64,000 nucleotides of DNA from a virus. Below, piece after piece: positions 1 through 64,000 of the stretch. Position 1 is the stretch's first letter. Each line of letters begins with the position of its first letter. Under the pieces are notes generated by a model, which saw only the letters and a list, made by a program, of their open reading frames with translations, did no database searches and was not told where the DNA came from. The position numbers and the translations under genes were made by a program. The stretch covers positions 14,549-78,548 of the IMG/VR virus record IMGVR_UViG_3300017917_003612. One strand, 5' to 3'.

Positions 1-243
1 GATACGACCATCGTTGTATTCAATGTTGATTATACGTTCTAAAGGTATCTCTCTTATACGTACTGGGCTGTCAAAATCTGTCACAATTCTAACAAAATTT
101 GGAGGGGTAAATTTGGTTGCTTTTTCAACAACACCAGTAATTGTTGTTTTACTAACTATTGCACTTCCTATAACATAACTAGGAAACTCAAAAGTAATAG
201 CAACTTTGCAACCTGCGTCTGGAATAGAGAATTGTGTATTCAT
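1..243 (-). CDS. Hypothetical protein, runs off window (MNTQFSIPDAG...)
   Basis: Open frame from ATG 243 to the window edge; ATG is 6 nt after a TATAAT box. Confidence 0.6.
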   Translation of the reverse strand, partial: MNTQFSIPDAGCKVAITFEFPSYVIGSAIVSKTTITGVVEKATKFTPPNFVRIVTDFDSPVRIREIPLERIINIEYNDGRI

Positions 244-249
244 GCTCTA

Positions 250-278
250 ATTATAACAAAGAGCTGAATTTTGGTCAA
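250..278 (-). promoter_or_regulatory. Sigma70-type early promoter, probably leaderless
   Basis: TTGACC-17 nt-TATAAT-6 nt-ATG. Confidence 0.75.
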
Positions 279-302
279 CCTTAAAAACTTGCTAGTTTAT
301 TA

Positions 303-620
303 TTATGCTTCGGCTGTGTATCTTTTACGCCAATAATCCCATTCTGGTAATATGCCATTTGTATCGGTATATTCTCTAGTTATACCATTTTTAAGAACTA
401 ACGTAAAACCCACACGTGCCGTAATGTTGGAATTGAGTATTGACGAATATACCGTTTCATACAACGGATCAATTCTGTCAATGAATGAATTCCATAAAGC
501 ATCATTTCTTTGCTTAGATTCTTGAAAGTTTAAAAACTCATCTGGTGTAAGGGTTGTTTCTGCCCATTGGTCTATATTTTTTTTGGTTTCGTCGGCATAA
601 TACACGATTTTATCTGTCAT
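303..620 (-). CDS. Hypothetical protein, likely paralog of 636..986
   Basis: 105 aa; shares W-x3-TL-x3-E and (W/F)DYW-x2-R with its neighbour. Confidence 0.65.
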   Translation of the reverse strand: MTDKIVYYADETKKNIDQWAETTLTPDEFLNFQESKQRNDALWNSFIDRIDPLYETVYSSILNSNITARVGFTLVLKNGITREYTDTNGILPEWDYWRKRYTAEA

Positions 621-635
621 TATTTTATTCCTAGT

Positions 636-986
636 TTAGATAGGCACTCTTGGATTAAAAGTAACGTTTGGATCTGATCTCATTCTATTTTCCCAGTAAT
701 CAAACTTTTCATGATTGACAAAATCAGGGGGTGTTTCTGATTCATACCCAACAATAATAAGTATTTTACCACCATGAGCAGTAGTTATAGTTTCTTCAAT
801 GGGTGTTACTTTGAGTGTATTGTTGTCAATAAACGGTTGTAGATAGTTTTCTATTTCAATGAAATCTGATTTCAACTGTTCTAATTCCACAGCCGGCAGG
901 GTATGCAACCCCCATTCAAACACGGTAACCATATGATGCTGACCGTCTATTTTTAGAACAGATTTAAGTTGTTTAAATTTAGCCAT
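636..986 (-). CDS. Hypothetical protein, likely paralog of 303..620
   Basis: 116 aa; ATAAATA box upstream near 1005-1011. Confidence 0.65.
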   Translation of the reverse strand: MAKFKQLKSVLKIDGQHHMVTVFEWGLHTLPAVELEQLKSDFIEIENYLQPFIDNNTLKVTPIEETITTAHGGKILIIVGYESETPPDFVNHEKFDYWENRMRSDPNVTFNPRVPI

Positions 987-1015
987 AAAACTCTCAATTT
1001 TAAATATTTATTTAA

Positions 1016-1200
1016 CTTCCAGCCACTTCTGTTACCGAGCAGGCTGGGTCCATCTCTGAGTCTTAGTTTAGCTTAGGCAGCTAAACGAACCTCAAACAGC
1101 TCATCATTGGCTGCATTTAGAGTTTTGCTTCTTTTACGTTGATCGCCTAACGTGCTGTCCACTCGCCTACTCTTGACCCTGTCGAAACCATGTCTGGCCC
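1016..1200 (-). ncRNA. ssrA: tmRNA coding piece of a permuted two-piece gene; 3' end approximate
   Basis: Starts GGGCCAG-ACAUGGUUUCGAC (typical tmRNA 5' end); contains tag frame AANDELFEVRLAA*; pairs with CUGGUCC-ACCA at 1433-1423. Confidence 0.92.
1073..1114 (-). other. tmRNA tag reading frame AANDELFEVRLAA*
   Basis: UAAAU precedes the GCA resume codon; AND near the start and LAA-stop at the end are typical of proteobacterial tags. Confidence 0.88.
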
Positions 1201-1212
1201 ATCATAAAGAGA

Positions 1213-1407
1213 TTATTTTTGATCTTTACTGTTACTAGATGGTTGTTGTTTCAAATGCTCTACAGATACGCACCTAGCAGTCATATTGGGCCTATTCTGT
1301 ATCAATATACTGGCAGCTTCCCAACATTCCTCAAATCTGTCAAAGGTTTTCCACTCACTTTCGTGCAAAACACCTGATATAACAACAGTTACAAAAAGTA
1401 CATACAA
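1213..1407 (-). CDS. 64-aa two-Cys protein inside the tmRNA intervening segment
   Basis: TTG start 8 nt after AGGAG; hydrophobic N-terminus and C...CV pattern shared with four other ORFs here. Confidence 0.7.
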   Translation of the reverse strand: MYVLFVTVVISGVLHESEWKTFDRFEECWEAASILIQNRPNMTARCVSVEHLKQQPSSNSKDQK

Positions 1408-1422
1408 ACCATAATCTCCTTA

Positions 1423-1486
1423 TGGTGGACCAGGCGGGAGTCGAACCCGCGTCCAGAACCCTTTTTGGGTTGCTTCATACAGCAAT
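1423..1486 (-). ncRNA. ssrA: tmRNA acceptor piece (T-arm, 3' acceptor strand, encoded ACCA); 5' end approximate
   Basis: GGAC-GCGGG-UUCGACU-CCCGC-CUGGUCC-A-CCA; forms a 7-bp stem with G3.U70 against 1200-1194. Confidence 0.92.
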
Positions 1487-1505
1487 TATTGCTTCATACA
1501 GCAAT
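1470..1505. repeat. 17-bp direct repeat TTGCTTCATACAGCAAT x2
   Basis: Exact copies at 1470-1486 and 1489-1505. Confidence 0.9.
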
Positions 1506-1507
1506 AT

Positions 1508-3097
1508 TTACTCAACTACAAATAAATCATTATTGACAATTTGAGCTTTGTTTTTATTTATAATTATATTTTTTGATTTGTCTTTAGTGGGCAGCAATGA
1601 TTCTTTAATATCTTTATTTGCATAACTAGTAACAAGTGCCAGTTCTTTTACAATATCTAGTTGATCCAACCACTCTTTCATAAAAGTTTTTGGAATGCAG
1701 AAGTAAAATCTTCGTCTAATTTTTTTCTGCTGCTTGTACCAAGATGATTCAGAAACATATTTTATGTAACTAAACACCAATTCCACAGGCACGTCTTTGC
1801 CAGCATTTTCGTACCAATAATTTTTGAATGTATCGTGTAGGTTATCTGCTATGTTTTGAGCGGGCACCGTCCTGCAACATCCTGGGCTGCTGTTTCGTGT
1901 AATATCAAATTCACAGAAGCCAAAATAATCAGTGCTTCCGTCCGATGGATTTGAAGTAAAGTAAAAACTTGGTCTAGGATTGGGATTTAATTCATAAACA
2001 AAACTACATTTTTTGATACTGTTATGTCTAAAATAAAATCTTGTTTCTTTGCGTTGTTGAATAATATGATAGTTATCTATGTTATCAAAAATGCCAATAT
2101 CAACTTTAGATTTTACCTCGTTTATATAATCAACTATCTGTTGAAGTTTTGCATCAACTTTAACAACATCTTTGTTTGATAAAACTTTTAAGTGAAATTT
2201 ACCGTTGTATTGCAAATCTTCTCTCAATGATGCTACAGTTGTGTTTGTAGAAAAAATTTTAACCAATCTTGTTTTAAAATGTTCTCGAGATTCTCCTGCA
2301 ACACTCAATAAAAAACTTTCAGCAGGCACGCTTCCTAGAAATGTTTTCTTAAAAATTTCTTGAAAAGGAATATCTGGATTTTTTATTTGTAAAACGGAAT
2401 CAACATTTTCATCAATACCGTTATGTTTGATGATGTAATTGTTTTCGTCGCCACCACGGATCATACTTAAAACTATAAGTCCTTGGGCAACATTATCAAA
2501 TTTTAATGGATCTACATCAAATACAGACACTATTGTAAAATATTTTTTTAGGAATTTTTTAAACTGCAAATAAAATTTGGAGTCGTTTGTAATTAAACTT
2601 TTAGGAATCACATAATGTATACCACCCTGGTAATCATTTGTTATCATTATATCAGCAGTTTTGATTATAAAAAACACTGCTTCTTCTCTTATGCCAGTGA
2701 CTCCATATTTGTGAGCTAATTTTTTGACATAATTTTTATGTGTGGTCAAACTGTACGCCGGACTACGAAATGGAACATTTCCAATGAAGCTGACTTTCTT
2801 GGTATCAAAATTCAGTTCAGTGTTGATGTCGTAAAAATTTTTATGATAAAGTGAAAGATTAGGAAATCTTTCAACTCCTTTTTGAAACCACTCTTCATCT
2901 AGTTCAACTCCAACAATGTTGGCATTGGGATACTGTTCAATCATTGGACCAATAAATCCACATCCACCAAAACTGGGCTCTACTACAATATCAGAGTCAA
3001 CTGACAGTTTATCTAAAATCTCTTTAACCAAGTCCTCGGGAGTAAAAAATTGTCCCAACTGATACTTTTTGGATTGTATGTTTTTTTCTTCTAGCAT
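1508..3097 (-). CDS. Amino (N6-A/N4-C) DNA methyltransferase, gamma-class-like
   Basis: LGQFFTP, EPSFGGCGF (motif I), GVELD, IGNVPF (NPPY-like motif IV). Confidence 0.8.
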   Translation of the reverse strand: MLEEKNIQSKKYQLGQFFTPEDLVKEILDKLSVDSDIVVEPSFGGCGFIGPMIEQYPNANIVGVELDEEWFQKGVERFPNLSLYHKNFYDINTELNFDTKKVSFIGNVPFRSPAYSLTTHKNYVKKLAHKYGVTGIREEAVFFIIKTADIMITNDYQGGIHYVIPKSLITNDSKFYLQFKKFLKKYFTIVSVFDVDPLKFDNVAQGLIVLSMIRGGDENNYIIKHNGIDENVDSVLQIKNPDIPFQEIFKKTFLGSVPAESFLLSVAGESREHFKTRLVKIFSTNTTVASLREDLQYNGKFHLKVLSNKDVVKVDAKLQQIVDYINEVKSKVDIGIFDNIDNYHIIQQRKETRFYFRHNSIKKCSFVYELNPNPRPSFYFTSNPSDGSTDYFGFCEFDITRNSSPGCCRTVPAQNIADNLHDTFKNYWYENAGKDVPVELVFSYIKYVSESSWYKQQKKIRRRFYFCIPKTFMKEWLDQLDIVKELALVTSYANKDIKESLLPTKDKSKNIIINKNKAQIVNNDLFVVE

Positions 3098-3101
3098 TAG
3101 A

Positions 3102-3109
3102 TATTTATA
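3102..3109 (-). promoter_or_regulatory. T4-type late promoter TATAAATA
   Basis: Exact TATAAATA 4 nt before the MTase ATG. Confidence 0.6.
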
Positions 3110-3111
3110 AG

Positions 3112-3819
3112 TTAAAAAACAAGATTTTCATATTTTGTCAAATCATACTTGTTTAGATCAGTGAGAAACGGAGTTCCTACAGTTACATCTAACAAAAACA
3201 GTTCGTGAAAGCGTGGTTTAATATCAACTTGGCCTTCTGTTGTATGATTTTTGTGCTGTATGCCCATTGGTATTTTTCCAGGTTCTACATTATTTTTGCC
3301 TGGCGTACGACTCAAAAGATGATACGGAACCCAATAATGCACAGCACCATTTCCATACAGTGCAGAAAACAAACCGTAATTGGCACAATCGGGTTTGACT
3401 TGTTGCCATGTACCTTTCTTGGCAACTTGAAGCACGTTTTTTACAAACGGTATATTAGTTGCCCGCTCGGCCCAAGTAAGAGCATATCCTCTTTTGTCAA
3501 TTTGCTTTTTGCTGTCTGGGGTCATCACTGTAAAAAATTTTATTTCAACAAGATCACCATGAAGCTTGCTGGCAATACTATTATCTAGTACAGCGTCATG
3601 GTTGGCATTACGTTTGGGTAACAGTTGTGGACAACTTGCACGAAATTCGTTCTCCCAGTCATCGCCACGATGTTTAGAAATACCTTCTTTGAACCATTTC
3701 TGCATATTTTCAGGAAACCCATAAGTATCAGTCCATCGGGCAACTGCCACTTGGTTCTGAAAGTCTCGGAACGTTTGGGTATCCATGGCTACAATATCGG
3801 CTGTGGTAAATGTTTTCAC
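3112..3819 (-). CDS. Putative PD-(D/E)XK restriction endonuclease; likely GTG start at 3819
   Basis: HDAVLD...VEIK motif; adjacent to the MTase; GGAG 7 nt upstream; GTGA overlap with the upstream ORF. Confidence 0.55.
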   Translation of the reverse strand: MKTFTTADIVAMDTQTFRDFQNQVAVARWTDTYGFPENMQKWFKEGISKHRGDDWENEFRASCPQLLPKRNANHDAVLDNSIASKLHGDLVEIKFFTVMTPDSKKQIDKRGYALTWAERATNIPFVKNVLQVAKKGTWQQVKPDCANYGLFSALYGNGAVHYWVPYHLLSRTPGKNNVEPGKIPMGIQHKNHTTEGQVDIKPRFHELFLLDVTVGTPFLTDLNKYDLTKYENLVF

Positions 3820-3992
3820 TGGCAATCTCCAAAATCTGCAGAATCCATTTGCTCTTGCCAATAGGCGCGAGCTTCTGCCTCGTGGTCGAAAGATTCCAAC
3901 ACATTCATACCACCAAGCGGATGCGGAAACCACACGTGCCACTCACCCGTGTCTTGATCGTGCGTACAATACAGTTCAATTGGTTCAGGCAT
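3816..3992 (-). CDS. 58-aa hypothetical protein (MPEPIELYCTHDQ...), not in ORF track
   Basis: Manual translation; first ORF after the 4024-4052 promoter; coupled to the next gene. Confidence 0.6.
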   Translation of the reverse strand: MPEPIELYCTHDQDTGEWHVWFPHPLGGMNVLESFDHEAEARAYWQEQMDSADFGDCQ

Positions 3993-4023
3993 AATTTAAT
4001 TCTGTTATGTAAATGTAGTGTTC

Positions 4024-4052
4024 AGTATAACAAAATTGGTAAGTTTTGTCAA
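4024..4052 (-). promoter_or_regulatory. Sigma70-type early promoter
   Basis: TTGACA-17 nt-TATACT. Confidence 0.8.
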
Positions 4053-4082
4053 CTTGATAAATCGAAAAGCTAGAATAAAATG

Positions 4083-4208
4083 TTAGGTATCATTGTCTTC
4101 TTTTATCCATTCGTAGTATATCAACCACAATGCCACTGATATACTACCAACAAGCAACACACCCAACAAAAATCCGATGATAAAATAGAGGTAATTTATT
4201 TCATCCAT
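4083..4208 (-). CDS. 41-aa single-TM protein
   Basis: MDEINYLYFIIGFLLGVLLVG...; TAAATA 4 nt upstream. Confidence 0.5.
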   Translation of the reverse strand: MDEINYLYFIIGFLLGVLLVGSISVALWLIYYEWIKEDNDT

Positions 4209-4220
4209 GCCCTATTTAGC

Positions 4221-4246
4221 AAAAAAGCCCGCCAAAGCGGGCCTTT
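4221..4246 (-). terminator. Rho-independent terminator
   Basis: GGCCCGC-TTTG-GCGGGCT followed by a T run. Confidence 0.85.
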
Positions 4247-4262
4247 CTGTCACCATACAACT

Positions 4263-4586
4263 TTAGGCAGGTTGCTTGTTGCTAGCGCGGGCCTTGATAG
4301 CGTCCATGCTGGGCTTGGCACTTTTGACTTTGACAACCGGTGCTGCATTGTACTTGGCGTCGGCTGCATCAATAGCAGCAGCAAACTCGGGATTCTTGTA
4401 CAGATCCGTTGTTTTAAGATGCGTGACCAGCTCGCCCTTGGTCATTGCACGAGGCAGTTCGACCAAGTTGATGTCGGTGTCAGTCTTGGCAAGGATCTTG
4501 ACACGAGTCATGTCGCCAGCGAAACGAACCTTGTACTGGCCTTTAGTTTTAGAAACACCACCTACCATAAAAGTTTTGTCAGTCAT
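4263..4586 (-). CDS. Hypothetical basic protein
   Basis: 107 aa; GGAG SD; followed by a terminator. Confidence 0.75.
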   Translation of the reverse strand: MTDKTFMVGGVSKTKGQYKVRFAGDMTRVKILAKTDTDINLVELPRAMTKGELVTHLKTTDLYKNPEFAAAIDAADAKYNAAPVVKVKSAKPSMDAIKARASNKQPA

Positions 4587-4702
4587 TTGTTACTCTCCAC
4601 AAGTAAAGTTGAAAATTTAGATTACTGTTTGTAACCATACTACTATTGTACTGCCTTTCGAACTACAGGTCAACCTGTTTTTGGTCGGCAGTTTAACCAA
4701 AA

Positions 4703-4831
4703 TCATTTACTCAATTCAGTTGCGGTTTCTTTGGTTTTGACCACAGCCTTGTCCAGCATATGTGCAATCCCACTAAAGCCAACAGTGGCCACAATGATAC
4801 CAAAAACGGTTCCGTAAATAAAGGTTCTCAT
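4703..4831 (-). CDS. 42-aa single-TM protein
   Basis: Manual translation MRTFIYGTVFGIIVATVGFSG...; AAGGAG SD; ATGA overlap. Confidence 0.55.
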   Translation of the reverse strand: MRTFIYGTVFGIIVATVGFSGIAHMLDKAVVKTKETATELSK

Positions 4832-4995
4832 TCTGCGTTCTCCTTGGGCGGTTTAGCTGGGCGGGCAATCATGTGCAATCGATTGGCACAATCTCTAATG
4901 TCATCACTGAGCAATCCGCGTCCGATCTTCTGTTCAATCATGCGGGCAATGTTGTGAAGTGTAATCACTGCATCAGCCATTTGATCGTCTTGCAT
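4828..4995 (-). CDS. 55-aa hypothetical protein
   Basis: Manual translation; GGAG SD; follows a TTGACT-17-TATAAT promoter. Confidence 0.55.
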   Translation of the reverse strand: MQDDQMADAVITLHNIARMIEQKIGRGLLSDDIRDCANRLHMIARPAKPPKENAE

Positions 4996-5018
4996 ACTGT
5001 TCTCCGATTATAACAAAT

Positions 5019-5243
5019 TCATTCTTTTGAGTCAACCGTTTCAGCGGTTTTAACTACGGGTCGCTTCTTGTTGTACTTCAAACACCACATGCACCGGGTG
5101 CTTTCTACTCCGTAGAAGTAGTGATTTACATCATAATGTCGTTGGTCACATACCGAGCAAACAAATTGCTGCATGTCAGGACCATCTGGTCCATCAGCAG
5201 CTATTGTTTGAAGCGGACCAAGTTCACTTGTGACTGGTTGCAT
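5019..5243 (-). CDS. Small zinc-finger-like protein
   Basis: CSVC...CMWC. Confidence 0.6.
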   Translation of the reverse strand: MQPVTSELGPLQTIAADGPDGPDMQQFVCSVCDQRHYDVNHYFYGVESTRCMWCLKYNKKRPVVKTAETVDSKE

Positions 5244-5407
5244 TAGTTGTAACCAACTTCAAAGTTTTCGGGTTCCAACATATCAGCCTCAAGCACAGCG
5301 TCTTGATAGCTAGTGGCATTCAACATGATGGTTTGTCCATTAAAATACGATGCCATGTATCCACCTGAAGATGGGTCGTAATCAATACTAATAAGAAAAT
5401 TACTCAT
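5243..5407 (-). CDS. Hypothetical protein
   Basis: MSNFLISID start with AAGGAG; coupled to the next ORF. Confidence 0.6.
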   Translation of the reverse strand: MSNFLISIDYDPSSGGYMASYFNGQTIMLNATSYQDAVLEADMLEPENFEVGYN

Positions 5408-5563
5408 CCATAGTCTCCTTGTCATTGTAAAAAAATGCTGCACCAAGTTGAGTCTCTAACACATCAGCTCTAGTAGGATAATCTACTACTAGAATCTGTG
5501 CCAGTTGCTGCAGGCTTTGATTGGATAGCAGAGCTAATTCGTTTGCAATAACTTCAAGTCGGT

Positions 5564-5740
5564 TCATAGTTCGTCCACGTTGATGTCAGTAATATCTTTG
5601 GGTTTGGTTTGAGGACGACCCCAGGCGCTTGCACCTGCATCGGGTGAACTTTTACCAGTAGGAATTTGTTGAATCTCGCCGCCGTTGGCAAGAAATTCTG
5701 CAACAGCTCGTTCGTATTCTGCTTTGGCTTCTTTAGTCAA
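5564..5740 (-). CDS. SutA-like RNA-polymerase-binding small protein (58 aa, TTG start)
   Basis: Manual translation: ERAVAEFLANGGEIQQIPTGKS resembles the SutA EFLxxGGKVQxI motif; GGAG SD. Confidence 0.55.
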   Translation of the reverse strand: MTKEAKAEYERAVAEFLANGGEIQQIPTGKSSPDAGASAWGRPQTKPKDITDINVDEL

Positions 5741-5935
5741 TTATACACTCCCATAATATTCTGCATCCAGATCGGCTGCAATGTCTGCATAAGTATACAC
5801 ATCATCATCAATTTGGTCAAGTATAGCCAACACCTGCGGAACACTAAGTCCCACACGATCTGCTATCTCGGGCAAAGGTACGCCATCAAAATCCAGTTCA
5901 CAAATTTCCAGTTCCAAGTTCTTAAAGTATCCCAT
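5741..5935 (-). CDS. Small HTH protein
   Basis: GVPLPEIADRVGLSVPQV. Confidence 0.6.
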   Translation of the reverse strand: MGYFKNLELEICELDFDGVPLPEIADRVGLSVPQVLAILDQIDDDVYTYADIAADLDAEYYGSV

Positions 5936-5937
5936 AA

Positions 5938-6189
5938 TCAACCCCAATCCTTTCTATCTCCAGATTTTTCGTTTTCCTCGTAACCGGCCAGGTATTCTTC
6001 ACGTTCGGCATCTGTAAGTTTAGTTATCTTTTGACCATGCCCAGTACCATTGGGCCACCAGTGCGGACTAGGACCACGACCATAATAACTATCTGCCGAG
6101 CCACGATCATACAAACTACCATGACGGGCCCGATCAAATTGCGGAAGATCTTTGAGTATATCAAACACTCGTTGTTTTTCTGCTTGCAT
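5938..6189 (-). CDS. Hypothetical phage protein
   Basis: 83 aa; AAGGAG SD; HGSLYDRGSADSYY. Confidence 0.7.
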   Translation of the reverse strand: MQAEKQRVFDILKDLPQFDRARHGSLYDRGSADSYYGRGPSPHWWPNGTGHGQKITKLTDAEREEYLAGYEENEKSGDRKDWG

Positions 6190-6203
6190 GTTATTCTCCT
6201 TGA

Positions 6204-6473
6204 TTAGGCTTTAGGAGCCACTGTACGAATATTGGTACTTACACAACGGATTGGATTGATGTACCCAAGTCGCTTGGCAATCTTACGTGCCTCATCCACA
6301 ATTGGTAGAATAGATTCACGGCGACCCAGCATGTGATAACCCACATAGCGTTTGGTGGTTTCATCTACACCCATGCCGGCGGGCACGTCTGTATAGGTGC
6401 TCACCACACAGCCATTTTTTTGTGCAATGGCTTGATTGATTACGGCACGAATCTGTTTGGTATTTGCTAACAT
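6204..6473 (-). CDS. Hypothetical protein
   Basis: 89 aa; follows a promoter/leader cassette. Confidence 0.7.
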   Translation of the reverse strand: MLANTKQIRAVINQAIAQKNGCVVSTYTDVPAGMGVDETTKRYVGYHMLGRRESILPIVDEARKIAKRLGYINPIRCVSTNIRTVAPKA

Positions 6474-6505
6474 GTTTTTGGCTCCTTATCAGTTACTGTA
6501 CCATT

Positions 6506-6534
6506 ATTATAACAAAATGGGTATTTTTGAGCAA
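6506..6534 (-). promoter_or_regulatory. Early promoter of the cassette family
   Basis: TTGCTC-17-TATAAT then GTAACTGATAAGGAG leader. Confidence 0.65.
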
Positions 6535-6537
6535 CCA

Positions 6538-6867
6538 TTATTTTTTGGGGATGCGATAAATGATGCCCTGGGCTGTTGTTCTTTTAACAACACCCGCAGC
6601 GGCCCATTCAGTTTCCATCAGCGCAAGATTTTTGCGGTCTACTATAGCAGGACGATCCAGCTTGATGGCAATAAAGCGATCGCGGTAGTTGACATGAAAG
6701 GCTCTAGCCGAATACATCATTTCCAACACCAGTTTCATGCGCTCGGCAGCAACCTTCTGCCGTTCGGTATAGTGAGTGCTAGCAGCATACGAGCGTTGAG
6801 CTGCATCACGAGCAGCGGCATAAGCAAAATAACCGGCGTTTTTAGATTCTAGTTCGCGTTCTTGCAT
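6538..6867 (-). CDS. Hypothetical protein
   Basis: 109 aa; AAGGAG SD. Confidence 0.7.
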   Translation of the reverse strand: MQERELESKNAGYFAYAAARDAAQRSYAASTHYTERQKVAAERMKLVLEMMYSARAFHVNYRDRFIAIKLDRPAIVDRKNLALMETEWAAAGVVKRTTAQGIIYRIPKK

Positions 6868-6899
6868 TTTGGCTACTCCTTATTAAATACTATACCAAT

Positions 6900-6957
6900 A
6901 TTATAGCAAAATGGGCCTTTTTGGTCTACCAAAATAAAATGTTGTTTTTTTGCAACA
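6900..6957 (-). promoter_or_regulatory. TAGACC-type early promoter with upstream palindrome
   Basis: TAGACC-17-TATAAT; TGTTGT-N6-GCAACA at 6940-6957. Confidence 0.7.
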
Positions 6958-6984
6958 AAAAGTTGCTAATTCAGCAACAGTTGC

Positions 6985-7386
6985 TTAGTTAGCAACCAAG
7001 CCTAGTTTACGCAATTCTACTGCAAAAGTGGGTCTGATATTAGGGTCTACTTCAAGTATTTCAGAACCGGCCATGTCCAATCTATCAGCAATGTCTTTGG
7101 CTTCTTTTAGCCCAAGCCGTCTGCGATCGTAGGTGCGTATGCATTTGATTACAGCAATTTTGTCTGACATCTTGCTCACAAACGGATTCTTGACATGTAT
7201 CTTGTCTCTACGATAGTTGCCGGTCAGCATGGCCATAAACACCTCACCTTTAAGTTCAGGATCGATGGTATCTGCGATTGTGGTCCACAGTTCCATGCCC
7301 TTGTCTGCACCATAGATGTCGGCAATGGTCTGCATGAATCCAATGCCGGCACCCACTAGGTCTTCTCGATGTTTTTCAGGTAGCAT
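6985..7386 (-). CDS. Protein with ribosomal bL12 (L7/L12) C-terminal-like domain
   Basis: KIAVIKCIR...LGLKEAKDIAD matches bL12 KVAVIKAVR...LGLKEAKDLVE. Confidence 0.7.
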   Translation of the reverse strand: MLPEKHREDLVGAGIGFMQTIADIYGADKGMELWTTIADTIDPELKGEVFMAMLTGNYRRDKIHVKNPFVSKMSDKIAVIKCIRTYDRRRLGLKEAKDIADRLDMAGSEILEVDPNIRPTFAVELRKLGLVAN

Positions 7387-7658
7387 TACTTGGGTATATT
7401 ATAATCTCTATCGTATTGAGATGTTACGCTCCAGTGTGCTTCTGGTCCTGGATATTTTATATTACTCTCTACTGGCAAGCCAAATCGTTTTAGAATATTT
7501 TTACGATCCGCTTGCGAACCACAGCATTGAGCACATTCCTGCACAATCAATTCGCACAGGCGCAGGATGGCTTCGTGGTCATACGTGTCCATTTGATCCC
7601 AACATCCTTGTGCGGTGATACCGGCTTCATACATCAAGTTGTCAAAATGTTCGTTCAT
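7386..7658 (-). CDS. Hypothetical protein, LIVxEC family
   Basis: ELIVQEC...ILKRFG. Confidence 0.7.
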   Translation of the reverse strand: MNEHFDNLMYEAGITAQGCWDQMDTYDHEAILRLCELIVQECAQCCGSQADRKNILKRFGLPVESNIKYPGPEAHWSVTSQYDRDYNIPK

Positions 7659-7819
7659 AATTTTTTCTTTACACAAAAGGTTTGAATTTCAGGTTGCCGT
7701 TGTTGAACAAATTCGGCCTGCTTGAGGCAGGCTGCTTGACCTACAGTCTCCAAGTAGGGATCATATAGTATTCGATTGGGACCAAGCACTGTTATAACCA
7801 CAAGGATCCAAATATCCAT
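7655..7819 (-). CDS. 54-aa two-Cys small protein, not in ORF track
   Basis: Manual translation MDIWILVVITVLG...AACLKQ...TFCVKKKL; TAATG and ATGA overlaps at its ends. Confidence 0.65.
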   Translation of the reverse strand: MDIWILVVITVLGPNRILYDPYLETVGQAACLKQAEFVQQRQPEIQTFCVKKKL

Positions 7820-8379
7820 TAGTTTTTGTAATACAAATCAACGCGACGATTCTGCGCCCAGGCAGCTTCATTGGATCCTACTGCTCGAGGTTTTTCACTG
7901 CCATACGAATAAGCTTCTACTTGATTTTGTCTGGCGCCGTAAAATATCAACAACATTCGTACTGCATTGGCTCTGCGTTGACCCAATGCCAGATTGTACT
8001 CGGCGCCACCTCGTTCGTCTGTGTGTCCTTCAACGAAAACCAATTGATCAGGATTTTTTAAAAGAAATTCTGCATGCTGTTTGATTACGGGTACAAAATT
8101 ATCTTTCACTGTGTATTCGTCGAGATCAAAATACACACTGCTATTTTCAAACAAAGTATTTGGATCTACATTGTCTATTTTCTTGCGTGTTATTTGTGCG
8201 TCAGGATTGGCCACTTGGTCTACTATCACTGTTGCAGCATCAGTGGTGTTAGACTTGGTTGTAGTTCTATTGCTTTTGTTTTCAACTGGTGGCTGATCTT
8301 TTGAGTTGGCAGTATCTTGCAAACTGGTCATAGAACAGGCCGCAAGAGATAAAACTATGGTATATGGCAAAATTTTCAT
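7819..8379 (-). CDS. pal: Peptidoglycan-associated lipoprotein Pal-like (OmpA C-terminal domain)
   Basis: Lipobox LAAC; SVYFDLD, VEGHTDERGGAEYNLALGQRRANAV, SYGSEKP, QNRRV. Confidence 0.9.
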   Translation of the reverse strand: MKILPYTIVLSLAACSMTSLQDTANSKDQPPVENKSNRTTTKSNTTDAATVIVDQVANPDAQITRKKIDNVDPNTLFENSSVYFDLDEYTVKDNFVPVIKQHAEFLLKNPDQLVFVEGHTDERGGAEYNLALGQRRANAVRMLLIFYGARQNQVEAYSYGSEKPRAVGSNEAAWAQNRRVDLYYKN

Positions 8380-8636
8380 TCTTCAACTCCAAAATGTTCT
8401 TTGATATTATCAATACACTCATCGGCACCAACAATATCAACTTGATCGCAAAGTCGGATACATTCCCGAACAATCAACTCGGCGAATTTACGACCAGTTC
8501 CGCGCCAGATATCGCTATGATACACATTAAAATTAGCCTCAGCGGCCAATTGTTCAAAAGGGTCAGTGGGGTCTTTGACCAGCACACTCCGATATGCTTG
8601 ATCAAATTCTGGAAAGTCGCTAGTGGGTTTTGTCAC
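8376..8636 (-). CDS. Hypothetical protein, LIVxEC family
   Basis: FAELIVREC...IKEHFGVE. Confidence 0.7.
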   Translation of the reverse strand: MTKPTSDFPEFDQAYRSVLVKDPTDPFEQLAAEANFNVYHSDIWRGTGRKFAELIVRECIRLCDQVDIVGADECIDNIKEHFGVEE

Positions 8637-8818
8637 TGTGAGCTATATCCTACCAAGGCAATTGAAAAGTAAAGACCAAAGAGAAAACATAGTACCGCGA
8701 CACCATACAACCGAACAGGATTAGGTCTATGTTCCGCACGATTGGTCAGTATAGCACTAGTCAGCATGCCACTCATAAAGAAATGAAATGATACAAATAT
8801 AATATAAAAGGCAGTCAT
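8633..8818 (-). CDS. Small 2-TM membrane protein
   Basis: Two hydrophobic segments; coupled overlaps. Confidence 0.6.
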   Translation of the reverse strand: MTAFYIIFVSFHFFMSGMLTSAILTNRAEHRPNPVRLYGVAVLCFLFGLYFSIALVGYSSQ

Positions 8819-9021
8819 TATCTTGAAAGAATCCTAGCAAGTTCACCGTGGAGTTCTGCTACTTCATCGTTGGGTACATAAAAGTCTGTGAGTGGATCCC
8901 AATACGAGCCTTCACGTGCATCGTAGTATAGCACACGACCTGTGGCAAAGTAAAATGGTCCTTCAAGGCCTTTACGTGGTTGCCAACGATTATTGCGTTC
9001 TCCAATTATAGCATAAGCCAT
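8818..9021 (-). CDS. Hypothetical phage protein
   Basis: GLEGPF...VLYYD...YWDP; AGGAGG SD. Confidence 0.7.
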   Translation of the reverse strand: MAYAIIGERNNRWQPRKGLEGPFYFATGRVLYYDAREGSYWDPLTDFYVPNDEVAELHGELARILSR

Positions 9022-9030
9022 AATACCCTC

Positions 9031-9243
9031 CTAAGGTTTTTCTGTGGGAATCATTTTCATAAAACTCTGCATCATGTTCTGTGCCCGTACCATACTTTCT
9101 TCTTGCGATTCTTGTCTGACGCATCCGGCTTTGATTTCTTGCCGCTGAAATTCTCTAGCGGCAGATTGACAGTCAGATAGATTGTTATAAGAACCAAAAT
9201 TTTGGGCTCCTGTAGCCGTGATGAGCAATAGTGTATAAATCAT
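9031..9243 (-). CDS. Small two-Cys protein
   Basis: MIYTLLLIT...YNNLSDC...AGCV. Confidence 0.65.
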   Translation of the reverse strand: MIYTLLLITATGAQNFGSYNNLSDCQSAAREFQRQEIKAGCVRQESQEESMVRAQNMMQSFMKMIPTEKP

Positions 9244-9473
9244 GATTCAAATCCAAAGTGTTGTTCAATTGCTAACTTGTGTACATGAGCGGGTTTGGCG
9301 TAAAAGAAACCCGCTGGTATTCTTTCTTGTTCATGTAATACTGTAACACATTCTGCGATTATCAGTCTACCTAAAATCGCATTGTACTGTTCAATCCAGG
9401 CATCTACACCCAAGCCCGCAGGCACTTGGGTCTTGGCCTGCGCGGCCAACTTTTGAATAAGGTCAGACATCAA
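9240..9473 (-). CDS. Hypothetical protein, LIVxEC family
   Basis: RLIIAEC...IEQHFGFE. Confidence 0.65.
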   Translation of the reverse strand: MMSDLIQKLAAQAKTQVPAGLGVDAWIEQYNAILGRLIIAECVTVLHEQERIPAGFFYAKPAHVHKLAIEQHFGFES

Positions 9474-9811
9474 TCCAACCTTGATCCAGCATAAGCTTCA
9501 AATCCATGCTTACGGAACACATCCGCAGCAGCCCTGGCACCAGTTTCCAGTGTATCAATATTCTGTACCGGATACCCTGCCGGGTTCCAAAGTTGGAATG
9601 TGCGGGTGTAGTCTTGACGCACACCTGCAGCTTTTAACATACGGCCCAGGCGACTATTGCCTTTGACCTTGTAAATATTGGTCCATGCAAAGCCACACGC
9701 ATATTGATCCACGCCGCCCAGCTTGACACGGAAGAATTCATCCGCAGCCGCATAGGCAGCATCACGGGCTTCACGCACAATAGCGTCAATTTGATCTTGG
9801 GTAAAGTCCAT
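9470..9811 (-). CDS. Hypothetical phage protein
   Basis: 113 aa; ACGFAW...SRLD; AGGAG SD. Confidence 0.75.
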   Translation of the reverse strand: MDFTQDQIDAIVREARDAAYAAADEFFRVKLGGVDQYACGFAWTNIYKVKGNSRLGRMLKAAGVRQDYTRTFQLWNPAGYPVQNIDTLETGARAAADVFRKHGFEAYAGSRLD

Positions 9812-10029
9812 TATATCGCTCCTGCTGCTTCTGCAGCCAATTTTTTAATTGCACGACCTGCAGCCTCACGACTGTTAGTAAATGCGTAATCATCGCTTAG
9901 ACTGTTGAAGCCGTGATATAGTTCCCATTCGCCGTTCACTAGCCATTCAACCTTGACATCGTAGGCGGTATCAAACGGTGAGCCATCGTGTACAATACGT
10001 ACCCGACCAAAATCATGTGCTACTCTCAT
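9811..10029 (-). CDS. Hypothetical protein
   Basis: 72 aa; AAGGAGG SD; coupled overlaps. Confidence 0.65.
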   Translation of the reverse strand: MRVAHDFGRVRIVHDGSPFDTAYDVKVEWLVNGEWELYHGFNSLSDDYAFTNSREAAGRAIKKLAAEAAGAI

Positions 10030-10173
10030 GCTGCCTCCTTGAGTGCTTGGCGAACATCACGATAACCTACCTGCATTTCGCAGGCGATATAATCTACAGT
10101 CTCCGGCGAACGGCCTTTTGGATCACCCAAAAGTTCGGCCAATGCTTTCACCTGTTCGTTAAAGTTTTTCATA

Positions 10174-10470
10174 TTAGGCGCTCCAAAAAGTTTCGCTTGA
10201 AGGTGAGCAGAAGTATGGAGTGTCATATCGCTCTTGAAACTCTTTACCAGTCACCAAATTCTTGCGAGTTGTATAAGTTTCGTACACATGGGCAACGAAG
10301 CCTTCAGTACGGAAGCTTTCGGCTACATTCCAAACGGTACTGTAATTACAATTCAAATCAACAACCTTGACAAAACGCAGGCCTTTCTTGTTGCGACCAA
10401 AACGCTCGTCTTTGCGTATACGCTTGTCGGCCTTGTAAACTTCAACGGTGTATGCGGTAGTTTTGCTCAT
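10174..10470 (-). CDS. Hypothetical phage protein
   Basis: C-terminal TPYFCSPSSETFWS; follows a cassette promoter. Confidence 0.75.
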   Translation of the reverse strand: MSKTTAYTVEVYKADKRIRKDERFGRNKKGLRFVKVVDLNCNYSTVWNVAESFRTEGFVAHVYETYTTRKNLVTGKEFQERYDTPYFCSPSSETFWSA

Positions 10471-10561
10471 TTGTTACGCTCCTTATTAGTTACTGTACAC
10501 ATAGTATAGCAAAATGGGCTATTATGGTCTACCAAAATAAAATGTTGCTTATTCAGCAATA
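10466..10561 (-). promoter_or_regulatory. Promoter-leader cassette; 29 nt identical to 58862-58890
   Basis: TAGACC-17-TATACT; AGTAACTAATAAGGAGCGTAACAAATGAG; palindrome at 10543-10561. Confidence 0.8.
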
Positions 10562-10833
10562 CTTAGCATACTAGCAGGCACGTTCCAGGTAGTTAAACCT
10601 TGGCGTACCTTGATGTTTTTAATTGCAATTTTAACAACATTGCCCTGGTGTGTACACCCAGTCTTGGGATGTGTAAATTTAACAACATCGCCCAGCCTGA
10701 GCGATTGTTTAGTTTCTTTTACAATTTGCCCACGACGATACTTGATTGCACTGGCAATTGACGCCAGTTGCTCATTTGTAAACGAACCAAACATAATTGC
10801 TGAATTTACATCCTGGATAGAAAGTTGCGACAT
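10549..10833 (-). CDS. Hypothetical protein with SH3/KOW-like C-terminus
   Basis: LRLGDVVKF...GNVVKIAIKNIKV...WNVPASML. Confidence 0.7.
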   Translation of the reverse strand: MSQLSIQDVNSAIMFGSFTNEQLASIASAIKYRRGQIVKETKQSLRLGDVVKFTHPKTGCTHQGNVVKIAIKNIKVRQGLTTWNVPASMLSIAE

Positions 10834-10863
10834 TGCTAACTCCTAATTAGTTACAGTAGCTAG

Positions 10864-10892
10864 AGTATAGCAAAATGGCTAAATTAGGTCAA
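10864..10892 (-). promoter_or_regulatory. Early promoter
   Basis: TTGACC-17-TATACT then GTAACTAATTAGGAG. Confidence 0.7.
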
Positions 10893-10899
10893 TGGTTGC

Positions 10900-12396
10900 T
10901 TAAATGTTAAGTTTTTTAAGTTTGTATGTTGAAATTATTTTTCGTCTAAATTGTTCAACTTTGTTACGCTCACCTTGGGTGTAAGGTGTTGCAAAACCTT
11001 TATCTAATGTTCGTCCTTCATATATATAATCATCTAATGTAAGATTGCCTGGATTGTTGCAAGGAAACTTTTTTGGAATAAACTCGTTGACCAATCTATC
11101 TACCTGTTCATAATTAAGAAAATCATTCTCCCAATTTACCAAAGTTGGTTTGTATAATTTGTTAGAACGTCTGTAACCATATTTTGTATAATCTCTACCA
11201 AAATCAGACATGGAATTGTCTAATCCGTGTGAAATGTCGTTTTGATCAGGAATGCTCAGAGAAAACCAAACATGGTGTTGATCACTCCAATTTTGCTTTA
11301 ACCATGTCAGACTTTGATTGATAGTTTGCAAAGTTTCATAAGGTAGCCCTGCAATCATTGAAATAGTTCCTCTGTATCTGCGGTTGTTTGTTTTGAGAAA
11401 ATATTCTTTTATTTCAATCAAACCTTCTTTTAATTTTTGGCTGTCTATGCCTTTGCCTATAGTTTTTGCACTTTGGTGATTAAAACTTTCAATGCCATAA
11501 TAGTGCCCTCCAAAATTCATTCTAGCTAGATGAATTCTATCTTCGGGACGATTTAATAATAAATCGGCTCGTATAAAACCGGAAAAAAAAGGTTGAAAAG
11601 ACAATTGTTCAACAACATCACCATACTTTGCTATTTTTTCAAAACTATCATTAAAAGTTTCATCCACTACATAGTAGTTTTGTATACCAAATTTGTCATA
11701 GTTGTAATTTATGCTTCGTTTAAAGTCTTCTACGTCTTGTGTGTAATCTCCTTGTACGCCCAAAACTGGATAATAACAAAATTTACATTTAAAAATACAA
11801 CCTCTACTTAGCTCAATGTGTCCCCATTCCTCAGGTAAAATAAAATCCCTATCTTCAAAATCAATTGACATTTTGGGCTGAGGAAATGATTTGTCTGTTA
11901 CATTGGCCGAAATAACCTTTTTACCAATATGTTTTAAATCAAACTGTAATTTGTGTTTTGACCCATTGCCTGTGACAAACTTTAACAAGTGAACAATAGC
12001 CGACTCGCCGTACCCGGTAATATGATAATCTATATTTTTTGAATTTACATTGGGATAAGTTCCTCCTCCCCAAATAGTAACAACGTTTGGCCACTTGGAT
12101 TTGAACCAATTTAAAAAGTGATCTATATTCAAAGGCCATGATTGAAATATACAACTGAATGCAATAAATTTAGTTTTATTACTAACTCGTTGTAGACTTA
12201 TTTCTTTTAGTTCTTCGTAAGTAAATTCTGCCGCAAAATCAACTACTTCAACATCCCAATCCAATGATCGTAAATGATTGGCAATACGATGACCGCCGGC
12301 TCGTCGTCGGTGGTATTTGTTGTCTTGATCCGGTGTGCTAGGATAAGAATTGTGTTGATAGACCTGGAATATAATTCCATGGAAAGAGTTTGACAT
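10900..12396 (-). CDS. Radical SAM protein with B12-binding-like N-terminus
   Basis: SRGCIFKCKFC (CxxxCxxC), DETFN, GIES, IAGLPYET. Confidence 0.85.
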   Translation of the reverse strand: MSNSFHGIIFQVYQHNSYPSTPDQDNKYHRRRAGGHRIANHLRSLDWDVEVVDFAAEFTYEELKEISLQRVSNKTKFIAFSCIFQSWPLNIDHFLNWFKSKWPNVVTIWGGGTYPNVNSKNIDYHITGYGESAIVHLLKFVTGNGSKHKLQFDLKHIGKKVISANVTDKSFPQPKMSIDFEDRDFILPEEWGHIELSRGCIFKCKFCYYPVLGVQGDYTQDVEDFKRSINYNYDKFGIQNYYVVDETFNDSFEKIAKYGDVVEQLSFQPFFSGFIRADLLLNRPEDRIHLARMNFGGHYYGIESFNHQSAKTIGKGIDSQKLKEGLIEIKEYFLKTNNRRYRGTISMIAGLPYETLQTINQSLTWLKQNWSDQHHVWFSLSIPDQNDISHGLDNSMSDFGRDYTKYGYRRSNKLYKPTLVNWENDFLNYEQVDRLVNEFIPKKFPCNNPGNLTLDDYIYEGRTLDKGFATPYTQGERNKVEQFRRKIISTYKLKKLNI

Positions 12397-12408
12397 TTTT
12401 TTTAGATT

Positions 12409-12774
12409 TTATACTGCAATTTTGCGCTGAGATCCGCGTCGCATCTCACCGCGCATGATTGTTGTTGCTACCAATATACCTTCACTTTTTATAAAAGGCA
12501 CAGTTACATCGGTTTCAAGATCAACCACTTGAATACTACTACCATCGGCCAAGTCTAGTAGAACATTTTTCTTTTTTAAAAGCAGCTTGGAGAAAAAATT
12601 TGCAACTTCTTGTAAACTTATAATTGGCGTATTTCTAGGATTAGAAATTTGATCAACAAAATGTGTAGTAATTTTTAAAGGTATACCTTCGGGCCGAAAT
12701 CTACTGTTTAACGCATCACTATAATGACGAGCCAATTGAGTATTGTTTTCCACAATAAAATTACCGGCTCGCAT
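12409..12774 (-). CDS. Putative virion-internal protein, possibly BECR-like RNase fold
   Basis: MRAGNFIVE N-terminus; THFVDQ...RN...VATTIMR. Confidence 0.55.
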   Translation of the reverse strand: MRAGNFIVENNTQLARHYSDALNSRFRPEGIPLKITTHFVDQISNPRNTPIISLQEVANFFSKLLLKKKNVLLDLADGSSIQVVDLETDVTVPFIKSEGILVATTIMRGEMRRGSQRKIAV

Positions 12775-12777
12775 TTC

Positions 12778-14772
12778 TTATGTTTTAATAATAAAGTAAA
12801 CTGATAGATACGGAGGCATGTTGGCATCAGTTCCTGAAGAACCGGTTGTACTAATACCTACGCTAATACCGGTGGTCGCGGTTGATGTAGCCAGTCCGGA
12901 TGTTCCTGTGCTTCTTGCGCCACTAAAATCAGCACCAGCAAATGTAGTTCCAGTTTGGTGACTGTGCCCTGGATCTGTTACAGTTGCAGTGTGCGTGTGA
13001 CTGACCACAACAGCATCTTTGCTACCACCAGTAGCACCTAATGCATATAATCCGCCAGCGCCTACTGGTAATCTGTTGGTATAATTAGGCAAATTAAATG
13101 TACTTGTGTTATCACCGACACCAAATGTAGTTCCAATTACGGCAAATAACGCAGCGTATGTGGTACGACTGACTGCGGTTCCATTACATAACAAATAACC
13201 TGTTGGCGCACTTAAAGTTGGCCACATCATCAAACTGCCAGTTGGTATACTATTGTTTTGAACAAATGCAGTGGTTGCCACTGCTGTATTAGAAGTTCCT
13301 GCTGGTAAAGTTGGTGTAACAATAGTGCCACCCACATGCAAATTACCACCAACACCTGCACCGCCTGCAATTGTCAATGCACCTGTTGTTGTAGAAGTGG
13401 CAGAGGTTGCAGCAGCAATTGAACTGTTGCCACCCAGTAACAAGTTGGCGGCTATTATTGCGTTTCCAACAATGCTAGCATTACCACCAATGTCCGCAGA
13501 GGTTCCTACACTTAAACTACCAGACAATGACGAAGATGCGGCATGAATTGTTCTAAATCGCATTCCGGTGCTACCAATATTTGAACTAATATTGGCAGTA
13601 GGAATAATGTCTGCACCAAGATAAATTTGTGCAATGTTGCTGTTGGTAGCAAAAATGTTTGCTGCTGTAACATTGCCTACCAAAAGATTTTCCGAAAATA
13701 TATTGCTCCAACGATTAGAAGTATTGCCTAATGTATAGCTTACATTGGCAATAGGAGTTATATTGCCTGAAAAATTAGCTACACCGGTTACTGATCCAGA
13801 CAATATGTCCACATAATTTTTAGTAGCCAGAGCAAGTGCAGGAGATGATGCAATTGGATTTGCATATGCTTCTGGTAACCCAGTTTGAAAATTTCCCCTC
13901 AAGAACGGAGTTTGTACACCGCCTGTTCGTAGACTCAAAACAAAATCACGGTTGTTGGTTTGATTTCGTAGCGTAACAACACCGCTGCTAACTGAACCCA
14001 CAAAATCACTGGCTGCACCAAATGTCAATCCTGAATCATTTGTCAAAGACAAGGAACCATTTAAAGTGCCCGAAACGTCATTGCGTAGGAAATTTGATCC
14101 GGCTATAGCTACGCCACTGACATATAAACTATTGGATACTTCTGAGTTTCCCCAAAAAGCCTGCCCTAAGGTACTGTTAAGATTTAGGCCTTTTCTAATG
14201 GTTGCAAAACCCGGAACGTCCGACACAAACGGACTATCTTTGCTCCATATGCCTACCAAAATATCATCTATAAAAAATTTAATAACAACAAATGTTGTAC
14301 TAGGTGGAGCATCTGTTACTGTGTCTGGAATAGCGCCCGAATTACCGGTGGCTGTTCTGCTTAAAGGCCCAATCAATCTCCATGTAGTGCCAGTATAAAT
14401 TTTTAATTGACCGTTTACTGTATCATACCACTGTTCGCCTGTGTAAGCGTTTGTAGGCGTACTAGCACTGAGAGTCATACCTGCTACAGTTTTCCAAATA
14501 GCATTGGCCGTGCCCTTAGTAGACGCGATGTTTACATTCAACAGTTTTGTAGTGCTGTTAAACCATAATTGACCAGGCAGCGGAGCAGTAGGCGCAGTAG
14601 CAAGGGCGAAATTTTCCATCAATCTGACCACATTTTGATTGATGAATAATCCGTAACCTTTATAGTTCTTGCCAACCAATGTCAGACTCGAGTTTGCACT
14701 GTCAGTGGTGTTATCTAGTAATCCACCGGTGATTAGCTCTGTTCCGTTGCTTAATGTAATATTATATGCCAT
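12778..14772 (-). CDS. Tail fibre/baseplate protein with C-terminal tail collar domain
   Basis: G/T/S/N-rich; IPTGSLMMW...PTGYLLCNG...YAALFAVIGTTFG...FNLP; ATAAATA upstream. Confidence 0.85.
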   Translation of the reverse strand: MAYNITLSNGTELITGGLLDNTTDSANSSLTLVGKNYKGYGLFINQNVVRLMENFALATAPTAPLPGQLWFNSTTKLLNVNIASTKGTANAIWKTVAGMTLSASTPTNAYTGEQWYDTVNGQLKIYTGTTWRLIGPLSRTATGNSGAIPDTVTDAPPSTTFVVIKFFIDDILVGIWSKDSPFVSDVPGFATIRKGLNLNSTLGQAFWGNSEVSNSLYVSGVAIAGSNFLRNDVSGTLNGSLSLTNDSGLTFGAASDFVGSVSSGVVTLRNQTNNRDFVLSLRTGGVQTPFLRGNFQTGLPEAYANPIASSPALALATKNYVDILSGSVTGVANFSGNITPIANVSYTLGNTSNRWSNIFSENLLVGNVTAANIFATNSNIAQIYLGADIIPTANISSNIGSTGMRFRTIHAASSSLSGSLSVGTSADIGGNASIVGNAIIAANLLLGGNSSIAAATSATSTTTGALTIAGGAGVGGNLHVGGTIVTPTLPAGTSNTAVATTAFVQNNSIPTGSLMMWPTLSAPTGYLLCNGTAVSRTTYAALFAVIGTTFGVGDNTSTFNLPNYTNRLPVGAGGLYALGATGGSKDAVVVSHTHTATVTDPGHSHQTGTTFAGADFSGARSTGTSGLATSTATTGISVGISTTGSSGTDANMPPYLSVYFIIKT

Positions 14773-14823
14773 TTTTTATTCTCACTACCCTTATTTATGC
14801 TGTTTTTACGGGTCTTGGCTATG

Positions 14824-15840
14824 TTATTTTTTGCGCCCACTTTTCATATTTGCACACCAGTGGTACATCTTACCTTTTTCGCCACCTGACCGTTTGGCTC
14901 GGGCTCTCAAACTGCTCACGCTACCTGCACAACTGGCACCAGCACGTTTTACACGACCCGGACGACTCTTTCCTTTTACTCGACCGTCAGCAAAATTTTC
15001 TGTTACAGGTTGATCTAAAAATTGTTGTACTGCTTGTAGATGATCACTGCCGGCCACATACACACCCTGCTTTCTTGTGGCTAAAAACTTGTCGCGTAGA
15101 TCATTTACAGACTTTGCTACACGGCCTGCACGATATGGATATTCTTCCCAGTTGTTGGGAAACATTAATTGCTCGCCCAATGTAAAAAACTTTTTAACAT
15201 TACGTTCTGTAGCAGGCGCTTGACTCATAGCAACAAAATCATATGGACCTTCACTGACAGATTGTAAAAACTTCGCCAAAGTTTCAGCATCGAACTGTCG
15301 GTCTGGGAAATAGTTGGTGCTAGGCTGTGTGCTTAAAATTCTATCAAAAATTGTAGAATCAGGGTCAGACCCAATCTTGCCTTCCACGGTGTCGTTTTCT
15401 TTTATATTGCTAAACAACACATACAGAAACGGGGCAGGATATCCTTTGATAGCAGGTGATAGCAAATCATCGTCCCAACTACCTTCATAATCGTCGATAA
15501 TACCTTTGGTAAGTTTTTGGTCCATACCGTTGCCTTCGTACCAGGCACCGTGACGTTCGGCAATGGCTCGTACTCGTTCAGCGTCCGAGTCTGACAGTTG
15601 TAACCGCTTGCCGTGTTGTTGACCCACAATTGCCACATCGTTGCCTATGTAGATCACATCACTGTGTTTGGCTTCTGTAACACTTTCACCCCCGCCACCA
15701 TCGCCACCGCTGCTGTCGCCAGACTCGCCACCGTAGGCACCGCTGCCATAATAACCGTAGCCAGGATACCAGTAACCGCCAAAATATCTATTTTTGCGTT
15801 TTTTCTTTTTGCGTTCGGTTACAAACTCTGCGGCTCTCAT
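14824..15840 (-). CDS. Putative capsid-targeted polyprotein with TIKI/EreA/ChaN-like domain and basic C-terminal module
   Basis: MRAAEFVTE; internal VTE linkers; VGQQHG, YEG, RD, AGSDHL. Confidence 0.6.
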   Translation of the reverse strand: MRAAEFVTERKKKKRKNRYFGGYWYPGYGYYGSGAYGGESGDSSGGDGGGGESVTEAKHSDVIYIGNDVAIVGQQHGKRLQLSDSDAERVRAIAERHGAWYEGNGMDQKLTKGIIDDYEGSWDDDLLSPAIKGYPAPFLYVLFSNIKENDTVEGKIGSDPDSTIFDRILSTQPSTNYFPDRQFDAETLAKFLQSVSEGPYDFVAMSQAPATERNVKKFFTLGEQLMFPNNWEEYPYRAGRVAKSVNDLRDKFLATRKQGVYVAGSDHLQAVQQFLDQPVTENFADGRVKGKSRPGRVKRAGASCAGSVSSLRARAKRSGGEKGKMYHWCANMKSGRKK

Positions 15841-15862
15841 TACATTCTCACTTGCATATAAA

Positions 15863-16780
15863 CTATGTTACTTCTTGCTCTTGAGGTTTTTTGAATACAC
15901 TATATATTTTTTGTATTCCAATTCCTTTTATTCCATTTGCATGTAATACATTTGCTACAAATGTTCCACAATTTTCAGCTCCTACTGAGTTAGTTGTAGG
16001 AACTGATACTGGTTTTGATAATGACACAATTTTTATGTTTTGTTTTGGAAACTCTGGGTCATCTGTAACTGCGTTGGTGACATATACATCATTGCCTTTA
16101 TGCCCACTCATTTGTATTTGTTTTCCGTCTTGAGTTATAAATCCAACATGGTCATAACTCCATCCTTTAGGTGTTTTATTACTGCGGGCAAAGAATATTT
16201 TGTCTGACAAATAGTTGCCAATTTCTTCCATTATTTTTTGTGGATTCAATTGATGCATTAGATTTCCCGCACCGGTTGGCACTGGTCCCCCGGACCCAAC
16301 AAATCCCCCCCGCACCGGTACACTTGAACTACCCCGGGCTGCTGGAGGAGAAATTTTAGCTACATCAGACGACGAAGCAAACACCACAGGTAATTTTGCT
16401 GTTTTCCATAACGGGTTATCTCTATCCATTCTTTTTTGTAATAAACCTAACGCAGAAATTCTATGAGCACCATCATCAAGTTTTCCGTCTACAGCTACAA
16501 TAGGTGGCAAAGTTTTTAATGACTCAGGATTGTCCTTTAAAAACTTTGCATATTCTACCGCTTTGGGAGTCACATTCCAACTAAAATCTTTTTTATCGTA
16601 ATCTCTAATTACATCTTTGTGATATGGTATTCCCTGTATACTTTTATGAATTTGTTTTAAAGTTAAATTTTGTTGATTTAGATTAGCATCAGGATTTAAT
16701 TGGGCAGCTTTACCAGAACTTGGCCCGGGTTGTGGTACTGATAAATCGTCAGCCTCTAGTATAAATTCGTATGCTCTCAT
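15863..16780 (-). CDS. Putative capsid-targeted protein: ParB/Srx-like plus permuted papain-like domain
   Basis: MRAYEFILE; PPIVAVDG..DGAHR; YDHVGF...NCGTFVANVL. Confidence 0.65.
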   Translation of the reverse strand: MRAYEFILEADDLSVPQPGPSSGKAAQLNPDANLNQQNLTLKQIHKSIQGIPYHKDVIRDYDKKDFSWNVTPKAVEYAKFLKDNPESLKTLPPIVAVDGKLDDGAHRISALGLLQKRMDRDNPLWKTAKLPVVFASSSDVAKISPPAARGSSSVPVRGGFVGSGGPVPTGAGNLMHQLNPQKIMEEIGNYLSDKIFFARSNKTPKGWSYDHVGFITQDGKQIQMSGHKGNDVYVTNAVTDDPEFPKQNIKIVSLSKPVSVPTTNSVGAENCGTFVANVLHANGIKGIGIQKIYSVFKKPQEQEVT

Positions 16781-18249
16781 AGATTCCTTTCCCAAATCAC
16801 AAAGGGATCATTTACTACTATTGTGCCGTCGGGTCTGGCCATATAATTGCCACTATGCAAGTCAACTGTAAAATTGTGCCGACGAGCAAATCTTTCAACT
16901 TCATACACAGTTTTTAATAAACCATCAGCTCGTTCAGGTCCGCCTAACAGATCAATAACTTCCTTTATATCTTCAAAGTACTGTGGATTGTAATCTGGTG
17001 CATAATAATCTTCTGCACTGGCAAATTCTGCATAGGCTTTAATTTTCTTGTATGCTGATTCAAAATTACCTCGACCTATTTGTTTAGTGACCTGATCAAT
17101 TTGTCCAACCAAGGTTCCAACTGTTTTAGGTAATTCTTGTAGTGTTTCCATTCGGGCTTGAATATAGTTTTTACCTTGAAATTTAAAACTTTCAAATGCA
17201 CTAAAACGAGGCAAGTGCGGATTGTCTTTGTTCTTGTTGCAGTAGTCGATCCAGTTGATAAACATACGCTGGTCAGGGCTGAATCCTTCTACACCTTTAC
17301 GATATCCAAACACAATATAAACTTGTCCATTGGGTTCAAGATATGCTTGTTTGTCTATTCCGCCGCCCAAGTATTTGTAACCTTTTTTGGCTAGAGCTTG
17401 GCTGATACCAACATGTATTGAGCCAGCCATTTCGTCAAGTGCTTCTTCAAATTGTGCAGAGTATCCAACATTGAACTGTGGTTTAGCTCCAGGAAAATTG
17501 GGCTGATTGACGCCGGCACTGAATCCTTTTCGTTGATATTGTGCCCCAACTCCTGTTACACCAAAATCCTTTTGTCCGCTAGCACTCAATGAAATAGAAC
17601 TGTCTTTGTCAACTGGTATATTGTAAGATCCTGATACAGATCCTCGGTCACCTATGTTTACACTGGCAGGACCATATCCAAGATTGATACCTCGTTGAGC
17701 TTCATAATCTCTCATGCCTCCGGGCATATCAGCTGATATGCCTAAATTCAGCCCTGTGTTTAAATTGCTGTACTGAGCACGTTGTAATCTTTTTTCTGGA
17801 TCCACGCTGGTTTGTGCTGTCCAATTGACTGGTTTTTCTTTTGGCATCGGCAAGTCAGGCAATTCGTCATCGTTTATAACCTGTCTGCTGACCATTTCTT
17901 CTAGGTGTGCAATTGCTTCGTCAGCTCTAATTGCTTTTGCGTAATCTTCTGGGCTGTCTATATCGTGCAAGCTAAAGCCCAGGCGCTTGAGCAACGGAAT
18001 CATTTTGTGTTCTTCTTCTTCACTGCCAAACGCAAACACAGTGTGCGGCACACCTTTGTTAAATGTTCTAGGATCTGCATCGTCTAAGTCACTCACTGCC
18101 ATGCCCAGCTTGTACCAGTCGTACACATCGCTCACATTGACCAAGGTAGTACCTTTGGGAAAACTCAACGGTGTGCCCGGATCACTTTTGAGGTACTGAT
18201 CTTCATCGTAATCGGGGTTATCTTCTAGTATAAATTCTCTTGCTCTCAT
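16777..18249 (-). CDS. Putative capsid-targeted polyprotein with C-terminal protein-kinase-like domain
   Basis: MRAREFILE; YLGGG, HLPRF, METL, DLHSGNYM...VVNDP. Confidence 0.7.
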   Translation of the reverse strand: MRAREFILEDNPDYDEDQYLKSDPGTPLSFPKGTTLVNVSDVYDWYKLGMAVSDLDDADPRTFNKGVPHTVFAFGSEEEEHKMIPLLKRLGFSLHDIDSPEDYAKAIRADEAIAHLEEMVSRQVINDDELPDLPMPKEKPVNWTAQTSVDPEKRLQRAQYSNLNTGLNLGISADMPGGMRDYEAQRGINLGYGPASVNIGDRGSVSGSYNIPVDKDSSISLSASGQKDFGVTGVGAQYQRKGFSAGVNQPNFPGAKPQFNVGYSAQFEEALDEMAGSIHVGISQALAKKGYKYLGGGIDKQAYLEPNGQVYIVFGYRKGVEGFSPDQRMFINWIDYCNKNKDNPHLPRFSAFESFKFQGKNYIQARMETLQELPKTVGTLVGQIDQVTKQIGRGNFESAYKKIKAYAEFASAEDYYAPDYNPQYFEDIKEVIDLLGGPERADGLLKTVYEVERFARRHNFTVDLHSGNYMARPDGTIVVNDPFVIWERNL

Positions 18250-20747
18250 CGTGCTGGTACCACCATAAATTCACCACTACCTAGTAGGCCTTGACCGCGC
18301 AGCCAATTTGCAGCATATTGATTGGCTTCGCCTTGATTGCTACGATGAACAAAACTATAAACTTCACGGTCGTTTTGATCTAACACTAGCCAACGGGTAT
18401 TTCCGGGTGGCAGGCTTTCTGTACCACGGGCAGCAGAACTCGCAGGATCTGCTTCTATCCTGTTTATTGTCCATCCGGCACGCTCCAGTCGATTTCTCAC
18501 AGCAGCCATGGCAGCATCAGCATTTGCTGCCGGAACCGTCATAGTATTGTTTCTCACTTCATCACCATAGGTCACCGTATAATCAACTCTATATTCTGTT
18601 TGCTCTCGTTGTTGAACTTCACCTTGATTGCGTGGCAAATCGTCTCTTGCTCGCATGAGTGGTCTAACATATACGGGATCGTCATATCCTGTCTGCTGTT
18701 GCCATCTTGCTGCGTGTCTTTCAGCATCTGCTACTGCGTTTCCGATACCGCTGATTACAGACACAACCTCATCGGTGTTTCTACTCACTACTTCCCAGTG
18801 CCCGGTAAATTCTTGATCACGGCTGGGTGTTTGCTGAACAGGTGGTTCACGCCAAATTGGCTGGGGCTCGCCCAATCTCGCTCTCAAGTTATATGCAGTT
18901 TCCTGACCGTCATATGTGCGATCGTGTGCGGCCACAATATCATCGAAGGCTGCATTGGCAAACTGATCAGGGAATCTTTGTACCGCAATGGTTCGAGCCT
19001 GGAATTCACTCATGGCTCGCACCCACACACCTCGTGGACTGTTTTCTACTTTGACATAGTAGAACTTTGGACTCATTTGATTCATGTCATCCGTGGTAGC
19101 GGCTCGTAAGGGTTGTACTTTCCATCCGTGTTCTTGTGCCCATTCTTCCATACTACTACTACCAATGTTTAATCGCCATTTTTTAATTGCTTCCACAACA
19201 GCGTCCAACTCGGTCTTACCTAACACTTCCGTACCTTGGCTTTGATAAGGACTGGTACGATCGCCTGTGACCCGCCATACCAACAATATATCCTTGGCAC
19301 CCTGTGTGAGTTTATCAACTTTTCTCTTGCCCTGTATCTGTCTTACAAATGCTTTCAAGGCACTTTGTGGTAATTCACCGGCGGCATATTTTGCAAAGTA
19401 TTGAATGGTATCGTCTTCCTTGCCTTGTGTGAGTGTTTTGTACAATTTCTTGTAGTATTCTTGTTTGAACTCCGCAGGCTTGGTAGCAACATCTAATGCC
19501 ACTACTGCTCGCAACATTGTGTTTTTAACTGCAGAGAGATCATCACCCAGCCAGTCACCACCCGGACCACGAAACTCTATCCAGTCGCCTCTATTGTTGA
19601 TACTACTATATTTTTGTGTTTGACCTGTGTGTAAAACTTTGCTGGCTATGTCACTTAGTCCACTCTGAAACTGACGCATCATTTCGGTCACACGCTCAGG
19701 TTCGGTGCGGGCAATGATTTTAATACTTTTCAAAATACTCTTACAATAGGTATTACCTTCACGACCAAATTGTTCTAGGATATAGTTATCGCCCAGGAAC
19801 ATGGCCAGTTTAACAAAGTCTAGATTTTGTTGACCGGGTACACTCACATTCATGTGCAGGCCAGTGCTGTCGTTAGTGTAAGCACCCACTCTACCGGCCC
19901 ATTTAGCCACTTTGTCGATGTCCGACAACATTTCGTCCACAGTTAGTGGAGGGCTTACAAACTCTAGTCCACCATCACCTGGGTCGCCATGCAAGCTTGA
20001 ATCCGGCTCTACCACATAGTGTCCAGGTCGTCTAGTGGCACCGTGATAACTGCTACTGGCATTTACCGGACGACCTATGGCTTGACTGAAGTCATCGGCA
20101 ACATCATTGATACTGACACCGCTACCGCCGTAGTAATCATCTGGTTGGGTCCAGTATGGCCATTCTAGGCTGTGTTCATTGGCGAAATCACTCATCATGG
20201 TGATGCCATTATCTTCTAGCCATTCTTCAAACTTTGAGTCAAGATTTTCGTTGTATTCATCTCTCAATTGATCGCGTATGTTGTCTTCGTTTTCGTCAAT
20301 GAAATTTTGTAAAGCTGCAATATACTCTTCCTCAGTTTCGTAATCGTCTCTGTCGACATTGTCGCCTGCTATTTCTGTTACACGATCTTGTCCTGCCTCC
20401 GAAGCCATGTATTGTTCTTGATCTTCGTCGGTCCACGCAAGGAAGTTCTCATTAAGTTCATCAATGGCTCTTTGTATGCTACGAGTGCTATTGCTAACTT
20501 CGCCGCCGCGGAAAAAGCTCATTATGTCATTGGTCCAGCCTCGGCCAGTAGGAAAACTTTCATCAGCATCGTAATCCGGTTCTGATTCAAATTCATTTTC
20601 TTCTTCACCCTGGGCATTGGGCACAATCAGTTCAAATTCCATGCCAACTCTGGCGTCAATGTTCTTGGCCATTTTGCTCAAGTTGGTTGGGCTCATTTTG
20701 AGCTCGAACAATTCATCTTCGGTTAGTTCAAATTCGCGAAATCTCAT
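18246..20747 (-). CDS. Putative amidoligase (COOH-NH2 ligase type 2) with acidic insert and C-terminal repeats
   Basis: GMEFE, DSSL...GLEFVSPPL, STGLHMNVS, KYSSIN, IEFR. Confidence 0.8.
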   Translation of the reverse strand: MRFREFELTEDELFELKMSPTNLSKMAKNIDARVGMEFELIVPNAQGEEENEFESEPDYDADESFPTGRGWTNDIMSFFRGGEVSNSTRSIQRAIDELNENFLAWTDEDQEQYMASEAGQDRVTEIAGDNVDRDDYETEEEYIAALQNFIDENEDNIRDQLRDEYNENLDSKFEEWLEDNGITMMSDFANEHSLEWPYWTQPDDYYGGSGVSINDVADDFSQAIGRPVNASSSYHGATRRPGHYVVEPDSSLHGDPGDGGLEFVSPPLTVDEMLSDIDKVAKWAGRVGAYTNDSTGLHMNVSVPGQQNLDFVKLAMFLGDNYILEQFGREGNTYCKSILKSIKIIARTEPERVTEMMRQFQSGLSDIASKVLHTGQTQKYSSINNRGDWIEFRGPGGDWLGDDLSAVKNTMLRAVVALDVATKPAEFKQEYYKKLYKTLTQGKEDDTIQYFAKYAAGELPQSALKAFVRQIQGKRKVDKLTQGAKDILLVWRVTGDRTSPYQSQGTEVLGKTELDAVVEAIKKWRLNIGSSSMEEWAQEHGWKVQPLRAATTDDMNQMSPKFYYVKVENSPRGVWVRAMSEFQARTIAVQRFPDQFANAAFDDIVAAHDRTYDGQETAYNLRARLGEPQPIWREPPVQQTPSRDQEFTGHWEVVSRNTDEVVSVISGIGNAVADAERHAARWQQQTGYDDPVYVRPLMRARDDLPRNQGEVQQREQTEYRVDYTVTYGDEVRNNTMTVPAANADAAMAAVRNRLERAGWTINRIEADPASSAARGTESLPPGNTRWLVLDQNDREVYSFVHRSNQGEANQYAANWLRGQGLLGSGEFMVVPAR

Positions 20748-21133
20748 TCTATTATTTCCGGATTGGCCTTGCCATACAATTTCATAAGGTAGCCTGCTAC
20801 TGCATCGGCCTCTTGTTCAACGGGCGAGCCAGGATAGCTTTGGTCACCGTTTACTCTACCATCTTCGTACTGCTTTCTGTGAGTAAGTTCGTGAGCTACA
20901 GTACGCATTATATCAATTAGATTTCTGTTGCCGGTATAAATCCACATCGTGTCTTCGGCATCGTCGTAATAACCGGTTCTGTGTTGGTCTGGACCTTCCT
21001 TGGCATCTTGGAAACGAATCTTAGGCAATGCTTCTTGAATGTCCAATCGATCAACACACCATGCCACAAAGTCGCGCAGTTGTGCTTCGTGATCACGAAA
21101 GGTGCTTTCTGTAATAAATTCTTGTGCTCTCAT
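20744..21133 (-). CDS. Zincin-like metallopeptidase
   Basis: MRAQEFITE; TVAHELTH...EQEA (HEXXH plus E). Confidence 0.75.
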   Translation of the reverse strand: MRAQEFITESTFRDHEAQLRDFVAWCVDRLDIQEALPKIRFQDAKEGPDQHRTGYYDDAEDTMWIYTGNRNLIDIMRTVAHELTHRKQYEDGRVNGDQSYPGSPVEQEADAVAGYLMKLYGKANPEIIE

Positions 21134-21657
21134 TTTTTTCTAGATCTCGCTTCTCGTTCGGCCCTCATTAGATTAGGCACATAATCAAATTCCGAACCCA
21201 ACATGGGATTGTTCAGCTGATATGCTGCGGCTAGATCGTCAGGCACTCCATGCATGCCACCAGTATAACCGCCGCCCGCGCCTTTCAAAGACTGTGGTGC
21301 GATTTTAGGTGTTGTGGCAGCGGGAGTTTTTAGTGCATCTGCGCTTTGACTTCTATATTCAGATGGTGTCAATTTACGACCTGCTCTATCGTCTGCTCTA
21401 ATCCAGTCGCCTATACCAGCAAAATTTTGGTTGAGGCGAGCTTCACGCTCGGCACTTCTTTGTTGCGCGATTGCTCTATCAATTGCATCGTTTTCGGCCT
21501 TTATAGCGGCTGTAATTCTTTTATGTTTCTCACTGCCAGGTTCACCAATGGTGGCTCTTTTAACATCCCTTTTCGGCTGCTGCTGAGACAGTTTATCCCA
21601 ATCTAAGCCTAAAAAGCTATTTTCACCAGCTTCGGTTATAAATTCTCTAGCTCGCAT
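21130..21657 (-). CDS. Putative capsid-targeted hypothetical protein
   Basis: Probable start MRAREFITE at 21657. Confidence 0.7.
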   Translation of the reverse strand: MRAREFITEAGENSFLGLDWDKLSQQQPKRDVKRATIGEPGSEKHKRITAAIKAENDAIDRAIAQQRSAEREARLNQNFAGIGDWIRADDRAGRKLTPSEYRSQSADALKTPAATTPKIAPQSLKGAGGGYTGGMHGVPDDLAAAYQLNNPMLGSEFDYVPNLMRAEREARSRKK

Positions 21658-22297
21658 CTTGTTTATCCTGTGAGCCAGCAATCATTTTACCATAGTCCCG
21701 GCTCTGTATATTTTGCGGTGTGTGCTCGCGCTGTCCTTTGACAATTTCAAATGCTCTACGCAGACCTTTGGCTACCACGTCCAATCCATCTTCATCTGCT
21801 TGATATTTGATACCAATACCACCACTTTGTTCCCATTCTGTCAGCACACTGTTTCTATCATCAACTAAAATATTGGGTGTTCCATCTGCTTGTTTGGCAT
21901 ACTTGCCCTTGCGGCCGGTAATACGGATCACTCTAGGCTGCGGGTTTAAGTTTTCTGCTATCCAGGCTCGCTTCATGGCTTCTGAGTTTTGATTATCACC
22001 GCGTAAGGGACTTGAACAGATATTGTAGTATCCAAACACTTCCACAACCATAGCCACCAATCTATCTGCTGACGGAAATTTTGGTAATCTGTAAAAGAAA
22101 TCAGTGCCACGCATCTGTGCAATTACAGGCTCGCGCAGTTCTGCAGGAATACTGCGGTAGTCTGCTCGGCCACTTTTAACGTCAGCGGGCACTCCGGCCA
22201 ATTTGGCATATTCTGAGAAGAAATCTGCTAGTACGCCGTCCATGTCTAGGAATATTTCAGGACGGCCAGGGGGTTTTTCTAGTTCGTATAAGCGCAT
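21647..22297 (-). CDS. 5'(3')-deoxyribonucleotidase-like HAD hydrolase (NT5C family)
   Basis: FLDMDGVLADF, CSSP, K, ILVDD; ATG 4 nt after ATAAATA. Confidence 0.85.
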   Translation of the reverse strand: MRLYELEKPPGRPEIFLDMDGVLADFFSEYAKLAGVPADVKSGRADYRSIPAELREPVIAQMRGTDFFYRLPKFPSADRLVAMVVEVFGYYNICSSPLRGDNQNSEAMKRAWIAENLNPQPRVIRITGRKGKYAKQADGTPNILVDDRNSVLTEWEQSGGIGIKYQADEDGLDVVAKGLRRAFEIVKGQREHTPQNIQSRDYGKMIAGSQDKQDAS

Positions 22298-22301
22298 TTT
22301 G

Positions 22302-22308
22302 TATTTAT
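22302..22308 (-). promoter_or_regulatory. Late-type promoter ATAAATA heading the cargo operon
   Basis: ATAAATA-caaa-ATG. Confidence 0.55.
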
Positions 22309-22311
22309 TGA

Positions 22312-23169
22312 TTAAGAAAAATGGACTGCTTTTACAAATTGTCTTGTTTGCAATAATTCTAATATTTCTAAGTCTGTGCATAAATCAGCTACTGGAATAC
22401 CCCCTATGCTTTTGGACAAATATTCCCAAGTATAGCCAAGAGATTTAAAAAACTGTTGGTGGGTGTTGTAATAAGCTTGCAACTGGTTTTTTAAGTTACT
22501 GTTTTCATCATTCCAAAATTTGATTACAAAATCTGCCGAGTAGTGTTTAAATGGTTGAAATGCAGCAGGCTCTATATATGTATCATGGTCTAGCATTAAA
22601 TCGAACAGTGTTTTACCAATCTCAACATAGTTTAAATACACTGACCCATACGTGATTTTAGAGTCAAAATATTGATAATCACTTTCTTGTAGGATTTCAG
22701 TCTTAGGAAGCCCAAAATACGTAACCACGTGTCTAGGGTGTGCTCCTCTTGCAATACTTTCACATTTATGAATCAAAATATTTAGATCACATAAATTTTG
22801 TCGAAAATCCTTATTGTTGTTAGAAACATTTAATAATCCATGCTCCTTCTCAAATATATGATGCAATCTATTTAAAGTGTCTTGATCTTCAACTGAATCT
22901 AAATCATAATCAATATTGATCCATTTGTTCAATTTTTTTATTGTTAGATTTATTTCTGTCAAAGCACTATTTTTTTGATTATCAATTGTCCCAAAGCCGT
23001 AAAATCTATCAGGATTATCAATTGGATAATGTAGCTTTTGTGCTAGTAAAACTCTTTGTATCCATTTTTTTGCTATTGGAGTATTCCGTAAATTATAGTC
23101 TATAATGATTCCATCGCTTGTATTAGTTGGATTTACATAGGTTATATGTAGTTTTTTGTAGTTCAACAT
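22312..23169 (-). CDS. Hypothetical protein (AT-rich)
   Basis: 285 aa; LNRLHHIFE...LIHKCE. Confidence 0.7.
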   Translation of the reverse strand: MLNYKKLHITYVNPTNTSDGIIIDYNLRNTPIAKKWIQRVLLAQKLHYPIDNPDRFYGFGTIDNQKNSALTEINLTIKKLNKWINIDYDLDSVEDQDTLNRLHHIFEKEHGLLNVSNNNKDFRQNLCDLNILIHKCESIARGAHPRHVVTYFGLPKTEILQESDYQYFDSKITYGSVYLNYVEIGKTLFDLMLDHDTYIEPAAFQPFKHYSADFVIKFWNDENSNLKNQLQAYYNTHQQFFKSLGYTWEYLSKSIGGIPVADLCTDLEILELLQTRQFVKAVHFS

Positions 23170-23190
23170 CCTGTTTTAAAATTTAGTCAT

Positions 23191-23234
23191 AAAAAAACTC
23201 CTACTACAAGATATTTAACTTTTGTAGTAGGAGT
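23191..23234 (-). terminator. Rho-independent terminator
   Basis: 13-bp stem ACTCCTACTACAA/TTGTAGTAGGAGT followed by a T run. Confidence 0.8.
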
Positions 23235-23251
23235 AGTTGTGTTTGCTAATT

Positions 23252-23809
23252 TTACTGTTTGCTCAAATCTTCAAATGCTTTGTCTGATCTTTCCACAGCA
23301 TTTTTGCTAGCACGGAGTTGATCTTTACGTTTCATGATAGCGTTAGCTTCACCTGTTGGTAATGCCAACAGTACATAAGACCTAAACCTGCCATTTTCTG
23401 CTACACGTACAGTTTCTACTATCTCGGCACCGGATATGTCAACTCGTCGACACATACTACGAATGGCCACTTCACTGTTTTCTGCGCTAGCAGATTCTGT
23501 GTCATTCATGTACATTTTGCTAGATTTATCTACCTCACCACCTGCTGCCATACATATCGAGCTAAGAGCAATAGTCTTGGCCTTCATGTCTGCCATTGCA
23601 AAATCTCTGCTTACAGCCGAGCCATTAGCATAAACAGCATTCTTGCTTTCGGGCAGTTTGCTCATCCATTTAGGAGCTCGATCAATTGCACGTTCAGCGG
23701 CCTTGTCCTGGCGTTCGCGCTCGGCATCTGCTCGTTTGTCATAAACATTGGTTGTGCCGCATGCAACAAGAACCGTTGCAACAGTCAACATCAAAAACAA
23801 TTTTTTCAT
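23252..23809 (-). CDS. LPP20-like lipoprotein; probable start MKKLFLML
   Basis: Lipobox LVAC; APKWM, YANGSAVS..FAMA..KA. Confidence 0.7.
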   Translation of the reverse strand: MKKLFLMLTVATVLVACGTTNVYDKRADAERERQDKAAERAIDRAPKWMSKLPESKNAVYANGSAVSRDFAMADMKAKTIALSSICMAAGGEVDKSSKMYMNDTESASAENSEVAIRSMCRRVDISGAEIVETVRVAENGRFRSYVLLALPTGEANAIMKRKDQLRASKNAVERSDKAFEDLSKQ

Positions 23810-23817
23810 ATCTAACC

Positions 23818-23937
23818 TCATTTTGATTGAATCCAATCTCCAACACGACTCAGATCTCGCCCGGCACCTGAAATCGCGCCACCTAAAGTACCACAACCCG
23901 TTAGGGTAAACAACAGAAAAACAAGTAAAGTTTTCAT
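23818..23937 (-). CDS. Entericidin-like 39-aa lipoprotein, not in ORF track
   Basis: MKTLLVFLLFTLTGCGTLGGAISGAGRDLSRVGDWIQSK; ATG 6 nt after TATAAT. Confidence 0.7.
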   Translation of the reverse strand: MKTLLVFLLFTLTGCGTLGGAISGAGRDLSRVGDWIQSK

Positions 23938-23943
23938 AATTCA

Positions 23944-23972
23944 ATTATAATAAAATGATCAAAATTTGTCAA
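23944..23972 (-). promoter_or_regulatory. Consensus sigma70 promoter, probably leaderless
   Basis: TTGACA-17-TATAAT. Confidence 0.8.
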
Positions 23973-24564
23973 CCACTGTCCACTCATTTCTTATTACACA
24001 TCCCATTATTTCCCATTGCATTAGAGTGTTGTTTTTTGGATTTACATCCGATTCTAAAAAATATCTACATATGGTTCCTTTGTGTTCAAACGGTGCAGGT
24101 TCTGCAGGATGAGGCTTTAGTTCACTTACTTGAAAAGTATCATTCTTTTTGAGTCCTTTGCGCAATTGCGGCGTTTGAAAATCGTTACAATACAGGGTCT
24201 GGCTAGACTGCACTGCTATGCCTTGTATTTTTTCTAAAATTTTAGTGCGTCCAACTTGCATGGCCTGACTGCAGATTTGATCAGTACTGTCCGTAATAAA
24301 CCCTTGACTTTCACCTCTGGCGTCATACCATTTGTTATTGATGTTGGCTTTAAACAAAATTGTACAGATCTGCTGATTGTTTTGTGTTTTGACAAATTTT
24401 TGATAATCAGCTATTTCGCGAATTTCCGTTTTAGTCTGATTGGTTAAAACAGATTCTTGATAACATTCTGCTACAGCCAAACCAGGAAATCCAAAAATTA
24501 GTGCGAATTTAAACGCTGCTCTCGTTCTAGCAAGTATTTTTGCTCTGAATCTGTGATTGGACAT
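23959..24564 (-). CDS. Secreted Cys-containing hypothetical protein
   Basis: Signal-like ...GLAVA-EC; six Cys. Confidence 0.65.
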   Translation of the reverse strand: MSNHRFRAKILARTRAAFKFALIFGFPGLAVAECYQESVLTNQTKTEIREIADYQKFVKTQNNQQICTILFKANINNKWYDARGESQGFITDSTDQICSQAMQVGRTKILEKIQGIAVQSSQTLYCNDFQTPQLRKGLKKNDTFQVSELKPHPAEPAPFEHKGTICRYFLESDVNPKNNTLMQWEIMGCVIRNEWTVVDKF

Positions 24565-24869
24565 TGTTGCCTTATCTCCCTTTGTGCATGTTTGATCATA
24601 GCTTCATGTTTGAAATTCAATGTATCTGTGCTGTCTTGTGTAGTTCCATTGTAGGCATTTGAAAGAATACCAACTACACTGGTCATTTGAAAAGCCACTT
24701 TTAAGCGATCCCATTGACTGTATTTCTGGCTTTCCAAAAATTTATACTGTTCTTCTCGACGACTACAATCTACTTTAAATGTGCTCAGTTCAGTAAAATT
24801 CATCCTGGAAGGTGCAGTTGTGCATGCCCATTGCCCTAGACACCCAATAATTATTATCAGTTTTTTCAT
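24498..24869 (-). CDS. Putative lipoprotein
   Basis: MKKLIIIIGCLGQWAC. Confidence 0.6.
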   Translation of the reverse strand: MKKLIIIIGCLGQWACTTAPSRMNFTELSTFKVDCSRREEQYKFLESQKYSQWDRLKVAFQMTSVVGILSNAYNGTTQDSTDTLNFKHEAMIKHAQREIRQQCPITDSEQKYLLEREQRLNSH

Positions 24870-25078
24870 TTGCAATCTTTTTGAAGTTTCCAGTATGCTC
24901 TACGTAAATTTCTACGAGTCTCTATGTCATTGTCAGACAAAAGAGACTCTGATCGAGCTATTAAAGATTCTTGATGTTTTTTATTATAACAATCTGAAAA
25001 CCATAAATTGGTTTCCGGTGTGTGTCTAGTGGCACACGCCGATACAAATATTGTTAAAACTAAAACAAATCTTTTCAT
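24866..25078 (-). CDS. Putative lipoprotein
   Basis: Lipobox in MKRFVLVLTIFVSAC. Confidence 0.65.
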   Translation of the reverse strand: MKRFVLVLTIFVSACATRHTPETNLWFSDCYNKKHQESLIARSESLLSDNDIETRRNLRRAYWKLQKDCK

Positions 25079-25239
25079 TTTGTTTTGTTGGGCAAAACAA
25101 CAGATTTAAAAATAGATAAAGCAGTGTTTTCATTGCAGCCGGCATTTCTTGCAATATATCTAACTGCATCGCGTGTGTTTAATTGCAGAATAAAAACAGC
25201 TTCGTCGGCAAATCGTTGTGCTTTGGTCATAATATCTCC

Positions 25240-25614
25240 TTACCAAGATGAGTTGTAAAAAACTTTTAAACCTGAAAAAATTTCTGCTCGTGCTCGACGG
25301 ACAAATTCTAAATCTTGTTCACGATAATAATCATCGCTATTACTACCAAAGAAAAAACCAGAAGTAGATGGGAGCCAGCCATTTTTTACATCCTCCTCGA
25401 GTTGATCTAGGTCTTCCCATGTTAACTCAAGTTCAACACCATTAAACATAGGATCGTCTGAGCTAGAAAGCGGAAAGCCTTTTTGGTGCCATAACTGTTC
25501 CATCCAACCGTGTAGATTAGGATGTTTACGCCAGTAGGCAATTTCTCGTTGTGCGCCAGTGCCCCACTCTTCATTTGCTTTTGCAGCAGCATAAGCGTAC
25601 ATATCTAAACCCAT
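25240..25614 (-). CDS. Hypothetical phage protein
   Basis: MGLDMY...YWRKHPNLHGWM...GFFFG...YNSSW. Confidence 0.8.
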   Translation of the reverse strand: MGLDMYAYAAAKANEEWGTGAQREIAYWRKHPNLHGWMEQLWHQKGFPLSSSDDPMFNGVELELTWEDLDQLEEDVKNGWLPSTSGFFFGSNSDDYYREQDLEFVRRARAEIFSGLKVFYNSSW

Positions 25615-25656
25615 TTGTGTCTCCAAAAATTACAAAGTAGAACTATTATATCTAAT

Positions 25657-26034
25657 TTAGGAATTAGAGTCAATGGGCTTTTTTGGTTTTAATTTCACTA
25701 CCGTGAGTTTGGTGTTTTTATTGATAGGAGGTGGATCGTTTAATTTCTCTCCAAATTCTCGTCCCACATAGTATTCACATAATCTATGCCTGCACATGGT
25801 GGGAATATCTTCGAAGCCAGGTTCTAATAGAAACTGATAAGGACTTCGTCCCCAGGTGCTATTTTTAATAAATGTGTAATAACTTCTGCGGTGTTCTTTA
25901 TTTGAAGGATTAAAAACCGTAGCAGGTCTACAGTTGAGAAGTAGTTTATTCACGATTTTAATAAAAAAGTTAGTAAGGATTATATAGTAACACAAAGAAA
26001 AAGCCCTGTCAAGCAGGGCTTTAGAGTGTTGCAT
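25657..26034 (-). CDS. Hypothetical protein; start uncertain
   Basis: RPATVFNPSNKEHR...WGRSP..FLLE. Confidence 0.6.
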   Translation of the reverse strand: MQHSKALLDRAFSLCYYIILTNFFIKIVNKLLLNCRPATVFNPSNKEHRRSYYTFIKNSTWGRSPYQFLLEPGFEDIPTMCRHRLCEYYVGREFGEKLNDPPPINKNTKLTVVKLKPKKPIDSNS

Positions 26035-26048
26035 TTCTACAACAAAGT

Positions 26049-26267
26049 TTACTTTTTAGCAACAGTTTGCTTGGGAATAAAGCTAGTTGCTGATTCAGCA
26101 ACAGTCTTTGCCATGTCGGTACCAACTGCGGCTACGGTTTTGGTCCAATTGGCCTGAGCGTCAATTAGGGTTTCAAATCCACTGCGAATTTCTTCGTTTG
26201 GAATATGAGCAAAAACTGCTTTGGTCTGTTTTGCTGCGTTATCAACTAGTGTATCGATGTTATACAT
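26049..26267 (-). CDS. Small helical protein, possibly phasin-like
   Basis: Amphipathic Ala-rich 72 aa; AAGGAG SD. Confidence 0.55.
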   Translation of the reverse strand: MYNIDTLVDNAAKQTKAVFAHIPNEEIRSGFETLIDAQANWTKTVAAVGTDMAKTVAESATSFIPKQTVAKK

Positions 26268-26407
26268 GTGAATCTCCTTGTAAGTAAAGTATCTGTATTA
26301 TATTATAATTTATGCGGCAGTGCAACATAGAATATGCTCATATAATGATTTTGTTTGTTCTTTTTTTATCACTAAATATTTTACATATTTTTCAAGGAGA
26401 TTTCAAA

Positions 26408-26701
26408 ATGGAATTAGTAATTCTACTAGTAGCTGTGATTGGTGTACTTGGTTGGTTTCTATGGCGTGACCGCAAATTTGATGAAGCTGGGTCACACCCA
26501 TTAGATGGTGCCACCAAATCGTCGGTTTTAGATGTCAATCACGATGGACGAGTTGATCTTAAAGACGCAGTAGCAGCAGCCGAGGTAGTTGTTGAAAAAA
26601 CAAAGAAGACAGCCGCAAAAACCAAAGCAGTTGCCAAAGCCACTGCTGCCAAAGTCAAAACTTCTGCAAAGAAAACTGCTGCAAAGAAACCTAAAAAGTA
26701 A
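26408..26701 (+). CDS. Membrane-anchored protein with EF-hand-like loop and Lys/Ala-rich tail
   Basis: N-terminal TM; DVNHDGRVDLKD; KKTAAK repeats; AAGGAG SD. Confidence 0.75.
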   Translation: MELVILLVAVIGVLGWFLWRDRKFDEAGSHPLDGATKSSVLDVNHDGRVDLKDAVAAAEVVVEKTKKTAAKTKAVAKATAAKVKTSAKKTAAKKPKK

Positions 26702-26704
26702 TAA

Positions 26705-27793
26705 ATGTATTATCCTAACGTCGGAGTCTATTGCGACTCCGACTCCATTCGTTATCATTTTTCTCAATTCAAACAACTAAATCCACTTAGAGATTGTGCC
26801 GGTTATGACAATCTTGATGAATTTTGGCAGGCGTCGTGTTCAATCAAAATAGCAGGCCTGCATGTTCCATATCCGTTTAACAATGAATTTAGAAATAAAG
26901 TTTTGGCAATCAGTGCCAGATGCGATCATGTTTTTGTAGTTGCCACTGAAGTACATCCCGAAATAGTTTCTTTTATTCAATCGACTGATCTTGCAAACAT
27001 CACATATTATATCTGCGGTTTTGTAAATTTTGAACTACAGCATGCCCAAATGAAACCTTTTATGGATTGGTTCGAAACCAGCACATATTTTTATAGGCAC
27101 TGGTTACCAGAAATACTAACTAGACTGCGTCCCTACGAAACAAAATACCGAGCATTTGATATTTTGTTGGGTAGAAAAAAATTGCACAGAGATGAGCTAT
27201 ATAAACACATCAAAGAAAAACCCTGTTTAGGAATTGTTACTTATTTTGATAGCCACACTAGTCAACTAGGAAATGATCCCGACAAATGGATTTGGGAGCA
27301 TACTGGAGTAAAAATTATCAATCAACCAGATTGGACTGTTGATCGAGTGAACTATTATGGACATGTTATGAGCCTGAGTCAAATTATTCCTGTGAATGTT
27401 TATAATCAAACAGCCTACAGTGTTGTTGCTGAAACTTGTTTTCATGACAGCTTTGCATTCTTTACTGAAAAAACAAGCAAACCAATAATAGCAAAAAGAT
27501 TGTTTGTTATGTTTGCTGGTCGTGACTATTTGGCCAATCTACGTCGTTTGGGATTCAAAACATTCAATGGTATCATAGATGAAAGTTATGATTCAGAATC
27601 TGACGCAGTGATTAGATGGCGTTGTGCGTGGGAACAGATGGTATGGTTGGCAGATCAACCACAGGAACAAATACTACAACAAGTACAACCAATTGTAGAA
27701 CATAACTTTTCAGTTATGATGCGAACTAATTGGGCGGAAAACTTCAGACTTGAATTAGAGAACGATATTTTAACGATTTTGAACAAAAATTAG
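26705..27793 (+). CDS. Glycosyltransferase-like protein, TEK..KPI family
   Basis: VVAET...FFTEKTSKPI...GFKTF..IIDESYD. Confidence 0.65.
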   Translation: MYYPNVGVYCDSDSIRYHFSQFKQLNPLRDCAGYDNLDEFWQASCSIKIAGLHVPYPFNNEFRNKVLAISARCDHVFVVATEVHPEIVSFIQSTDLANITYYICGFVNFELQHAQMKPFMDWFETSTYFYRHWLPEILTRLRPYETKYRAFDILLGRKKLHRDELYKHIKEKPCLGIVTYFDSHTSQLGNDPDKWIWEHTGVKIINQPDWTVDRVNYYGHVMSLSQIIPVNVYNQTAYSVVAETCFHDSFAFFTEKTSKPIIAKRLFVMFAGRDYLANLRRLGFKTFNGIIDESYDSESDAVIRWRCAWEQMVWLADQPQEQILQQVQPIVEHNFSVMMRTNWAENFRLELENDILTILNKN

Positions 27794-27800
27794 ATACAAA

Positions 27801-28922
27801 ATGTCATTTGCCGAAAACACAATTGCAGTATATCATCTTATTGAACAAGGTTTTACAAATCATTGTTATAATAATATACATTGCATTAAAAATTATAAAT
27901 CTAAAGTTTTTTACGATCAAGAATACAATGATTTTTTGTCGTGCAGCACCAAATTTAAGTTTGCCTTTTTTGAAATAACTTATCTTGCGAACCCGCCGCG
28001 ATCTGACAAATGGTTAGAGATATTTCACAATGTTTACCCAATAGTTGATAAATGTTTTATTTTTGTTGGAGATTTAGAGCCAAATGCAATTGCCCGTATA
28101 CAGTCGCTTGATTTACCAAATGTTGTTTTTTTCATGCCCGGCGAAATCAACAACTACTCAATGAAAGTGGCCAAAAAATATTTTTGGAACAATTACATGT
28201 CTGAAGTAATAAATCTTTATTTAAAATTATTTCCAAACGATCTAACCAACAAATTAAATTTGCCTGTAGAAAATAAAAAGAATTTTGACATTTTATTAGG
28301 GCAAAAAAAAGAAAACAAAAATTTAATTTATAATATTTTAAAAGAAAAAGATCTTTTCCAATGCAATTATGTTACATATTTTCAAGCATGGGAAGACAAT
28401 ATCAAATTGTTTGATAATTTGACTTTTCATGACACAGACATAAATTATTCACAAGGAAGTGGAATGGTTGACTACAAAGGTCATAACATTCATTTATCAT
28501 CTGTTATTCCAACGGAAGTGTATAATATTACCAATTACACTTTGATTGTTGAGACTTATTGCTCAAACGATTTTACTTTTTTTACAGAAAAAATCATCAA
28601 ACCAATTTTAGCTAAAAGATTGTTCGTAGTTTGTGCTGGTCAAAACTATCTGACAAATTTAAAAAATTTAGGATTCAAAACTTTTGATGGTATTATTGAC
28701 GAAAGTTATGATAGTGAGCCAGATCTTTCAAAAAGATTTTTACTTGCATTGGAACAACTTGAAAAATTGTGTACACGCGATTTTGAAGAAATAATGTTAC
28801 TGGCAAACAATATTTTGGAACACAATGCAGCAATTGCTGAATCTCTATGTGGCTGTTACATTTATGATCTTGCTAGAGAAATTAGTAAGATTGTAAATGT
28901 TGTTGATACAACTGCTGACTAG
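27801..28922 (+). CDS. Glycosyltransferase-like protein, paralog
   Basis: IVET...FFTEKIIKPI...GFKTFDGIIDESYD. Confidence 0.65.
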   Translation: MSFAENTIAVYHLIEQGFTNHCYNNIHCIKNYKSKVFYDQEYNDFLSCSTKFKFAFFEITYLANPPRSDKWLEIFHNVYPIVDKCFIFVGDLEPNAIARIQSLDLPNVVFFMPGEINNYSMKVAKKYFWNNYMSEVINLYLKLFPNDLTNKLNLPVENKKNFDILLGQKKENKNLIYNILKEKDLFQCNYVTYFQAWEDNIKLFDNLTFHDTDINYSQGSGMVDYKGHNIHLSSVIPTEVYNITNYTLIVETYCSNDFTFFTEKIIKPILAKRLFVVCAGQNYLTNLKNLGFKTFDGIIDESYDSEPDLSKRFLLALEQLEKLCTRDFEEIMLLANNILEHNAAIAESLCGCYIYDLAREISKIVNVVDTTAD

Positions 28923-29901
28923 CCAAATTTTTGCCTTTAGCTTCAACCATAATATCTGCCCATGTGCCGTGCTCTAATGCCCATTTGTTGCAAGCCTGAT
29001 TCCAAGCAAAGTCCGAATGTGCTCGCAGTTTTTGTTTCTTGTAACCAGCTGCTAGAAGACTTTCAAGGTCAGGCCGTATATTAGGGTCATGACCCACCAA
29101 CACGTCTTCCCTACTAGTACTAAAATGAACAACAGGGCGAACACCACGCCAACTGTCGCAAATCCTCTTGATACGATCGTCTCTATAGTCAATGTATTCT
29201 CCAGTTGCAATCCAATGATGATGGAGGTCTAATACCAAGGCACAATCGTTGACCAGTTCGAGGCTGGCGTCAAGTCCCCAGGACATTTCGTCGTTTTCGA
29301 TGGTGATGCAATTTCTTGCTTCGGGGCTGAGACGCTGGAGTGCAGCTTGGATACCGGCTGGACCGCGTTTACCCGAGATGTGGACATTGATTTTAAAGTC
29401 CTGGAACGTTGAGCCATAGCCCATCCATCTAGCCATATCTGCATGATATTCAAACTCCTCAATACTTCTATTTACGATGTTGTCATTCTCACTAGCCAAC
29501 ACACAGAACTGCCCAGGATGAAAACTGAGTCTAACATCCAGGCGTCGTGCAGTTTCGCCAATCGGTGCAAAGATTTTTTCCAAATGACGTTGCACATCTG
29601 CTTGCTGCCACCAAGATTGCCAGTCTTTTTCTGTATAACCTTGCAGCATTTCCGAACCAAGTCGAACCATTCTACGTTCAGGCGGCAACGTAGCTACACG
29701 TTCAATCATCTTGACTGCGGCAGCAGCGTTATGATTCATGATATCCCACTGACGCTGTTCGGCTTCTCCAGGATGTTCACGCAACCAGCGCATAGTGGTA
29801 CTACGGCCGTTGAGATCACGATCCTTTGCATTGACTTTCATACCCCCACATTCGCTAGGATCATTTAACCACTTGCAGGCAAAGCCTATTCGTCCGATCA
29901 T
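28882..29901 (-). CDS. uvsE: UV damage endonuclease
   Basis: IGFACK, RLSFHPGQF, NVH, IENDE, DLHHHW, RAHSD, MVEAK. Confidence 0.9.
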   Translation of the reverse strand: MIGRIGFACKWLNDPSECGGMKVNAKDRDLNGRSTTMRWLREHPGEAEQRQWDIMNHNAAAAVKMIERVATLPPERRMVRLGSEMLQGYTEKDWQSWWQQADVQRHLEKIFAPIGETARRLDVRLSFHPGQFCVLASENDNIVNRSIEEFEYHADMARWMGYGSTFQDFKINVHISGKRGPAGIQAALQRLSPEARNCITIENDEMSWGLDASLELVNDCALVLDLHHHWIATGEYIDYRDDRIKRICDSWRGVRPVVHFSTSREDVLVGHDPNIRPDLESLLAAGYKKQKLRAHSDFAWNQACNKWALEHGTWADIMVEAKGKNLASQQLYQQHLQSY

Positions 29902-30146
29902 GTGTTCCTTATAACATACATTGTTAGTCCTGCACCTTGCTCAACCACCACACTATCTTTAGGATATTTACGGTAGGTCGCGATGTATTCGCCGGTTCTG
30001 CAATTTACTCGTTTCTTTATTACAGCTTCGATTATAATCATCTTATTGCTTAGTTTGGCCACTTTACCAATCATCAACTTATTTGATTGCGGAAATGCAA
30101 CAAAGTCGTTGACACAAATATCTTTACCCAAAGCGTCTGTGTGCAT
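29898..30146 (-). CDS. Hypothetical SH3-like protein
   Basis: Probable start MHTDALGK; DFVAF...IGKVAK. Confidence 0.6.
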   Translation of the reverse strand: MHTDALGKDICVNDFVAFPQSNKLMIGKVAKLSNKMIIIEAVIKKRVNCRTGEYIATYRKYPKDSVVVEQGAGLTMYVIRNT

Positions 30147-30197
30147 AAGAAATTTATTTAAAAATGATATTATAACTGCACTTTGATATAAAGTCAA

Positions 30198-30461
30198 TCA
30201 TGCGAATCTCAGTGCAAATTCAGTAGCTACTTGTTCGTTTCTAAAAACAAAAACAGTATCAGAATCTTCTAACTTATCGCTATCTCCTAAACTGTATTGA
30301 TTATAATACAGCCAATCATCGCCATTGAGCCAGTGTTGAATTTCACCTTCTCTGCCACCATATCTCACTGACCCTGTGCCAGCATTTGCTTTTAGCCATG
30401 ATTCAATTTCATCATGTTTTTGTGTCATGTTACGGTATGGAATTTTAATAGTACTAGGCAT
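30198..30461 (-). CDS. Small protein, FxFxNE/FxLxW family
   Basis: VFVFRNEQVATEFALRF. Confidence 0.7.
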   Translation of the reverse strand: MPSTIKIPYRNMTQKHDEIESWLKANAGTGSVRYGGREGEIQHWLNGDDWLYYNQYSLGDSDKLEDSDTVFVFRNEQVATEFALRFA

Positions 30462-30658
30462 TATCCTCCCCACCTTAGTAGAAATAAGGTAGCATCTGCT
30501 TGATTTTGAAAAGCAAAATACAAACCATTATTACGCCAGGTGCCTCTATCAAAGTTATCTATGCAGTAGGCTTCCAATCTACAAGCCTGTTCCCACGCAT
30601 CAGGTTCAGGAAGCATACGATATTGATATGGCCAATATCTTTTGTTATAGGTTTGCAT
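30461..30658 (-). CDS. Small protein, FxFxNE/FxLxW family
   Basis: FAFQNQADATLFLLRW. Confidence 0.7.
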   Translation of the reverse strand: MQTYNKRYWPYQYRMLPEPDAWEQACRLEAYCIDNFDRGTWRNNGLYFAFQNQADATLFLLRWGG

Positions 30659-31089
30659 TATGGATAATAATCCTCGTAAGGGACTACTACCCAGCCTAGT
30701 TGCTTGAAGTCTTCGCGTATTTCTTCTGTAATTATGCTTTCCGGTACAAATTTTGCTATCATGGCCATGTTTGCTAGTTGTTCTTCTGACAATTCCATAG
30801 TTAAACCATCTTCATTGTAGAGACCGGTATCTCTAATACCTGAACAATACCAATCCATGTAGTCACCTTCACACCGAATATCTGCTACAATACCACCGGC
30901 ATAACGCCAAGTGCATGACCATGTTTCATCTTTGAGTACGGACATGAGTTCGAGTTTTTGAAAGGCATTGTTGCAGAGTGCAGCATATAAATTTTGAGCA
31001 TAACTTTCACTGGCTCGAACTTTTTCTACGAACCATCGTGCGTCTTTCATGTCGCGTTCAAAATTATATTCCATTATTGTCCTTGCCAT
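30658..31089 (-). CDS. Hypothetical phage protein
   Basis: YAQNLYAALCNN...WSCTWRYAGGIVAD...GDYMDWYCSG. Confidence 0.8.
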   Translation of the reverse strand: MARTIMEYNFERDMKDARWFVEKVRASESYAQNLYAALCNNAFQKLELMSVLKDETWSCTWRYAGGIVADIRCEGDYMDWYCSGIRDTGLYNEDGLTMELSEEQLANMAMIAKFVPESIITEEIREDFKQLGWVVVPYEDYYP

Positions 31090-31292
31090 CGCAATTGAAA
31101 CAACATGGCTTCATGTTCATTTAGAAATTCAAATTCGTATCTTATCCACCATTCTGGCTCATTATCCAGCCACGACCATGCCGTAGTTGCATCATTTTCG
31201 TACACCATCCATCCAACAAAACTTGGACAATTATTTCTAGCCCAATCTGTAGTAAATGTTTCATTGATGTCATACAAAGTAATTATTGCCAT
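31074..31292 (-). CDS. Small protein, FxFxNE/FxLxW family
   Basis: WARNNCP...FEFLNEHEAMLFQLRW. Confidence 0.7.
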   Translation of the reverse strand: MAIITLYDINETFTTDWARNNCPSFVGWMVYENDATTAWSWLDNEPEWWIRYEFEFLNEHEAMLFQLRWQGQ

Positions 31293-31519
31293 TTTAATAA
31301 AAAATTACTAGCATCAGATTCGTTTTCAATTACTACTACCATGCCTTGCTGATGTTTTCTGCCCTTTGGCAAACATTGATCCATCCAAGTATATATCTCA
31401 GTTTCATTGTCCGCCCACCAACGATAATCAGCAATTATAATGTAATGATGTGGCATTTCATCATCAAAAGGTCCTGTGTGAATAAACCTGCCTTTTTCTT
31501 TAGGAAATACTACGCTCAC
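31283..31519 (-). CDS. Small protein, FxFxNE/FxLxW family
   Basis: WMDQCLP...IENESDASNFLLKW. Confidence 0.7.
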   Translation of the reverse strand: MSVVFPKEKGRFIHTGPFDDEMPHHYIIIADYRWWADNETEIYTWMDQCLPKGRKHQQGMVVVIENESDASNFLLKWQ

Positions 31520-31704
31520 TGTTTTTGATTCTCTTTAGGTGGTTTGACTGAGCAAATAGCAACAAATCCTTTGTTGTCCCAATCTCGTCGTGCATCCATA
31601 CATTCTACATAATTTGGGTAGACTTTACTGTATACGAATTTTATCTTTGGAGGTGGGTCCGTCCATAGTTGTACAATAAGTATCCAAGGCATCAAATCTA
31701 ACAT
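31516..31704 (-). CDS. Small two-Cys protein
   Basis: MPWILIVQLW...YPNYVEC...AICSV. Confidence 0.6.
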   Translation of the reverse strand: MLDLMPWILIVQLWTDPPPKIKFVYSKVYPNYVECMDARRDWDNKGFVAICSVKPPKENQKQ

Positions 31705-31705
31705 G

Positions 31706-31957
31706 TCATGTCCTTAAAATTTCAAAAGTCCATTTGGCACTATCTGGATCTATATCAAACCATAATTGATCGTTTTTGTCTAGCCAAACAGTGAGCCCTT
31801 TGTTGGTAAAATACTCTACTGCGGTTTGTTTGAATTGTTTGTCATTGTACTCTTTACCTTTTTTTGCTGCCATTTGAATACTGTGAAGTTCGTCTATATA
31901 ATATTTTAATATATGATCATGAAACCATTCGGGTGCGTCTCTAAAACGAAATTGCAT
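31706..31957 (-). CDS. Hypothetical protein
   Basis: 83-aa ORF within the operon. Confidence 0.6.
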   Translation of the reverse strand: MQFRFRDAPEWFHDHILKYYIDELHSIQMAAKKGKEYNDKQFKQTAVEYFTNKGLTVWLDKNDQLWFDIDPDSAKWTFEILRT

Positions 31958-31958
31958 A

Positions 31959-32180
31959 CTATCCCCACTTTAGCAAAAACATCAATAACTCTGCTTCGTT
32001 GCGAAATTTAAATGTATCAAAACTTGTTCTCCGGCCACATCTATTGTGCATGCACCATTCCTGTATCGGCTCAAGATTGTGTTCTCTTAATCCTGTTTGG
32101 GTGACAGGTCCGTGATCGTATGCAATTCTGGCAATTACGATCAAAGGATATGCTGCATCTCTCTCCCAAACTATCTTCAT
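31959..32180 (-). CDS. Small protein, FxFxNE/FxLxW family
   Basis: EWCMHNRC...FKFRNEAELLMFLLKW. Confidence 0.7.
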   Translation of the reverse strand: MKIVWERDAAYPLIVIARIAYDHGPVTQTGLREHNLEPIQEWCMHNRCGRRTSFDTFKFRNEAELLMFLLKWG

Positions 32181-32527
32181 GTGATTCGAACACGATTCAT
32201 TGCTGCACGGTCGCTATACAGTCGATGGCCACGTGATCTAAACAATTCTGCTGCTGTTTGAGGGTCTGTTTCGAACATCTGCTCAATATCTTCTTTACTT
32301 ATACTCATATCACAGTCAACGGCATATAATTCATAATGACGCTGTTGATTGCATCTAGCACGAAGTAGCATGTTTTGTATCATCTGATTGAGCGGATTAC
32401 GAGCAGGCTCTTGATTATTTAATATCCTAAATGTGTTTTCGCTATCCCACTGTTCGTATTGGGTAATAGGAACCACACTTTCTAGGCCTTCTTCGCACCA
32501 GTAAACCAAATAAGCATTGGTGGTCAT
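32177..32527 (-). CDS. Hypothetical phage protein
   Basis: WCEEGLE...LRARCNQQRHYELY. Confidence 0.75.
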   Translation of the reverse strand: MTTNAYLVYWCEEGLESVVPITQYEQWDSENTFRILNNQEPARNPLNQMIQNMLLRARCNQQRHYELYAVDCDMSISKEDIEQMFETDPQTAAELFRSRGHRLYSDRAAMNRVRIT

Positions 32528-32751
32528 AGATATTTTATTTGGAAAAAAGTTGCCCTAGCTGGATCTTTAAAGTCTAATCTAATATCATCAAGCCAGCCGG
32601 TTTCATGAAACCATTCTCTGTGGTTACGACTTGTAAAACCCAATTCTCTTTCTACCCTGGCTCGAATCAAAAAGAATGTATCCCCGTATTCTTGAGTTAT
32701 ACGAGTCCTGATATCTTGCCAATGCTTTTTATCTAAAACTAAGGTAGTCAT
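32524..32751 (-). CDS. Small protein, divergent FxFxNE family member
   Basis: LDFKDPARATFFQIKY; ATG 5 nt after TATAAT. Confidence 0.65.
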   Translation of the reverse strand: MTTLVLDKKHWQDIRTRITQEYGDTFFLIRARVERELGFTSRNHREWFHETGWLDDIRLDFKDPARATFFQIKYL

Positions 32752-32756
32752 ACTGC

Positions 32757-32785
32757 ATTATAGCAGTATATTTAGATTAGGTCAA
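32757..32785 (-). promoter_or_regulatory. Early promoter, probably leaderless
   Basis: TTGACC-17-TATAAT. Confidence 0.75.
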
Positions 32786-33225
32786 GGTTTGTACAACCAA
32801 CCCAAATTCTCAATTTGATGTATCCAGGTGAAAATAGGTGTAGTAAACGGTAATTCCCATCTACCGTTCCAGCCCAAATACGTTGCTGATTTAATAACTG
32901 GATTCTTGTCTGGGTAATCTTGTGGGTAGTCCGGATAAAAGTATCCTGCCCATTTGAATCTATCCAGTGTAATTGATTCAAATGTAACTGATTGAATTTC
33001 TATTGCCATATCTAAATTTTTATCTAAAATACATTCGTTATAATTTTTATTATTAAAATTTACCCAAAATTTGTGTTCGCCTGGGGTCAAACAAAGCGAC
33101 AATCTAAGTTTAATTGAATTGCTAACCGGAACAGTATTGATTAAATTTTCGTCAACACCATAAGAAATTTCTGGCACTGTTTTCCACCAGTGCGGCGTTA
33201 TCTCAATATCAAACACTGTATCCAT
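32782..33225 (-). CDS. Hypothetical protein, last gene of the modification operon
   Basis: YLGWNGRWELPFTTPIFTWI. Confidence 0.7.
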   Translation of the reverse strand: MDTVFDIEITPHWWKTVPEISYGVDENLINTVPVSNSIKLRLSLCLTPGEHKFWVNFNNKNYNECILDKNLDMAIEIQSVTFESITLDRFKWAGYFYPDYPQDYPDKNPVIKSATYLGWNGRWELPFTTPIFTWIHQIENLGWLYKP

Positions 33226-34507
33226 AATTTTTAAAAAAGTTACTATATTCTGGATAGAAATCTAATGCATTCAATTTGAACAATTTGTCCCAACGCATCA
33301 GCCAAAAAATCAATTCTTTTCTCAATTTATCGATATTATTAGATTCTGGTTGTTCTAACATTGTAATTACTGTGTCACATTCTTTAACCAATTGTTGTTC
33401 AAGCCTCGAAACATCGCGTCCAATTGTTAAAGTTTTCATGTCAGACGTACTTTGTAAAATTTCCTCTTTTAATTTGATATATTTTTTTACCAAACTCATT
33501 CTGATATCCATTGGTAACACTTTTATTGCCAAGTATTCCGGATCACTTAGAGGAATGCTTTGGATGCTTATTTTGTTTCTGAGTGCGAATAGAATATATT
33601 GATCATAATTGTTTACGTTTAACAGTTGCGGTACACTACGCAACACAATGTTAAATGTAGTTGTTCTGTATTTTAACAAAGTGTCAATATTTTGTAATGT
33701 TTTCTTTGTGTCTACTCCCTGTCTAATATAATGATTGTTGTTATATATACTTTCTAAACTGATTTCAATGTCAACAGATTTGAAAAATTGCATTTTTTTA
33801 ATCAATTCTTCATCAATGATTGTTCCATTGGAGACAAAACTTAAACTTAAATCAGAATAGCCATTGCTTACTAACCAATCAACAAACTCATAAAATCTTT
33901 TATTTACTAAAGGCTCACCGCCCATTATGTGTATCCTATGTAATTTAGGAATACTTTGTATATTTTTTAATAATTTTTTATAGAGTATATCAGAATTAGT
34001 CCAGTTGTTCTTTTTAGCATATGAGATACCCCATTTTTTGTAACTTTGTGCTATTTTACTGCTTGCATCAGGACTGCACATCTTACAGGCCAAATTGCAT
34101 TCATTTCCAAAATCTATGTGTAAATCAATTGGTAAACAATCTGTTGTACCAATCGCTGCAGATTCAGAAAATTTTTTATTCCAGGGGCTCTGTTGAAAAC
34201 TTTTGTCAAACGCTTGTTTAGTGAAAATCGCCACTTTAAAATTTTCCCGTATTCTGCGACTTTCGTGCCCATGTTGCTCTTCTATATAACATCTTTGGCA
34301 TTCAGGTAATTTCTCGTTGCCTAGAATACGTAATCTAAAATTACGCATGGCAGCACTGTTATACCATGTAATCAAATTGGTGTTTTGAATATTTTCAACA
34401 GGCCCTGTGGGTTTTGATATTTCGCTACAACAAGCACCATATGTTCCGTCCCAATAAAGATGAGAATTGTACCAAGGCACGGCACAAAATATATCTTTAT
34501 TTGCCAT
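33209..34507 (-). CDS. Radical SAM protein with N-terminal twitch/SPASM-like domain
   Basis: FCAVPW...ACC...CQRC; CNLACKMC; GGEPL. Confidence 0.85.
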   Translation of the reverse strand: MANKDIFCAVPWYNSHLYWDGTYGACCSEISKPTGPVENIQNTNLITWYNSAAMRNFRLRILGNEKLPECQRCYIEEQHGHESRRIRENFKVAIFTKQAFDKSFQQSPWNKKFSESAAIGTTDCLPIDLHIDFGNECNLACKMCSPDASSKIAQSYKKWGISYAKKNNWTNSDILYKKLLKNIQSIPKLHRIHIMGGEPLVNKRFYEFVDWLVSNGYSDLSLSFVSNGTIIDEELIKKMQFFKSVDIEISLESIYNNNHYIRQGVDTKKTLQNIDTLLKYRTTTFNIVLRSVPQLLNVNNYDQYILFALRNKISIQSIPLSDPEYLAIKVLPMDIRMSLVKKYIKLKEEILQSTSDMKTLTIGRDVSRLEQQLVKECDTVITMLEQPESNNIDKLRKELIFWLMRWDKLFKLNALDFYPEYSNFFKNYGYSV

Positions 34508-35772
34508 TAGTCAATAATGCCAAAGTTAGCCCAATTAGCTCCGCCTAAGCATATCCAACCTACCGGTCCTCCAGGATTAGGATTTGTATTCCAAACAATA
34601 TGACATCTTTCACTTACAAAATTAGGAGGGGAACTGGCAGCAGTAAATTTCATTGATCCAATATTCAAGTTGTCAATTTGAGTAGACCCATCTTCCGATA
34701 AAACAATATTATCTTTTCCGTTAGAAGTGATAATCAATTTCTGTTGTCTAGGTGTGCCCAACAATCCAACATCTCTGGATTTTTTCTTTGCGATTATTTC
34801 AATTTCGTCATCCCACACACTCAATGCTGCACTTGGTTCAATAGTATTGATACCAACACGTTTTGGAGTAATATATAAGGTTTGGGCCAATAAGCTTTCG
34901 CCGCTGACTTTCAGTTCTTTTAATTCGCCCAATGTTTGCAAATTGCTGTTTATAATTGCAGAGCCCAACGAATTAGATCTTGCAATTTCGGAACCATCCA
35001 ATGTTATTTTGCTAAGATCCAGTCCCTCTTGTTTGATTTTATCAAAAATTAAACTACTATATCTATTAAAGAGAGTATTATCTAATGTGTTTAGGGTGCT
35101 ATGTGTAGTAGTAGAAACTAATTTTTTAAAAAATTCAGTTTCTTCTGGGACAGATCCGTTTACAATAAAATTGCCATTGATGGTCATTGATCCTTCGACT
35201 GTTAAATCTTTGGTCAAAAGATTGTTTTCAATGACAGTGCTTTCGTCAAGTATTGTCAATGCTACCTTTGATGCACGATCATCTATTCCGGTACTACTAA
35301 AATTTTCAATTATACCGCCACTGATATTGTCGCCGGAAATTTTTAGATCTAATAATTTGAGTGCTGCAGGATCAATGCTATTGGGCGGAAAAACAAATTC
35401 TGAAATTCTATCTGCAATTATTGTGGATACCGAATCAGTTATGGCTTTTTGAAAATCTACACTGGATAAACTTGTTTGGACCTGATTTTCAACTAACAGT
35501 TGAGTTTTTTCTTTTGCTAATTCAATAGTTTCATTTATTTTTCCTACTATTCTATTTTCTAATCGTTTTGGGTCAACTGTGTACTCACTGACTCTTTTTT
35601 CAAAAGCTAAACCTGCTGCTTCTTTGATGTGAGTCTCGTAATCGTACGAAACCAATCGATTATTGATAGCAGCAGAAATAGCAGAATCTACTCTAATCAA
35701 AACATTAGATGTAATATCTGCTACAAGTCCTTCTACTATTTGTGCTAAATGTGTGTTAAGATCCATTATCAA
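34507..35772 (-). CDS. Probable virion structural/fibre-like protein
   Basis: Helical N-terminus; RVGINTIEP; C-terminal WNTNP..GGPVGWIC...W..FG. Confidence 0.55.
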   Translation of the reverse strand: MIMDLNTHLAQIVEGLVADITSNVLIRVDSAISAAINNRLVSYDYETHIKEAAGLAFEKRVSEYTVDPKRLENRIVGKINETIELAKEKTQLLVENQVQTSLSSVDFQKAITDSVSTIIADRISEFVFPPNSIDPAALKLLDLKISGDNISGGIIENFSSTGIDDRASKVALTILDESTVIENNLLTKDLTVEGSMTINGNFIVNGSVPEETEFFKKLVSTTTHSTLNTLDNTLFNRYSSLIFDKIKQEGLDLSKITLDGSEIARSNSLGSAIINSNLQTLGELKELKVSGESLLAQTLYITPKRVGINTIEPSAALSVWDDEIEIIAKKKSRDVGLLGTPRQQKLIITSNGKDNIVLSEDGSTQIDNLNIGSMKFTAASSPPNFVSERCHIVWNTNPNPGGPVGWICLGGANWANFGIID

Positions 35773-36493
35773 ATCGAATACTAATTACGTGCTCGTAATT
35801 TTTTTTGATTAAACTTTTATACATAAGATTTTTATGTACATTAAAACCTACTGCACCTGCGTTGTAACTAAATTTTGCCAACTGTTTAAAAAACATGGCT
35901 CTTCTATTATAGGGGCCATTTGCTATCAATTGATTATTACTTATTTGATATACATGAGTTTGCCAATTATTTCTATCATTTAAATTGTGATCGTGGAACT
36001 CTAAAAATATGTTGCTTGATTGATTGTTTTTAATCAGGGCAGGAACTGAAAATTCTCTATCCTTGAATTCCTGATTTTTATAATCTCTACAAGTAGTTAT
36101 CACATATTCTACAGCCAGGTCACAAATTTGTTGTACTTTATCTATTTGTTCGTTTTCATTTTTGGTAAAAGTAAAATACTCGTCAAATGCAATTACACTA
36201 TCAAATTTTTTCTTATGCAAATGCAATTGATCAAAAGGTATGTAATTAAACTTAATTCCCGATTGTTTTAAATGATTTTGTGTTTCAGTTGTTATTTCGG
36301 TTATAAAAATATTCTTGGTGGTGTCAACAAACACAGCAGGGTTAAATCCCACATATAATACACTGTTTGGCCTAAAATTATGAAAAACAGAAATTTCGTC
36401 AATTATTTCCTTTTTTCTTTTTAATACCTCCGATGATTTGTTGTGTAACAAAAAAGCATTCAATAAACAACTAGTATAACTATCAAAGCCCAT
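35756..36493 (-). CDS. Methyltransferase-fold protein with degenerate motif I
   Basis: SVLYVGF...KKFDSVIA. Confidence 0.45.
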   Translation of the reverse strand: MGFDSYTSCLLNAFLLHNKSSEVLKRKKEIIDEISVFHNFRPNSVLYVGFNPAVFVDTTKNIFITEITTETQNHLKQSGIKFNYIPFDQLHLHKKKFDSVIAFDEYFTFTKNENEQIDKVQQICDLAVEYVITTCRDYKNQEFKDREFSVPALIKNNQSSNIFLEFHDHNLNDRNNWQTHVYQISNNQLIANGPYNRRAMFFKQLAKFSYNAGAVGFNVHKNLMYKSLIKKNYEHVISIRFDNGS

Positions 36494-36528
36494 AATAACC
36501 TTTATTATTTTTGTAAATTACAAGTTAT

Positions 36529-37446
36529 TTATTGAGTTTGACGTATTAAATCCAGTGTAACACAATGAAATCCTCCACCTAATGTACGACTATGACGCAA
36601 TTCCAATGGAATAACTGTAAAATTATAAAGTTTTAAAATATCCATTATATTCTTTTGTTTTTTGTCTACAATTACAGTTTTAGGATTCACAACCAATAAG
36701 TTAAGGGCTATCCATTTACTAGCGTATGGATACTGATAAAAATCTTGTGCCACTACATCATTGATCCATATAATTTCCCAATCATTGAACACCCGTGGCA
36801 AATTATTCATATGAACCCTACTGGCATTTACCATTACTAATCCTTCGCGCAATGGCACAATAGTGCTATCAATATGCACTCCGGAATAAAAATTGCAAAC
36901 TTCAATACGAACATCAGGAAACTTATTTTGTAGCCAACGAGCTGCTTGTAAATTTCCACTTTCACTTTCTAAGTATAACATGGTATCATTGAGACGCAAA
37001 ACATTAGCAGCATCCAATATCATGCCTTGATCTCTTGGCATACGATATACAGTGTCCGCTCTATAAATTATATCATCTAATGCTTCTATTTCCATGTCTC
37101 TACAAGGGTACATCATAGAAGGGTCTACAATTGTATTGCCGTGTATTAGCAATCGGTCTCTTGGACAGTAATTATACATGCCCCCGCGCTCCTGAAAGTT
37201 AATTGCTTTTGGTCTGTGAACAGTGACCCCAAGATTGTTGAGAGTGTCTGAAAGGATATCTAGGTCCTCGTTGGCTTCGTCGATGATCCAATCAGGCACA
37301 GGTCCGCTGGGAACTGGCGTTTCTTGCCAGGTAGTTTTTTTGCTTTCTTTGGCGAACACCGGATCGTCGCTGGGCCAGTTAGCAAAGTCTGCTCGACCCA
37401 CAACTACTTCTTGTAAAGGATCCCACTCATTGTAACTGTGTATCAT
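36529..37446 (-). CDS. Amidinotransferase (glycine/inosamine-phosphate type)
   Basis: SYNEWDPLQEVVVG, YCPRD, DAAN, HIDST, LGGGFHC. Confidence 0.9.
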   Translation of the reverse strand: MIHSYNEWDPLQEVVVGRADFANWPSDDPVFAKESKKTTWQETPVPSGPVPDWIIDEANEDLDILSDTLNNLGVTVHRPKAINFQERGGMYNYCPRDRLLIHGNTIVDPSMMYPCRDMEIEALDDIIYRADTVYRMPRDQGMILDAANVLRLNDTMLYLESESGNLQAARWLQNKFPDVRIEVCNFYSGVHIDSTIVPLREGLVMVNASRVHMNNLPRVFNDWEIIWINDVVAQDFYQYPYASKWIALNLLVVNPKTVIVDKKQKNIMDILKLYNFTVIPLELRHSRTLGGGFHCVTLDLIRQTQ

Positions 37447-37958
37447 ACATGCCCGGTAATTTGAAGAGTATATCGAGGCTCGAATCCTAGATTAAATGCA
37501 CTGTGCGGAGCGTCCCAGGGCCATACCAGCGTAAATCCTGCTTTCCAATCTGCGTATCCTATCCCTTGACATTCGGCAAAATGTCCAGGTTTACGGTCTT
37601 CAAGAAAAATAACTGCACGACGAATAGTATTTTCATGTCCTTTTAAATTGTAAAGTTCTATGTATTTTCGATATGTATCCACATGTTCAGGTAAACTGCT
37701 GCCTGTATCCATACGGTAATAACTGGTTCCTATGTCTTTCCAATGTTCGTAGGTTTGAAAAAAATCTATAAATCGCTGGTTCCAAGTTGGCTGTGGTCTA
37801 CGCATGTCGCACATGTATCCTCCAAACGGTCCCTTGAACCCAGCATCCTCCCATTTTATTTGAGTAAGTGGATCGTTAAATTTTTCTTTGACATATTCAA
37901 GATTTTTATACTCATCATCCCAAAATTGAGCTATATTAAACGATTCGTGTATTGCCAT
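37443..37958 (-). CDS. 2OG-Fe(II)-type dioxygenase
   Basis: PEHVD...PHSA...PRYTLQITG (HxD...H...R). Confidence 0.75.
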   Translation of the reverse strand: MAIHESFNIAQFWDDEYKNLEYVKEKFNDPLTQIKWEDAGFKGPFGGYMCDMRRPQPTWNQRFIDFFQTYEHWKDIGTSYYRMDTGSSLPEHVDTYRKYIELYNLKGHENTIRRAVIFLEDRKPGHFAECQGIGYADWKAGFTLVWPWDAPHSAFNLGFEPRYTLQITGHV

Positions 37959-39165
37959 AATGTATTACTTCATAATTAGTATTTGTTTTAGGATACTTTC
38001 GCCATGGATCAACAATTACACTGCCATCGTCTATGTTGCAATAAAATTCTTGTTGATAATTATTGCCCGTATATCCATAAGTGATTTGTCGATTGTGTGC
38101 TAAAAAAGCAATTACTGGCACGTTTTCAAAAGGTGGTGTATCACCAGTAAGTGGATCAATATAAAAAAACTTGGCCTGTATTTCTTCCAAATAGTGTCCT
38201 ATTAGCAAACTGTAACTTCCGTCACAATAATCTACATCAGGTTTATATGCTTTCCCCATGATGAAAATTGGTAGATTTTTTTCAATCTGCACACGTTTTA
38301 AAAATCTAGCTAAGTTTTTTGCCTGTTGTTCTCGAGCATGCATCACTGTATCAAAAATGTCATAACCTAGATTTAGATTTTCTGCCAACCAACGCAATGC
38401 AATATTGTCTCTAGGATGACACGGACCTGCATCGCCCATACCTGCCCGCATGTATTTAGAACTCATAATACGAATAGTGCTATTGGCCAATGCATCTGTT
38501 ACCACGTCAACATTGATATTTCCATTCTTCATTGCAACATCTTGGATCATATTGACCAATCCAATTTTGGTACTAATAAATGTATTGTAAAATATTTTTA
38601 TAGACTCTGCTTCATCCCATGTTCCAACCACATATCTTGGATTGTTTCTCATAAGCGGCTTATAAAAATCTATCAAGAGCTTTGCATCCCCTGTTTGACT
38701 GCCGTCTTCGGTTCCTATTATGACCATTTCTGGATTTATCATATCCCAACTTACTGAACCCATTGCTATCAAATAAGGATTATAGATAAATCGTGGCACA
38801 GTGATAAAACTTCTGAGCTCTCTTCTGATAGTCCCTGGAAGCACTGTTGATATCAGAACTACCAATTGATCAGGACTAGCCCATGCATCAATTTGTTTTA
38901 GTACGTCTTTTACAATTGTGTAATCAAAATCTTTATTTAGTAAATGAGTTATGGGTTTAGATCCATCATAGTCAGGATCATGTGGTGTTTGTACTGCTAC
39001 AAAAACAATATCTTTGCCTACTACTGCACCACGTAAGTTATCTGAAATTTTAATTTTGTTGCTTTGTTTTGGGTAAATATCATATCCAGTGATATGATAT
39101 TTGGATGACATTGATTCTGCACATTCCATTCCTAATTTTCCCAAACCTATAAATCCTATATTCAA
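37936..39165 (-). CDS. UDP-glucose/GDP-mannose dehydrogenase family
   Basis: IGLGKLG, AVQTP, STVLPG, EAESIK..YN, GDAGPCHPRD. Confidence 0.9.
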   Translation of the reverse strand: MNIGFIGLGKLGMECAESMSSKYHITGYDIYPKQSNKIKISDNLRGAVVGKDIVFVAVQTPHDPDYDGSKPITHLLNKDFDYTIVKDVLKQIDAWASPDQLVVLISTVLPGTIRRELRSFITVPRFIYNPYLIAMGSVSWDMINPEMVIIGTEDGSQTGDAKLLIDFYKPLMRNNPRYVVGTWDEAESIKIFYNTFISTKIGLVNMIQDVAMKNGNINVDVVTDALANSTIRIMSSKYMRAGMGDAGPCHPRDNIALRWLAENLNLGYDIFDTVMHAREQQAKNLARFLKRVQIEKNLPIFIMGKAYKPDVDYCDGSYSLLIGHYLEEIQAKFFYIDPLTGDTPPFENVPVIAFLAHNRQITYGYTGNNYQQEFYCNIDDGSVIVDPWRKYPKTNTNYEVIHYGNTRIV

Positions 39166-39167
39166 TT

Positions 39168-40391
39168 ATGCTCTCCTTGGATCATTTTTATCACATTATT
39201 ACAAAAAATTTATTAGAACCTATCTATGCAGACAGCTATTACTTTCAAAAATTTGGATCAATTGACTTTGGTAATCTTGCTTGTTTAAATAATGCGCGAT
39301 ATAAAACACCTTACGATGCTCCTGTAGTTTCATCAGTGCTATTTTACGACCAGGAACCATTATATCAAAAAAACTTTTCGCAACTTTATGAGTATCCATC
39401 ACAACTGTGTTCTTGGCAAGATTTGCATTTACGTAACCTTAGAGATGGAATTTCTAGATTTTATTGGTTCGAGTCCAGATTTTACTTACTGGCCAATTCC
39501 GAGCATAGTCAAGAAAAAAATAGTTTATTAAAAGATATAGAATATTACGACTGGTATTATTTTTTCCATGGATTTGCAGCTCTACATTGGTACAATAATA
39601 TAAAGTATTTGCCGCCAATTGATAACTTCACAAAACTATTTATTACTTTTAATAATCTTCATACAGGAAAAAGAAGCTATAGATTAAGTTTGATTTCAAG
39701 ATTGATTGAGAAGAAACTGGACACTATTGGACATATCTCGTTAAATGCCACAGACCAAAGTATATACAATGAATTATTTGACACCAATTCATCTGTAAGT
39801 AAAGAATCTAAAAAAATAATATTCAAAGAACTTTATAAAAAAGATAAGAAATACAGAATTGATTTAGAAAACATAGATGGATTCTTGAGTGCGAATGACA
39901 ATTTGGATACTTTATCACTAGGTATGTGGCATTTAGTTACAGAAACAATTTTTTATGATGAAAAACTGCATCTGACAGAAAAAATTTTTAAACCAATTGT
40001 TGCAAGAAGACCTTTTTTGTTGGTTGGTGCATTTAAAAATTTAGATTATTTAAGAAGTTATGGATTCAAAACTTTTGACCGATGGATAAACGAAAGCTAT
40101 GACAACGAAAACGATCCTGATCTACGCATGATCAAAATAGTTAAAGAAATTGAAAAGTTGTCAAATTTGTCGTTATATGATCTGAGAAAAATGTACAAAG
40201 AAATGTCTGGTGTACTAGAACATAACTTTACTTGGTTTTACACTGGCTTTAAAGATAAAATCATTGATGAACTTGTTGATAATTTTCAAGCATGTATAAT
40301 CAAACACAATGCAGGAAAAGATTCTAGTTTTGCTGGTCATTTAAATCATTCTATAGATTTTTCGAAAATCAAGAAACAATTTAAACTATAA
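39168..40391 (+). CDS. Glycosyltransferase-like protein, paralog
   Basis: VTET...HLTEKIFKPI...YGFKTF..INESYD. Confidence 0.65.
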   Translation: MLSLDHFYHIITKNLLEPIYADSYYFQKFGSIDFGNLACLNNARYKTPYDAPVVSSVLFYDQEPLYQKNFSQLYEYPSQLCSWQDLHLRNLRDGISRFYWFESRFYLLANSEHSQEKNSLLKDIEYYDWYYFFHGFAALHWYNNIKYLPPIDNFTKLFITFNNLHTGKRSYRLSLISRLIEKKLDTIGHISLNATDQSIYNELFDTNSSVSKESKKIIFKELYKKDKKYRIDLENIDGFLSANDNLDTLSLGMWHLVTETIFYDEKLHLTEKIFKPIVARRPFLLVGAFKNLDYLRSYGFKTFDRWINESYDNENDPDLRMIKIVKEIEKLSNLSLYDLRKMYKEMSGVLEHNFTWFYTGFKDKIIDELVDNFQACIIKHNAGKDSSFAGHLNHSIDFSKIKKQFKL

Positions 40392-41132
40392 ATCTTTTCC
40401 TGTAACACTTGATAACACCAGTTGTTCCATGTCATGGATACGTGTCCTTGTTGTTTTGCTGTTTAACACAACAAATAATTTTTTTTGATTATCAATCATG
40501 ACACTCATTACCAAACATCCACCACTAAGTCGTACATAACCGGTCTTGCTTACAATTACATTATATTTTGCCACCAAAGGATTGGTATTTGACAACTTCC
40601 ATCTGTTACGTTTTTTGATCAGTTGTATTAAAGTTTGAGAACTTGCATTTGTTATCACGGGATATTTTTCTGCAGTTTGTAATAATTTAATCAAATCAAC
40701 AGCATTGCTTACGTTCCTGTTATCGAGCCCTGTGCTATCAAAAAATTTGGTGTTATTCATGCCCAACAGTAAAGCTTTATAATTCATATCTGCAATGCAA
40801 GAATGATAACCTTTACGATAATTTTTACACAACATATCTGCAGCAGTATTATCTGAATGTATGATAGCCAAATCAAGTAACTGTCGTCTAGTGACTTTCA
40901 TACCTTTAAATTTACGCATTGTAAAAGTTTCTTCAAGATTTTCGTTGTTGTCCAACACTACAATTGCAGTCATCAATTTGGTGATACTGGCAATAGGTTG
41001 TACAATCTCTGCGTTTTCTTGTTGAATAATGTTGCCGTTACCGTCTGCTATAAGCCAACTTTTTGCTAATATTTTGGCATTTGCAGAATTATTAAAAAAG
41101 AATGCTACAATAATAAAAAATATTTTTTTCAT
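40386..41132 (-). CDS. Peptidase S11 D-Ala-D-Ala endo/carboxypeptidase (PBP7-like)
   Basis: Signal peptide; SITK (SxxK), SDN, KTG. Confidence 0.9.
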   Translation of the reverse strand: MKKIFFIIVAFFFNNSANAKILAKSWLIADGNGNIIQQENAEIVQPIASITKLMTAIVVLDNNENLEETFTMRKFKGMKVTRRQLLDLAIIHSDNTAADMLCKNYRKGYHSCIADMNYKALLLGMNNTKFFDSTGLDNRNVSNAVDLIKLLQTAEKYPVITNASSQTLIQLIKKRNRWKLSNTNPLVAKYNVIVSKTGYVRLSGGCLVMSVMIDNQKKLFVVLNSKTTRTRIHDMEQLVLSSVTGKDL

Positions 41133-41159
41133 TAGATATTTATTTTGAAATTTTTATTG

Positions 41160-42716
41160 TTAGCAAACGTAATTTATGATATTAAACAATCGTTTGGAAA
41201 TTAAATCATTTATTTTACTATTATGGTCAAGCAAATTATTTGCTATTGATTTATTAAATTCTTTATCAGATAGTTGAGCATGAGTATATCCATATGACCT
41301 CAGTTCGGGGTATTCTACAAAGTCAACAGGAAATTGTTCATTATATTGTCTTATAATATCATCTCTAACCAACTCACTGACTTTTTTAAATGTTACACCT
41401 TGATTGTTGATCCATCCCTCAGAGCCCCATTGCAGTTGATATTTTTCGTAATCATCGCTCATAAGATTTTGCTTTAAAACAAACTTTTTATGACTGGGCG
41501 GTGTAACCCATAACGGAGCGTATCTGTAAGAATGAACCAAATCAGTGGTTTGCAACCATGTCATGGTGTCAATCAAATGTTCATACGGTTCATGCGGCAA
41601 CCCTGCAATCATTAGCGCATTTACAATGACTTCATCCTTCCAAACAGATTTTAAATGTTGTAAAGTTTCAATTATTCTTTTTTTGCCAAGCCCCTTACCG
41701 ACTTTTTTACCTGCTAGATCATGCAAAGTTTCTATACCAAAACTACCCAATCTGCATCCTGATTCTTTCAACCATTCTGCTGTGTCAGGATTTGACCAAA
41801 TTAAATCTAATCTAAGATAGCTTGCCCATTCAATTTTAAAAGGAAGTTTGTTCCAGACTTCATCGTACAAAGATTTTATTTTATATTCACTGTCGTTATA
41901 CAAATCATCTAATAGAATGTATTTGGTTACTCCATATTTTTCATAATTACTTAAAATTTCGTCTCGTAAAGTTTTTGTAAATTTGGTTGTATCTTCTTTG
42001 CCCTTGTGTTCGTATGTGCAATACGCACATCTAAAAGCGCAACCGCGACTTATTTCTAAACCCAACCATTCATCAGGGTCCACAAAATCAGAATCGTGAT
42101 ATTGTATAATACTTGATTTAAAATCTTTTTGACCTTCGACTAATTTAAGTGGCACTGATCCTTGTAATTTCAAACTGTTAGTCAGATGTAACACGTAGTC
42201 TTCGGTATTACCTGGAATAATATAAACATTTTTATTTTTACAATTTAGACCACCGTTTTGAATATGTGTGACCCAGGTACCACCAACCAACAACGGAGTA
42301 TCTTTAAGGTGTGCTGCAATAGCATCAACTTCGCTTGAACCCCAAGCAAGTTCGGCGCCAGCAGAAAGATCAATAAAATGATTTGAATTTAAAACATCCA
42401 AATCTAAAAAAGTATCTTTATGTGATCTCCAAAGGTCCCTATATTCAACTACAGATGAAGACCTTACTGTTAAAAAAGTCGTGCTGATTCCGACCCAGAG
42501 TAATTCATGAGCACTTGCGTCAATAAGTTTTTTAACAGCAGAAAAGGTAAGACGTAAACAATTTGGAACCACTAATACAGAAAAACCCTGTGCTCGCAGC
42601 ACACTGGCTATTTTGTAAGCTCCCGCCGCTCTGGTATATCTTTCAAATTGCACACCCGAACCGTGAATGAGATGTGTTGCTGGAGATTTATCTGTAAAAA
42701 GAATTATATTTGCCAT
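41160..42716 (-). CDS. Radical SAM protein with B12-binding-like N-terminus; paralog of 10900..12396
   Basis: SRGCAFRCAYC, GIET, IAGLPHE. Confidence 0.85.
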   Translation of the reverse strand: MANIILFTDKSPATHLIHGSGVQFERYTRAAGAYKIASVLRAQGFSVLVVPNCLRLTFSAVKKLIDASAHELLWVGISTTFLTVRSSSVVEYRDLWRSHKDTFLDLDVLNSNHFIDLSAGAELAWGSSEVDAIAAHLKDTPLLVGGTWVTHIQNGGLNCKNKNVYIIPGNTEDYVLHLTNSLKLQGSVPLKLVEGQKDFKSSIIQYHDSDFVDPDEWLGLEISRGCAFRCAYCTYEHKGKEDTTKFTKTLRDEILSNYEKYGVTKYILLDDLYNDSEYKIKSLYDEVWNKLPFKIEWASYLRLDLIWSNPDTAEWLKESGCRLGSFGIETLHDLAGKKVGKGLGKKRIIETLQHLKSVWKDEVIVNALMIAGLPHEPYEHLIDTMTWLQTTDLVHSYRYAPLWVTPPSHKKFVLKQNLMSDDYEKYQLQWGSEGWINNQGVTFKKVSELVRDDIIRQYNEQFPVDFVEYPELRSYGYTHAQLSDKEFNKSIANNLLDHNSKINDLISKRLFNIINYVC

Positions 42717-42901
42717 TAAAGGTGTTTGATTTTATAATTTTAGAACTGAAATGATATTAGATTTACTACACGTCAAATTTGGCTAACAGTTTTTCAATAA
42801 CAGAAAATCTAGGCACAGCTAAAATTCTCTGTTGGTCATGATTGCAATCAGGACCTGTTTGAGATCACTTTAAATTATTTTAGATGATTTATCACTGTTT
42901 G

Positions 42902-43057
42902 TCAATCGTCTTGTAATTCTTCAATTAGGGTCTCCATAATTAAAAATACTATAGAGGATAGGCATAATCCCACAACATCGGCTGTGTGTATACTCCAAAA
43001 CACCAAACAGAAAAAAAAGATTCTAAAGCCAATTGATAATATTTCAGCTGTATTCAT
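42902..43057 (-). CDS. 51-aa membrane protein
   Basis: Manual translation; two hydrophobic stretches. Confidence 0.4.
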   Translation of the reverse strand: MNTAEILSIGFRIFFFCLVFWSIHTADVVGLCLSSIVFLIMETLIEELQDD

Positions 43058-43175
43058 TGATAACATTTACCACCTCTTCTATATTTAAGTTTAAAGTTTT
43101 TGCTATTGCAACAATTGTGTACCCTTGTCTATATAGATCAAGCACTAACCTAATAACTCCACTGTTTTTTGCCAT
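43044..43175 (-). CDS. 43-aa HTH microprotein
   Basis: LYRQGYTIVAIAKTLNLNIEEV. Confidence 0.55.
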   Translation of the reverse strand: MAKNSGVIRLVLDLYRQGYTIVAIAKTLNLNIEEVVNVINEYS

Positions 43176-43326
43176 GTTTTAAATTATATTTCTTTATAAA
43201 CGCTTCGACTAACGTTTCAGGGTATCTTAGTCTTGAACATATTTCCTCAATTGTGTAACCATGGTCCTGGTACATTCGAGTGACAAGAGCCAGATTTAAT
43301 CTTGTAGTAGTTTGATATTTACTCAT
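43150..43326 (-). CDS. 58-aa HTH microprotein
   Basis: MYQDHGYTIEEICSRLRYPETLV; TAATG overlap. Confidence 0.55.
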   Translation of the reverse strand: MSKYQTTTRLNLALVTRMYQDHGYTIEEICSRLRYPETLVEAFIKKYNLKHGKKQWSY

Positions 43327-44096
43327 TATTTTGGTTCACAATCTACCCATTTTAAATTATTGTAATGTTCGTATGGCCACTGTCCTTTTGGTATCAAACA
43401 AGTTCCTAACTCGGGACGGTTGGTTTTACGTATTTCTACCACACTCCACACCAGTGCAAGCAAATAAAGTATCGCCACTGTGGTCAAACTCCATGCGGTA
43501 ATTCTTTTTTTTATGGCCTTGATACGTCTAGCGTTTCTTTCGGCAGCAATTTTATCTCGTTCTCGCTTGAGTCTAATAGCTACACTTTGCTCTTGTTGAA
43601 TACGCTTCATCATGGCTTCAGTTCTTGTATACAAATCTCCCAGTTCTGGTGGACACTGATAAACCATGATTTCACGCAATTCTGTTTGCATGGCTTCCAA
43701 TCTGCTGAGCATGAGAACACGTTGTAGTGCTCGTTTACCTATGCTGTCTTTGCCGGTATAGACATCGAATGCGTGTTTTTCTTCTTCTTCAAATATGGCT
43801 TTACAATAGGCATAATTTTCAAAGTAAGTACCTAGTTCTTCACCTATTTGAGTAAAAATATCGTCAGGTTGCTTTTTGCTCAGTTCAATGATTCGATTTT
43901 TTTCTTCTATAAACTGATTTTTTTCAGCTACAGTAGGTTTTCGGTCTTTGAACTTTTCACCAAATTGGGCATCAAGGTCCGCAATGATACCTTTGACGTC
44001 ACCAGCTGCACTCTGTATTTCCTTGTATAGAGCACAACCTTTTTTGACAGCCTGTACAGCACCATTTGCGAGGGCAAAGAGAGTTAACGGATCCAT
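43326..44096 (-). CDS. Helical protein with C-terminal TM
   Basis: MDPLTLFALA; coiled coil; TM; terminal Cys pair. Confidence 0.75.
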   Translation of the reverse strand: MDPLTLFALANGAVQAVKKGCALYKEIQSAAGDVKGIIADLDAQFGEKFKDRKPTVAEKNQFIEEKNRIIELSKKQPDDIFTQIGEELGTYFENYAYCKAIFEEEEKHAFDVYTGKDSIGKRALQRVLMLSRLEAMQTELREIMVYQCPPELGDLYTRTEAMMKRIQQEQSVAIRLKRERDKIAAERNARRIKAIKKRITAWSLTTVAILYLLALVWSVVEIRKTNRPELGTCLIPKGQWPYEHYNNLKWVDCEPK

Positions 44097-44252
44097 AACA
44101 GCAATCCATGAAATGCCACCATTGTTTTATTGCAGATAAAGCCCCACACGGCTTTGGCTCCTTTTATTATTTTTATATTTGAAGAACCAAAAATAATTGA
44201 CTTACAGATATTTACATAAAAGAATCAAAAAATCTCAACGGGATTTAATGAA

Positions 44253-44327
44253 TTACATTCTGTGTGGCGGGGTTACTGGTGTAGGCGACGGTGGATTTCT
44301 TGGGGGTTTGTGGGCAAACCAGCTCAT
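44253..44327 (-). CDS. 24-aa proline-rich micropeptide MSWFAHKPPRNPPSPTPVTPPHRM
   Basis: AAAGGAG 6 nt before ATG in an otherwise empty intergenic region. Confidence 0.55.
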   Translation of the reverse strand: MSWFAHKPPRNPPSPTPVTPPHRM

Positions 44328-44372
44328 AGCAATCTCCTTTTATCAGTCACAAAAAAACCTGGAAAATCCAGG

Positions 44373-44714
44373 TTATTTGTAAATTATTCTTATACCTAAT
44401 CCTGTACTTTGTTTTAACGGACTTTCGTCGGGTATGTAAATTCGTTTACCTACTCCTACCATGCAATATTCATCAGTGTTTAAGTCATGCACGAACCAGC
44501 TGGTAGTTTCAGTTTCAAAATTGGCATAAACTAGATTTACTGTTTGTTCATTTGGTGCTTGCGTTGCCATTACCAATTTTTCACCGTATTTTTCCATGGT
44601 AGCTTCTACATCTTCAAAACTGCCACACATGATCTGCATTTTTCTAGATCTGGGTTCGGCTATAGCTGCCGAGGCTAATGTGGCCAGTAAGATGGCAGCT
44701 AATATTATCTTCAT
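44373..44714 (-). CDS. Secreted hypothetical protein
   Basis: Signal peptide ...AIA-EP; two Cys. Confidence 0.7.
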   Translation of the reverse strand: MKIILAAILLATLASAAIAEPRSRKMQIMCGSFEDVEATMEKYGEKLVMATQAPNEQTVNLVYANFETETTSWFVHDLNTDEYCMVGVGKRIYIPDESPLKQSTGLGIRIIYK

Positions 44715-44724
44715 ATTGTATATA

Positions 44725-45390
44725 TCATTTGTTAGCAAGCGGATTATCTAGTGCTTTTTTGATTTTGTCATCCAATTCGCGGCGCAAATTCTTTATCTCT
44801 TGCTCGTTTTCTTTTTGCATTTGTCGAACTGCTGCGTCAACATTTTTTTGAAGTTCTTTTGTACTGTTATCAACTGCACGTTGCAGATCTTTGTTTTGTG
44901 TAGTTGTATCTTTTTCTAACTGTCTAGTGATTTTATCAACTTCTTGCTTGGTTTCTCGTACATCTTTACGTGCATCCTGAACTGCTTTGTCAGTTTCACG
45001 CTGAGCAACTTTGCTATCACGCTCTACACTTTCCACCACATTCTCTAATCTACGGATATCACTTTTGAGATCATTTTTTATGTCCTGGCTGTACTCTACA
45101 GTTTTGTTAGTACTAGTTTCAAGCACTTCCAACTTCTTGTATATTTCACCTAGATCAGGTGTTACGTAGTTGGCAATTTTGTCCTTCATGTCCATGTAGT
45201 CTTTGTATACTTCAAATGCTCCATAAAGTCCGCCTAAAACAGTGCTGACCACAGTGGCAGCTATCATTAGTTTAGCAGGAGTAAATGCATATCCTCCTAT
45301 ACTAATTACAGTGTTTTCGCTAAGGTACTTTTCTTTAGCCGCTTCAAGTTCTTCAACTTTTTCGTCAATATTTTTATTTTTGTTTGACAT
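44725..45390 (-). CDS. Single-TM coiled-coil protein
   Basis: TM, long heptad region, KALDNPL end. Confidence 0.75.
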   Translation of the reverse strand: MSNKNKNIDEKVEELEAAKEKYLSENTVISIGGYAFTPAKLMIAATVVSTVLGGLYGAFEVYKDYMDMKDKIANYVTPDLGEIYKKLEVLETSTNKTVEYSQDIKNDLKSDIRRLENVVESVERDSKVAQRETDKAVQDARKDVRETKQEVDKITRQLEKDTTTQNKDLQRAVDNSTKELQKNVDAAVRQMQKENEQEIKNLRRELDDKIKKALDNPLANK

Positions 45391-45391
45391 T

Positions 45392-46843
45392 CTACTTTCC
45401 TAGATTATATTGTGAATCAATCATTTGCTGGTGAACATTATCACTGCCACCAAACAGTCTTCTTGCTGCCACGGTATCTATATTTTTCTGATTAGAGTAT
45501 ACTTCATATGGTTTATAGTATTGACCGTCAGGCAGTGCTTTATTATATGTATCAAAACCTGGTGTAAACCCCATGGCTTGAATAACCACATTCTGAACTT
45601 CTATTTGTACGGCCATATCAGTAGCTTTACCCATGGTATTTGCCAAATCTTTACCACGAGCCACTGCTTCTGCTTTTGCTTTTTCACGCTGTTTCTCTGC
45701 CAGGACTTCTCTTGTGGTTTTCGTTTTGGTACTAGCACCAGGTTCCTGTGTGCCAGTTTTCGCTTCAGTTTTTTTGTCTTGCGTTGCATCCGATGTTGCA
45801 GGATTTGATGCTACAGGTGACGTTAGTTTAACTGGCGCAGCAGGATTGGTTTGAGCGTTGGCTGTTGTTGCCGAAGTGGTAATTGTTTTGTTGACAATGG
45901 GATCAGAAACCATAGGCACAACTTGTGCAACAGGATCAGTTTGGGCCACAACTATGGTTTCCGTTTCTTTTTTGCCAAATATATTTTTCTTGGCATATGC
46001 TTCTGTATAGTTTGGGCATTCTTTACTGTATAATCCATCAATTTGACATTGCTGATTAAAATATGCTTGCGTATAACCTGCGCAAGTAGTCGAATACAGT
46101 GGATTAAACGAACACTGCTGATTTAGATAGGCAACCGCATATCCAGGGCAGGCAGGCGAAAAGAGAGCATTCAATGAACATTGTTGAGTTTGATAGGCGG
46201 CCTGATATCCAGGACAACTAGGACTAGACAACGGATTAGATACACACGGATCAAATTCGTAGTTCATTGACAATGATGGATTTCTTACTTGGGGGCCGTA
46301 GTAACCAGCCCAAAATCTATCATCTTTTCCTGTAAAGCTTAAACTAAAACTGGCAATATTTACTCCCAATATGCTGTTAGCAAATGTTTCTGTACCAGTT
46401 ACCGTTTCCCAATTAGCTCCAGTTTGCCCCAACGACCATGTTTTATTATGTAAAGACAATCCATTTGTACCTGCGAAATTTACTGCTGCTGATAATGTCC
46501 CTCTTGTAAATCCTTGATTTATATATTCCCATGCGTAATTATAACCAATGATATTTAAACCACTGTTTTGTAATGCTTGGCCTAATGCATAGGTATAAGC
46601 AACTGTACCTTGAGAATATCCAAACATAAATGTACCAGTAGTTGTGTTATAGCCAGGTACATTACCACCACTTGTTCCTCCTCCGGTTGATGGCGTTACA
46701 ACAAAACCATTCCATATATAACTTTCGCCAGGCGGCGCGGGATTAACAGTTGTGTAAATCAAGTTTGTGGTGGTGTCGTAAGCATATGACAACCGAGATA
46801 CTAATGCTACTAGGCAAGTTATAATCAACAGAAACTTTTTCAT
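45392..46843 (-). CDS. Secreted protein with four 22-aa Cys repeats
   Basis: Signal peptide; C..NPL.SP.CPGY..AY..QQ x4. Confidence 0.8.
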   Translation of the reverse strand: MKKFLLIITCLVALVSRLSYAYDTTTNLIYTTVNPAPPGESYIWNGFVVTPSTGGGTSGGNVPGYNTTTGTFMFGYSQGTVAYTYALGQALQNSGLNIIGYNYAWEYINQGFTRGTLSAAVNFAGTNGLSLHNKTWSLGQTGANWETVTGTETFANSILGVNIASFSLSFTGKDDRFWAGYYGPQVRNPSLSMNYEFDPCVSNPLSSPSCPGYQAAYQTQQCSLNALFSPACPGYAVAYLNQQCSFNPLYSTTCAGYTQAYFNQQCQIDGLYSKECPNYTEAYAKKNIFGKKETETIVVAQTDPVAQVVPMVSDPIVNKTITTSATTANAQTNPAAPVKLTSPVASNPATSDATQDKKTEAKTGTQEPGASTKTKTTREVLAEKQREKAKAEAVARGKDLANTMGKATDMAVQIEVQNVVIQAMGFTPGFDTYNKALPDGQYYKPYEVYSNQKNIDTVAARRLFGGSDNVHQQMIDSQYNLGK

Positions 46844-47301
46844 TAGTCCTTACTCTTGACTTTTTGCGGAACACGACCGGGGTTGGCTTGCCAAATTTCT
46901 CTTGCTTCTTCACCAATTTTACCGTCTACAGGGCAAGGTGTACCGGCATTCATCATTGCAGTGAACACACGCTCGTCTTGACACAATGTGGCTACTGCTG
47001 CCACTTTCATGCCCATATCAAATAGGGTTTTAGATAGTTTTAGGCGTTCGCAGTTTTTATCTACAAAAGTAGATCCAATAGCAATACCTAAAATTTGTGT
47101 TTGTGCAGCACCACTAACACCCACTGCACATAAGTCACTGTTCATACTTGTGATACCTGGTGCAACTGCGGTTGGTGGAGGGGATTTAATTGTTGTTGTA
47201 GATTCCGTTACACTTCTACTAGTAGAATCTGTAACAATGGGATCAGCAGCATAAACAGTCGTAAAGCACAACAATGTTGCTACTGTCAGTAGCTTTTTCA
47301 T
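46843..47301 (-). CDS. Secreted Cys-containing protein
   Basis: Signal peptide; SPPPTAVAP, DLC, NCERLK, MMNAGTPCP. Confidence 0.8.
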   Translation of the reverse strand: MKKLLTVATLLCFTTVYAADPIVTDSTSRSVTESTTTIKSPPPTAVAPGITSMNSDLCAVGVSGAAQTQILGIAIGSTFVDKNCERLKLSKTLFDMGMKVAAVATLCQDERVFTAMMNAGTPCPVDGKIGEEAREIWQANPGRVPQKVKSKD

Positions 47302-47396
47302 ATTCTCTCCCGGGCATCTTGGCCTCTTGTAAGAGCATAATTGAATTAGTGTAGTAGAAAATGGCTCTTATTTGTATTTAAGAGCAATTAAAAAAT

Positions 47397-47708
47397 TTAA
47401 TCTGCTTGGTTAAATCGCCCGCAAACTATGTCATAAAATTCATCAAGTTCGCCGCCCCATTTACCTTTTAAGTATGGTCGTAAATCAAAACAAAGTTTAG
47501 CATTTTTATCTTTGTTTGCTTGTACAAATGTATCATGCAGTTTTTTCCAATGGTCTAGTTTTACAATTTCTTCTATTGGAATTTTGTCCCCAGGGACCAC
47601 ACAAAAAGTTTCTAGTAACTTGCCTTCAACATCAAATGTTTCTAATTCTAGCACAGTGTATTTTTCACGAAGCTCTTCGGCTACTTGTCTTGAAAAAATA
47701 ATATCCAT
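47397..47708 (-). CDS. Hypothetical phage protein
   Basis: KYTVLELET...GKWGGELDEFY. Confidence 0.75.
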   Translation of the reverse strand: MDIIFSRQVAEELREKYTVLELETFDVEGKLLETFCVVPGDKIPIEEIVKLDHWKKLHDTFVQANKDKNAKLCFDLRPYLKGKWGGELDEFYDIVCGRFNQAD

Positions 47709-48265
47709 TATTTGTTTACACTTTCGTATGTTCTTTTTTTAATACCCACATCTTTATATATCTGTTGCACAGCCCGAGCTTGATAATAACAATCAATTAG
47801 TGCATTATGAGCACCGTGTCTTCCCTTTTCTCTAGGGTCACCATGTACACTAAACAGTGTACGACTATCCCTAATTTGCCAAAACTGCCACGGAGTTGGA
47901 CGACCAACTTGTCTATATAAATCTTCAAGAATTACAATATCAAAAGCAGGGCCTTGGCACCAAATATTATCAGCACCAACCAGAAAACGATTTAGTTGGT
48001 CCAACATTTTGTTGATGCTGATTCGACCACTAGTACCCAAGGCTTCTTCTCTTACATCTTCAGGTTGAGTACCCCACCATGACACTGTCTCATCTTGCAC
48101 ATGCCGACCCATGCCCAATTGTTCATCTACATCAGGTTTTAGATATAGCCCTTGCCCTTGATCCACGTCTCCGTCCCAAGGACTGAATTTGACTGCTCCT
48201 AGAGTAAGAATTACACTCCAAGGTCTGGTGCTCAGTGTTTCAATGTCAAGCATGACATCCATCAT
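47708..48265 (-). CDS. DEDDh 3'-5' exonuclease
   Basis: MLDIETL, WCQGPAFD, RDSRT, HNALIDC. Confidence 0.88.
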   Translation of the reverse strand: MMDVMLDIETLSTRPWSVILTLGAVKFSPWDGDVDQGQGLYLKPDVDEQLGMGRHVQDETVSWWGTQPEDVREEALGTSGRISINKMLDQLNRFLVGADNIWCQGPAFDIVILEDLYRQVGRPTPWQFWQIRDSRTLFSVHGDPREKGRHGAHNALIDCYYQARAVQQIYKDVGIKKRTYESVNK

Positions 48266-48738
48266 TGACTCCTAAGTGCTTTGTCTGCCTCTGCTGCTGC
48301 TACTCTGCGACGAAGGCTACTCGAACTGAATGAATGATCTCTTTCATTGAACACCAATTCAATTTTTCTTGCATATCCTTCTTCCATACCAGTAAAATCT
48401 TTCTCTGCATACTCAATACCTAGTATACGCACATCAATGGGCAATGTCAAAATAATGTCAATCAAATCTTGTTCAGTTTGGTACACAACCACTTCATCCA
48501 CATAGCGACATGCTGCCAGTTGAATCTGCCTTTCCACAATACTTTGAACTGGTTGGTTCTTTGTATCCGGACGGTCAATTGTTGGATCCGTTTGAAGCCC
48601 GGCGATAAGATAATCACAGTGATTCTTAGCCTCTGCCAGCATCGCCACATGCCCTGCGTGAAATAGGTCAAAAGTGGAAAAGGTGATTCCAATCTTAAGT
48701 CCCTTGTCCTTAAGTTCTCGAATTTTATTAAATATCAT
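48262..48738 (-). CDS. Cytidylyltransferase (TagD-like)
   Basis: FDLFHAGH (HxGH), ER..QL..CRYVDEV, RDHSFSSS. Confidence 0.88.
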   Translation of the reverse strand: MIFNKIRELKDKGLKIGITFSTFDLFHAGHVAMLAEAKNHCDYLIAGLQTDPTIDRPDTKNQPVQSIVERQIQLAACRYVDEVVVYQTEQDLIDIILTLPIDVRILGIEYAEKDFTGMEEGYARKIELVFNERDHSFSSSSLRRRVAAAEADKALRSQ

Positions 48739-49049
48739 TAGGTAGCTGGTTCTAGTTTTACATTTAGTGGAAAACCATTGTTGCGAGCCAACAATGTTGC
48801 TTCTACGCCTTTTTGCTCGGCAATTTCATAGGGTAGTGTGCTAACCACACTACTTCCCTCTTCGTGGATTTTCATTGTTATTTGATAAGCAGTTTCTTCA
48901 CTGTGATGAAAAATTGTTTTGAGTGTTTCAACAACAAACTCCATAGTAGTAATATTATCATTTAAGTAGATAACATTAAACAAACTAGGTGGTTGTATAT
49001 TTGTTTTAACCTGAATTTTAGGTTTTACTACAATGTCTGTTTTGCTCAT
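48738..49049 (-). CDS. clpS: Clp protease adaptor ClpS
   Basis: VIYLNDNITTMEFVV...IHEEG...EIAEQK...FPL. Confidence 0.9.
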   Translation of the reverse strand: MSKTDIVVKPKIQVKTNIQPPSLFNVIYLNDNITTMEFVVETLKTIFHHSEETAYQITMKIHEEGSSVVSTLPYEIAEQKGVEATLLARNNGFPLNVKLEPAT

Positions 49050-49062
49050 AGTCTTGTAGATT

Positions 49063-49090
49063 AAAAAGTAGGGGGAGAAGACCCCCTACT
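49063..49090 (-). terminator. Terminator after hsp20
   Basis: AGTAGGGGG-loop-CCCCCTACT followed by Ts. Confidence 0.75.
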
Positions 49091-49111
49091 GTTATTATAT
49101 TACTTATTACA

Positions 49112-49549
49112 TTATTTTGCAAATGTAATTGCTATCTTTTTGGGTTTTTGTTCCTCAGGAACAATATGTTCCAAACTGATTGCTAGAATACCATTTATTA
49201 CTGTGGCACCTTTAACTTCTACATTATCGGCCAAAGTAAAATGACGAGTAAAGGTACGAGCACTAATACCTCGGTGCAGATATTCGTAATCCTCCTTTTG
49301 CTTTTGTTCTCCCTTGATTGTGAGGACGTTTTCTTTGTATTCGATGTCTAGTTCATCCTCAGTAAAACCAGCAACTGCAAGTTGGATAGCATAATGATTT
49401 TCGTCTATCTTTACTATGTTATGCGGCGGATAGTTATCTGCTTTGCTGTTTGCAAAAGTGCGCCCTAGCTCATTGAACAGTCTATCAAATCCAACTGCAT
49501 GGCGATGTAGTGTAGGTAAATCAAAAGTGCTTATTGTGTATGTTGTCAT
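49112..49549 (-). CDS. hsp20: Small heat-shock protein (IbpA-like)
   Basis: VGFDRLF, NYPPHNI, AVAGF, YLHRGIS.R.F...F.LA, NGIL. Confidence 0.95.
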   Translation of the reverse strand: MTTYTISTFDLPTLHRHAVGFDRLFNELGRTFANSKADNYPPHNIVKIDENHYAIQLAVAGFTEDELDIEYKENVLTIKGEQKQKEDYEYLHRGISARTFTRHFTLADNVEVKGATVINGILAISLEHIVPEEQKPKKIAITFAK

Positions 49550-49617
49550 AATATTTTCTCCTTTCTGTAAGCAAGTTATGACGTATATGAGTGTAGACCC
49601 CACTAGGGCATCTACAC
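49550..49617 (-). promoter_or_regulatory. ROSE-like RNA thermometer before hsp20
   Basis: CUUGCUU can pair with AAGGAG leaving a bulged G; upstream hairpin at 49591-49617. Confidence 0.65.
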
Positions 49618-49627
49618 CGCATATTCT

Positions 49628-51514
49628 TTACTTCTTTTCAGTAAAATCAGCATCAACTACATTATCGTCTGTTGATTTTACAGTTTCTTGAGCTTGAGTT
49701 GTTTGCTGTTTTGCCTCTTCAATTATTTTCGTTGCAGCAATTAGATCAGACAAACGAGTGATAATTACTTCTTTATCTGTTTCGGTAATTGCCTTTTCTA
49801 GTTCAGCGATAGAATCATTTATCTTAGTCATTTGATCCTGAGAGAGTTTGCCTTCCACTTCTTTTAGATCAGTTTTAACCTTATGGATCACCGAATCCGC
49901 TTGGTTACGAGTTTCGATCAATTCGCGTTGCTTTTTATCGGCATCGGCGTTGGCTTCAGCATCACGAATCATTTGGTCAATTTGTTCTTTACTTAAACCA
50001 GAATCAGATTTAATAGTAATCCGATTTTCTTTGCCAGTCTTTTTATCTTGGGCACTTACTTTAAGAATACCGTTGGCATCAACATCTAATACAACTTCAA
50101 TCTGTGGCATGCCTCTTGGTGCAGGATCAATACCTTCTAAATTAAATTCGCCTAGTAATTTATTGTGCTGTACTAATTCACGCTCGCCTTGATAGACTTT
50201 GATAGTAACTGCAGGCTGATTATCTTCAGCTGTAGAGAACACCTGACTATTCTTAGTTGGTATTGTGGTATTCTTTTGTATTAGTTTGGTCATCACGCCG
50301 CCCATGGTTTCAATACCTAGGCTTAGTGGGGTCACATCAAGTAGTAGAACGTCTTTTCGATCACCACCTAGAACTGCACCTTGTACTGCCGCTCCTACTG
50401 CAACTGCTTCATCTGGATTGACATCACGACGTGGCGCCCGTCCAAACAACTGTTCAACTGCTTCTTGTACCTTGGGCATACGTGTTTGTCCACCAACAAG
50501 GATAACCTCATCAATGTCGCTGGCTGTGATCCCTGCGTCGCGCATAGCAACTTTACAAGGCTCAATTGAACGTTGAATTAGATCTTCAACTAGACTTTCA
50601 AATTTGGCTCTAGTAATCTTGAGATTTAGATGTTTAGGGCCTGTAGCATCGGCAGTGATGTAAGGCAAATTGACATCTGATTGGTTATTGTTTGATAATT
50701 CAATCTTGGTTCGTTCTGCTGCTTCTTTTAGGCGTTGTAGTGCCATAACATCTTTAGAAAGATCAACGCCGCTTTCTTTCTTGAATTCAGTGATTAGATA
50801 ATCCATTAATCTTTGATCAAAGTCTTCGCCCCCAAGGAATGTGTCCCCATTGGTGCTAAGTACTTCGAATTGTTTGTCACCATCCACATTAGCGATGTCG
50901 ATAATAGATATATCAAAGGTACCACCACCAAGATCATAAACAGCAATCTTACGATCAGCTTTTTCATTTTTGTCTACTCCGTAAGCCAGTGCCGCTGCGG
51001 TGGGCTCATTGATTATACGCAGAACTTCGAGGCCTGCAATTGTGCCGGCGTCTTTGGTAGCTTGTCTTTGACTATCATTAAAATACGCAGGCACAGTAAT
51101 AACTGCTTGCGTTACTTCGTGTCCAAGATAATCTTCGGCAGTTTTTTTCATCTTGCGAAGAACTTCTGCTGAGATTTGCGGAGGTGCTAGTTCTTGGTCA
51201 TTTGCACTTACCCAAGCATCACCATTAGCACTTTCCATAATAGTATAGGGCATTAGGTTGATGTCTTTTTGAACTGCCTGCTCTTTGAACTTGCGACCAA
51301 TCAAGCGTTTAGCAGCATAGATAGTATTTCGTGGATTAGTTACAGCTTGGCGTTTAGCACTAGCTCCAACAAGAATTTCGTCTGAGGTATATGCAACGAT
51401 ACTAGGTGTAGTTCTAGCACCTTCTGAATTTTCAATTACTTTGGGGGTTCCGTTTTCGACAACTGCTACGCAGCTATTAGTGGTACCAAGATCAATACCA
51501 ATGATTGTGCTCAT
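49628..51514 (-). CDS. dnaK: Chaperone DnaK (Hsp70)
   Basis: [33 protein letters not shown]-like linker, DADFTE tail. Confidence 0.97.
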
Positions 51515-51573
51515 ATTTTCTCCTTTAGTAAGCAAGTAAATTTCAGGCCCTTATGGCGCCTGCAATTATTTAT
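51515..51573 (-). promoter_or_regulatory. ROSE-like leader and ATAAATA promoter before dnaK
   Basis: ACUUGCUUACUAAAGGAGAAAAU-AUG; hairpin 51544-51562; ATAAATA at 51573-51567. Confidence 0.6.
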
Positions 51574-51610
51574 CACGTAAATATAATATATTATTATTCA
51601 AGGAAAAGCA

Positions 51611-52585
51611 ATGGATTTTGAGCAAAATATTGTACATCAAGTTTTAGGATTGTCAGCAAGCAAAAAAATTTTTTATAAAAATGATCCATTGTACGAGGAC
51701 ACAGTGCTTGATATACCCAAAGATGCAGAATTAGTTATATTAAATCATTGTTATGCCAATAATCATACTTTACAACAATATAATCTATTGAAAGATAAAG
51801 TTCTAAATAAAGATTTTGCTTTGCTTACCAGCAATTATTGGTATTATAAAAACAAGCACGAAAACATAATTTATTTTCCATATTACTATTTTCACTTTTT
51901 GACATTGCCTTTACAAAAATTTGATATTCAAAATACCAGACCATATTCATTGATGTGTTTTAATTTAAATCCTTGGCTACATAGAACTGTCAATTTACTA
52001 GCAATGAGTAAGAAAAAATGGTTTAACGATTGTAAATTGAGTTTTCACTGGGGTTATAACTTGCCTCACTACAACACAACCAACATAATTACCGATACTT
52101 TGACTCGACTTAGTGATGAACAACGACTTGAATTATCTCAATTCAATTTGCCAATCATAATTGAAGATGATTGGGATTGTAACGGAAATTTTTATGTTCC
52201 CAATACCAGCCATTTCTATAGCAGCACCTATATAAACTATGTTACAGAAAATTCTTGTCATCAAGAATTTATCACAGAAAAAACGTGGAAACCTATTTTT
52301 TCTGGGCAACTATTTTACGTGTTAGGATCCTTAAATATCATAGAGCACCTTAGAGATTTAGGCCTAGACGTGTTTGATGACATATTCAATCATAGCTATG
52401 ATTATGAAAACGATATACCAACTAAAATTGATTTGATACTGGCCGATTTAGACCGTGTAATGGAAATGGATCTAGACCGTGTATGGCAAGAAACATCTTT
52501 ACGTAGAAAAAGGAATCTTGATCTAGTTTACAGTCAAGATTTTAAAAACATGCTAGCAAATGATCTTATTAAAAAAGTTTCTTAG
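51611..52585 (+). CDS. Glycosyltransferase-like protein, paralog
   Basis: VTEN...FITEKTWKPI...FDDIFNHSYD. Confidence 0.65.
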   Translation: MDFEQNIVHQVLGLSASKKIFYKNDPLYEDTVLDIPKDAELVILNHCYANNHTLQQYNLLKDKVLNKDFALLTSNYWYYKNKHENIIYFPYYYFHFLTLPLQKFDIQNTRPYSLMCFNLNPWLHRTVNLLAMSKKKWFNDCKLSFHWGYNLPHYNTTNIITDTLTRLSDEQRLELSQFNLPIIIEDDWDCNGNFYVPNTSHFYSSTYINYVTENSCHQEFITEKTWKPIFSGQLFYVLGSLNIIEHLRDLGLDVFDDIFNHSYDYENDIPTKIDLILADLDRVMEMDLDRVWQETSLRRKRNLDLVYSQDFKNMLANDLIKKVS

Positions 52586-52802
52586 GTAGTTGCTCGTCGG
52601 CCAGTTTTTTCTTCCAACGACGTTTGGCTGCTGCCTTGGCTTTTTTCCTACGAGTAGTGGGTTTTTCGTAAGTTTCTCGTTCACGCAAATCTTGCAGTAG
52701 CCCTGATTCAGCCACTTTCTTTTTGAATTTCCGCAAGGCTTTTTCTACATTGTCGTTAGTTACAATGACCAAATTACCATTAACTTTAAGCTTTTCGTTC
52801 AT
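52569..52802 (-). CDS. rpsU: Ribosomal protein bS21
   Basis: NVEKALRKFKKKV..SGLL...RERETYEKPTTRRK...AAKRR. Confidence 0.92.
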   Translation of the reverse strand: MNEKLKVNGNLVIVTNDNVEKALRKFKKKVAESGLLQDLRERETYEKPTTRRKKAKAAAKRRWKKKLADEQLPKKLF

Positions 52803-52806
52803 AGAT

Positions 52807-53157
52807 CTATTTATCAGTTTTTATTTGTGTTGCAAAATAGTGTAACGGATCATCTATTTTTTGCTGATTTTCAATATAGTTTTTTGGGCCATAATAATAA
52901 GTTTTGCTCAACAAACATAAATCTTGATAATCGTCGGTTCTTGTGTTTATAATAACAGCATGACTTGCATTTACCGCTTGCGACAACCAAGTGAAATTAT
53001 TCATGTTTGGTGTGTAAACGTAAACATTGAATGCTGATTTGCTAAATTGGCAAAATCTTATTACAGCGTCTACTTCTTGCTGTTCTGGATCAACTAATGT
53101 AACTGAATGCAATCCGTTGTTTACAATATCCGGCGGAGTTATTAAATTACTATCCAC
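52807..53157 (-). CDS. Hypothetical phage protein
   Basis: LITPPD...NVYVY...WL. Confidence 0.7.
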   Translation of the reverse strand: MDSNLITPPDIVNNGLHSVTLVDPEQQEVDAVIRFCQFSKSAFNVYVYTPNMNNFTWLSQAVNASHAVIINTRTDDYQDLCLLSKTYYYGPKNYIENQQKIDDPLHYFATQIKTDK

Positions 53158-54817
53158 GTTTTTGTTTTAAAATTTCTTCAATTTGATGTTCTACTTGTTC
53201 TTGTTCGGCTTCACTTAGATCTTCAATTTCGTATTCGCCAGCTTCTAGCTTTTCTATCAAATGTTGGATGTATGCTTGATTATAAGTATAACTGTCTGTA
53301 GTGTTTTTGTCTACTTCAATCCATTTTTGTCCGTTCCATTTAAACAGCCGGTCAGGTAAATAGTCGGTTCTAATAAACATGTCACCTTTCATTGGACTGT
53401 CTGGAAAACGTTCTCCAAAACCACACTGACTGGCTTCGTCTAACTTTTCATTATCTGCTTGTATTGCCATACTAGGATACAGTTTATTAAATGCATCTAA
53501 ATTATAAACTTTACCTTTATAGCGTACGGCGTAATCTGCACCACGACGTATCGGTGTATTAAATTCATCTACAGGAGGTGGCGGCTCTACTGTTTGTTCC
53601 TCAGCCGCAGCCATCGTCGGAACAATTTTTTCTTCCTCTACAGATGATTTGATTTGAGCAATTTGATCTTCAGTTAAAGCACCGTCGTCTTGGGGATATG
53701 CGGCCTGACTGAGTTCTACTAAATCTGATGCCATTTCTTTGTTTTCGTCTATAACACGCTGTGCCCACATCTCTTCATTTTCCAAAACAGGAATATCAAG
53801 ATCTGGTTCTGGTCTTTCTATTTTGGCTGCTTCGGTATTTGCTTGTTCGGCACGATGTTGTTCATCTAGCATGTCTGCTGCCTGTGCAGCTAGCTTTGCT
53901 CGTTCAAAAAATTCATCCGCTTCGCGATCTGGATTTGATTGTTTGCCTACTCCGTTCAACGCTGCAATCTCTTCTTCAGTCCATAGTCGTTGTTCTACAC
54001 CTGGTGGATTGGGATTGATGTTCTGTGCTGCTTCATCATCATGCACCCAACCACCTTTACCTTGTCTTGCCCATTCAAACTGTTTGTTGGCAGCAAGTAT
54101 CAGCGTCAGGGCAAGCGGATCAAAAACAATAACAATAAGAATAATAACCCAGCGTACAGCCCGCTCAAGAATATTTTGATCGGGATTGTCGCCGTATATA
54201 AGAGCAGCAATATATTTGATAGGTCCAACTTCGGCTTCTACCTTTCTAGCTTCGGCGGCAAGTGGTGCTCGCTCTTGTTGTAATTGTTGAATTGTTTTTT
54301 GACTCTTTATGATTTCGGCCTGTAGTGCAGCTCGCTCTTTGGCCTGTTGTTTACGAATAACAACTGCTCGTTCTGTGCCTCGTTCCGAGTCTGTTCTGCC
54401 AAGCATTTGATCCACTTGTGCATTCATTTGCTCAAGTGCCTTCTTGGCCTGCGCGATATTTTCTCGTTCAGTAGCAATCTTTTCATCGTAAATGGCAACC
54501 TTGCTTGTGGCATCGCCGGTCACTAGACTTTGGTCTGAGTGTGCTTTGGATAAGAAACCAAAGATACCCATACTGGTAAGTAACATGAGAAACACAATGG
54601 CCGGAATCAGATAGGTCTTGAACACCCAGCCGGCTCTGTGCCAATTGTTGTGTAACCAAACTGTGGCAACCAATTTACCAGCTTCAAGTGCTCCGCCCAT
54701 TATAATAACAGGAACAACTGCGGCACTAAAGATAGCAGTAAGACCTTCAACTGAATACCATGCTGCAATAGCAGAAATGGTAACAGCCACCAACATGATT
54801 AGTGATCCAAATAACAT
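53150..54817 (-). CDS. Multi-TM coiled-coil protein with acidic C-terminal region
   Basis: N-terminal TMs, TSMGIFGFLSKAH, EVGPIKYIA, VFDPLA. Confidence 0.8.
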   Translation of the reverse strand: MLFGSLIMLVAVTISAIAAWYSVEGLTAIFSAAVVPVIIMGGALEAGKLVATVWLHNNWHRAGWVFKTYLIPAIVFLMLLTSMGIFGFLSKAHSDQSLVTGDATSKVAIYDEKIATERENIAQAKKALEQMNAQVDQMLGRTDSERGTERAVVIRKQQAKERAALQAEIIKSQKTIQQLQQERAPLAAEARKVEAEVGPIKYIAALIYGDNPDQNILERAVRWVIILIVIVFDPLALTLILAANKQFEWARQGKGGWVHDDEAAQNINPNPPGVEQRLWTEEEIAALNGVGKQSNPDREADEFFERAKLAAQAADMLDEQHRAEQANTEAAKIERPEPDLDIPVLENEEMWAQRVIDENKEMASDLVELSQAAYPQDDGALTEDQIAQIKSSVEEEKIVPTMAAAEEQTVEPPPPVDEFNTPIRRGADYAVRYKGKVYNLDAFNKLYPSMAIQADNEKLDEASQCGFGERFPDSPMKGDMFIRTDYLPDRLFKWNGQKWIEVDKNTTDSYTYNQAYIQHLIEKLEAGEYEIEDLSEAEQEQVEHQIEEILKQKRG

Positions 54818-54877
54818 AGAGTGTATTTATAGAATTGTATGACTAGTATACTATACTAAGAGAAGTTGGTCAACGAT

Positions 54878-56230
54878 TTAGGTTATTTCTTCCCAGTTCA
54901 TAGAAGCAAATATATCCAGATTATTGCCAGTAGATTTAACACACAAAGTAAATTCAACAGCATTAGCTGTAAATGGGTTGCGTTCTAATTGATAAAAGAA
55001 AGGCACAGGTGCCAAAGATGGAGTAACACTAGTTTGATTTGAAGCAGCTATGTATCCGGTTTCTACGTTGCCTTGAAACTGTGGCCCAGTGAATGAAATA
55101 CTGGTGCCTGACAAATTGTACTGCACCGAACTGTTCACTCCAAAGTCAGTCCAAGTACCACCGGCGGTAACACCACCTACCACAATGAAATATTGAAAGT
55201 TACTGGCTGCGGTTACTGCGATGCTGAAATTTTTTGGTGTTACAATAGCATTCAATCTGTCCGGTCTTAATCTAATGCTCATCACAGGATAAAGCACATT
55301 TGGTGTAGACAACTGATACGGCGAACTCAATTGATGGCCCACGCTGTGTGGTCTGCCAAATATTTCGTAGCCGCCTTCGCTCACAATACTTGTACAAATC
55401 TGTTTGAGAGTGGAATTGCTCTGTGTAGGTCCGGTGTTTACAATTTCGCTACGCACCGGCAAACAGGCTGTGGTCATGTAAGTGGTGTTTATGAGATTGG
55501 CATGATCAAAACTGTGACAATGAATAAATTCACCATCAATGATGAAGCCAATTCTTACTGTGCCAACACCCAACCATTCAACATCGGCCCACATGATCTG
55601 TGCTTTGCTGATATCTATGACTTTGGTTGATGTGCCGGTACCATTCAATGGATCCACATTCCAATTGGCCTGCGTGACTTTATCTTCAGATATTGTGCCT
55701 GAGCTGTTGGATCTTATTACCCAACTCAAAGTGGAATCAGCCAGTTCTAAAAATATTCCGTTTTGTGCATCAAAGTAACCATTGCGCTGAGTAAGATTAG
55801 CTTGTGCCGGAGCAAACACAAAACTACGCATGATCTGTAAACTTTTGGCCGGTTGATAAGCAAACACTCGATTGCTTTCTCTTGTGACCGAGTCTCCGCT
55901 ACTTGTGCCTACACGCATTTCTACCAATGCTGCATTGGCATTGAAAACCACCGAACCGCCGCCAACTATGTTGTTACTGCTTTTGGCATAGTCAATATAA
56001 TATCTATGAAAATTGTCATGTAAAGTATAGGGCGAGCTTATTCTCAATCTACCAAATGCATCGTTGGCCGTTACCGCTGCCCCGGAAGTAGTTCTAATAA
56101 CCGGTTGTCCTAACTGGTTGTACTCCATGGCTCGATGGAGATCTAATAGGTTAGTTTCTTGTGGATGATCGTAGTTGGTAGTGTTTAGTCTGCGGTCACC
56201 TCTACCAGGCGATGGTGCTTTATATACCAT
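54878..56230 (-). CDS. Probable structural protein, beta-rich
   Basis: DAFGRLRIS, YQPAKS, EWLGVG, terminal WEE. Confidence 0.65.
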   Translation of the reverse strand: MVYKAPSPGRGDRRLNTTNYDHPQETNLLDLHRAMEYNQLGQPVIRTTSGAAVTANDAFGRLRISSPYTLHDNFHRYYIDYAKSSNNIVGGGSVVFNANAALVEMRVGTSSGDSVTRESNRVFAYQPAKSLQIMRSFVFAPAQANLTQRNGYFDAQNGIFLELADSTLSWVIRSNSSGTISEDKVTQANWNVDPLNGTGTSTKVIDISKAQIMWADVEWLGVGTVRIGFIIDGEFIHCHSFDHANLINTTYMTTACLPVRSEIVNTGPTQSNSTLKQICTSIVSEGGYEIFGRPHSVGHQLSSPYQLSTPNVLYPVMSIRLRPDRLNAIVTPKNFSIAVTAASNFQYFIVVGGVTAGGTWTDFGVNSSVQYNLSGTSISFTGPQFQGNVETGYIAASNQTSVTPSLAPVPFFYQLERNPFTANAVEFTLCVKSTGNNLDIFASMNWEEIT

Positions 56231-56233
56231 AAA

Positions 56234-56656
56234 TTATACCCAAGGCCTACCCAATATCAATCCGTTGGGCTGTGGATTGTCTACCACGTTGTTGCCACTG
56301 TACTGTGTAGGTAATTCTGTAATATCATAAGTTGATCTTGGATTACCGTCTGCTGCTCGATCCAGTTCACTCAAATCAAGTTTGGCCACTTGCTTGAGCT
56401 GTTTGGTGGCCAATCGATCAATTACATTGGCAGTTCTCAAAGTAACATTTGTATTGATACCATAAGATGCCAAAGTGGCACTTTCGTTGGTCAGCACTGC
56501 ATTGTTGTATACCAATTTGTACCAACTGCTATCCCAATTGGCTGTGGCATTTATTGTGGCTTTGACCTGTGTCACTGTGTTGGTAGTGTCCACGTTGTAT
56601 GAATTGTATACCGCTGTGTTTAATAGGCTTTGTACGGAAATGGTAATAGCGGCCAT
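56234..56656 (-). CDS. Ubiquitin-like (beta-grasp) domain fused to a small C-terminal domain
   Basis: Residues 4-76 align by eye to ubiquitin: TVTQVKATI, KLVY, TLASYGI, TL. Confidence 0.7.
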   Translation of the reverse strand: MAAITISVQSLLNTAVYNSYNVDTTNTVTQVKATINATANWDSSWYKLVYNNAVLTNESATLASYGINTNVTLRTANVIDRLATKQLKQVAKLDLSELDRAADGNPRSTYDITELPTQYSGNNVVDNPQPNGLILGRPWV

Positions 56657-56658
56657 GA

Positions 56659-56961
56659 TTACATCCTTGCTTGCCAGCCCGGGTACATACTGGGCGCATT
56701 GGTTCTAATGTCTGCGGGATTTTTGCTGTGATGTACATCATCGCCAGCTGGAAATGCTGCTGTCACAGGCGCAACTATTTCTGTGGGTGTATTGGCATAT
56801 TCTGCGGTATCACAATCCAAGATACCTGCTAGACGCTGCATGTCGGCCATTTCTTGTTCGGGTGTAACATCAACAGCTACAGCTATAACAGGCTCGGGTT
56901 CGGGTGCGTCAGCTTGGTCAATTACGTCTAGTACGCCGCGGATAATATCGGTGATCTTCAT
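56659..56961 (-). CDS. Hypothetical acidic protein
   Basis: TAAATA 5 nt upstream; YANTP, SKNPADIR. Confidence 0.7.
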   Translation of the reverse strand: MKITDIIRGVLDVIDQADAPEPEPVIAVAVDVTPEQEMADMQRLAGILDCDTAEYANTPTEIVAPVTAAFPAGDDVHHSKNPADIRTNAPSMYPGWQARM

Positions 56962-56975
56962 ACGAATATTTAGTC

Positions 56976-57000
56976 AAAAAAAGCCCGCACTAGGCGGGCC
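56976..57000 (-). terminator. Rho-independent terminator
   Basis: GGCCCGC-CTAGT-GCGGGCT followed by a T run. Confidence 0.85.
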
Positions 57001-57027
57001 AAATACTTCATAAGGAGCACTACAAAA

Positions 57028-57315
57028 CTACTGCACTACATAATTTTCCATTTCAAAATATGTATTACCACGCTCAATACTGGCTTCAATTACGTCATCC
57101 CAGTCGCCTGCTGCTTCATTACCAAAACGGTTCTCAGCTGCAATTTCTATAGCGTTAACTAGTATGAGTAAAGCTTCCCGATATTCGTTGTTTTCAATTT
57201 CGCTAATACTTTCGCGCATGTAATCAACCAGGGCTTCCATTTGCTCCATATTTAAATCTGTAATAGCCACACGGTCAGCAAGAATATCGTCTACCAAGTT
57301 TTCCACAGTCATCAC
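57028..57315 (-). CDS. Hypothetical acidic protein
   Basis: 95 aa; AGGAG SD. Confidence 0.65.
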   Translation of the reverse strand: MMTVENLVDDILADRVAITDLNMEQMEALVDYMRESISEIENNEYREALLILVNAIEIAAENRFGNEAAGDWDDVIEASIERGNTYFEMENYVVQ

Positions 57316-57500
57316 AGGCTCCTGATGTAATCGATCACTTCACGAGCTTCTGGAAAACCTTGACCTTCTTTTATAGCAACTGCATATTCAATCATTTGTA
57401 TTTGCATTTCATGTAGTTCGGCGCACACTACATCAATAATCTGTCGTTTACGATTGAAACTGTACTTGGTCGAACGATAATATTGATTGCTATAATCCAT
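57312..57500 (-). CDS. Hypothetical protein
   Basis: 62 aa; AAGGAG SD. Confidence 0.6.
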   Translation of the reverse strand: MDYSNQYYRSTKYSFNRKRQIIDVVCAELHEMQIQMIEYAVAIKEGQGFPEAREVIDYIRSL

Positions 57501-57510
57501 CTTAATCTCC

Positions 57511-57717
57511 TTAGTCAGGTGCTACACCTGGGTCAACAGTTTTACCTTCATAATGTGCTTGGGTTACGCAAATTGTTTCCAGACGAAAACGCTTGAGACC
57601 GTCGAAGCGAGCTGCTTGACATTGTTTCTTAGAAGCATAAGGTCCTACTGCAACTTTTTCTACAAACTGTCCACTAGTGGTATAAATCATTACTACAAGA
57701 ATCCAACTGGTGCTCAC
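57511..57717 (-). CDS. Small two-Cys protein
   Basis: WILVVMIY...PYASKKQC...TICV; AGGAGG SD. Confidence 0.65.
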   Translation of the reverse strand: MSTSWILVVMIYTTSGQFVEKVAVGPYASKKQCQAARFDGLKRFRLETICVTQAHYEGKTVDPGVAPD

Positions 57718-57862
57718 ACTGCCTCCTGTTTGCGATGTTTAGGCTGCCGCTTGAATTTTTGTTTGTTCTCTACTGTGCGACTGCGAAACGGTGAACCATT
57801 CTCAAACAAAACACGATGTGCTCGAGTTTTTTGATAAGGTACTTTAAGTATCTTTTTCATGA

Positions 57863-58252
57863 TTAGATATTTACTGCTTCTTTGTGTACTGTGAATCGAT
57901 ACAGTGCATTGCACTCTAAAATAAACTGTTCGCCTACATCCATGCTCACATAATTGGTACCTTGCATACCCATTTCGCTATAGCTTACATCAAGGATGGC
58001 GTCCGGGCTAAATCCTATAATATTTTCCATACAAGTCAGGAAACTGTGCTTCCACATCATGTCGGTGTAGATTAGGCCATCTGTGTCCACATCCCATTCT
58101 TTGGGATCAAAGTAGGCACGAAGTTCACCAAAGTCACCCTCGTCACTAACATAGGCCAAACGCACACGATTGATTGGTACAGTTTTAACAGTCTTAGACC
58201 AGTAGCCCTTGCCATCAGTAAGGGTCATAAAATTTACCAGACGATCAAACAT
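57863..58252 (-). CDS. Hypothetical phage protein
   Basis: TDGKGYWS...GELRAYF...GLIYTD...YSEMGMQG. Confidence 0.75.
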   Translation of the reverse strand: MFDRLVNFMTLTDGKGYWSKTVKTVPINRVRLAYVSDEGDFGELRAYFDPKEWDVDTDGLIYTDMMWKHSFLTCMENIIGFSPDAILDVSYSEMGMQGTNYVSMDVGEQFILECNALYRFTVHKEAVNI

Positions 58253-58402
58253 TATTTTGCCTCCAACTCTTGGATTTGTTTGTAAAGTGCCCAACGCTGT
58301 TGGTCAATCTTTGCATTGGTTTCTTCATCAAAGCAACCAGCCTGCTCATCCAAGTGTATAAGCTCTTCGTACAGAACATCAATCAAATTTTGGTCGCCCA
58401 TA

Positions 58403-58591
58403 TTATTCTCCTGTCATTTCCAAATGGCGCTTCAAAAACTCTTTACGGTGCTCTTCACGAATCTTTACAGGATCCAACGGCTCGGGTTCGTTGAATATTT
58501 GCTCTCTAGCAACCCTGGGACTGATTACACCAACAATCATAACCAGCAGGCCTAGAAATATCATACCCAGTCTATCTGTAATCGGCTTCAT
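58403..58591 (-). CDS. Small TM protein
   Basis: Single hydrophobic segment. Confidence 0.55.
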   Translation of the reverse strand: MKPITDRLGMIFLGLLVMIVGVISPRVAREQIFNEPEPLDPVKIREEHRKEFLKRHLEMTGE

Positions 58592-58593
58592 AA

Positions 58594-58866
58594 TTATTTC
58601 CGATCCATAATGTAAGTGAACAAAACCCACTTGGCACGGTTCAGCTGTTGACGAGCATCTTCGGCTCGCATAAAGTCGACTTCACCGTATTCGGTACTGA
58701 CCATTTCCTGTGCATCACTCATCATAGACGCAACAACCATGGCAGGACCGCTGAACCGGAAAGTGGAACTGGACTCTACTGCTTCACGCATCTGCGCTTC
58801 GGTGCAACCGTACATTGAAACTTGGCGGATTTCTTGCGTAGTAAGACCTTCGAATGCTGTTCTCAT
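58594..58866 (-). CDS. Hypothetical phage protein
   Basis: MYGC...SMMSDAQE...ARQQLNRAKW. Confidence 0.75.
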   Translation of the reverse strand: MRTAFEGLTTQEIRQVSMYGCTEAQMREAVESSSTFRFSGPAMVVASMMSDAQEMVSTEYGEVDFMRAEDARQQLNRAKWVLFTYIMDRK

Positions 58867-58955
58867 TTGTTACGCTCCTTATTAGTTACTATACCTATAT
58901 TATACAGAAATGGACCTTTTTGGTCTACCAAAATTGTGTTGCTATTTTAGCAATG
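58862..58955 (-). promoter_or_regulatory. Promoter-leader cassette, copy of 10466-10561
   Basis: TAGACC-17-TATAAT; 29-nt identical leader; palindrome at 58937-58955. Confidence 0.8.
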
Positions 58956-59020
58956 ATCGTTGTCGTCATTGTGGGCAAGATAAGCCCAAAAAATTATTAA
59001 CAAAATAACAACAAACCAAA

Positions 59021-59248
59021 TCATAACAATTTAACAACCAATCCAATTGTATAAATTGCAAGTAGTGTTGCATTTATAACAATAAGGCTCCACTCTTTCC
59101 ATTTTATTGCTACAATGAGCCACAAAAAGGCTCCCACATTTAGCAGAGCTGGTCCAAGTGGATAAATGTTTACAGAAGTACAAATGGCTCCCACAATTGT
59201 TACAAAAGTTGCAAGCCATTTAAGATAAAATGTAATGTCCTTTTTCAT
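59021..59248 (-). CDS. Small 3-TM membrane protein
   Basis: Three hydrophobic helices; ATG 6 nt after TAGACC-17-TATACT. Confidence 0.7.
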   Translation of the reverse strand: MKKDITFYLKWLATFVTIVGAICTSVNIYPLGPALLNVGAFLWLIVAIKWKEWSLIVINATLLAIYTIGLVVKLL

Positions 59249-59286
59249 GCTGTTAGTATAGCAAAAAGGATCTTTTTGGTCTACCG

Positions 59287-59508
59287 TTAGTGAATTGTTA
59301 AATCTTCGTTAAACTGCGAAAGATCAATGACCCCCAAAATTTTCATTATCTTTGCAATATTTTTTGGCGGTTTGTCAGGACATATTTCTGGAATGAAAGC
59401 ATATTTCAAATTACCGTCGGAGTCGAAGATAAATCCATAATCTTCTTCTCCGATGTCTTGGTAATCTTCTGCAACTTCTTGTATTTCAATTTCGGCTCGT
59501 TTGGTCAT
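59287..59508 (-). CDS. Hypothetical protein
   Basis: EDYGFIFDSDGNLK; AGGAGG SD. Confidence 0.7.
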   Translation of the reverse strand: MTKRAEIEIQEVAEDYQDIGEEDYGFIFDSDGNLKYAFIPEICPDKPPKNIAKIMKILGVIDLSQFNEDLTIH

Positions 59509-59539
59509 CGTAGCCTCCTGTTCTAAAAGTATTTATTGT

Positions 59540-59881
59540 TTACTTAAACAGGATGAGTGCCATTAGAACAGCTTGTACAACAAAACCAATACCAATTGTT
59601 ACAATATTAAGTAGATCTTTTAAGATAACTGCTCTACCAAATAATAATACTAATCCCAACCACATAAACAACACAACATCTACACTAGGTGTAGTGTCAG
59701 TCAGTCCTGTTAGCAAGGCCAATAGTGTAGGAATAGTAGCAGCATGTAAGGCGATAGCCGCTAGCCATCCCATAGTTTCTGCCGAAATTTTACTGAAGTG
59801 GGTAGAGAAAAACTCTACCACACTTGATTTGATACGATCAAAATCAATTTTGCTTGAATCAGTTTTAGTTGAATTTTCCAT
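59540..59881 (-). CDS. 3-TM membrane protein, PQ-loop/SemiSWEET-like
   Basis: GWLAAIAL..ATIPTL plus two further TMs. Confidence 0.55.
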   Translation of the reverse strand: MENSTKTDSSKIDFDRIKSSVVEFFSTHFSKISAETMGWLAAIALHAATIPTLLALLTGLTDTTPSVDVVLFMWLGLVLLFGRAVILKDLLNIVTIGIGFVVQAVLMALILFK

Positions 59882-59933
59882 TGTGGATTTTAATTTAGAG
59901 GTTGATGATAAAAGTGGCATTTACATATCCTGC

Positions 59934-60488
59934 TCAACTACCATAAAATATATGGCGCCCAATTTTGGCAATGGGTTTTTTACCCCACCCCGGTTGAACA
60001 TAGTCAGCATGATAATACATTGCATTTTTGAGACTGGGTAGTCTAAAATTTTCCAGTAACACTTTCTTGGCTGCTTCTTCACTTTCGCGATACAAAGGTT
60101 GGTAGATTGGACGTACTCTGTGAGTGCCATCGCAATACCACGAAAACTGACAAACAACTTTTGAATAGATTACATTCTTCTGATATACTACTGCACAGAC
60201 GTCATTGGGAAACTGTCCGCTGGCTGCGCGATTGAGTGTGACTTGAGCTACAGCAACTTTGCCTTCAAATGGTTCGCTGGCAGCTTCCCAATAAATGTTC
60301 TGCGTTAAGCATCGTAACTGGCGAGATCTTTCTTCTCCTGTTACCGGATGCACGGCAGCCATCTCAGCCTTCTCGGCCTTGAGTGATTCAAATTTGTTTT
60401 TGGTGACCTCTACCAAGGCGTATGTGGCTAACCACATACCAAAAACGATTGATACAAATTTTGCTACGTTAGGCAAATATTGTCTCAT
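59934..60488 (-). CDS. SleB-like cell wall hydrolase
   Basis: CLTQNIYWEA..EP..GKVAVAQVTLNR, CQFSW, YYHADYV, IGRHIFY. Confidence 0.92.
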   Translation of the reverse strand: MRQYLPNVAKFVSIVFGMWLATYALVEVTKNKFESLKAEKAEMAAVHPVTGEERSRQLRCLTQNIYWEAASEPFEGKVAVAQVTLNRAASGQFPNDVCAVVYQKNVIYSKVVCQFSWYCDGTHRVRPIYQPLYRESEEAAKKVLLENFRLPSLKNAMYYHADYVQPGWGKKPIAKIGRHIFYGS

Positions 60489-60630
60489 CTATTTTTCCCT
60501 CCTTCTTAAGGTTGTAGTTTTATATAACTTCATAATTTTTGAGAAAACAACTGCTTTAACCCCATAATAATGGTACATTATAACAATATTTCTGATTTTT
60601 TACAAGTTATATGGGTAGTTTATGAGCATT

Positions 60631-60894
60631 CTACCCTGCAATTACATTTGAACTTCCAGATGCTGTGTCTCCACATGAAGCTGCGTCACCGGCTCTAACA
60701 ACGCCAATTCCGTTGGCAAAAACTGTTTTACTTCCGACTACCATTGTTGGTGAAGCATGTGGTTCATCACCGTGATTGGCCACTGCATCACCAATGACAC
60801 TAACAGCCGCATTGTTTACAATCACAGATGAAACCCCTGGGCCAAGAATCTTTCCGCCAGCACTGTCAACATTTACTCTGCTGATTCCGGGCAT
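60631..60894 (-). CDS. PAAR-family spike tip protein (T4 gp5.4-like)
   Basis: GD...H...H...GSKTVFANG..VVRAGD..SCG..SGSSNV. Confidence 0.88.
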   Translation of the reverse strand: MPGISRVNVDSAGGKILGPGVSSVIVNNAAVSVIGDAVANHGDEPHASPTMVVGSKTVFANGIGVVRAGDAASCGDTASGSSNVIAG

Positions 60895-61205
60895 TAGGTT
60901 ATTATACTTCCTCTAGTTACCGGCTCTATACCGGTGGTAGTTTTGATATAATGTTTTTGCATTTGGTCAATACTTGGTGCATGCATCAAAACATGTTCTT
61001 TGACTAGCACAACATTTACATCCGCGTCAGCAGTGAATAAACTTTGAATCAATCCAATACCTTGTGGTCCGGGCATTACTGTGCATGGTTTTGATACTTC
61101 AAAGCCGTTAGGACCAGCATCAACAATTCGCGCTACAATTTCGTCGCCGGTAATCAATTTAAAACTGACAATGTCGCCTGCTTGATAACCTTTAGTAACT
61201 AACAT
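60894..61205 (-). CDS. Hypothetical phage protein (Sm-like)
   Basis: GDIVSFKLITGDEIVAR...YIKTTTGI. Confidence 0.75.
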   Translation of the reverse strand: MLVTKGYQAGDIVSFKLITGDEIVARIVDAGPNGFEVSKPCTVMPGPQGIGLIQSLFTADADVNVVLVKEHVLMHAPSIDQMQKHYIKTTTGIEPVTRGSIIT

Positions 61206-61206
61206 T

Positions 61207-61449
61207 TTAACCTTTCAATGATTGGAAAAATTCTTTTGGCTTGGAGTTTAGTCCGTTGAATCCACCAGGAATAAGTTCGTATCCGTGAAATATTTGCGGA
61301 ACACTTTTTAGTCCTTTATCTAACAACATCTGCCGCGATTCTGCATCGTTCTCGATATTAACTTCTGTGTACGGCACACCACGATTTTCTAATAATGCTT
61401 TTGCCCTATCGCAAAACGGGCAATTATTTTTTGAATATACAGTTACCAT
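61207..61449 (-). CDS. Glutaredoxin
   Basis: YSKNNCPFC...SVPQIF...GGF. Confidence 0.92.
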   Translation of the reverse strand: MVTVYSKNNCPFCDRAKALLENRGVPYTEVNIENDAESRQMLLDKGLKSVPQIFHGYELIPGGFNGLNSKPKEFFQSLKG

Positions 61450-61456
61450 AATTTTC

Positions 61457-62584
61457 CTATAAACTAAATCCCTTAAATGTATTGTTATCAACATCTTGTT
61501 TTGTACCGCCAATTACATAACTACTAATTTCTGTTTCCTGCGGAGCCACTTGCACCTCAGCACCAGCTATCCATTTTGCTGTCCATGGTAAAGGATTGCT
61601 ACCGGGCTTGATACCGCAATTCAAACCAACCGCTGTCATACGTTTACAGGTCAACCAGTCTACATATTGACTTAAAAGTTGCTCGTTTAGTCCAATCATG
61701 CTTCCGTCTTTAAACAAATAATGTGCCCAGGATTTTTCCTGTGCTGCTGCTGCCAAAAACATCTGTTCACATTCTGCACGAGTTTCTTCTTTAATAGAAG
61801 CATAATCAGGATCATCCTGTGGTAGCAATTTTAGTAGGGTTTGCGTGGACCCTAAATGTACGTTTTCGTCTCGTGCGATCAATTTAATGATCTTGGCATT
61901 GCCTTCCATCTTTTTCAATTCTGCAAACGCCCAACTACATGCAAAACTAACATAAAAACGTATGCCTTCTAGTGCATTGACTGAATTTAAACATAACCAC
62001 AGTTTTTTCTTTAAGTCGTACATATCAATAACAACTTCTTTACCATTCACAGTGTGTTGGCCTACTCCGAGTAAATTATAGTATTGTACTGTTTCTATCA
62101 AAGCATCGTAGTAACGACTAATATCTTTAGCACAATTTACAATCTCTTCAATGTCGGTCAGTTCATCAAACACTACACTAGGATCAGAATAAACATTGCG
62201 AATAATGTGAGTGTAACTACGACTATGAATAGTCTCGTTAAACGCCCAAGTCTGAATCCAAGTTTCCAGCTCAGGAATAGTAGCAATGGGCAGGAAAGCA
62301 AGGTTAGGACTACGGCCTTGAACACTGTCAAGAAGTATTTGTCGCTTAAGATTACTTGTAAAAATATGTTGTTCATGTTCTGTGAGTTCTTTGAAGTCTT
62401 TGCTGTCTCGAAGCACATCTACTTCTTCTGGCCGCCAAAAGAAGCCTAACTGTTTGTCTGTTAGTTTATCAAATTGTCTATACTTCAGTGTGTCGTAACG
62501 TTGTATTGGTTGTGCACCAGAAGGGTCTAAAAATGCCAACGATTCAGTATGCTTGTTCTTGTTACTGATATTAAAGACGCTCAT
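61457..62584 (-). CDS. nrdB: Ribonucleotide reductase class Ia beta subunit
   Basis: [43 protein letters not shown]. Confidence 0.97.
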
Positions 62585-63021
62585 TATTTTTCCTGTACAT
62601 AAGTTTTTTCAAATATATCTTTCTTTACTACGCCGTAGTCTCCAGAACCATGTCTTACAATATAATCTTCACCGGCCCGATAATTTAGTGTTTCGCCCCA
62701 GCTTGTGGCTACGCTGCCGTCGTGATCTGCCAACTTAGCCAGCTTGATGATCTTTTTAGGATAGCACACTCCATTGCCAGCATCATCTTTTAGTTCGCGA
62801 AACTTTTCTGGAGGTATTGGATATTGTTCACCTTTGGGACCAGTGAGTATATAGTATCCCTTTTTATAGTTCACCGGACCTTCTAGTGTTTGAATAACTC
62901 CGTCGTCTTGTGCTATTTCATACCGTTCAGCGTTAGGCTGTTTGTAAGTTTTAAAAGCACCTTGACTGAACCATTCGTCTGTGATAGCTTGGTCTTCAAA
63001 TAAATTGATATATTTTCTCAT
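62584..63021 (-). CDS. Hypothetical two-repeat (PGDYG-like) protein between nrdA and nrdB
   Basis: TLEG..YILTG.KGEQYP and [16 protein letters not shown]; [10 protein letters not shown]-terminus. Confidence 0.65.
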
Positions 63022-63030
63022 GACCATATT

Positions 63031-64000
63031 TTAAATTACACAACTATCACAGTCTTCTTGGTCAACAACTTCTGTTTCTTCAACAGATTTAGATTCTACT
63101 AACTTGTCAATATTGATTTCACCTTGACCATCAAATGTGTTGAAATAGTACAATTGCTTTAATCCATACTTGTAACACATGAGAAGATGTTGCAGCATTT
63201 CACTCATTGGGATCTTTTCATCTTCATAGTATTGTGGATTGTAAGAAGTATTTACACTTATGCCTTGATCAATGTATTTTTGTAATACTGCACATAGCTT
63301 CAAATAACCTTCGGGACTTATTTGATCCCAAAGTAGTTCATATTTGTTCTTTAAACGGCGATATTCAGGTACAACTTGACGTAATGCACCGTGTTTGCTT
63401 TGTTTGACTGATACATAACTGCGTGGGGGTTCAATTCCATTAGTTGCATTACTAATCTGCGCAGATGTTTCTGCTGGCATTAGTGCCATCAGTGTAGCAT
63501 TTCGCTGGCCAGTTCTTTGGATTTGTTCACGCAGTGATTGCCAAGGCATACGCTCTTGGTAGGTCACTAATTCATCCACGTCTCGTTTTCTAGTATCAAT
63601 GGGTAATACACCCTTTGCACTTTTTAGGTCTTGCCAGCGAGTACAGGGTCCTTGTTCTTCTGCGAGATCTGCAGAAGCCTTGATCAAATAGTATGACCAG
63701 GCTTCTGCGTACTCGTCAACTAGAGCTAATGCTCGGGAGTCACTATAACTAACATCATTCTTAGCTAGGAAGTAGGCAAAATTGATAATACCAACCCCAA
63801 TTGGCCTAAATTCTTTAGTAGCTAATTGTGCTGCAAGAATTGGATAATTTTGATAACTCAATAATGCATCCAATCCTCTTACCGCCAACCGACACATCTT
63901 CTCGAAGTCATGTGGGCTTTTTACATTGCCCCAATTGATCGCTGATAGAGTACACAGGGCGATCCTACCATCCTCGTCGTTGACATCTCGTAACGGCACA
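63031..64000 (-). CDS. nrdA: Ribonucleotide reductase class Ia alpha subunit, 3' part
   Basis: CTLSAIN, LMPAETS, TNGIEP, KQLYY, terminal CDSC. Confidence 0.97.
   Translation of the reverse strand, partial: VPLRDVNDEDGRIALCTLSAINWGNVKSPHDFEKMCRLAVRGLDALLSYQNYPILAAQLATKEFRPIGVGIINFAYFLAKNDVSYSDSRALALVDEYAEAWSYYLIKASADLAEEQGPCTRWQDLKSAKGVLPIDTRKRDVDELVTYQERMPWQSLREQIQRTGQRNATLMALMPAETSAQISNATNGIEPPRSYVSVKQSKHGALRQVVPEYRRLKNKYELLWDQISPEGYLKLCAVLQKYIDQGISVNTSYNPQYYEDEKIPMSEMLQHLLMCYKYGLKQLYYFNTFDGQGEINIDKLVESKSVEETEVVDQEDCDSCVI

Follow-up and report, generated by a model that had tools for sequence, protein, structure and literature searches.

Ubiquitin proper counts as a hallmark of eukaryotes; its family (PF00240) includes the integral UBL domains of eukaryotic multidomain proteins such as Rad23, Dsk2 and parkin. 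In T4-type phages the small protein Soc of T4 tolerates cargo at both of its ends, and T4 Hoc shows adhesion-type domains on the capsid. Outside eukaryotes, the one published case of a prokaryotic ubiquitin that we verified is BfUbb of Bacteroides fragilis, a eukaryote-derived ubiquitin, apparently acquired horizontally, which has lost its terminal glycines (PMC3463472). In phages lambda and T1 the TAPI protein is composed of a ubiquitin-like (Ubl) domain and a small C-terminal domain; it is encoded beside the host-specificity gene and is not found in the mature tail (PMC1779556). The Ubls of the Bil type are encoded by the bacterial host, carry a reactive terminal glycine and have E1, E2 and DUB partners (bioRxiv 10.1101/2023.09.04.556158; 10.1101/2023.09.26.559546).

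The locus described here lies in a stretch of viral DNA of 64,000 nucleotides (the window), which corresponds to positions 14,549 to 78,548 of the IMG/VR record IMGVR_UViG_3300017917_003612. A first-pass annotation, made from the letters of the window alone, had read one of its genes as a eukaryote-like ubiquitin domain fused to a small phage protein. The analysis reported below deals with the fold and descent of that domain, with the protein to which it is fused, with the locus and with the roles that the protein may have.

The gene and its ubiquitin-family domain

The gene and its two parts are located as follows, positions being counted from the first letter of the window.

56234..56656, minus strand: gene of the putative Ubl-adaptor, 140 aa, with ATG start, stop TAA and the C-terminal end LGRPWV
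56429..56656, minus strand: ubiquitin-family beta-grasp domain without Gly-Gly (residues 1-76), assigned by Pfam, profile, AF2, Foldseek, VIA and tree
56237..56428, minus strand: conserved core or putative adaptor module (residues 77-140), delimited by the family alignment, with the pattern N-x-I..LATKEL..KLDL..YDIT-LPTQY..DNPN-GGL-GRPW

Residues 1-76 are a ubiquitin-family beta-grasp domain, and the likeness is well above chance. Pfam PF00240 matches the 140-aa protein over residues 19-73 (E 1.8e-5) with 24.9 bits, which is 0.5 bit below the curated cut-off of 25.4 bits, and PF18036 (Ubiquitin_4) matches it with an E of 3.7e-4 in the same scan. Sister proteins lie above the PF00240 cut-off (P0227 with 49.5 bits, P0230 with 49.9 bits and P0178 with 26.2 bits), and a gapless alignment as well as the tree connect sisters of these types with the protein of the window. 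A profile built from thirty family sequences and run against all PDB sequences matched monomeric ubiquitin at an E of ~1e-4. In the AF2 model, calculated on an alignment of 30 homologues, residues 1-76 have the order beta-beta-alpha-beta-beta-beta with a pLDDT of 86-93, and Foldseek's best 50 PDB matches to this model comprise only ubiquitin, NEDD8, ISG15 and FAT10 (target TM 0.84-0.92, rmsd 1.2-1.5 A, identity 21-26%). VIA-align, an aligner independent of Foldseek, was run against 48,161 chains and gave ubiquitin a Z of 13.5 and an rmsd of 1.3 A over 76 residues, the best 50 matches all being eukaryotic ubiquitin or Ubl domains.

The presence of a ubiquitin-like domain in this gene, noticed from the letters alone, is thus borne out by several independent methods. 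The alignment by eye had counted about 17 identities to ubiquitin in 70 positions, and the recount against a real polyubiquitin repeat gives 18 identical out of 70 aligned positions. On the choice between ubiquitin and ThiS/MoaD, for which the first-pass annotation had proposed HHpred or Foldseek, the sequence and structure matches are of the ubiquitin type, and a fold other than beta-grasp is no longer at issue, because the AF2 fold superposes on ubiquitin.

The domain (the cap) and the module behind it are both under strong purifying selection. Against the closest relatives pN is 0.07-0.14 in the Ubl and in the module alike, whereas pS is 0.62-0.79 overall and 0.62-0.77 for the Ubl, the synonymous sites being close to saturation in these comparisons. 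The gene has no match in the GenBank phage collection at the DNA or the protein level, and neither the 140-aa protein nor its neighbours are matched by PADLOC or NCBIfam.

The end of ubiquitin that is used for conjugation is missing. In the window's protein the LRLRGG end is replaced by ...RTAN-VIDRL, which in the AF2 model leads straight into a helix, and a glycine at or near the junction between Ubl and module was found in none of more than 290 family members; the lack of a di-Gly, already pointed out for the window's protein, is therefore shared by the aligned relatives. The junction belongs to strand 5 and follows the family pattern ...RT[AS]N-x-I..., in which N77 and I79 are invariant. 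K48, K63 and the LRLRGG tail are lost even in the forms of the family which are closest to ubiquitin. In two complete relatives of about 355 kb no ThiF/E1 and no Prok-JAB were found by searches which detected their positive controls; the search for E2 (UQ_con) is uninformative, since its control was silent. Set against ThiS and MoaD, the domain has no Gly-Gly, is not accompanied by a ThiF in the complete relatives and has matches of the ubiquitin type. Set against conjugatable modifiers, it has no C-terminal Gly(-Gly), and the complete relatives encode no E1 or Prok-JAB of their own. As to the Ub-eL40 and Ub-eS31 precursors, Gly-Gly is again absent and the C-terminal part is neither eL40 nor eS31, the Pfam matches being limited to ubiquitin.

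Descent of the domain and architecture of the family

Several relatives are much closer to ubiquitin than the window's protein. These near-ubiquitin forms include the long proteins P0227 and P0230 and about 40 clusters of proteins of 130-139 aa (P0392-P0433), and their domain, which starts with MQIFVQSFLN, occupies the same position as the Ubl of the window. P0227 is identical to ubiquitin at 37 of 67 positions (phmmer E 1.6e-15 against monomeric ubiquitin), P0392 is identical at 39 of 70 to a real polyubiquitin repeat from the same search, and overall these sisters are 55-56% identical to eukaryotic ubiquitin. Several of them carry the JGI pipeline name 'ubiquitin-L40e/S27Ae', a name which reflects the ubiquitin part alone. 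Between them and the most diverged forms there is no gap, as over 293 family members every bin of identity to ubiquitin is filled from 15 to 56%. Rooting the tree on ubiquitin leaves the phage Ubls as a single clade (support 99), at the base of which the near-ubiquitin forms diverge, with the window's protein placed further in, inside a clade of diverged forms that is itself supported at 99, the alignment behind this tree having few columns and differences in rate being able to exaggerate such a ladder.

These data point to a descent of the phage Ubls from eukaryote-type ubiquitin by one capture. An independent argument for a single capture comes from two characters which near-ubiquitin and window proteins share, namely two extra residues in the beta1-beta2 loop (VQS[FL]LN) and the junction RT[SA]N-x-I-x-LATKEL. 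The first residues of the module (N-x-I) complete strand 5, so that approximately residues 1-68 of ubiquitin would have been grafted on at the N-terminus of the module. In a module tree which is poorly resolved, modules without a Ubl are the nearest to those of the near-ubiquitin proteins, and the near-ubiquitin lineage may perhaps represent an early stage after the capture.

The part of the protein to which ubiquitin was apparently joined, residues 77-140, varies less across the family than the Ubl, which evolves faster than the module attached to it, and 31 of the 64 module positions are invariant even when the stand-alone forms are included. In the AF2 model residues 85-102 of the module are helical and residues 117-126 form a weak hairpin, with a pLDDT of 64-79 that drops below 50 over the last 9 residues. 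The module also occurs alone, in proteins of 67-70 aa. Such forms without a Ubl are complete ORFs which start with M-[AS]-x-NGIS-LATKEL and have in-frame stops upstream, and others of them are followed by ILEI-like, LamG or larger C-terminal parts. The first-pass annotation had suggested checking whether homologues lack the domain, and some do, both as stand-alone ORFs and as ORFs composed of core and C-domain.

A search for longer relatives found 164 proteins which have the same 140 residues as their N-terminus and a variable C-domain after them. The commonest C-domain is ILEI (proteins of about 286-293 aa); the others are Laminin_G_3 (about 355 aa), PA14 with GLEYA, and Toxin_R_bind_N with Laminin_G_3. 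In a sample of 249 relatives drawn by length windows, 117 consist of Ubl and core, 111 of Ubl, core and C-domain, 15 of core and C-domain and 4 of the core only, a later search having added many core-only clusters to this last type. Proteins 86-88% identical to that of the window, its closest relatives, carry a LamG extension of 218 aa exactly after GRPWV, while the window's protein and that of locus L004 end at GRPWV without it. On the module tree the presence of a C-domain changes at least 33 times and that of the Ubl 5 times, counts which are rough because a module tree of 64 columns is poorly resolved.

No usable match to the module was found in Pfam, NCBIfam, PADLOC or the ESM Atlas, and PHROG gave one match at an E of 0.03. 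Aligned by hhalign with T4 Soc, the module alignment obtained a probability of 0.06%, and the Pfam scan contained no match to Soc (PF16855); a search for Soc in the complete relatives found nothing, its control being silent too. The module is the older, ancestral core of the family. The description of the gene as a ubiquitin domain on a small phage protein is right as to the fusion, and it undersold the tail of about 60 aa, which is the most conserved and the ancestral part.

The locus and its phage

The source record has 78.5 kb and a CheckV completeness of 22%, and relatives of the gene are found on contigs of up to 365 kb. Two of the relatives are complete (356,865 and 354,959 bp, the second with terminal repeats); both carry one copy of the gene and a major capsid protein of the T4 type (PF07068, E about 1e-99 to 1e-101), and such a capsid protein is present in three out of three near-complete genomes carrying the module. 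The window encodes in addition dnaK, nrdAB, a tail-fibre or collar protein and a lysin-like hydrolase. The source is an uncultured jumbo phage of bacteria, of the T4 superfamily and about 350 kb in size.

Around the gene the following elements are found, listed in the direction of transcription.

56982..57000, minus strand: terminator-like hairpin with T-run (7-bp stem with 6 GC pairs, then TTTTTT), the likely end of the preceding transcription unit
56967..56972, minus strand: TAAATA motif resembling a late promoter, 5 nt ahead of the operon's first ATG
56659..56961, minus strand: small acidic protein of 100 aa ('us100' family), its stop 2 nt before the ATG of the Ubl gene
56234..56236, minus strand: stop codon TAA of the Ubl gene, one codon, then the next ATG, in frame
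56066..56230, minus strand: conserved N-terminal motif (~55 aa; NxTxYxHxxExN...Y.....P..R) of a 450-aa protein, predicted disordered (pLDDT <50)
54878..56065, minus strand: lectin-like jelly-roll body of the 450-aa protein, matching phrog_1645 'virion structural protein' (E 1.2e-111)
54824..54831, minus strand: TATAAATA motif, 6 nt before the gene of the 555-aa protein
53150..54817, minus strand: protein of 555 aa which has membrane helices at its N-terminus, a coiled coil and a C-terminal domain

This order (hairpin, TAAATA, acidic protein, Ubl gene, 450-aa protein, TATAAATA, 555-aa protein) is kept in most of 80 related loci. Of the copies of TAAATA, 38 are on the minus strand, which is the coding strand, and 13 on the opposite one, several of them placed 4-6 nt ahead of a start codon; the motif is probably a late promoter of the T4 type, and the Ubl gene is probably expressed late. 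The first-pass annotation had placed the gene in a TAAATA-driven run of probable structural genes. The motif is indeed strand-biased and stands 5 nt before the ATG of the upstream gene, not directly before the Ubl gene, and the structural character of the run comes down to the phrog_1645 match of the next gene.

Homologues of the acidic protein were found by jackhmmer in 86 related loci. It is mostly encoded upstream of the Ubl gene, and in L105, L106, L109, L089, L081 and L065 downstream of it; in the near-ubiquitin lineage it is directly downstream, followed by a fibre-like gene for 654 aa. The adjacency of the two genes thus survives rearrangement. No Pfam, PHROG, NCBIfam or PADLOC family was found for the acidic protein of 100 aa. 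Further downstream the 555-aa protein, which is syntenic in many related loci, has weak matches to DUF4407 and to phrog_11591 'virion structural protein'.

The 450-aa protein is built of two unequal parts. In its N-terminal motif the columns N16, T18, Y20, H22, E25, N27, Y37, P43 and R46 are invariant over 23 loci, and the remainder of the protein is exchanged between phages. Cyanomyophages and Puniceispirillum phage HMO-2011 have homologues of the protein, and the body has 5411 representative homologues with variable N-termini. AF2 models the body as jelly rolls (pLDDT 84.9), for which Foldseek returns ConA-like lectins, glucanases and receptor-binding domains, those of botulinum toxin (BoNT Hc) and of gp23 from mycobacteriophage TM4, all with low TM scores; 'virion structural protein' is the annotation label of phrog_1645. 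Beside the phrog_1645 genes of cyanophage S-RIM12 and of phage HMO-2011 no homologue of the Ubl gene was found.

Two ways in which the Ubl gene and the 450-aa protein could be more closely connected were rejected. In-frame read-through from the one into the other was discarded because spacing and frame vary among relatives: some have a TAATG overlap, others a shift by 1 nt or a gap of 10-60 nt. An equivalence of split and fused forms, in which the separate downstream lectin protein would correspond to the fused C-domain, does not hold either, as the LamG-fused relatives still keep the downstream gene and no long homologue contains the phrog_1645 domain. In a complete relative the locus lies ~139 kb from the major capsid gene, and in the window it is flanked by nrdAB, the lysin-like gene and dnaK and not by a classical structural block. 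Core-only genes are found in varied contexts, also away from fibre genes, and the link of the module to the protein with the N-terminal motif is therefore not universal.

Possible roles and comparison with known systems

The account towards which we lean, and which we rate a little above an even chance, is that of an adaptor which docks on the virion and has a non-conjugatable ubiquitin domain as its cap. Lectin-like domains which are swapped this rapidly have the look of exposed binding proteins, and a 64-residue module with half of its positions invariant points to a fixed partner; from this we infer both a location on the virion and the existence of a docking partner there. The docking site of the module would be a conserved one, on the capsid lattice or on a fibre complex. 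Assembly of that complex would involve the small acidic protein that is inherited along with the module and the adjacent lectin-like structural protein, and the latter may make contact through its conserved, disordered N-terminus. Whatever is fused at the two ends of the adaptor would thereby be shown on the particle surface, which in the phage of the window would be the ubiquitin cap only, a compact and stable surface or interaction domain which would never be conjugated. The distance of the capsid gene, the flanking nrdAB, lysin-like and dnaK genes, the varied contexts of the core-only genes and the moderate confidence of AF2 in the module count against this adaptor.

Some of the same observations would suit a factor of virion assembly, in which module and acidic protein fold, oligomerise or attach the lectin-like fibre protein in the cytoplasm and are then discarded, the Ubl being a helper of solubility or folding as in the fusions of ubiquitin with ribosomal proteins. 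The tight adjacency to a large gene of the lectin or fibre type and to the acidic protein is conserved in either gene order, the disordered N-terminus of the downstream protein could be a client segment, and TAPI of lambda and T1, also a Ubl with a small C-terminal domain, is absent from the mature tail (PMC1779556). However, the module is joined to fast-swapping lectin-like domains in about half of the sampled relatives, which would not be expected of chaperones; core-only genes are also found at a distance from such fibre genes, and the complete relatives contain no Prok-JAB which could act as releasing peptidase. We consider a discarded assembly factor rather unlikely.

Much less probable still is the decoy of E1, E2 or DUB enzymes put forward in the first-pass annotation, by which the Ubl would occupy these enzymes and inhibit the Ubl-conjugating defences of the host (Bil, or type II CBASS with Cap2/Cap3). 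A ubiquitin fold without a reactive C-terminus is what such a decoy could look like, Bil conjugates its Ubl to a phage tail protein (bioRxiv 10.1101/2023.09.04.556158), and the Gly-less BfUbb inhibits the eukaryotic pathway in vitro (PMC3463472). But the phage Ubl appears to be of eukaryote-type descent and matches no defence-system model of PADLOC, it evolves faster than the module and is dispensable, the module occurring without it in many phages, and the surface lysines K48 and K63 as well as the C-terminal tail gripped by E1 enzymes and DUBs are gone even in the near-ubiquitin forms; fusions to lectins, a late-type operon and a structural neighbour are moreover ill-suited to an early inhibitor in the cytoplasm. 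Nothing specific speaks for the decoy. The layout, which resembles that of ubiquitin-fusion precursors and has earned near-ubiquitin relatives their JGI name, could also suggest a modifier which a protease cuts from the module and of which the freed part is attached to another protein. This is scarcely credible for a family of more than 290 members without a glycine at or near the junction, where the junction itself lies within strand 5 and is invariant and where the complete relatives have neither E1 nor Prok-JAB.

The other role offered in the first-pass annotation, a beta-grasp domain displayed on the virion, fits the evidence best, with a virion location which is presumed. A bolder extension of the capped adaptor, to which we give a very slight probability, is that the cap, displayed beside ILEI, GLEYA/PA14 and LamG domains, is more than a neutral piece of structure and engages ubiquitin-binding machinery or surfaces of eukaryotes which meet the phage or its host. 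The family would then provide a virion-borne 'eukaryotic association' device of phages, with targets such as grazing protists or the hosts of symbiotic or intracellular bacteria.

Independently of its role, the family comprises hundreds of clusters at 90% identity, ranges from 56% down to ~15% identity to ubiquitin and would record a transfer from eukaryote to phage with later divergence under strong selection. Few small proteins of these jumbo phages are as conserved as the unnamed module of 64 residues. A full-text literature search of incomplete coverage returned no paper on a ubiquitin-type domain in jumbo-phage proteins or on the module, and both features may be new to the literature.

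With ubiquitin and the integral UBLs the phage domain shares the fold and the core residues, and like the integral UBLs it is N-terminal, has no free Gly-Gly and is apparently not conjugated; it differs in being phage-encoded, in the two-residue VQS[LF]LN insertion, in the loss of K48 and K63 and in the module which replaces LRLRGG. BfUbb is likewise a eukaryote-type ubiquitin outside eukaryotes without terminal glycines, but it is secreted, with a signal peptide, and consists of a single domain, whereas the phage Ubl is fused to a module, lacks such a peptide and belongs to a large, diversified family in which identity to ubiquitin falls to 15-25%. Bil-type Ubls have in common with it the beta-grasp fold and a phage-bacterium biology which involves virion proteins; the phage Ubl is distinguished from them by the absence of a reactive glycine, of E1 and Prok-JAB in the complete relatives and of a PADLOC match. 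The TAPI proteins of lambda and T1 are similar in layout, as phage proteins with an N-terminal Ubl and a small C-terminal domain encoded beside a host-specificity or fibre gene. In TAPI, however, the Ubl is ThiS/MoaD-like with a conserved C-terminal Gly and a Gly-rich linker, and a JAB+NlpC peptidase (TAPK) is its neighbour, whereas the Ubl described here is ubiquitin-type, with no glycine and no linker and with no Prok-JAB in the complete relatives; the Pfam scan of the 140-aa protein gave no match to the TAPI model. To Soc and Hoc of T4 the module can be likened by analogy only, as it has no sequence relation to Soc. Since, like Soc, it takes cargo at both of its ends, and does so naturally, the module is a candidate for a natural display scaffold.

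Gene content around the adaptor locus

The genes surrounding the adaptor gene, which encodes a ubiquitin-family domain (Ubl) joined to a conserved 64-residue module, include the following.

49628-51535, minus strand: phage-encoded full-length DnaK (Hsp70)
53150-54817, minus strand: 555-aa protein with a coiled coil
54878-56230, minus strand: neighbour of the adaptor gene, with a lectin-like body of about 395 aa (family proteins P0242-P0391)
59934-60488, minus strand: SleB/endolysin-like hydrolase, flanking the adaptor locus
61457-62584, minus strand: ribonucleotide reductase small subunit, flanking the locus
63031-63999, minus strand: ribonucleotide reductase large subunit, flanking the locus

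With the hydrolase and ribonucleotide reductase genes as its flanks, the adaptor locus lies outside any classical structural gene block. The 555-aa protein has about four membrane helices at its N-terminus, a long coiled coil with a weak DUF4407 match, and a C-terminal domain weakly resembling phrog_11591; in many relatives its gene is syntenic with the adaptor locus. The lectin-like body is a member of a very large family, which numbers 5411 representatives at 50% identity. It forms the C-terminal part of proteins whose N-termini are unrelated and whose lengths run from 400 to 1383 aa; cyanomyophages and phage HMO-2011 are among its carriers. In a tblastn comparison, the phage DnaK shares 65% identity with proteobacterial DnaK.

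The coding strand of the window has 38 copies of the TAAATA motif and the opposite strand has 13, examples being those at 56972, 54829, 52813, 41142, 29474 and 3107 (minus strand). Several minus-strand copies are followed by a start codon after just 4-6 nt; if the copies are T4-type late promoters, leaderless or near-leaderless transcripts are expected.

Variants in related loci

In one clade of related phage loci (L036, L041, L044-L046, L056-L060, L066-L070) the adaptor gene is followed by a gene for a different protein, starting MGRPLKIAKAQAV. This start resembles the GRPW with which the adaptor ends, a likeness which may be due to chance. In four proteins of 451-466 aa (P0135, P0181, P0186 and P0188) the Ubl-adaptor unit is C-terminal, behind about 315 residues without a family match; these may be either true fusions or merged gene calls. 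The 762-aa protein of L103/L104 (5995-8283), whose gene precedes a terminase-like gene, carries at its start only the first 27 or so module residues (MAANGISTLATKELKQKAKLDLAAL) and is divergent thereafter.

Automatic names of near-ubiquitin proteins

The phage near-ubiquitin-adaptor proteins P0393-P0397 and P0400 were named by JGI automatic annotation as "ubiquitin-large subunit ribosomal protein L40e", "small subunit ribosomal protein S27Ae" or "IMPACT family translation regulator". These names are misannotations, and in metagenomes proteins so labelled could pass for eukaryotic contamination.
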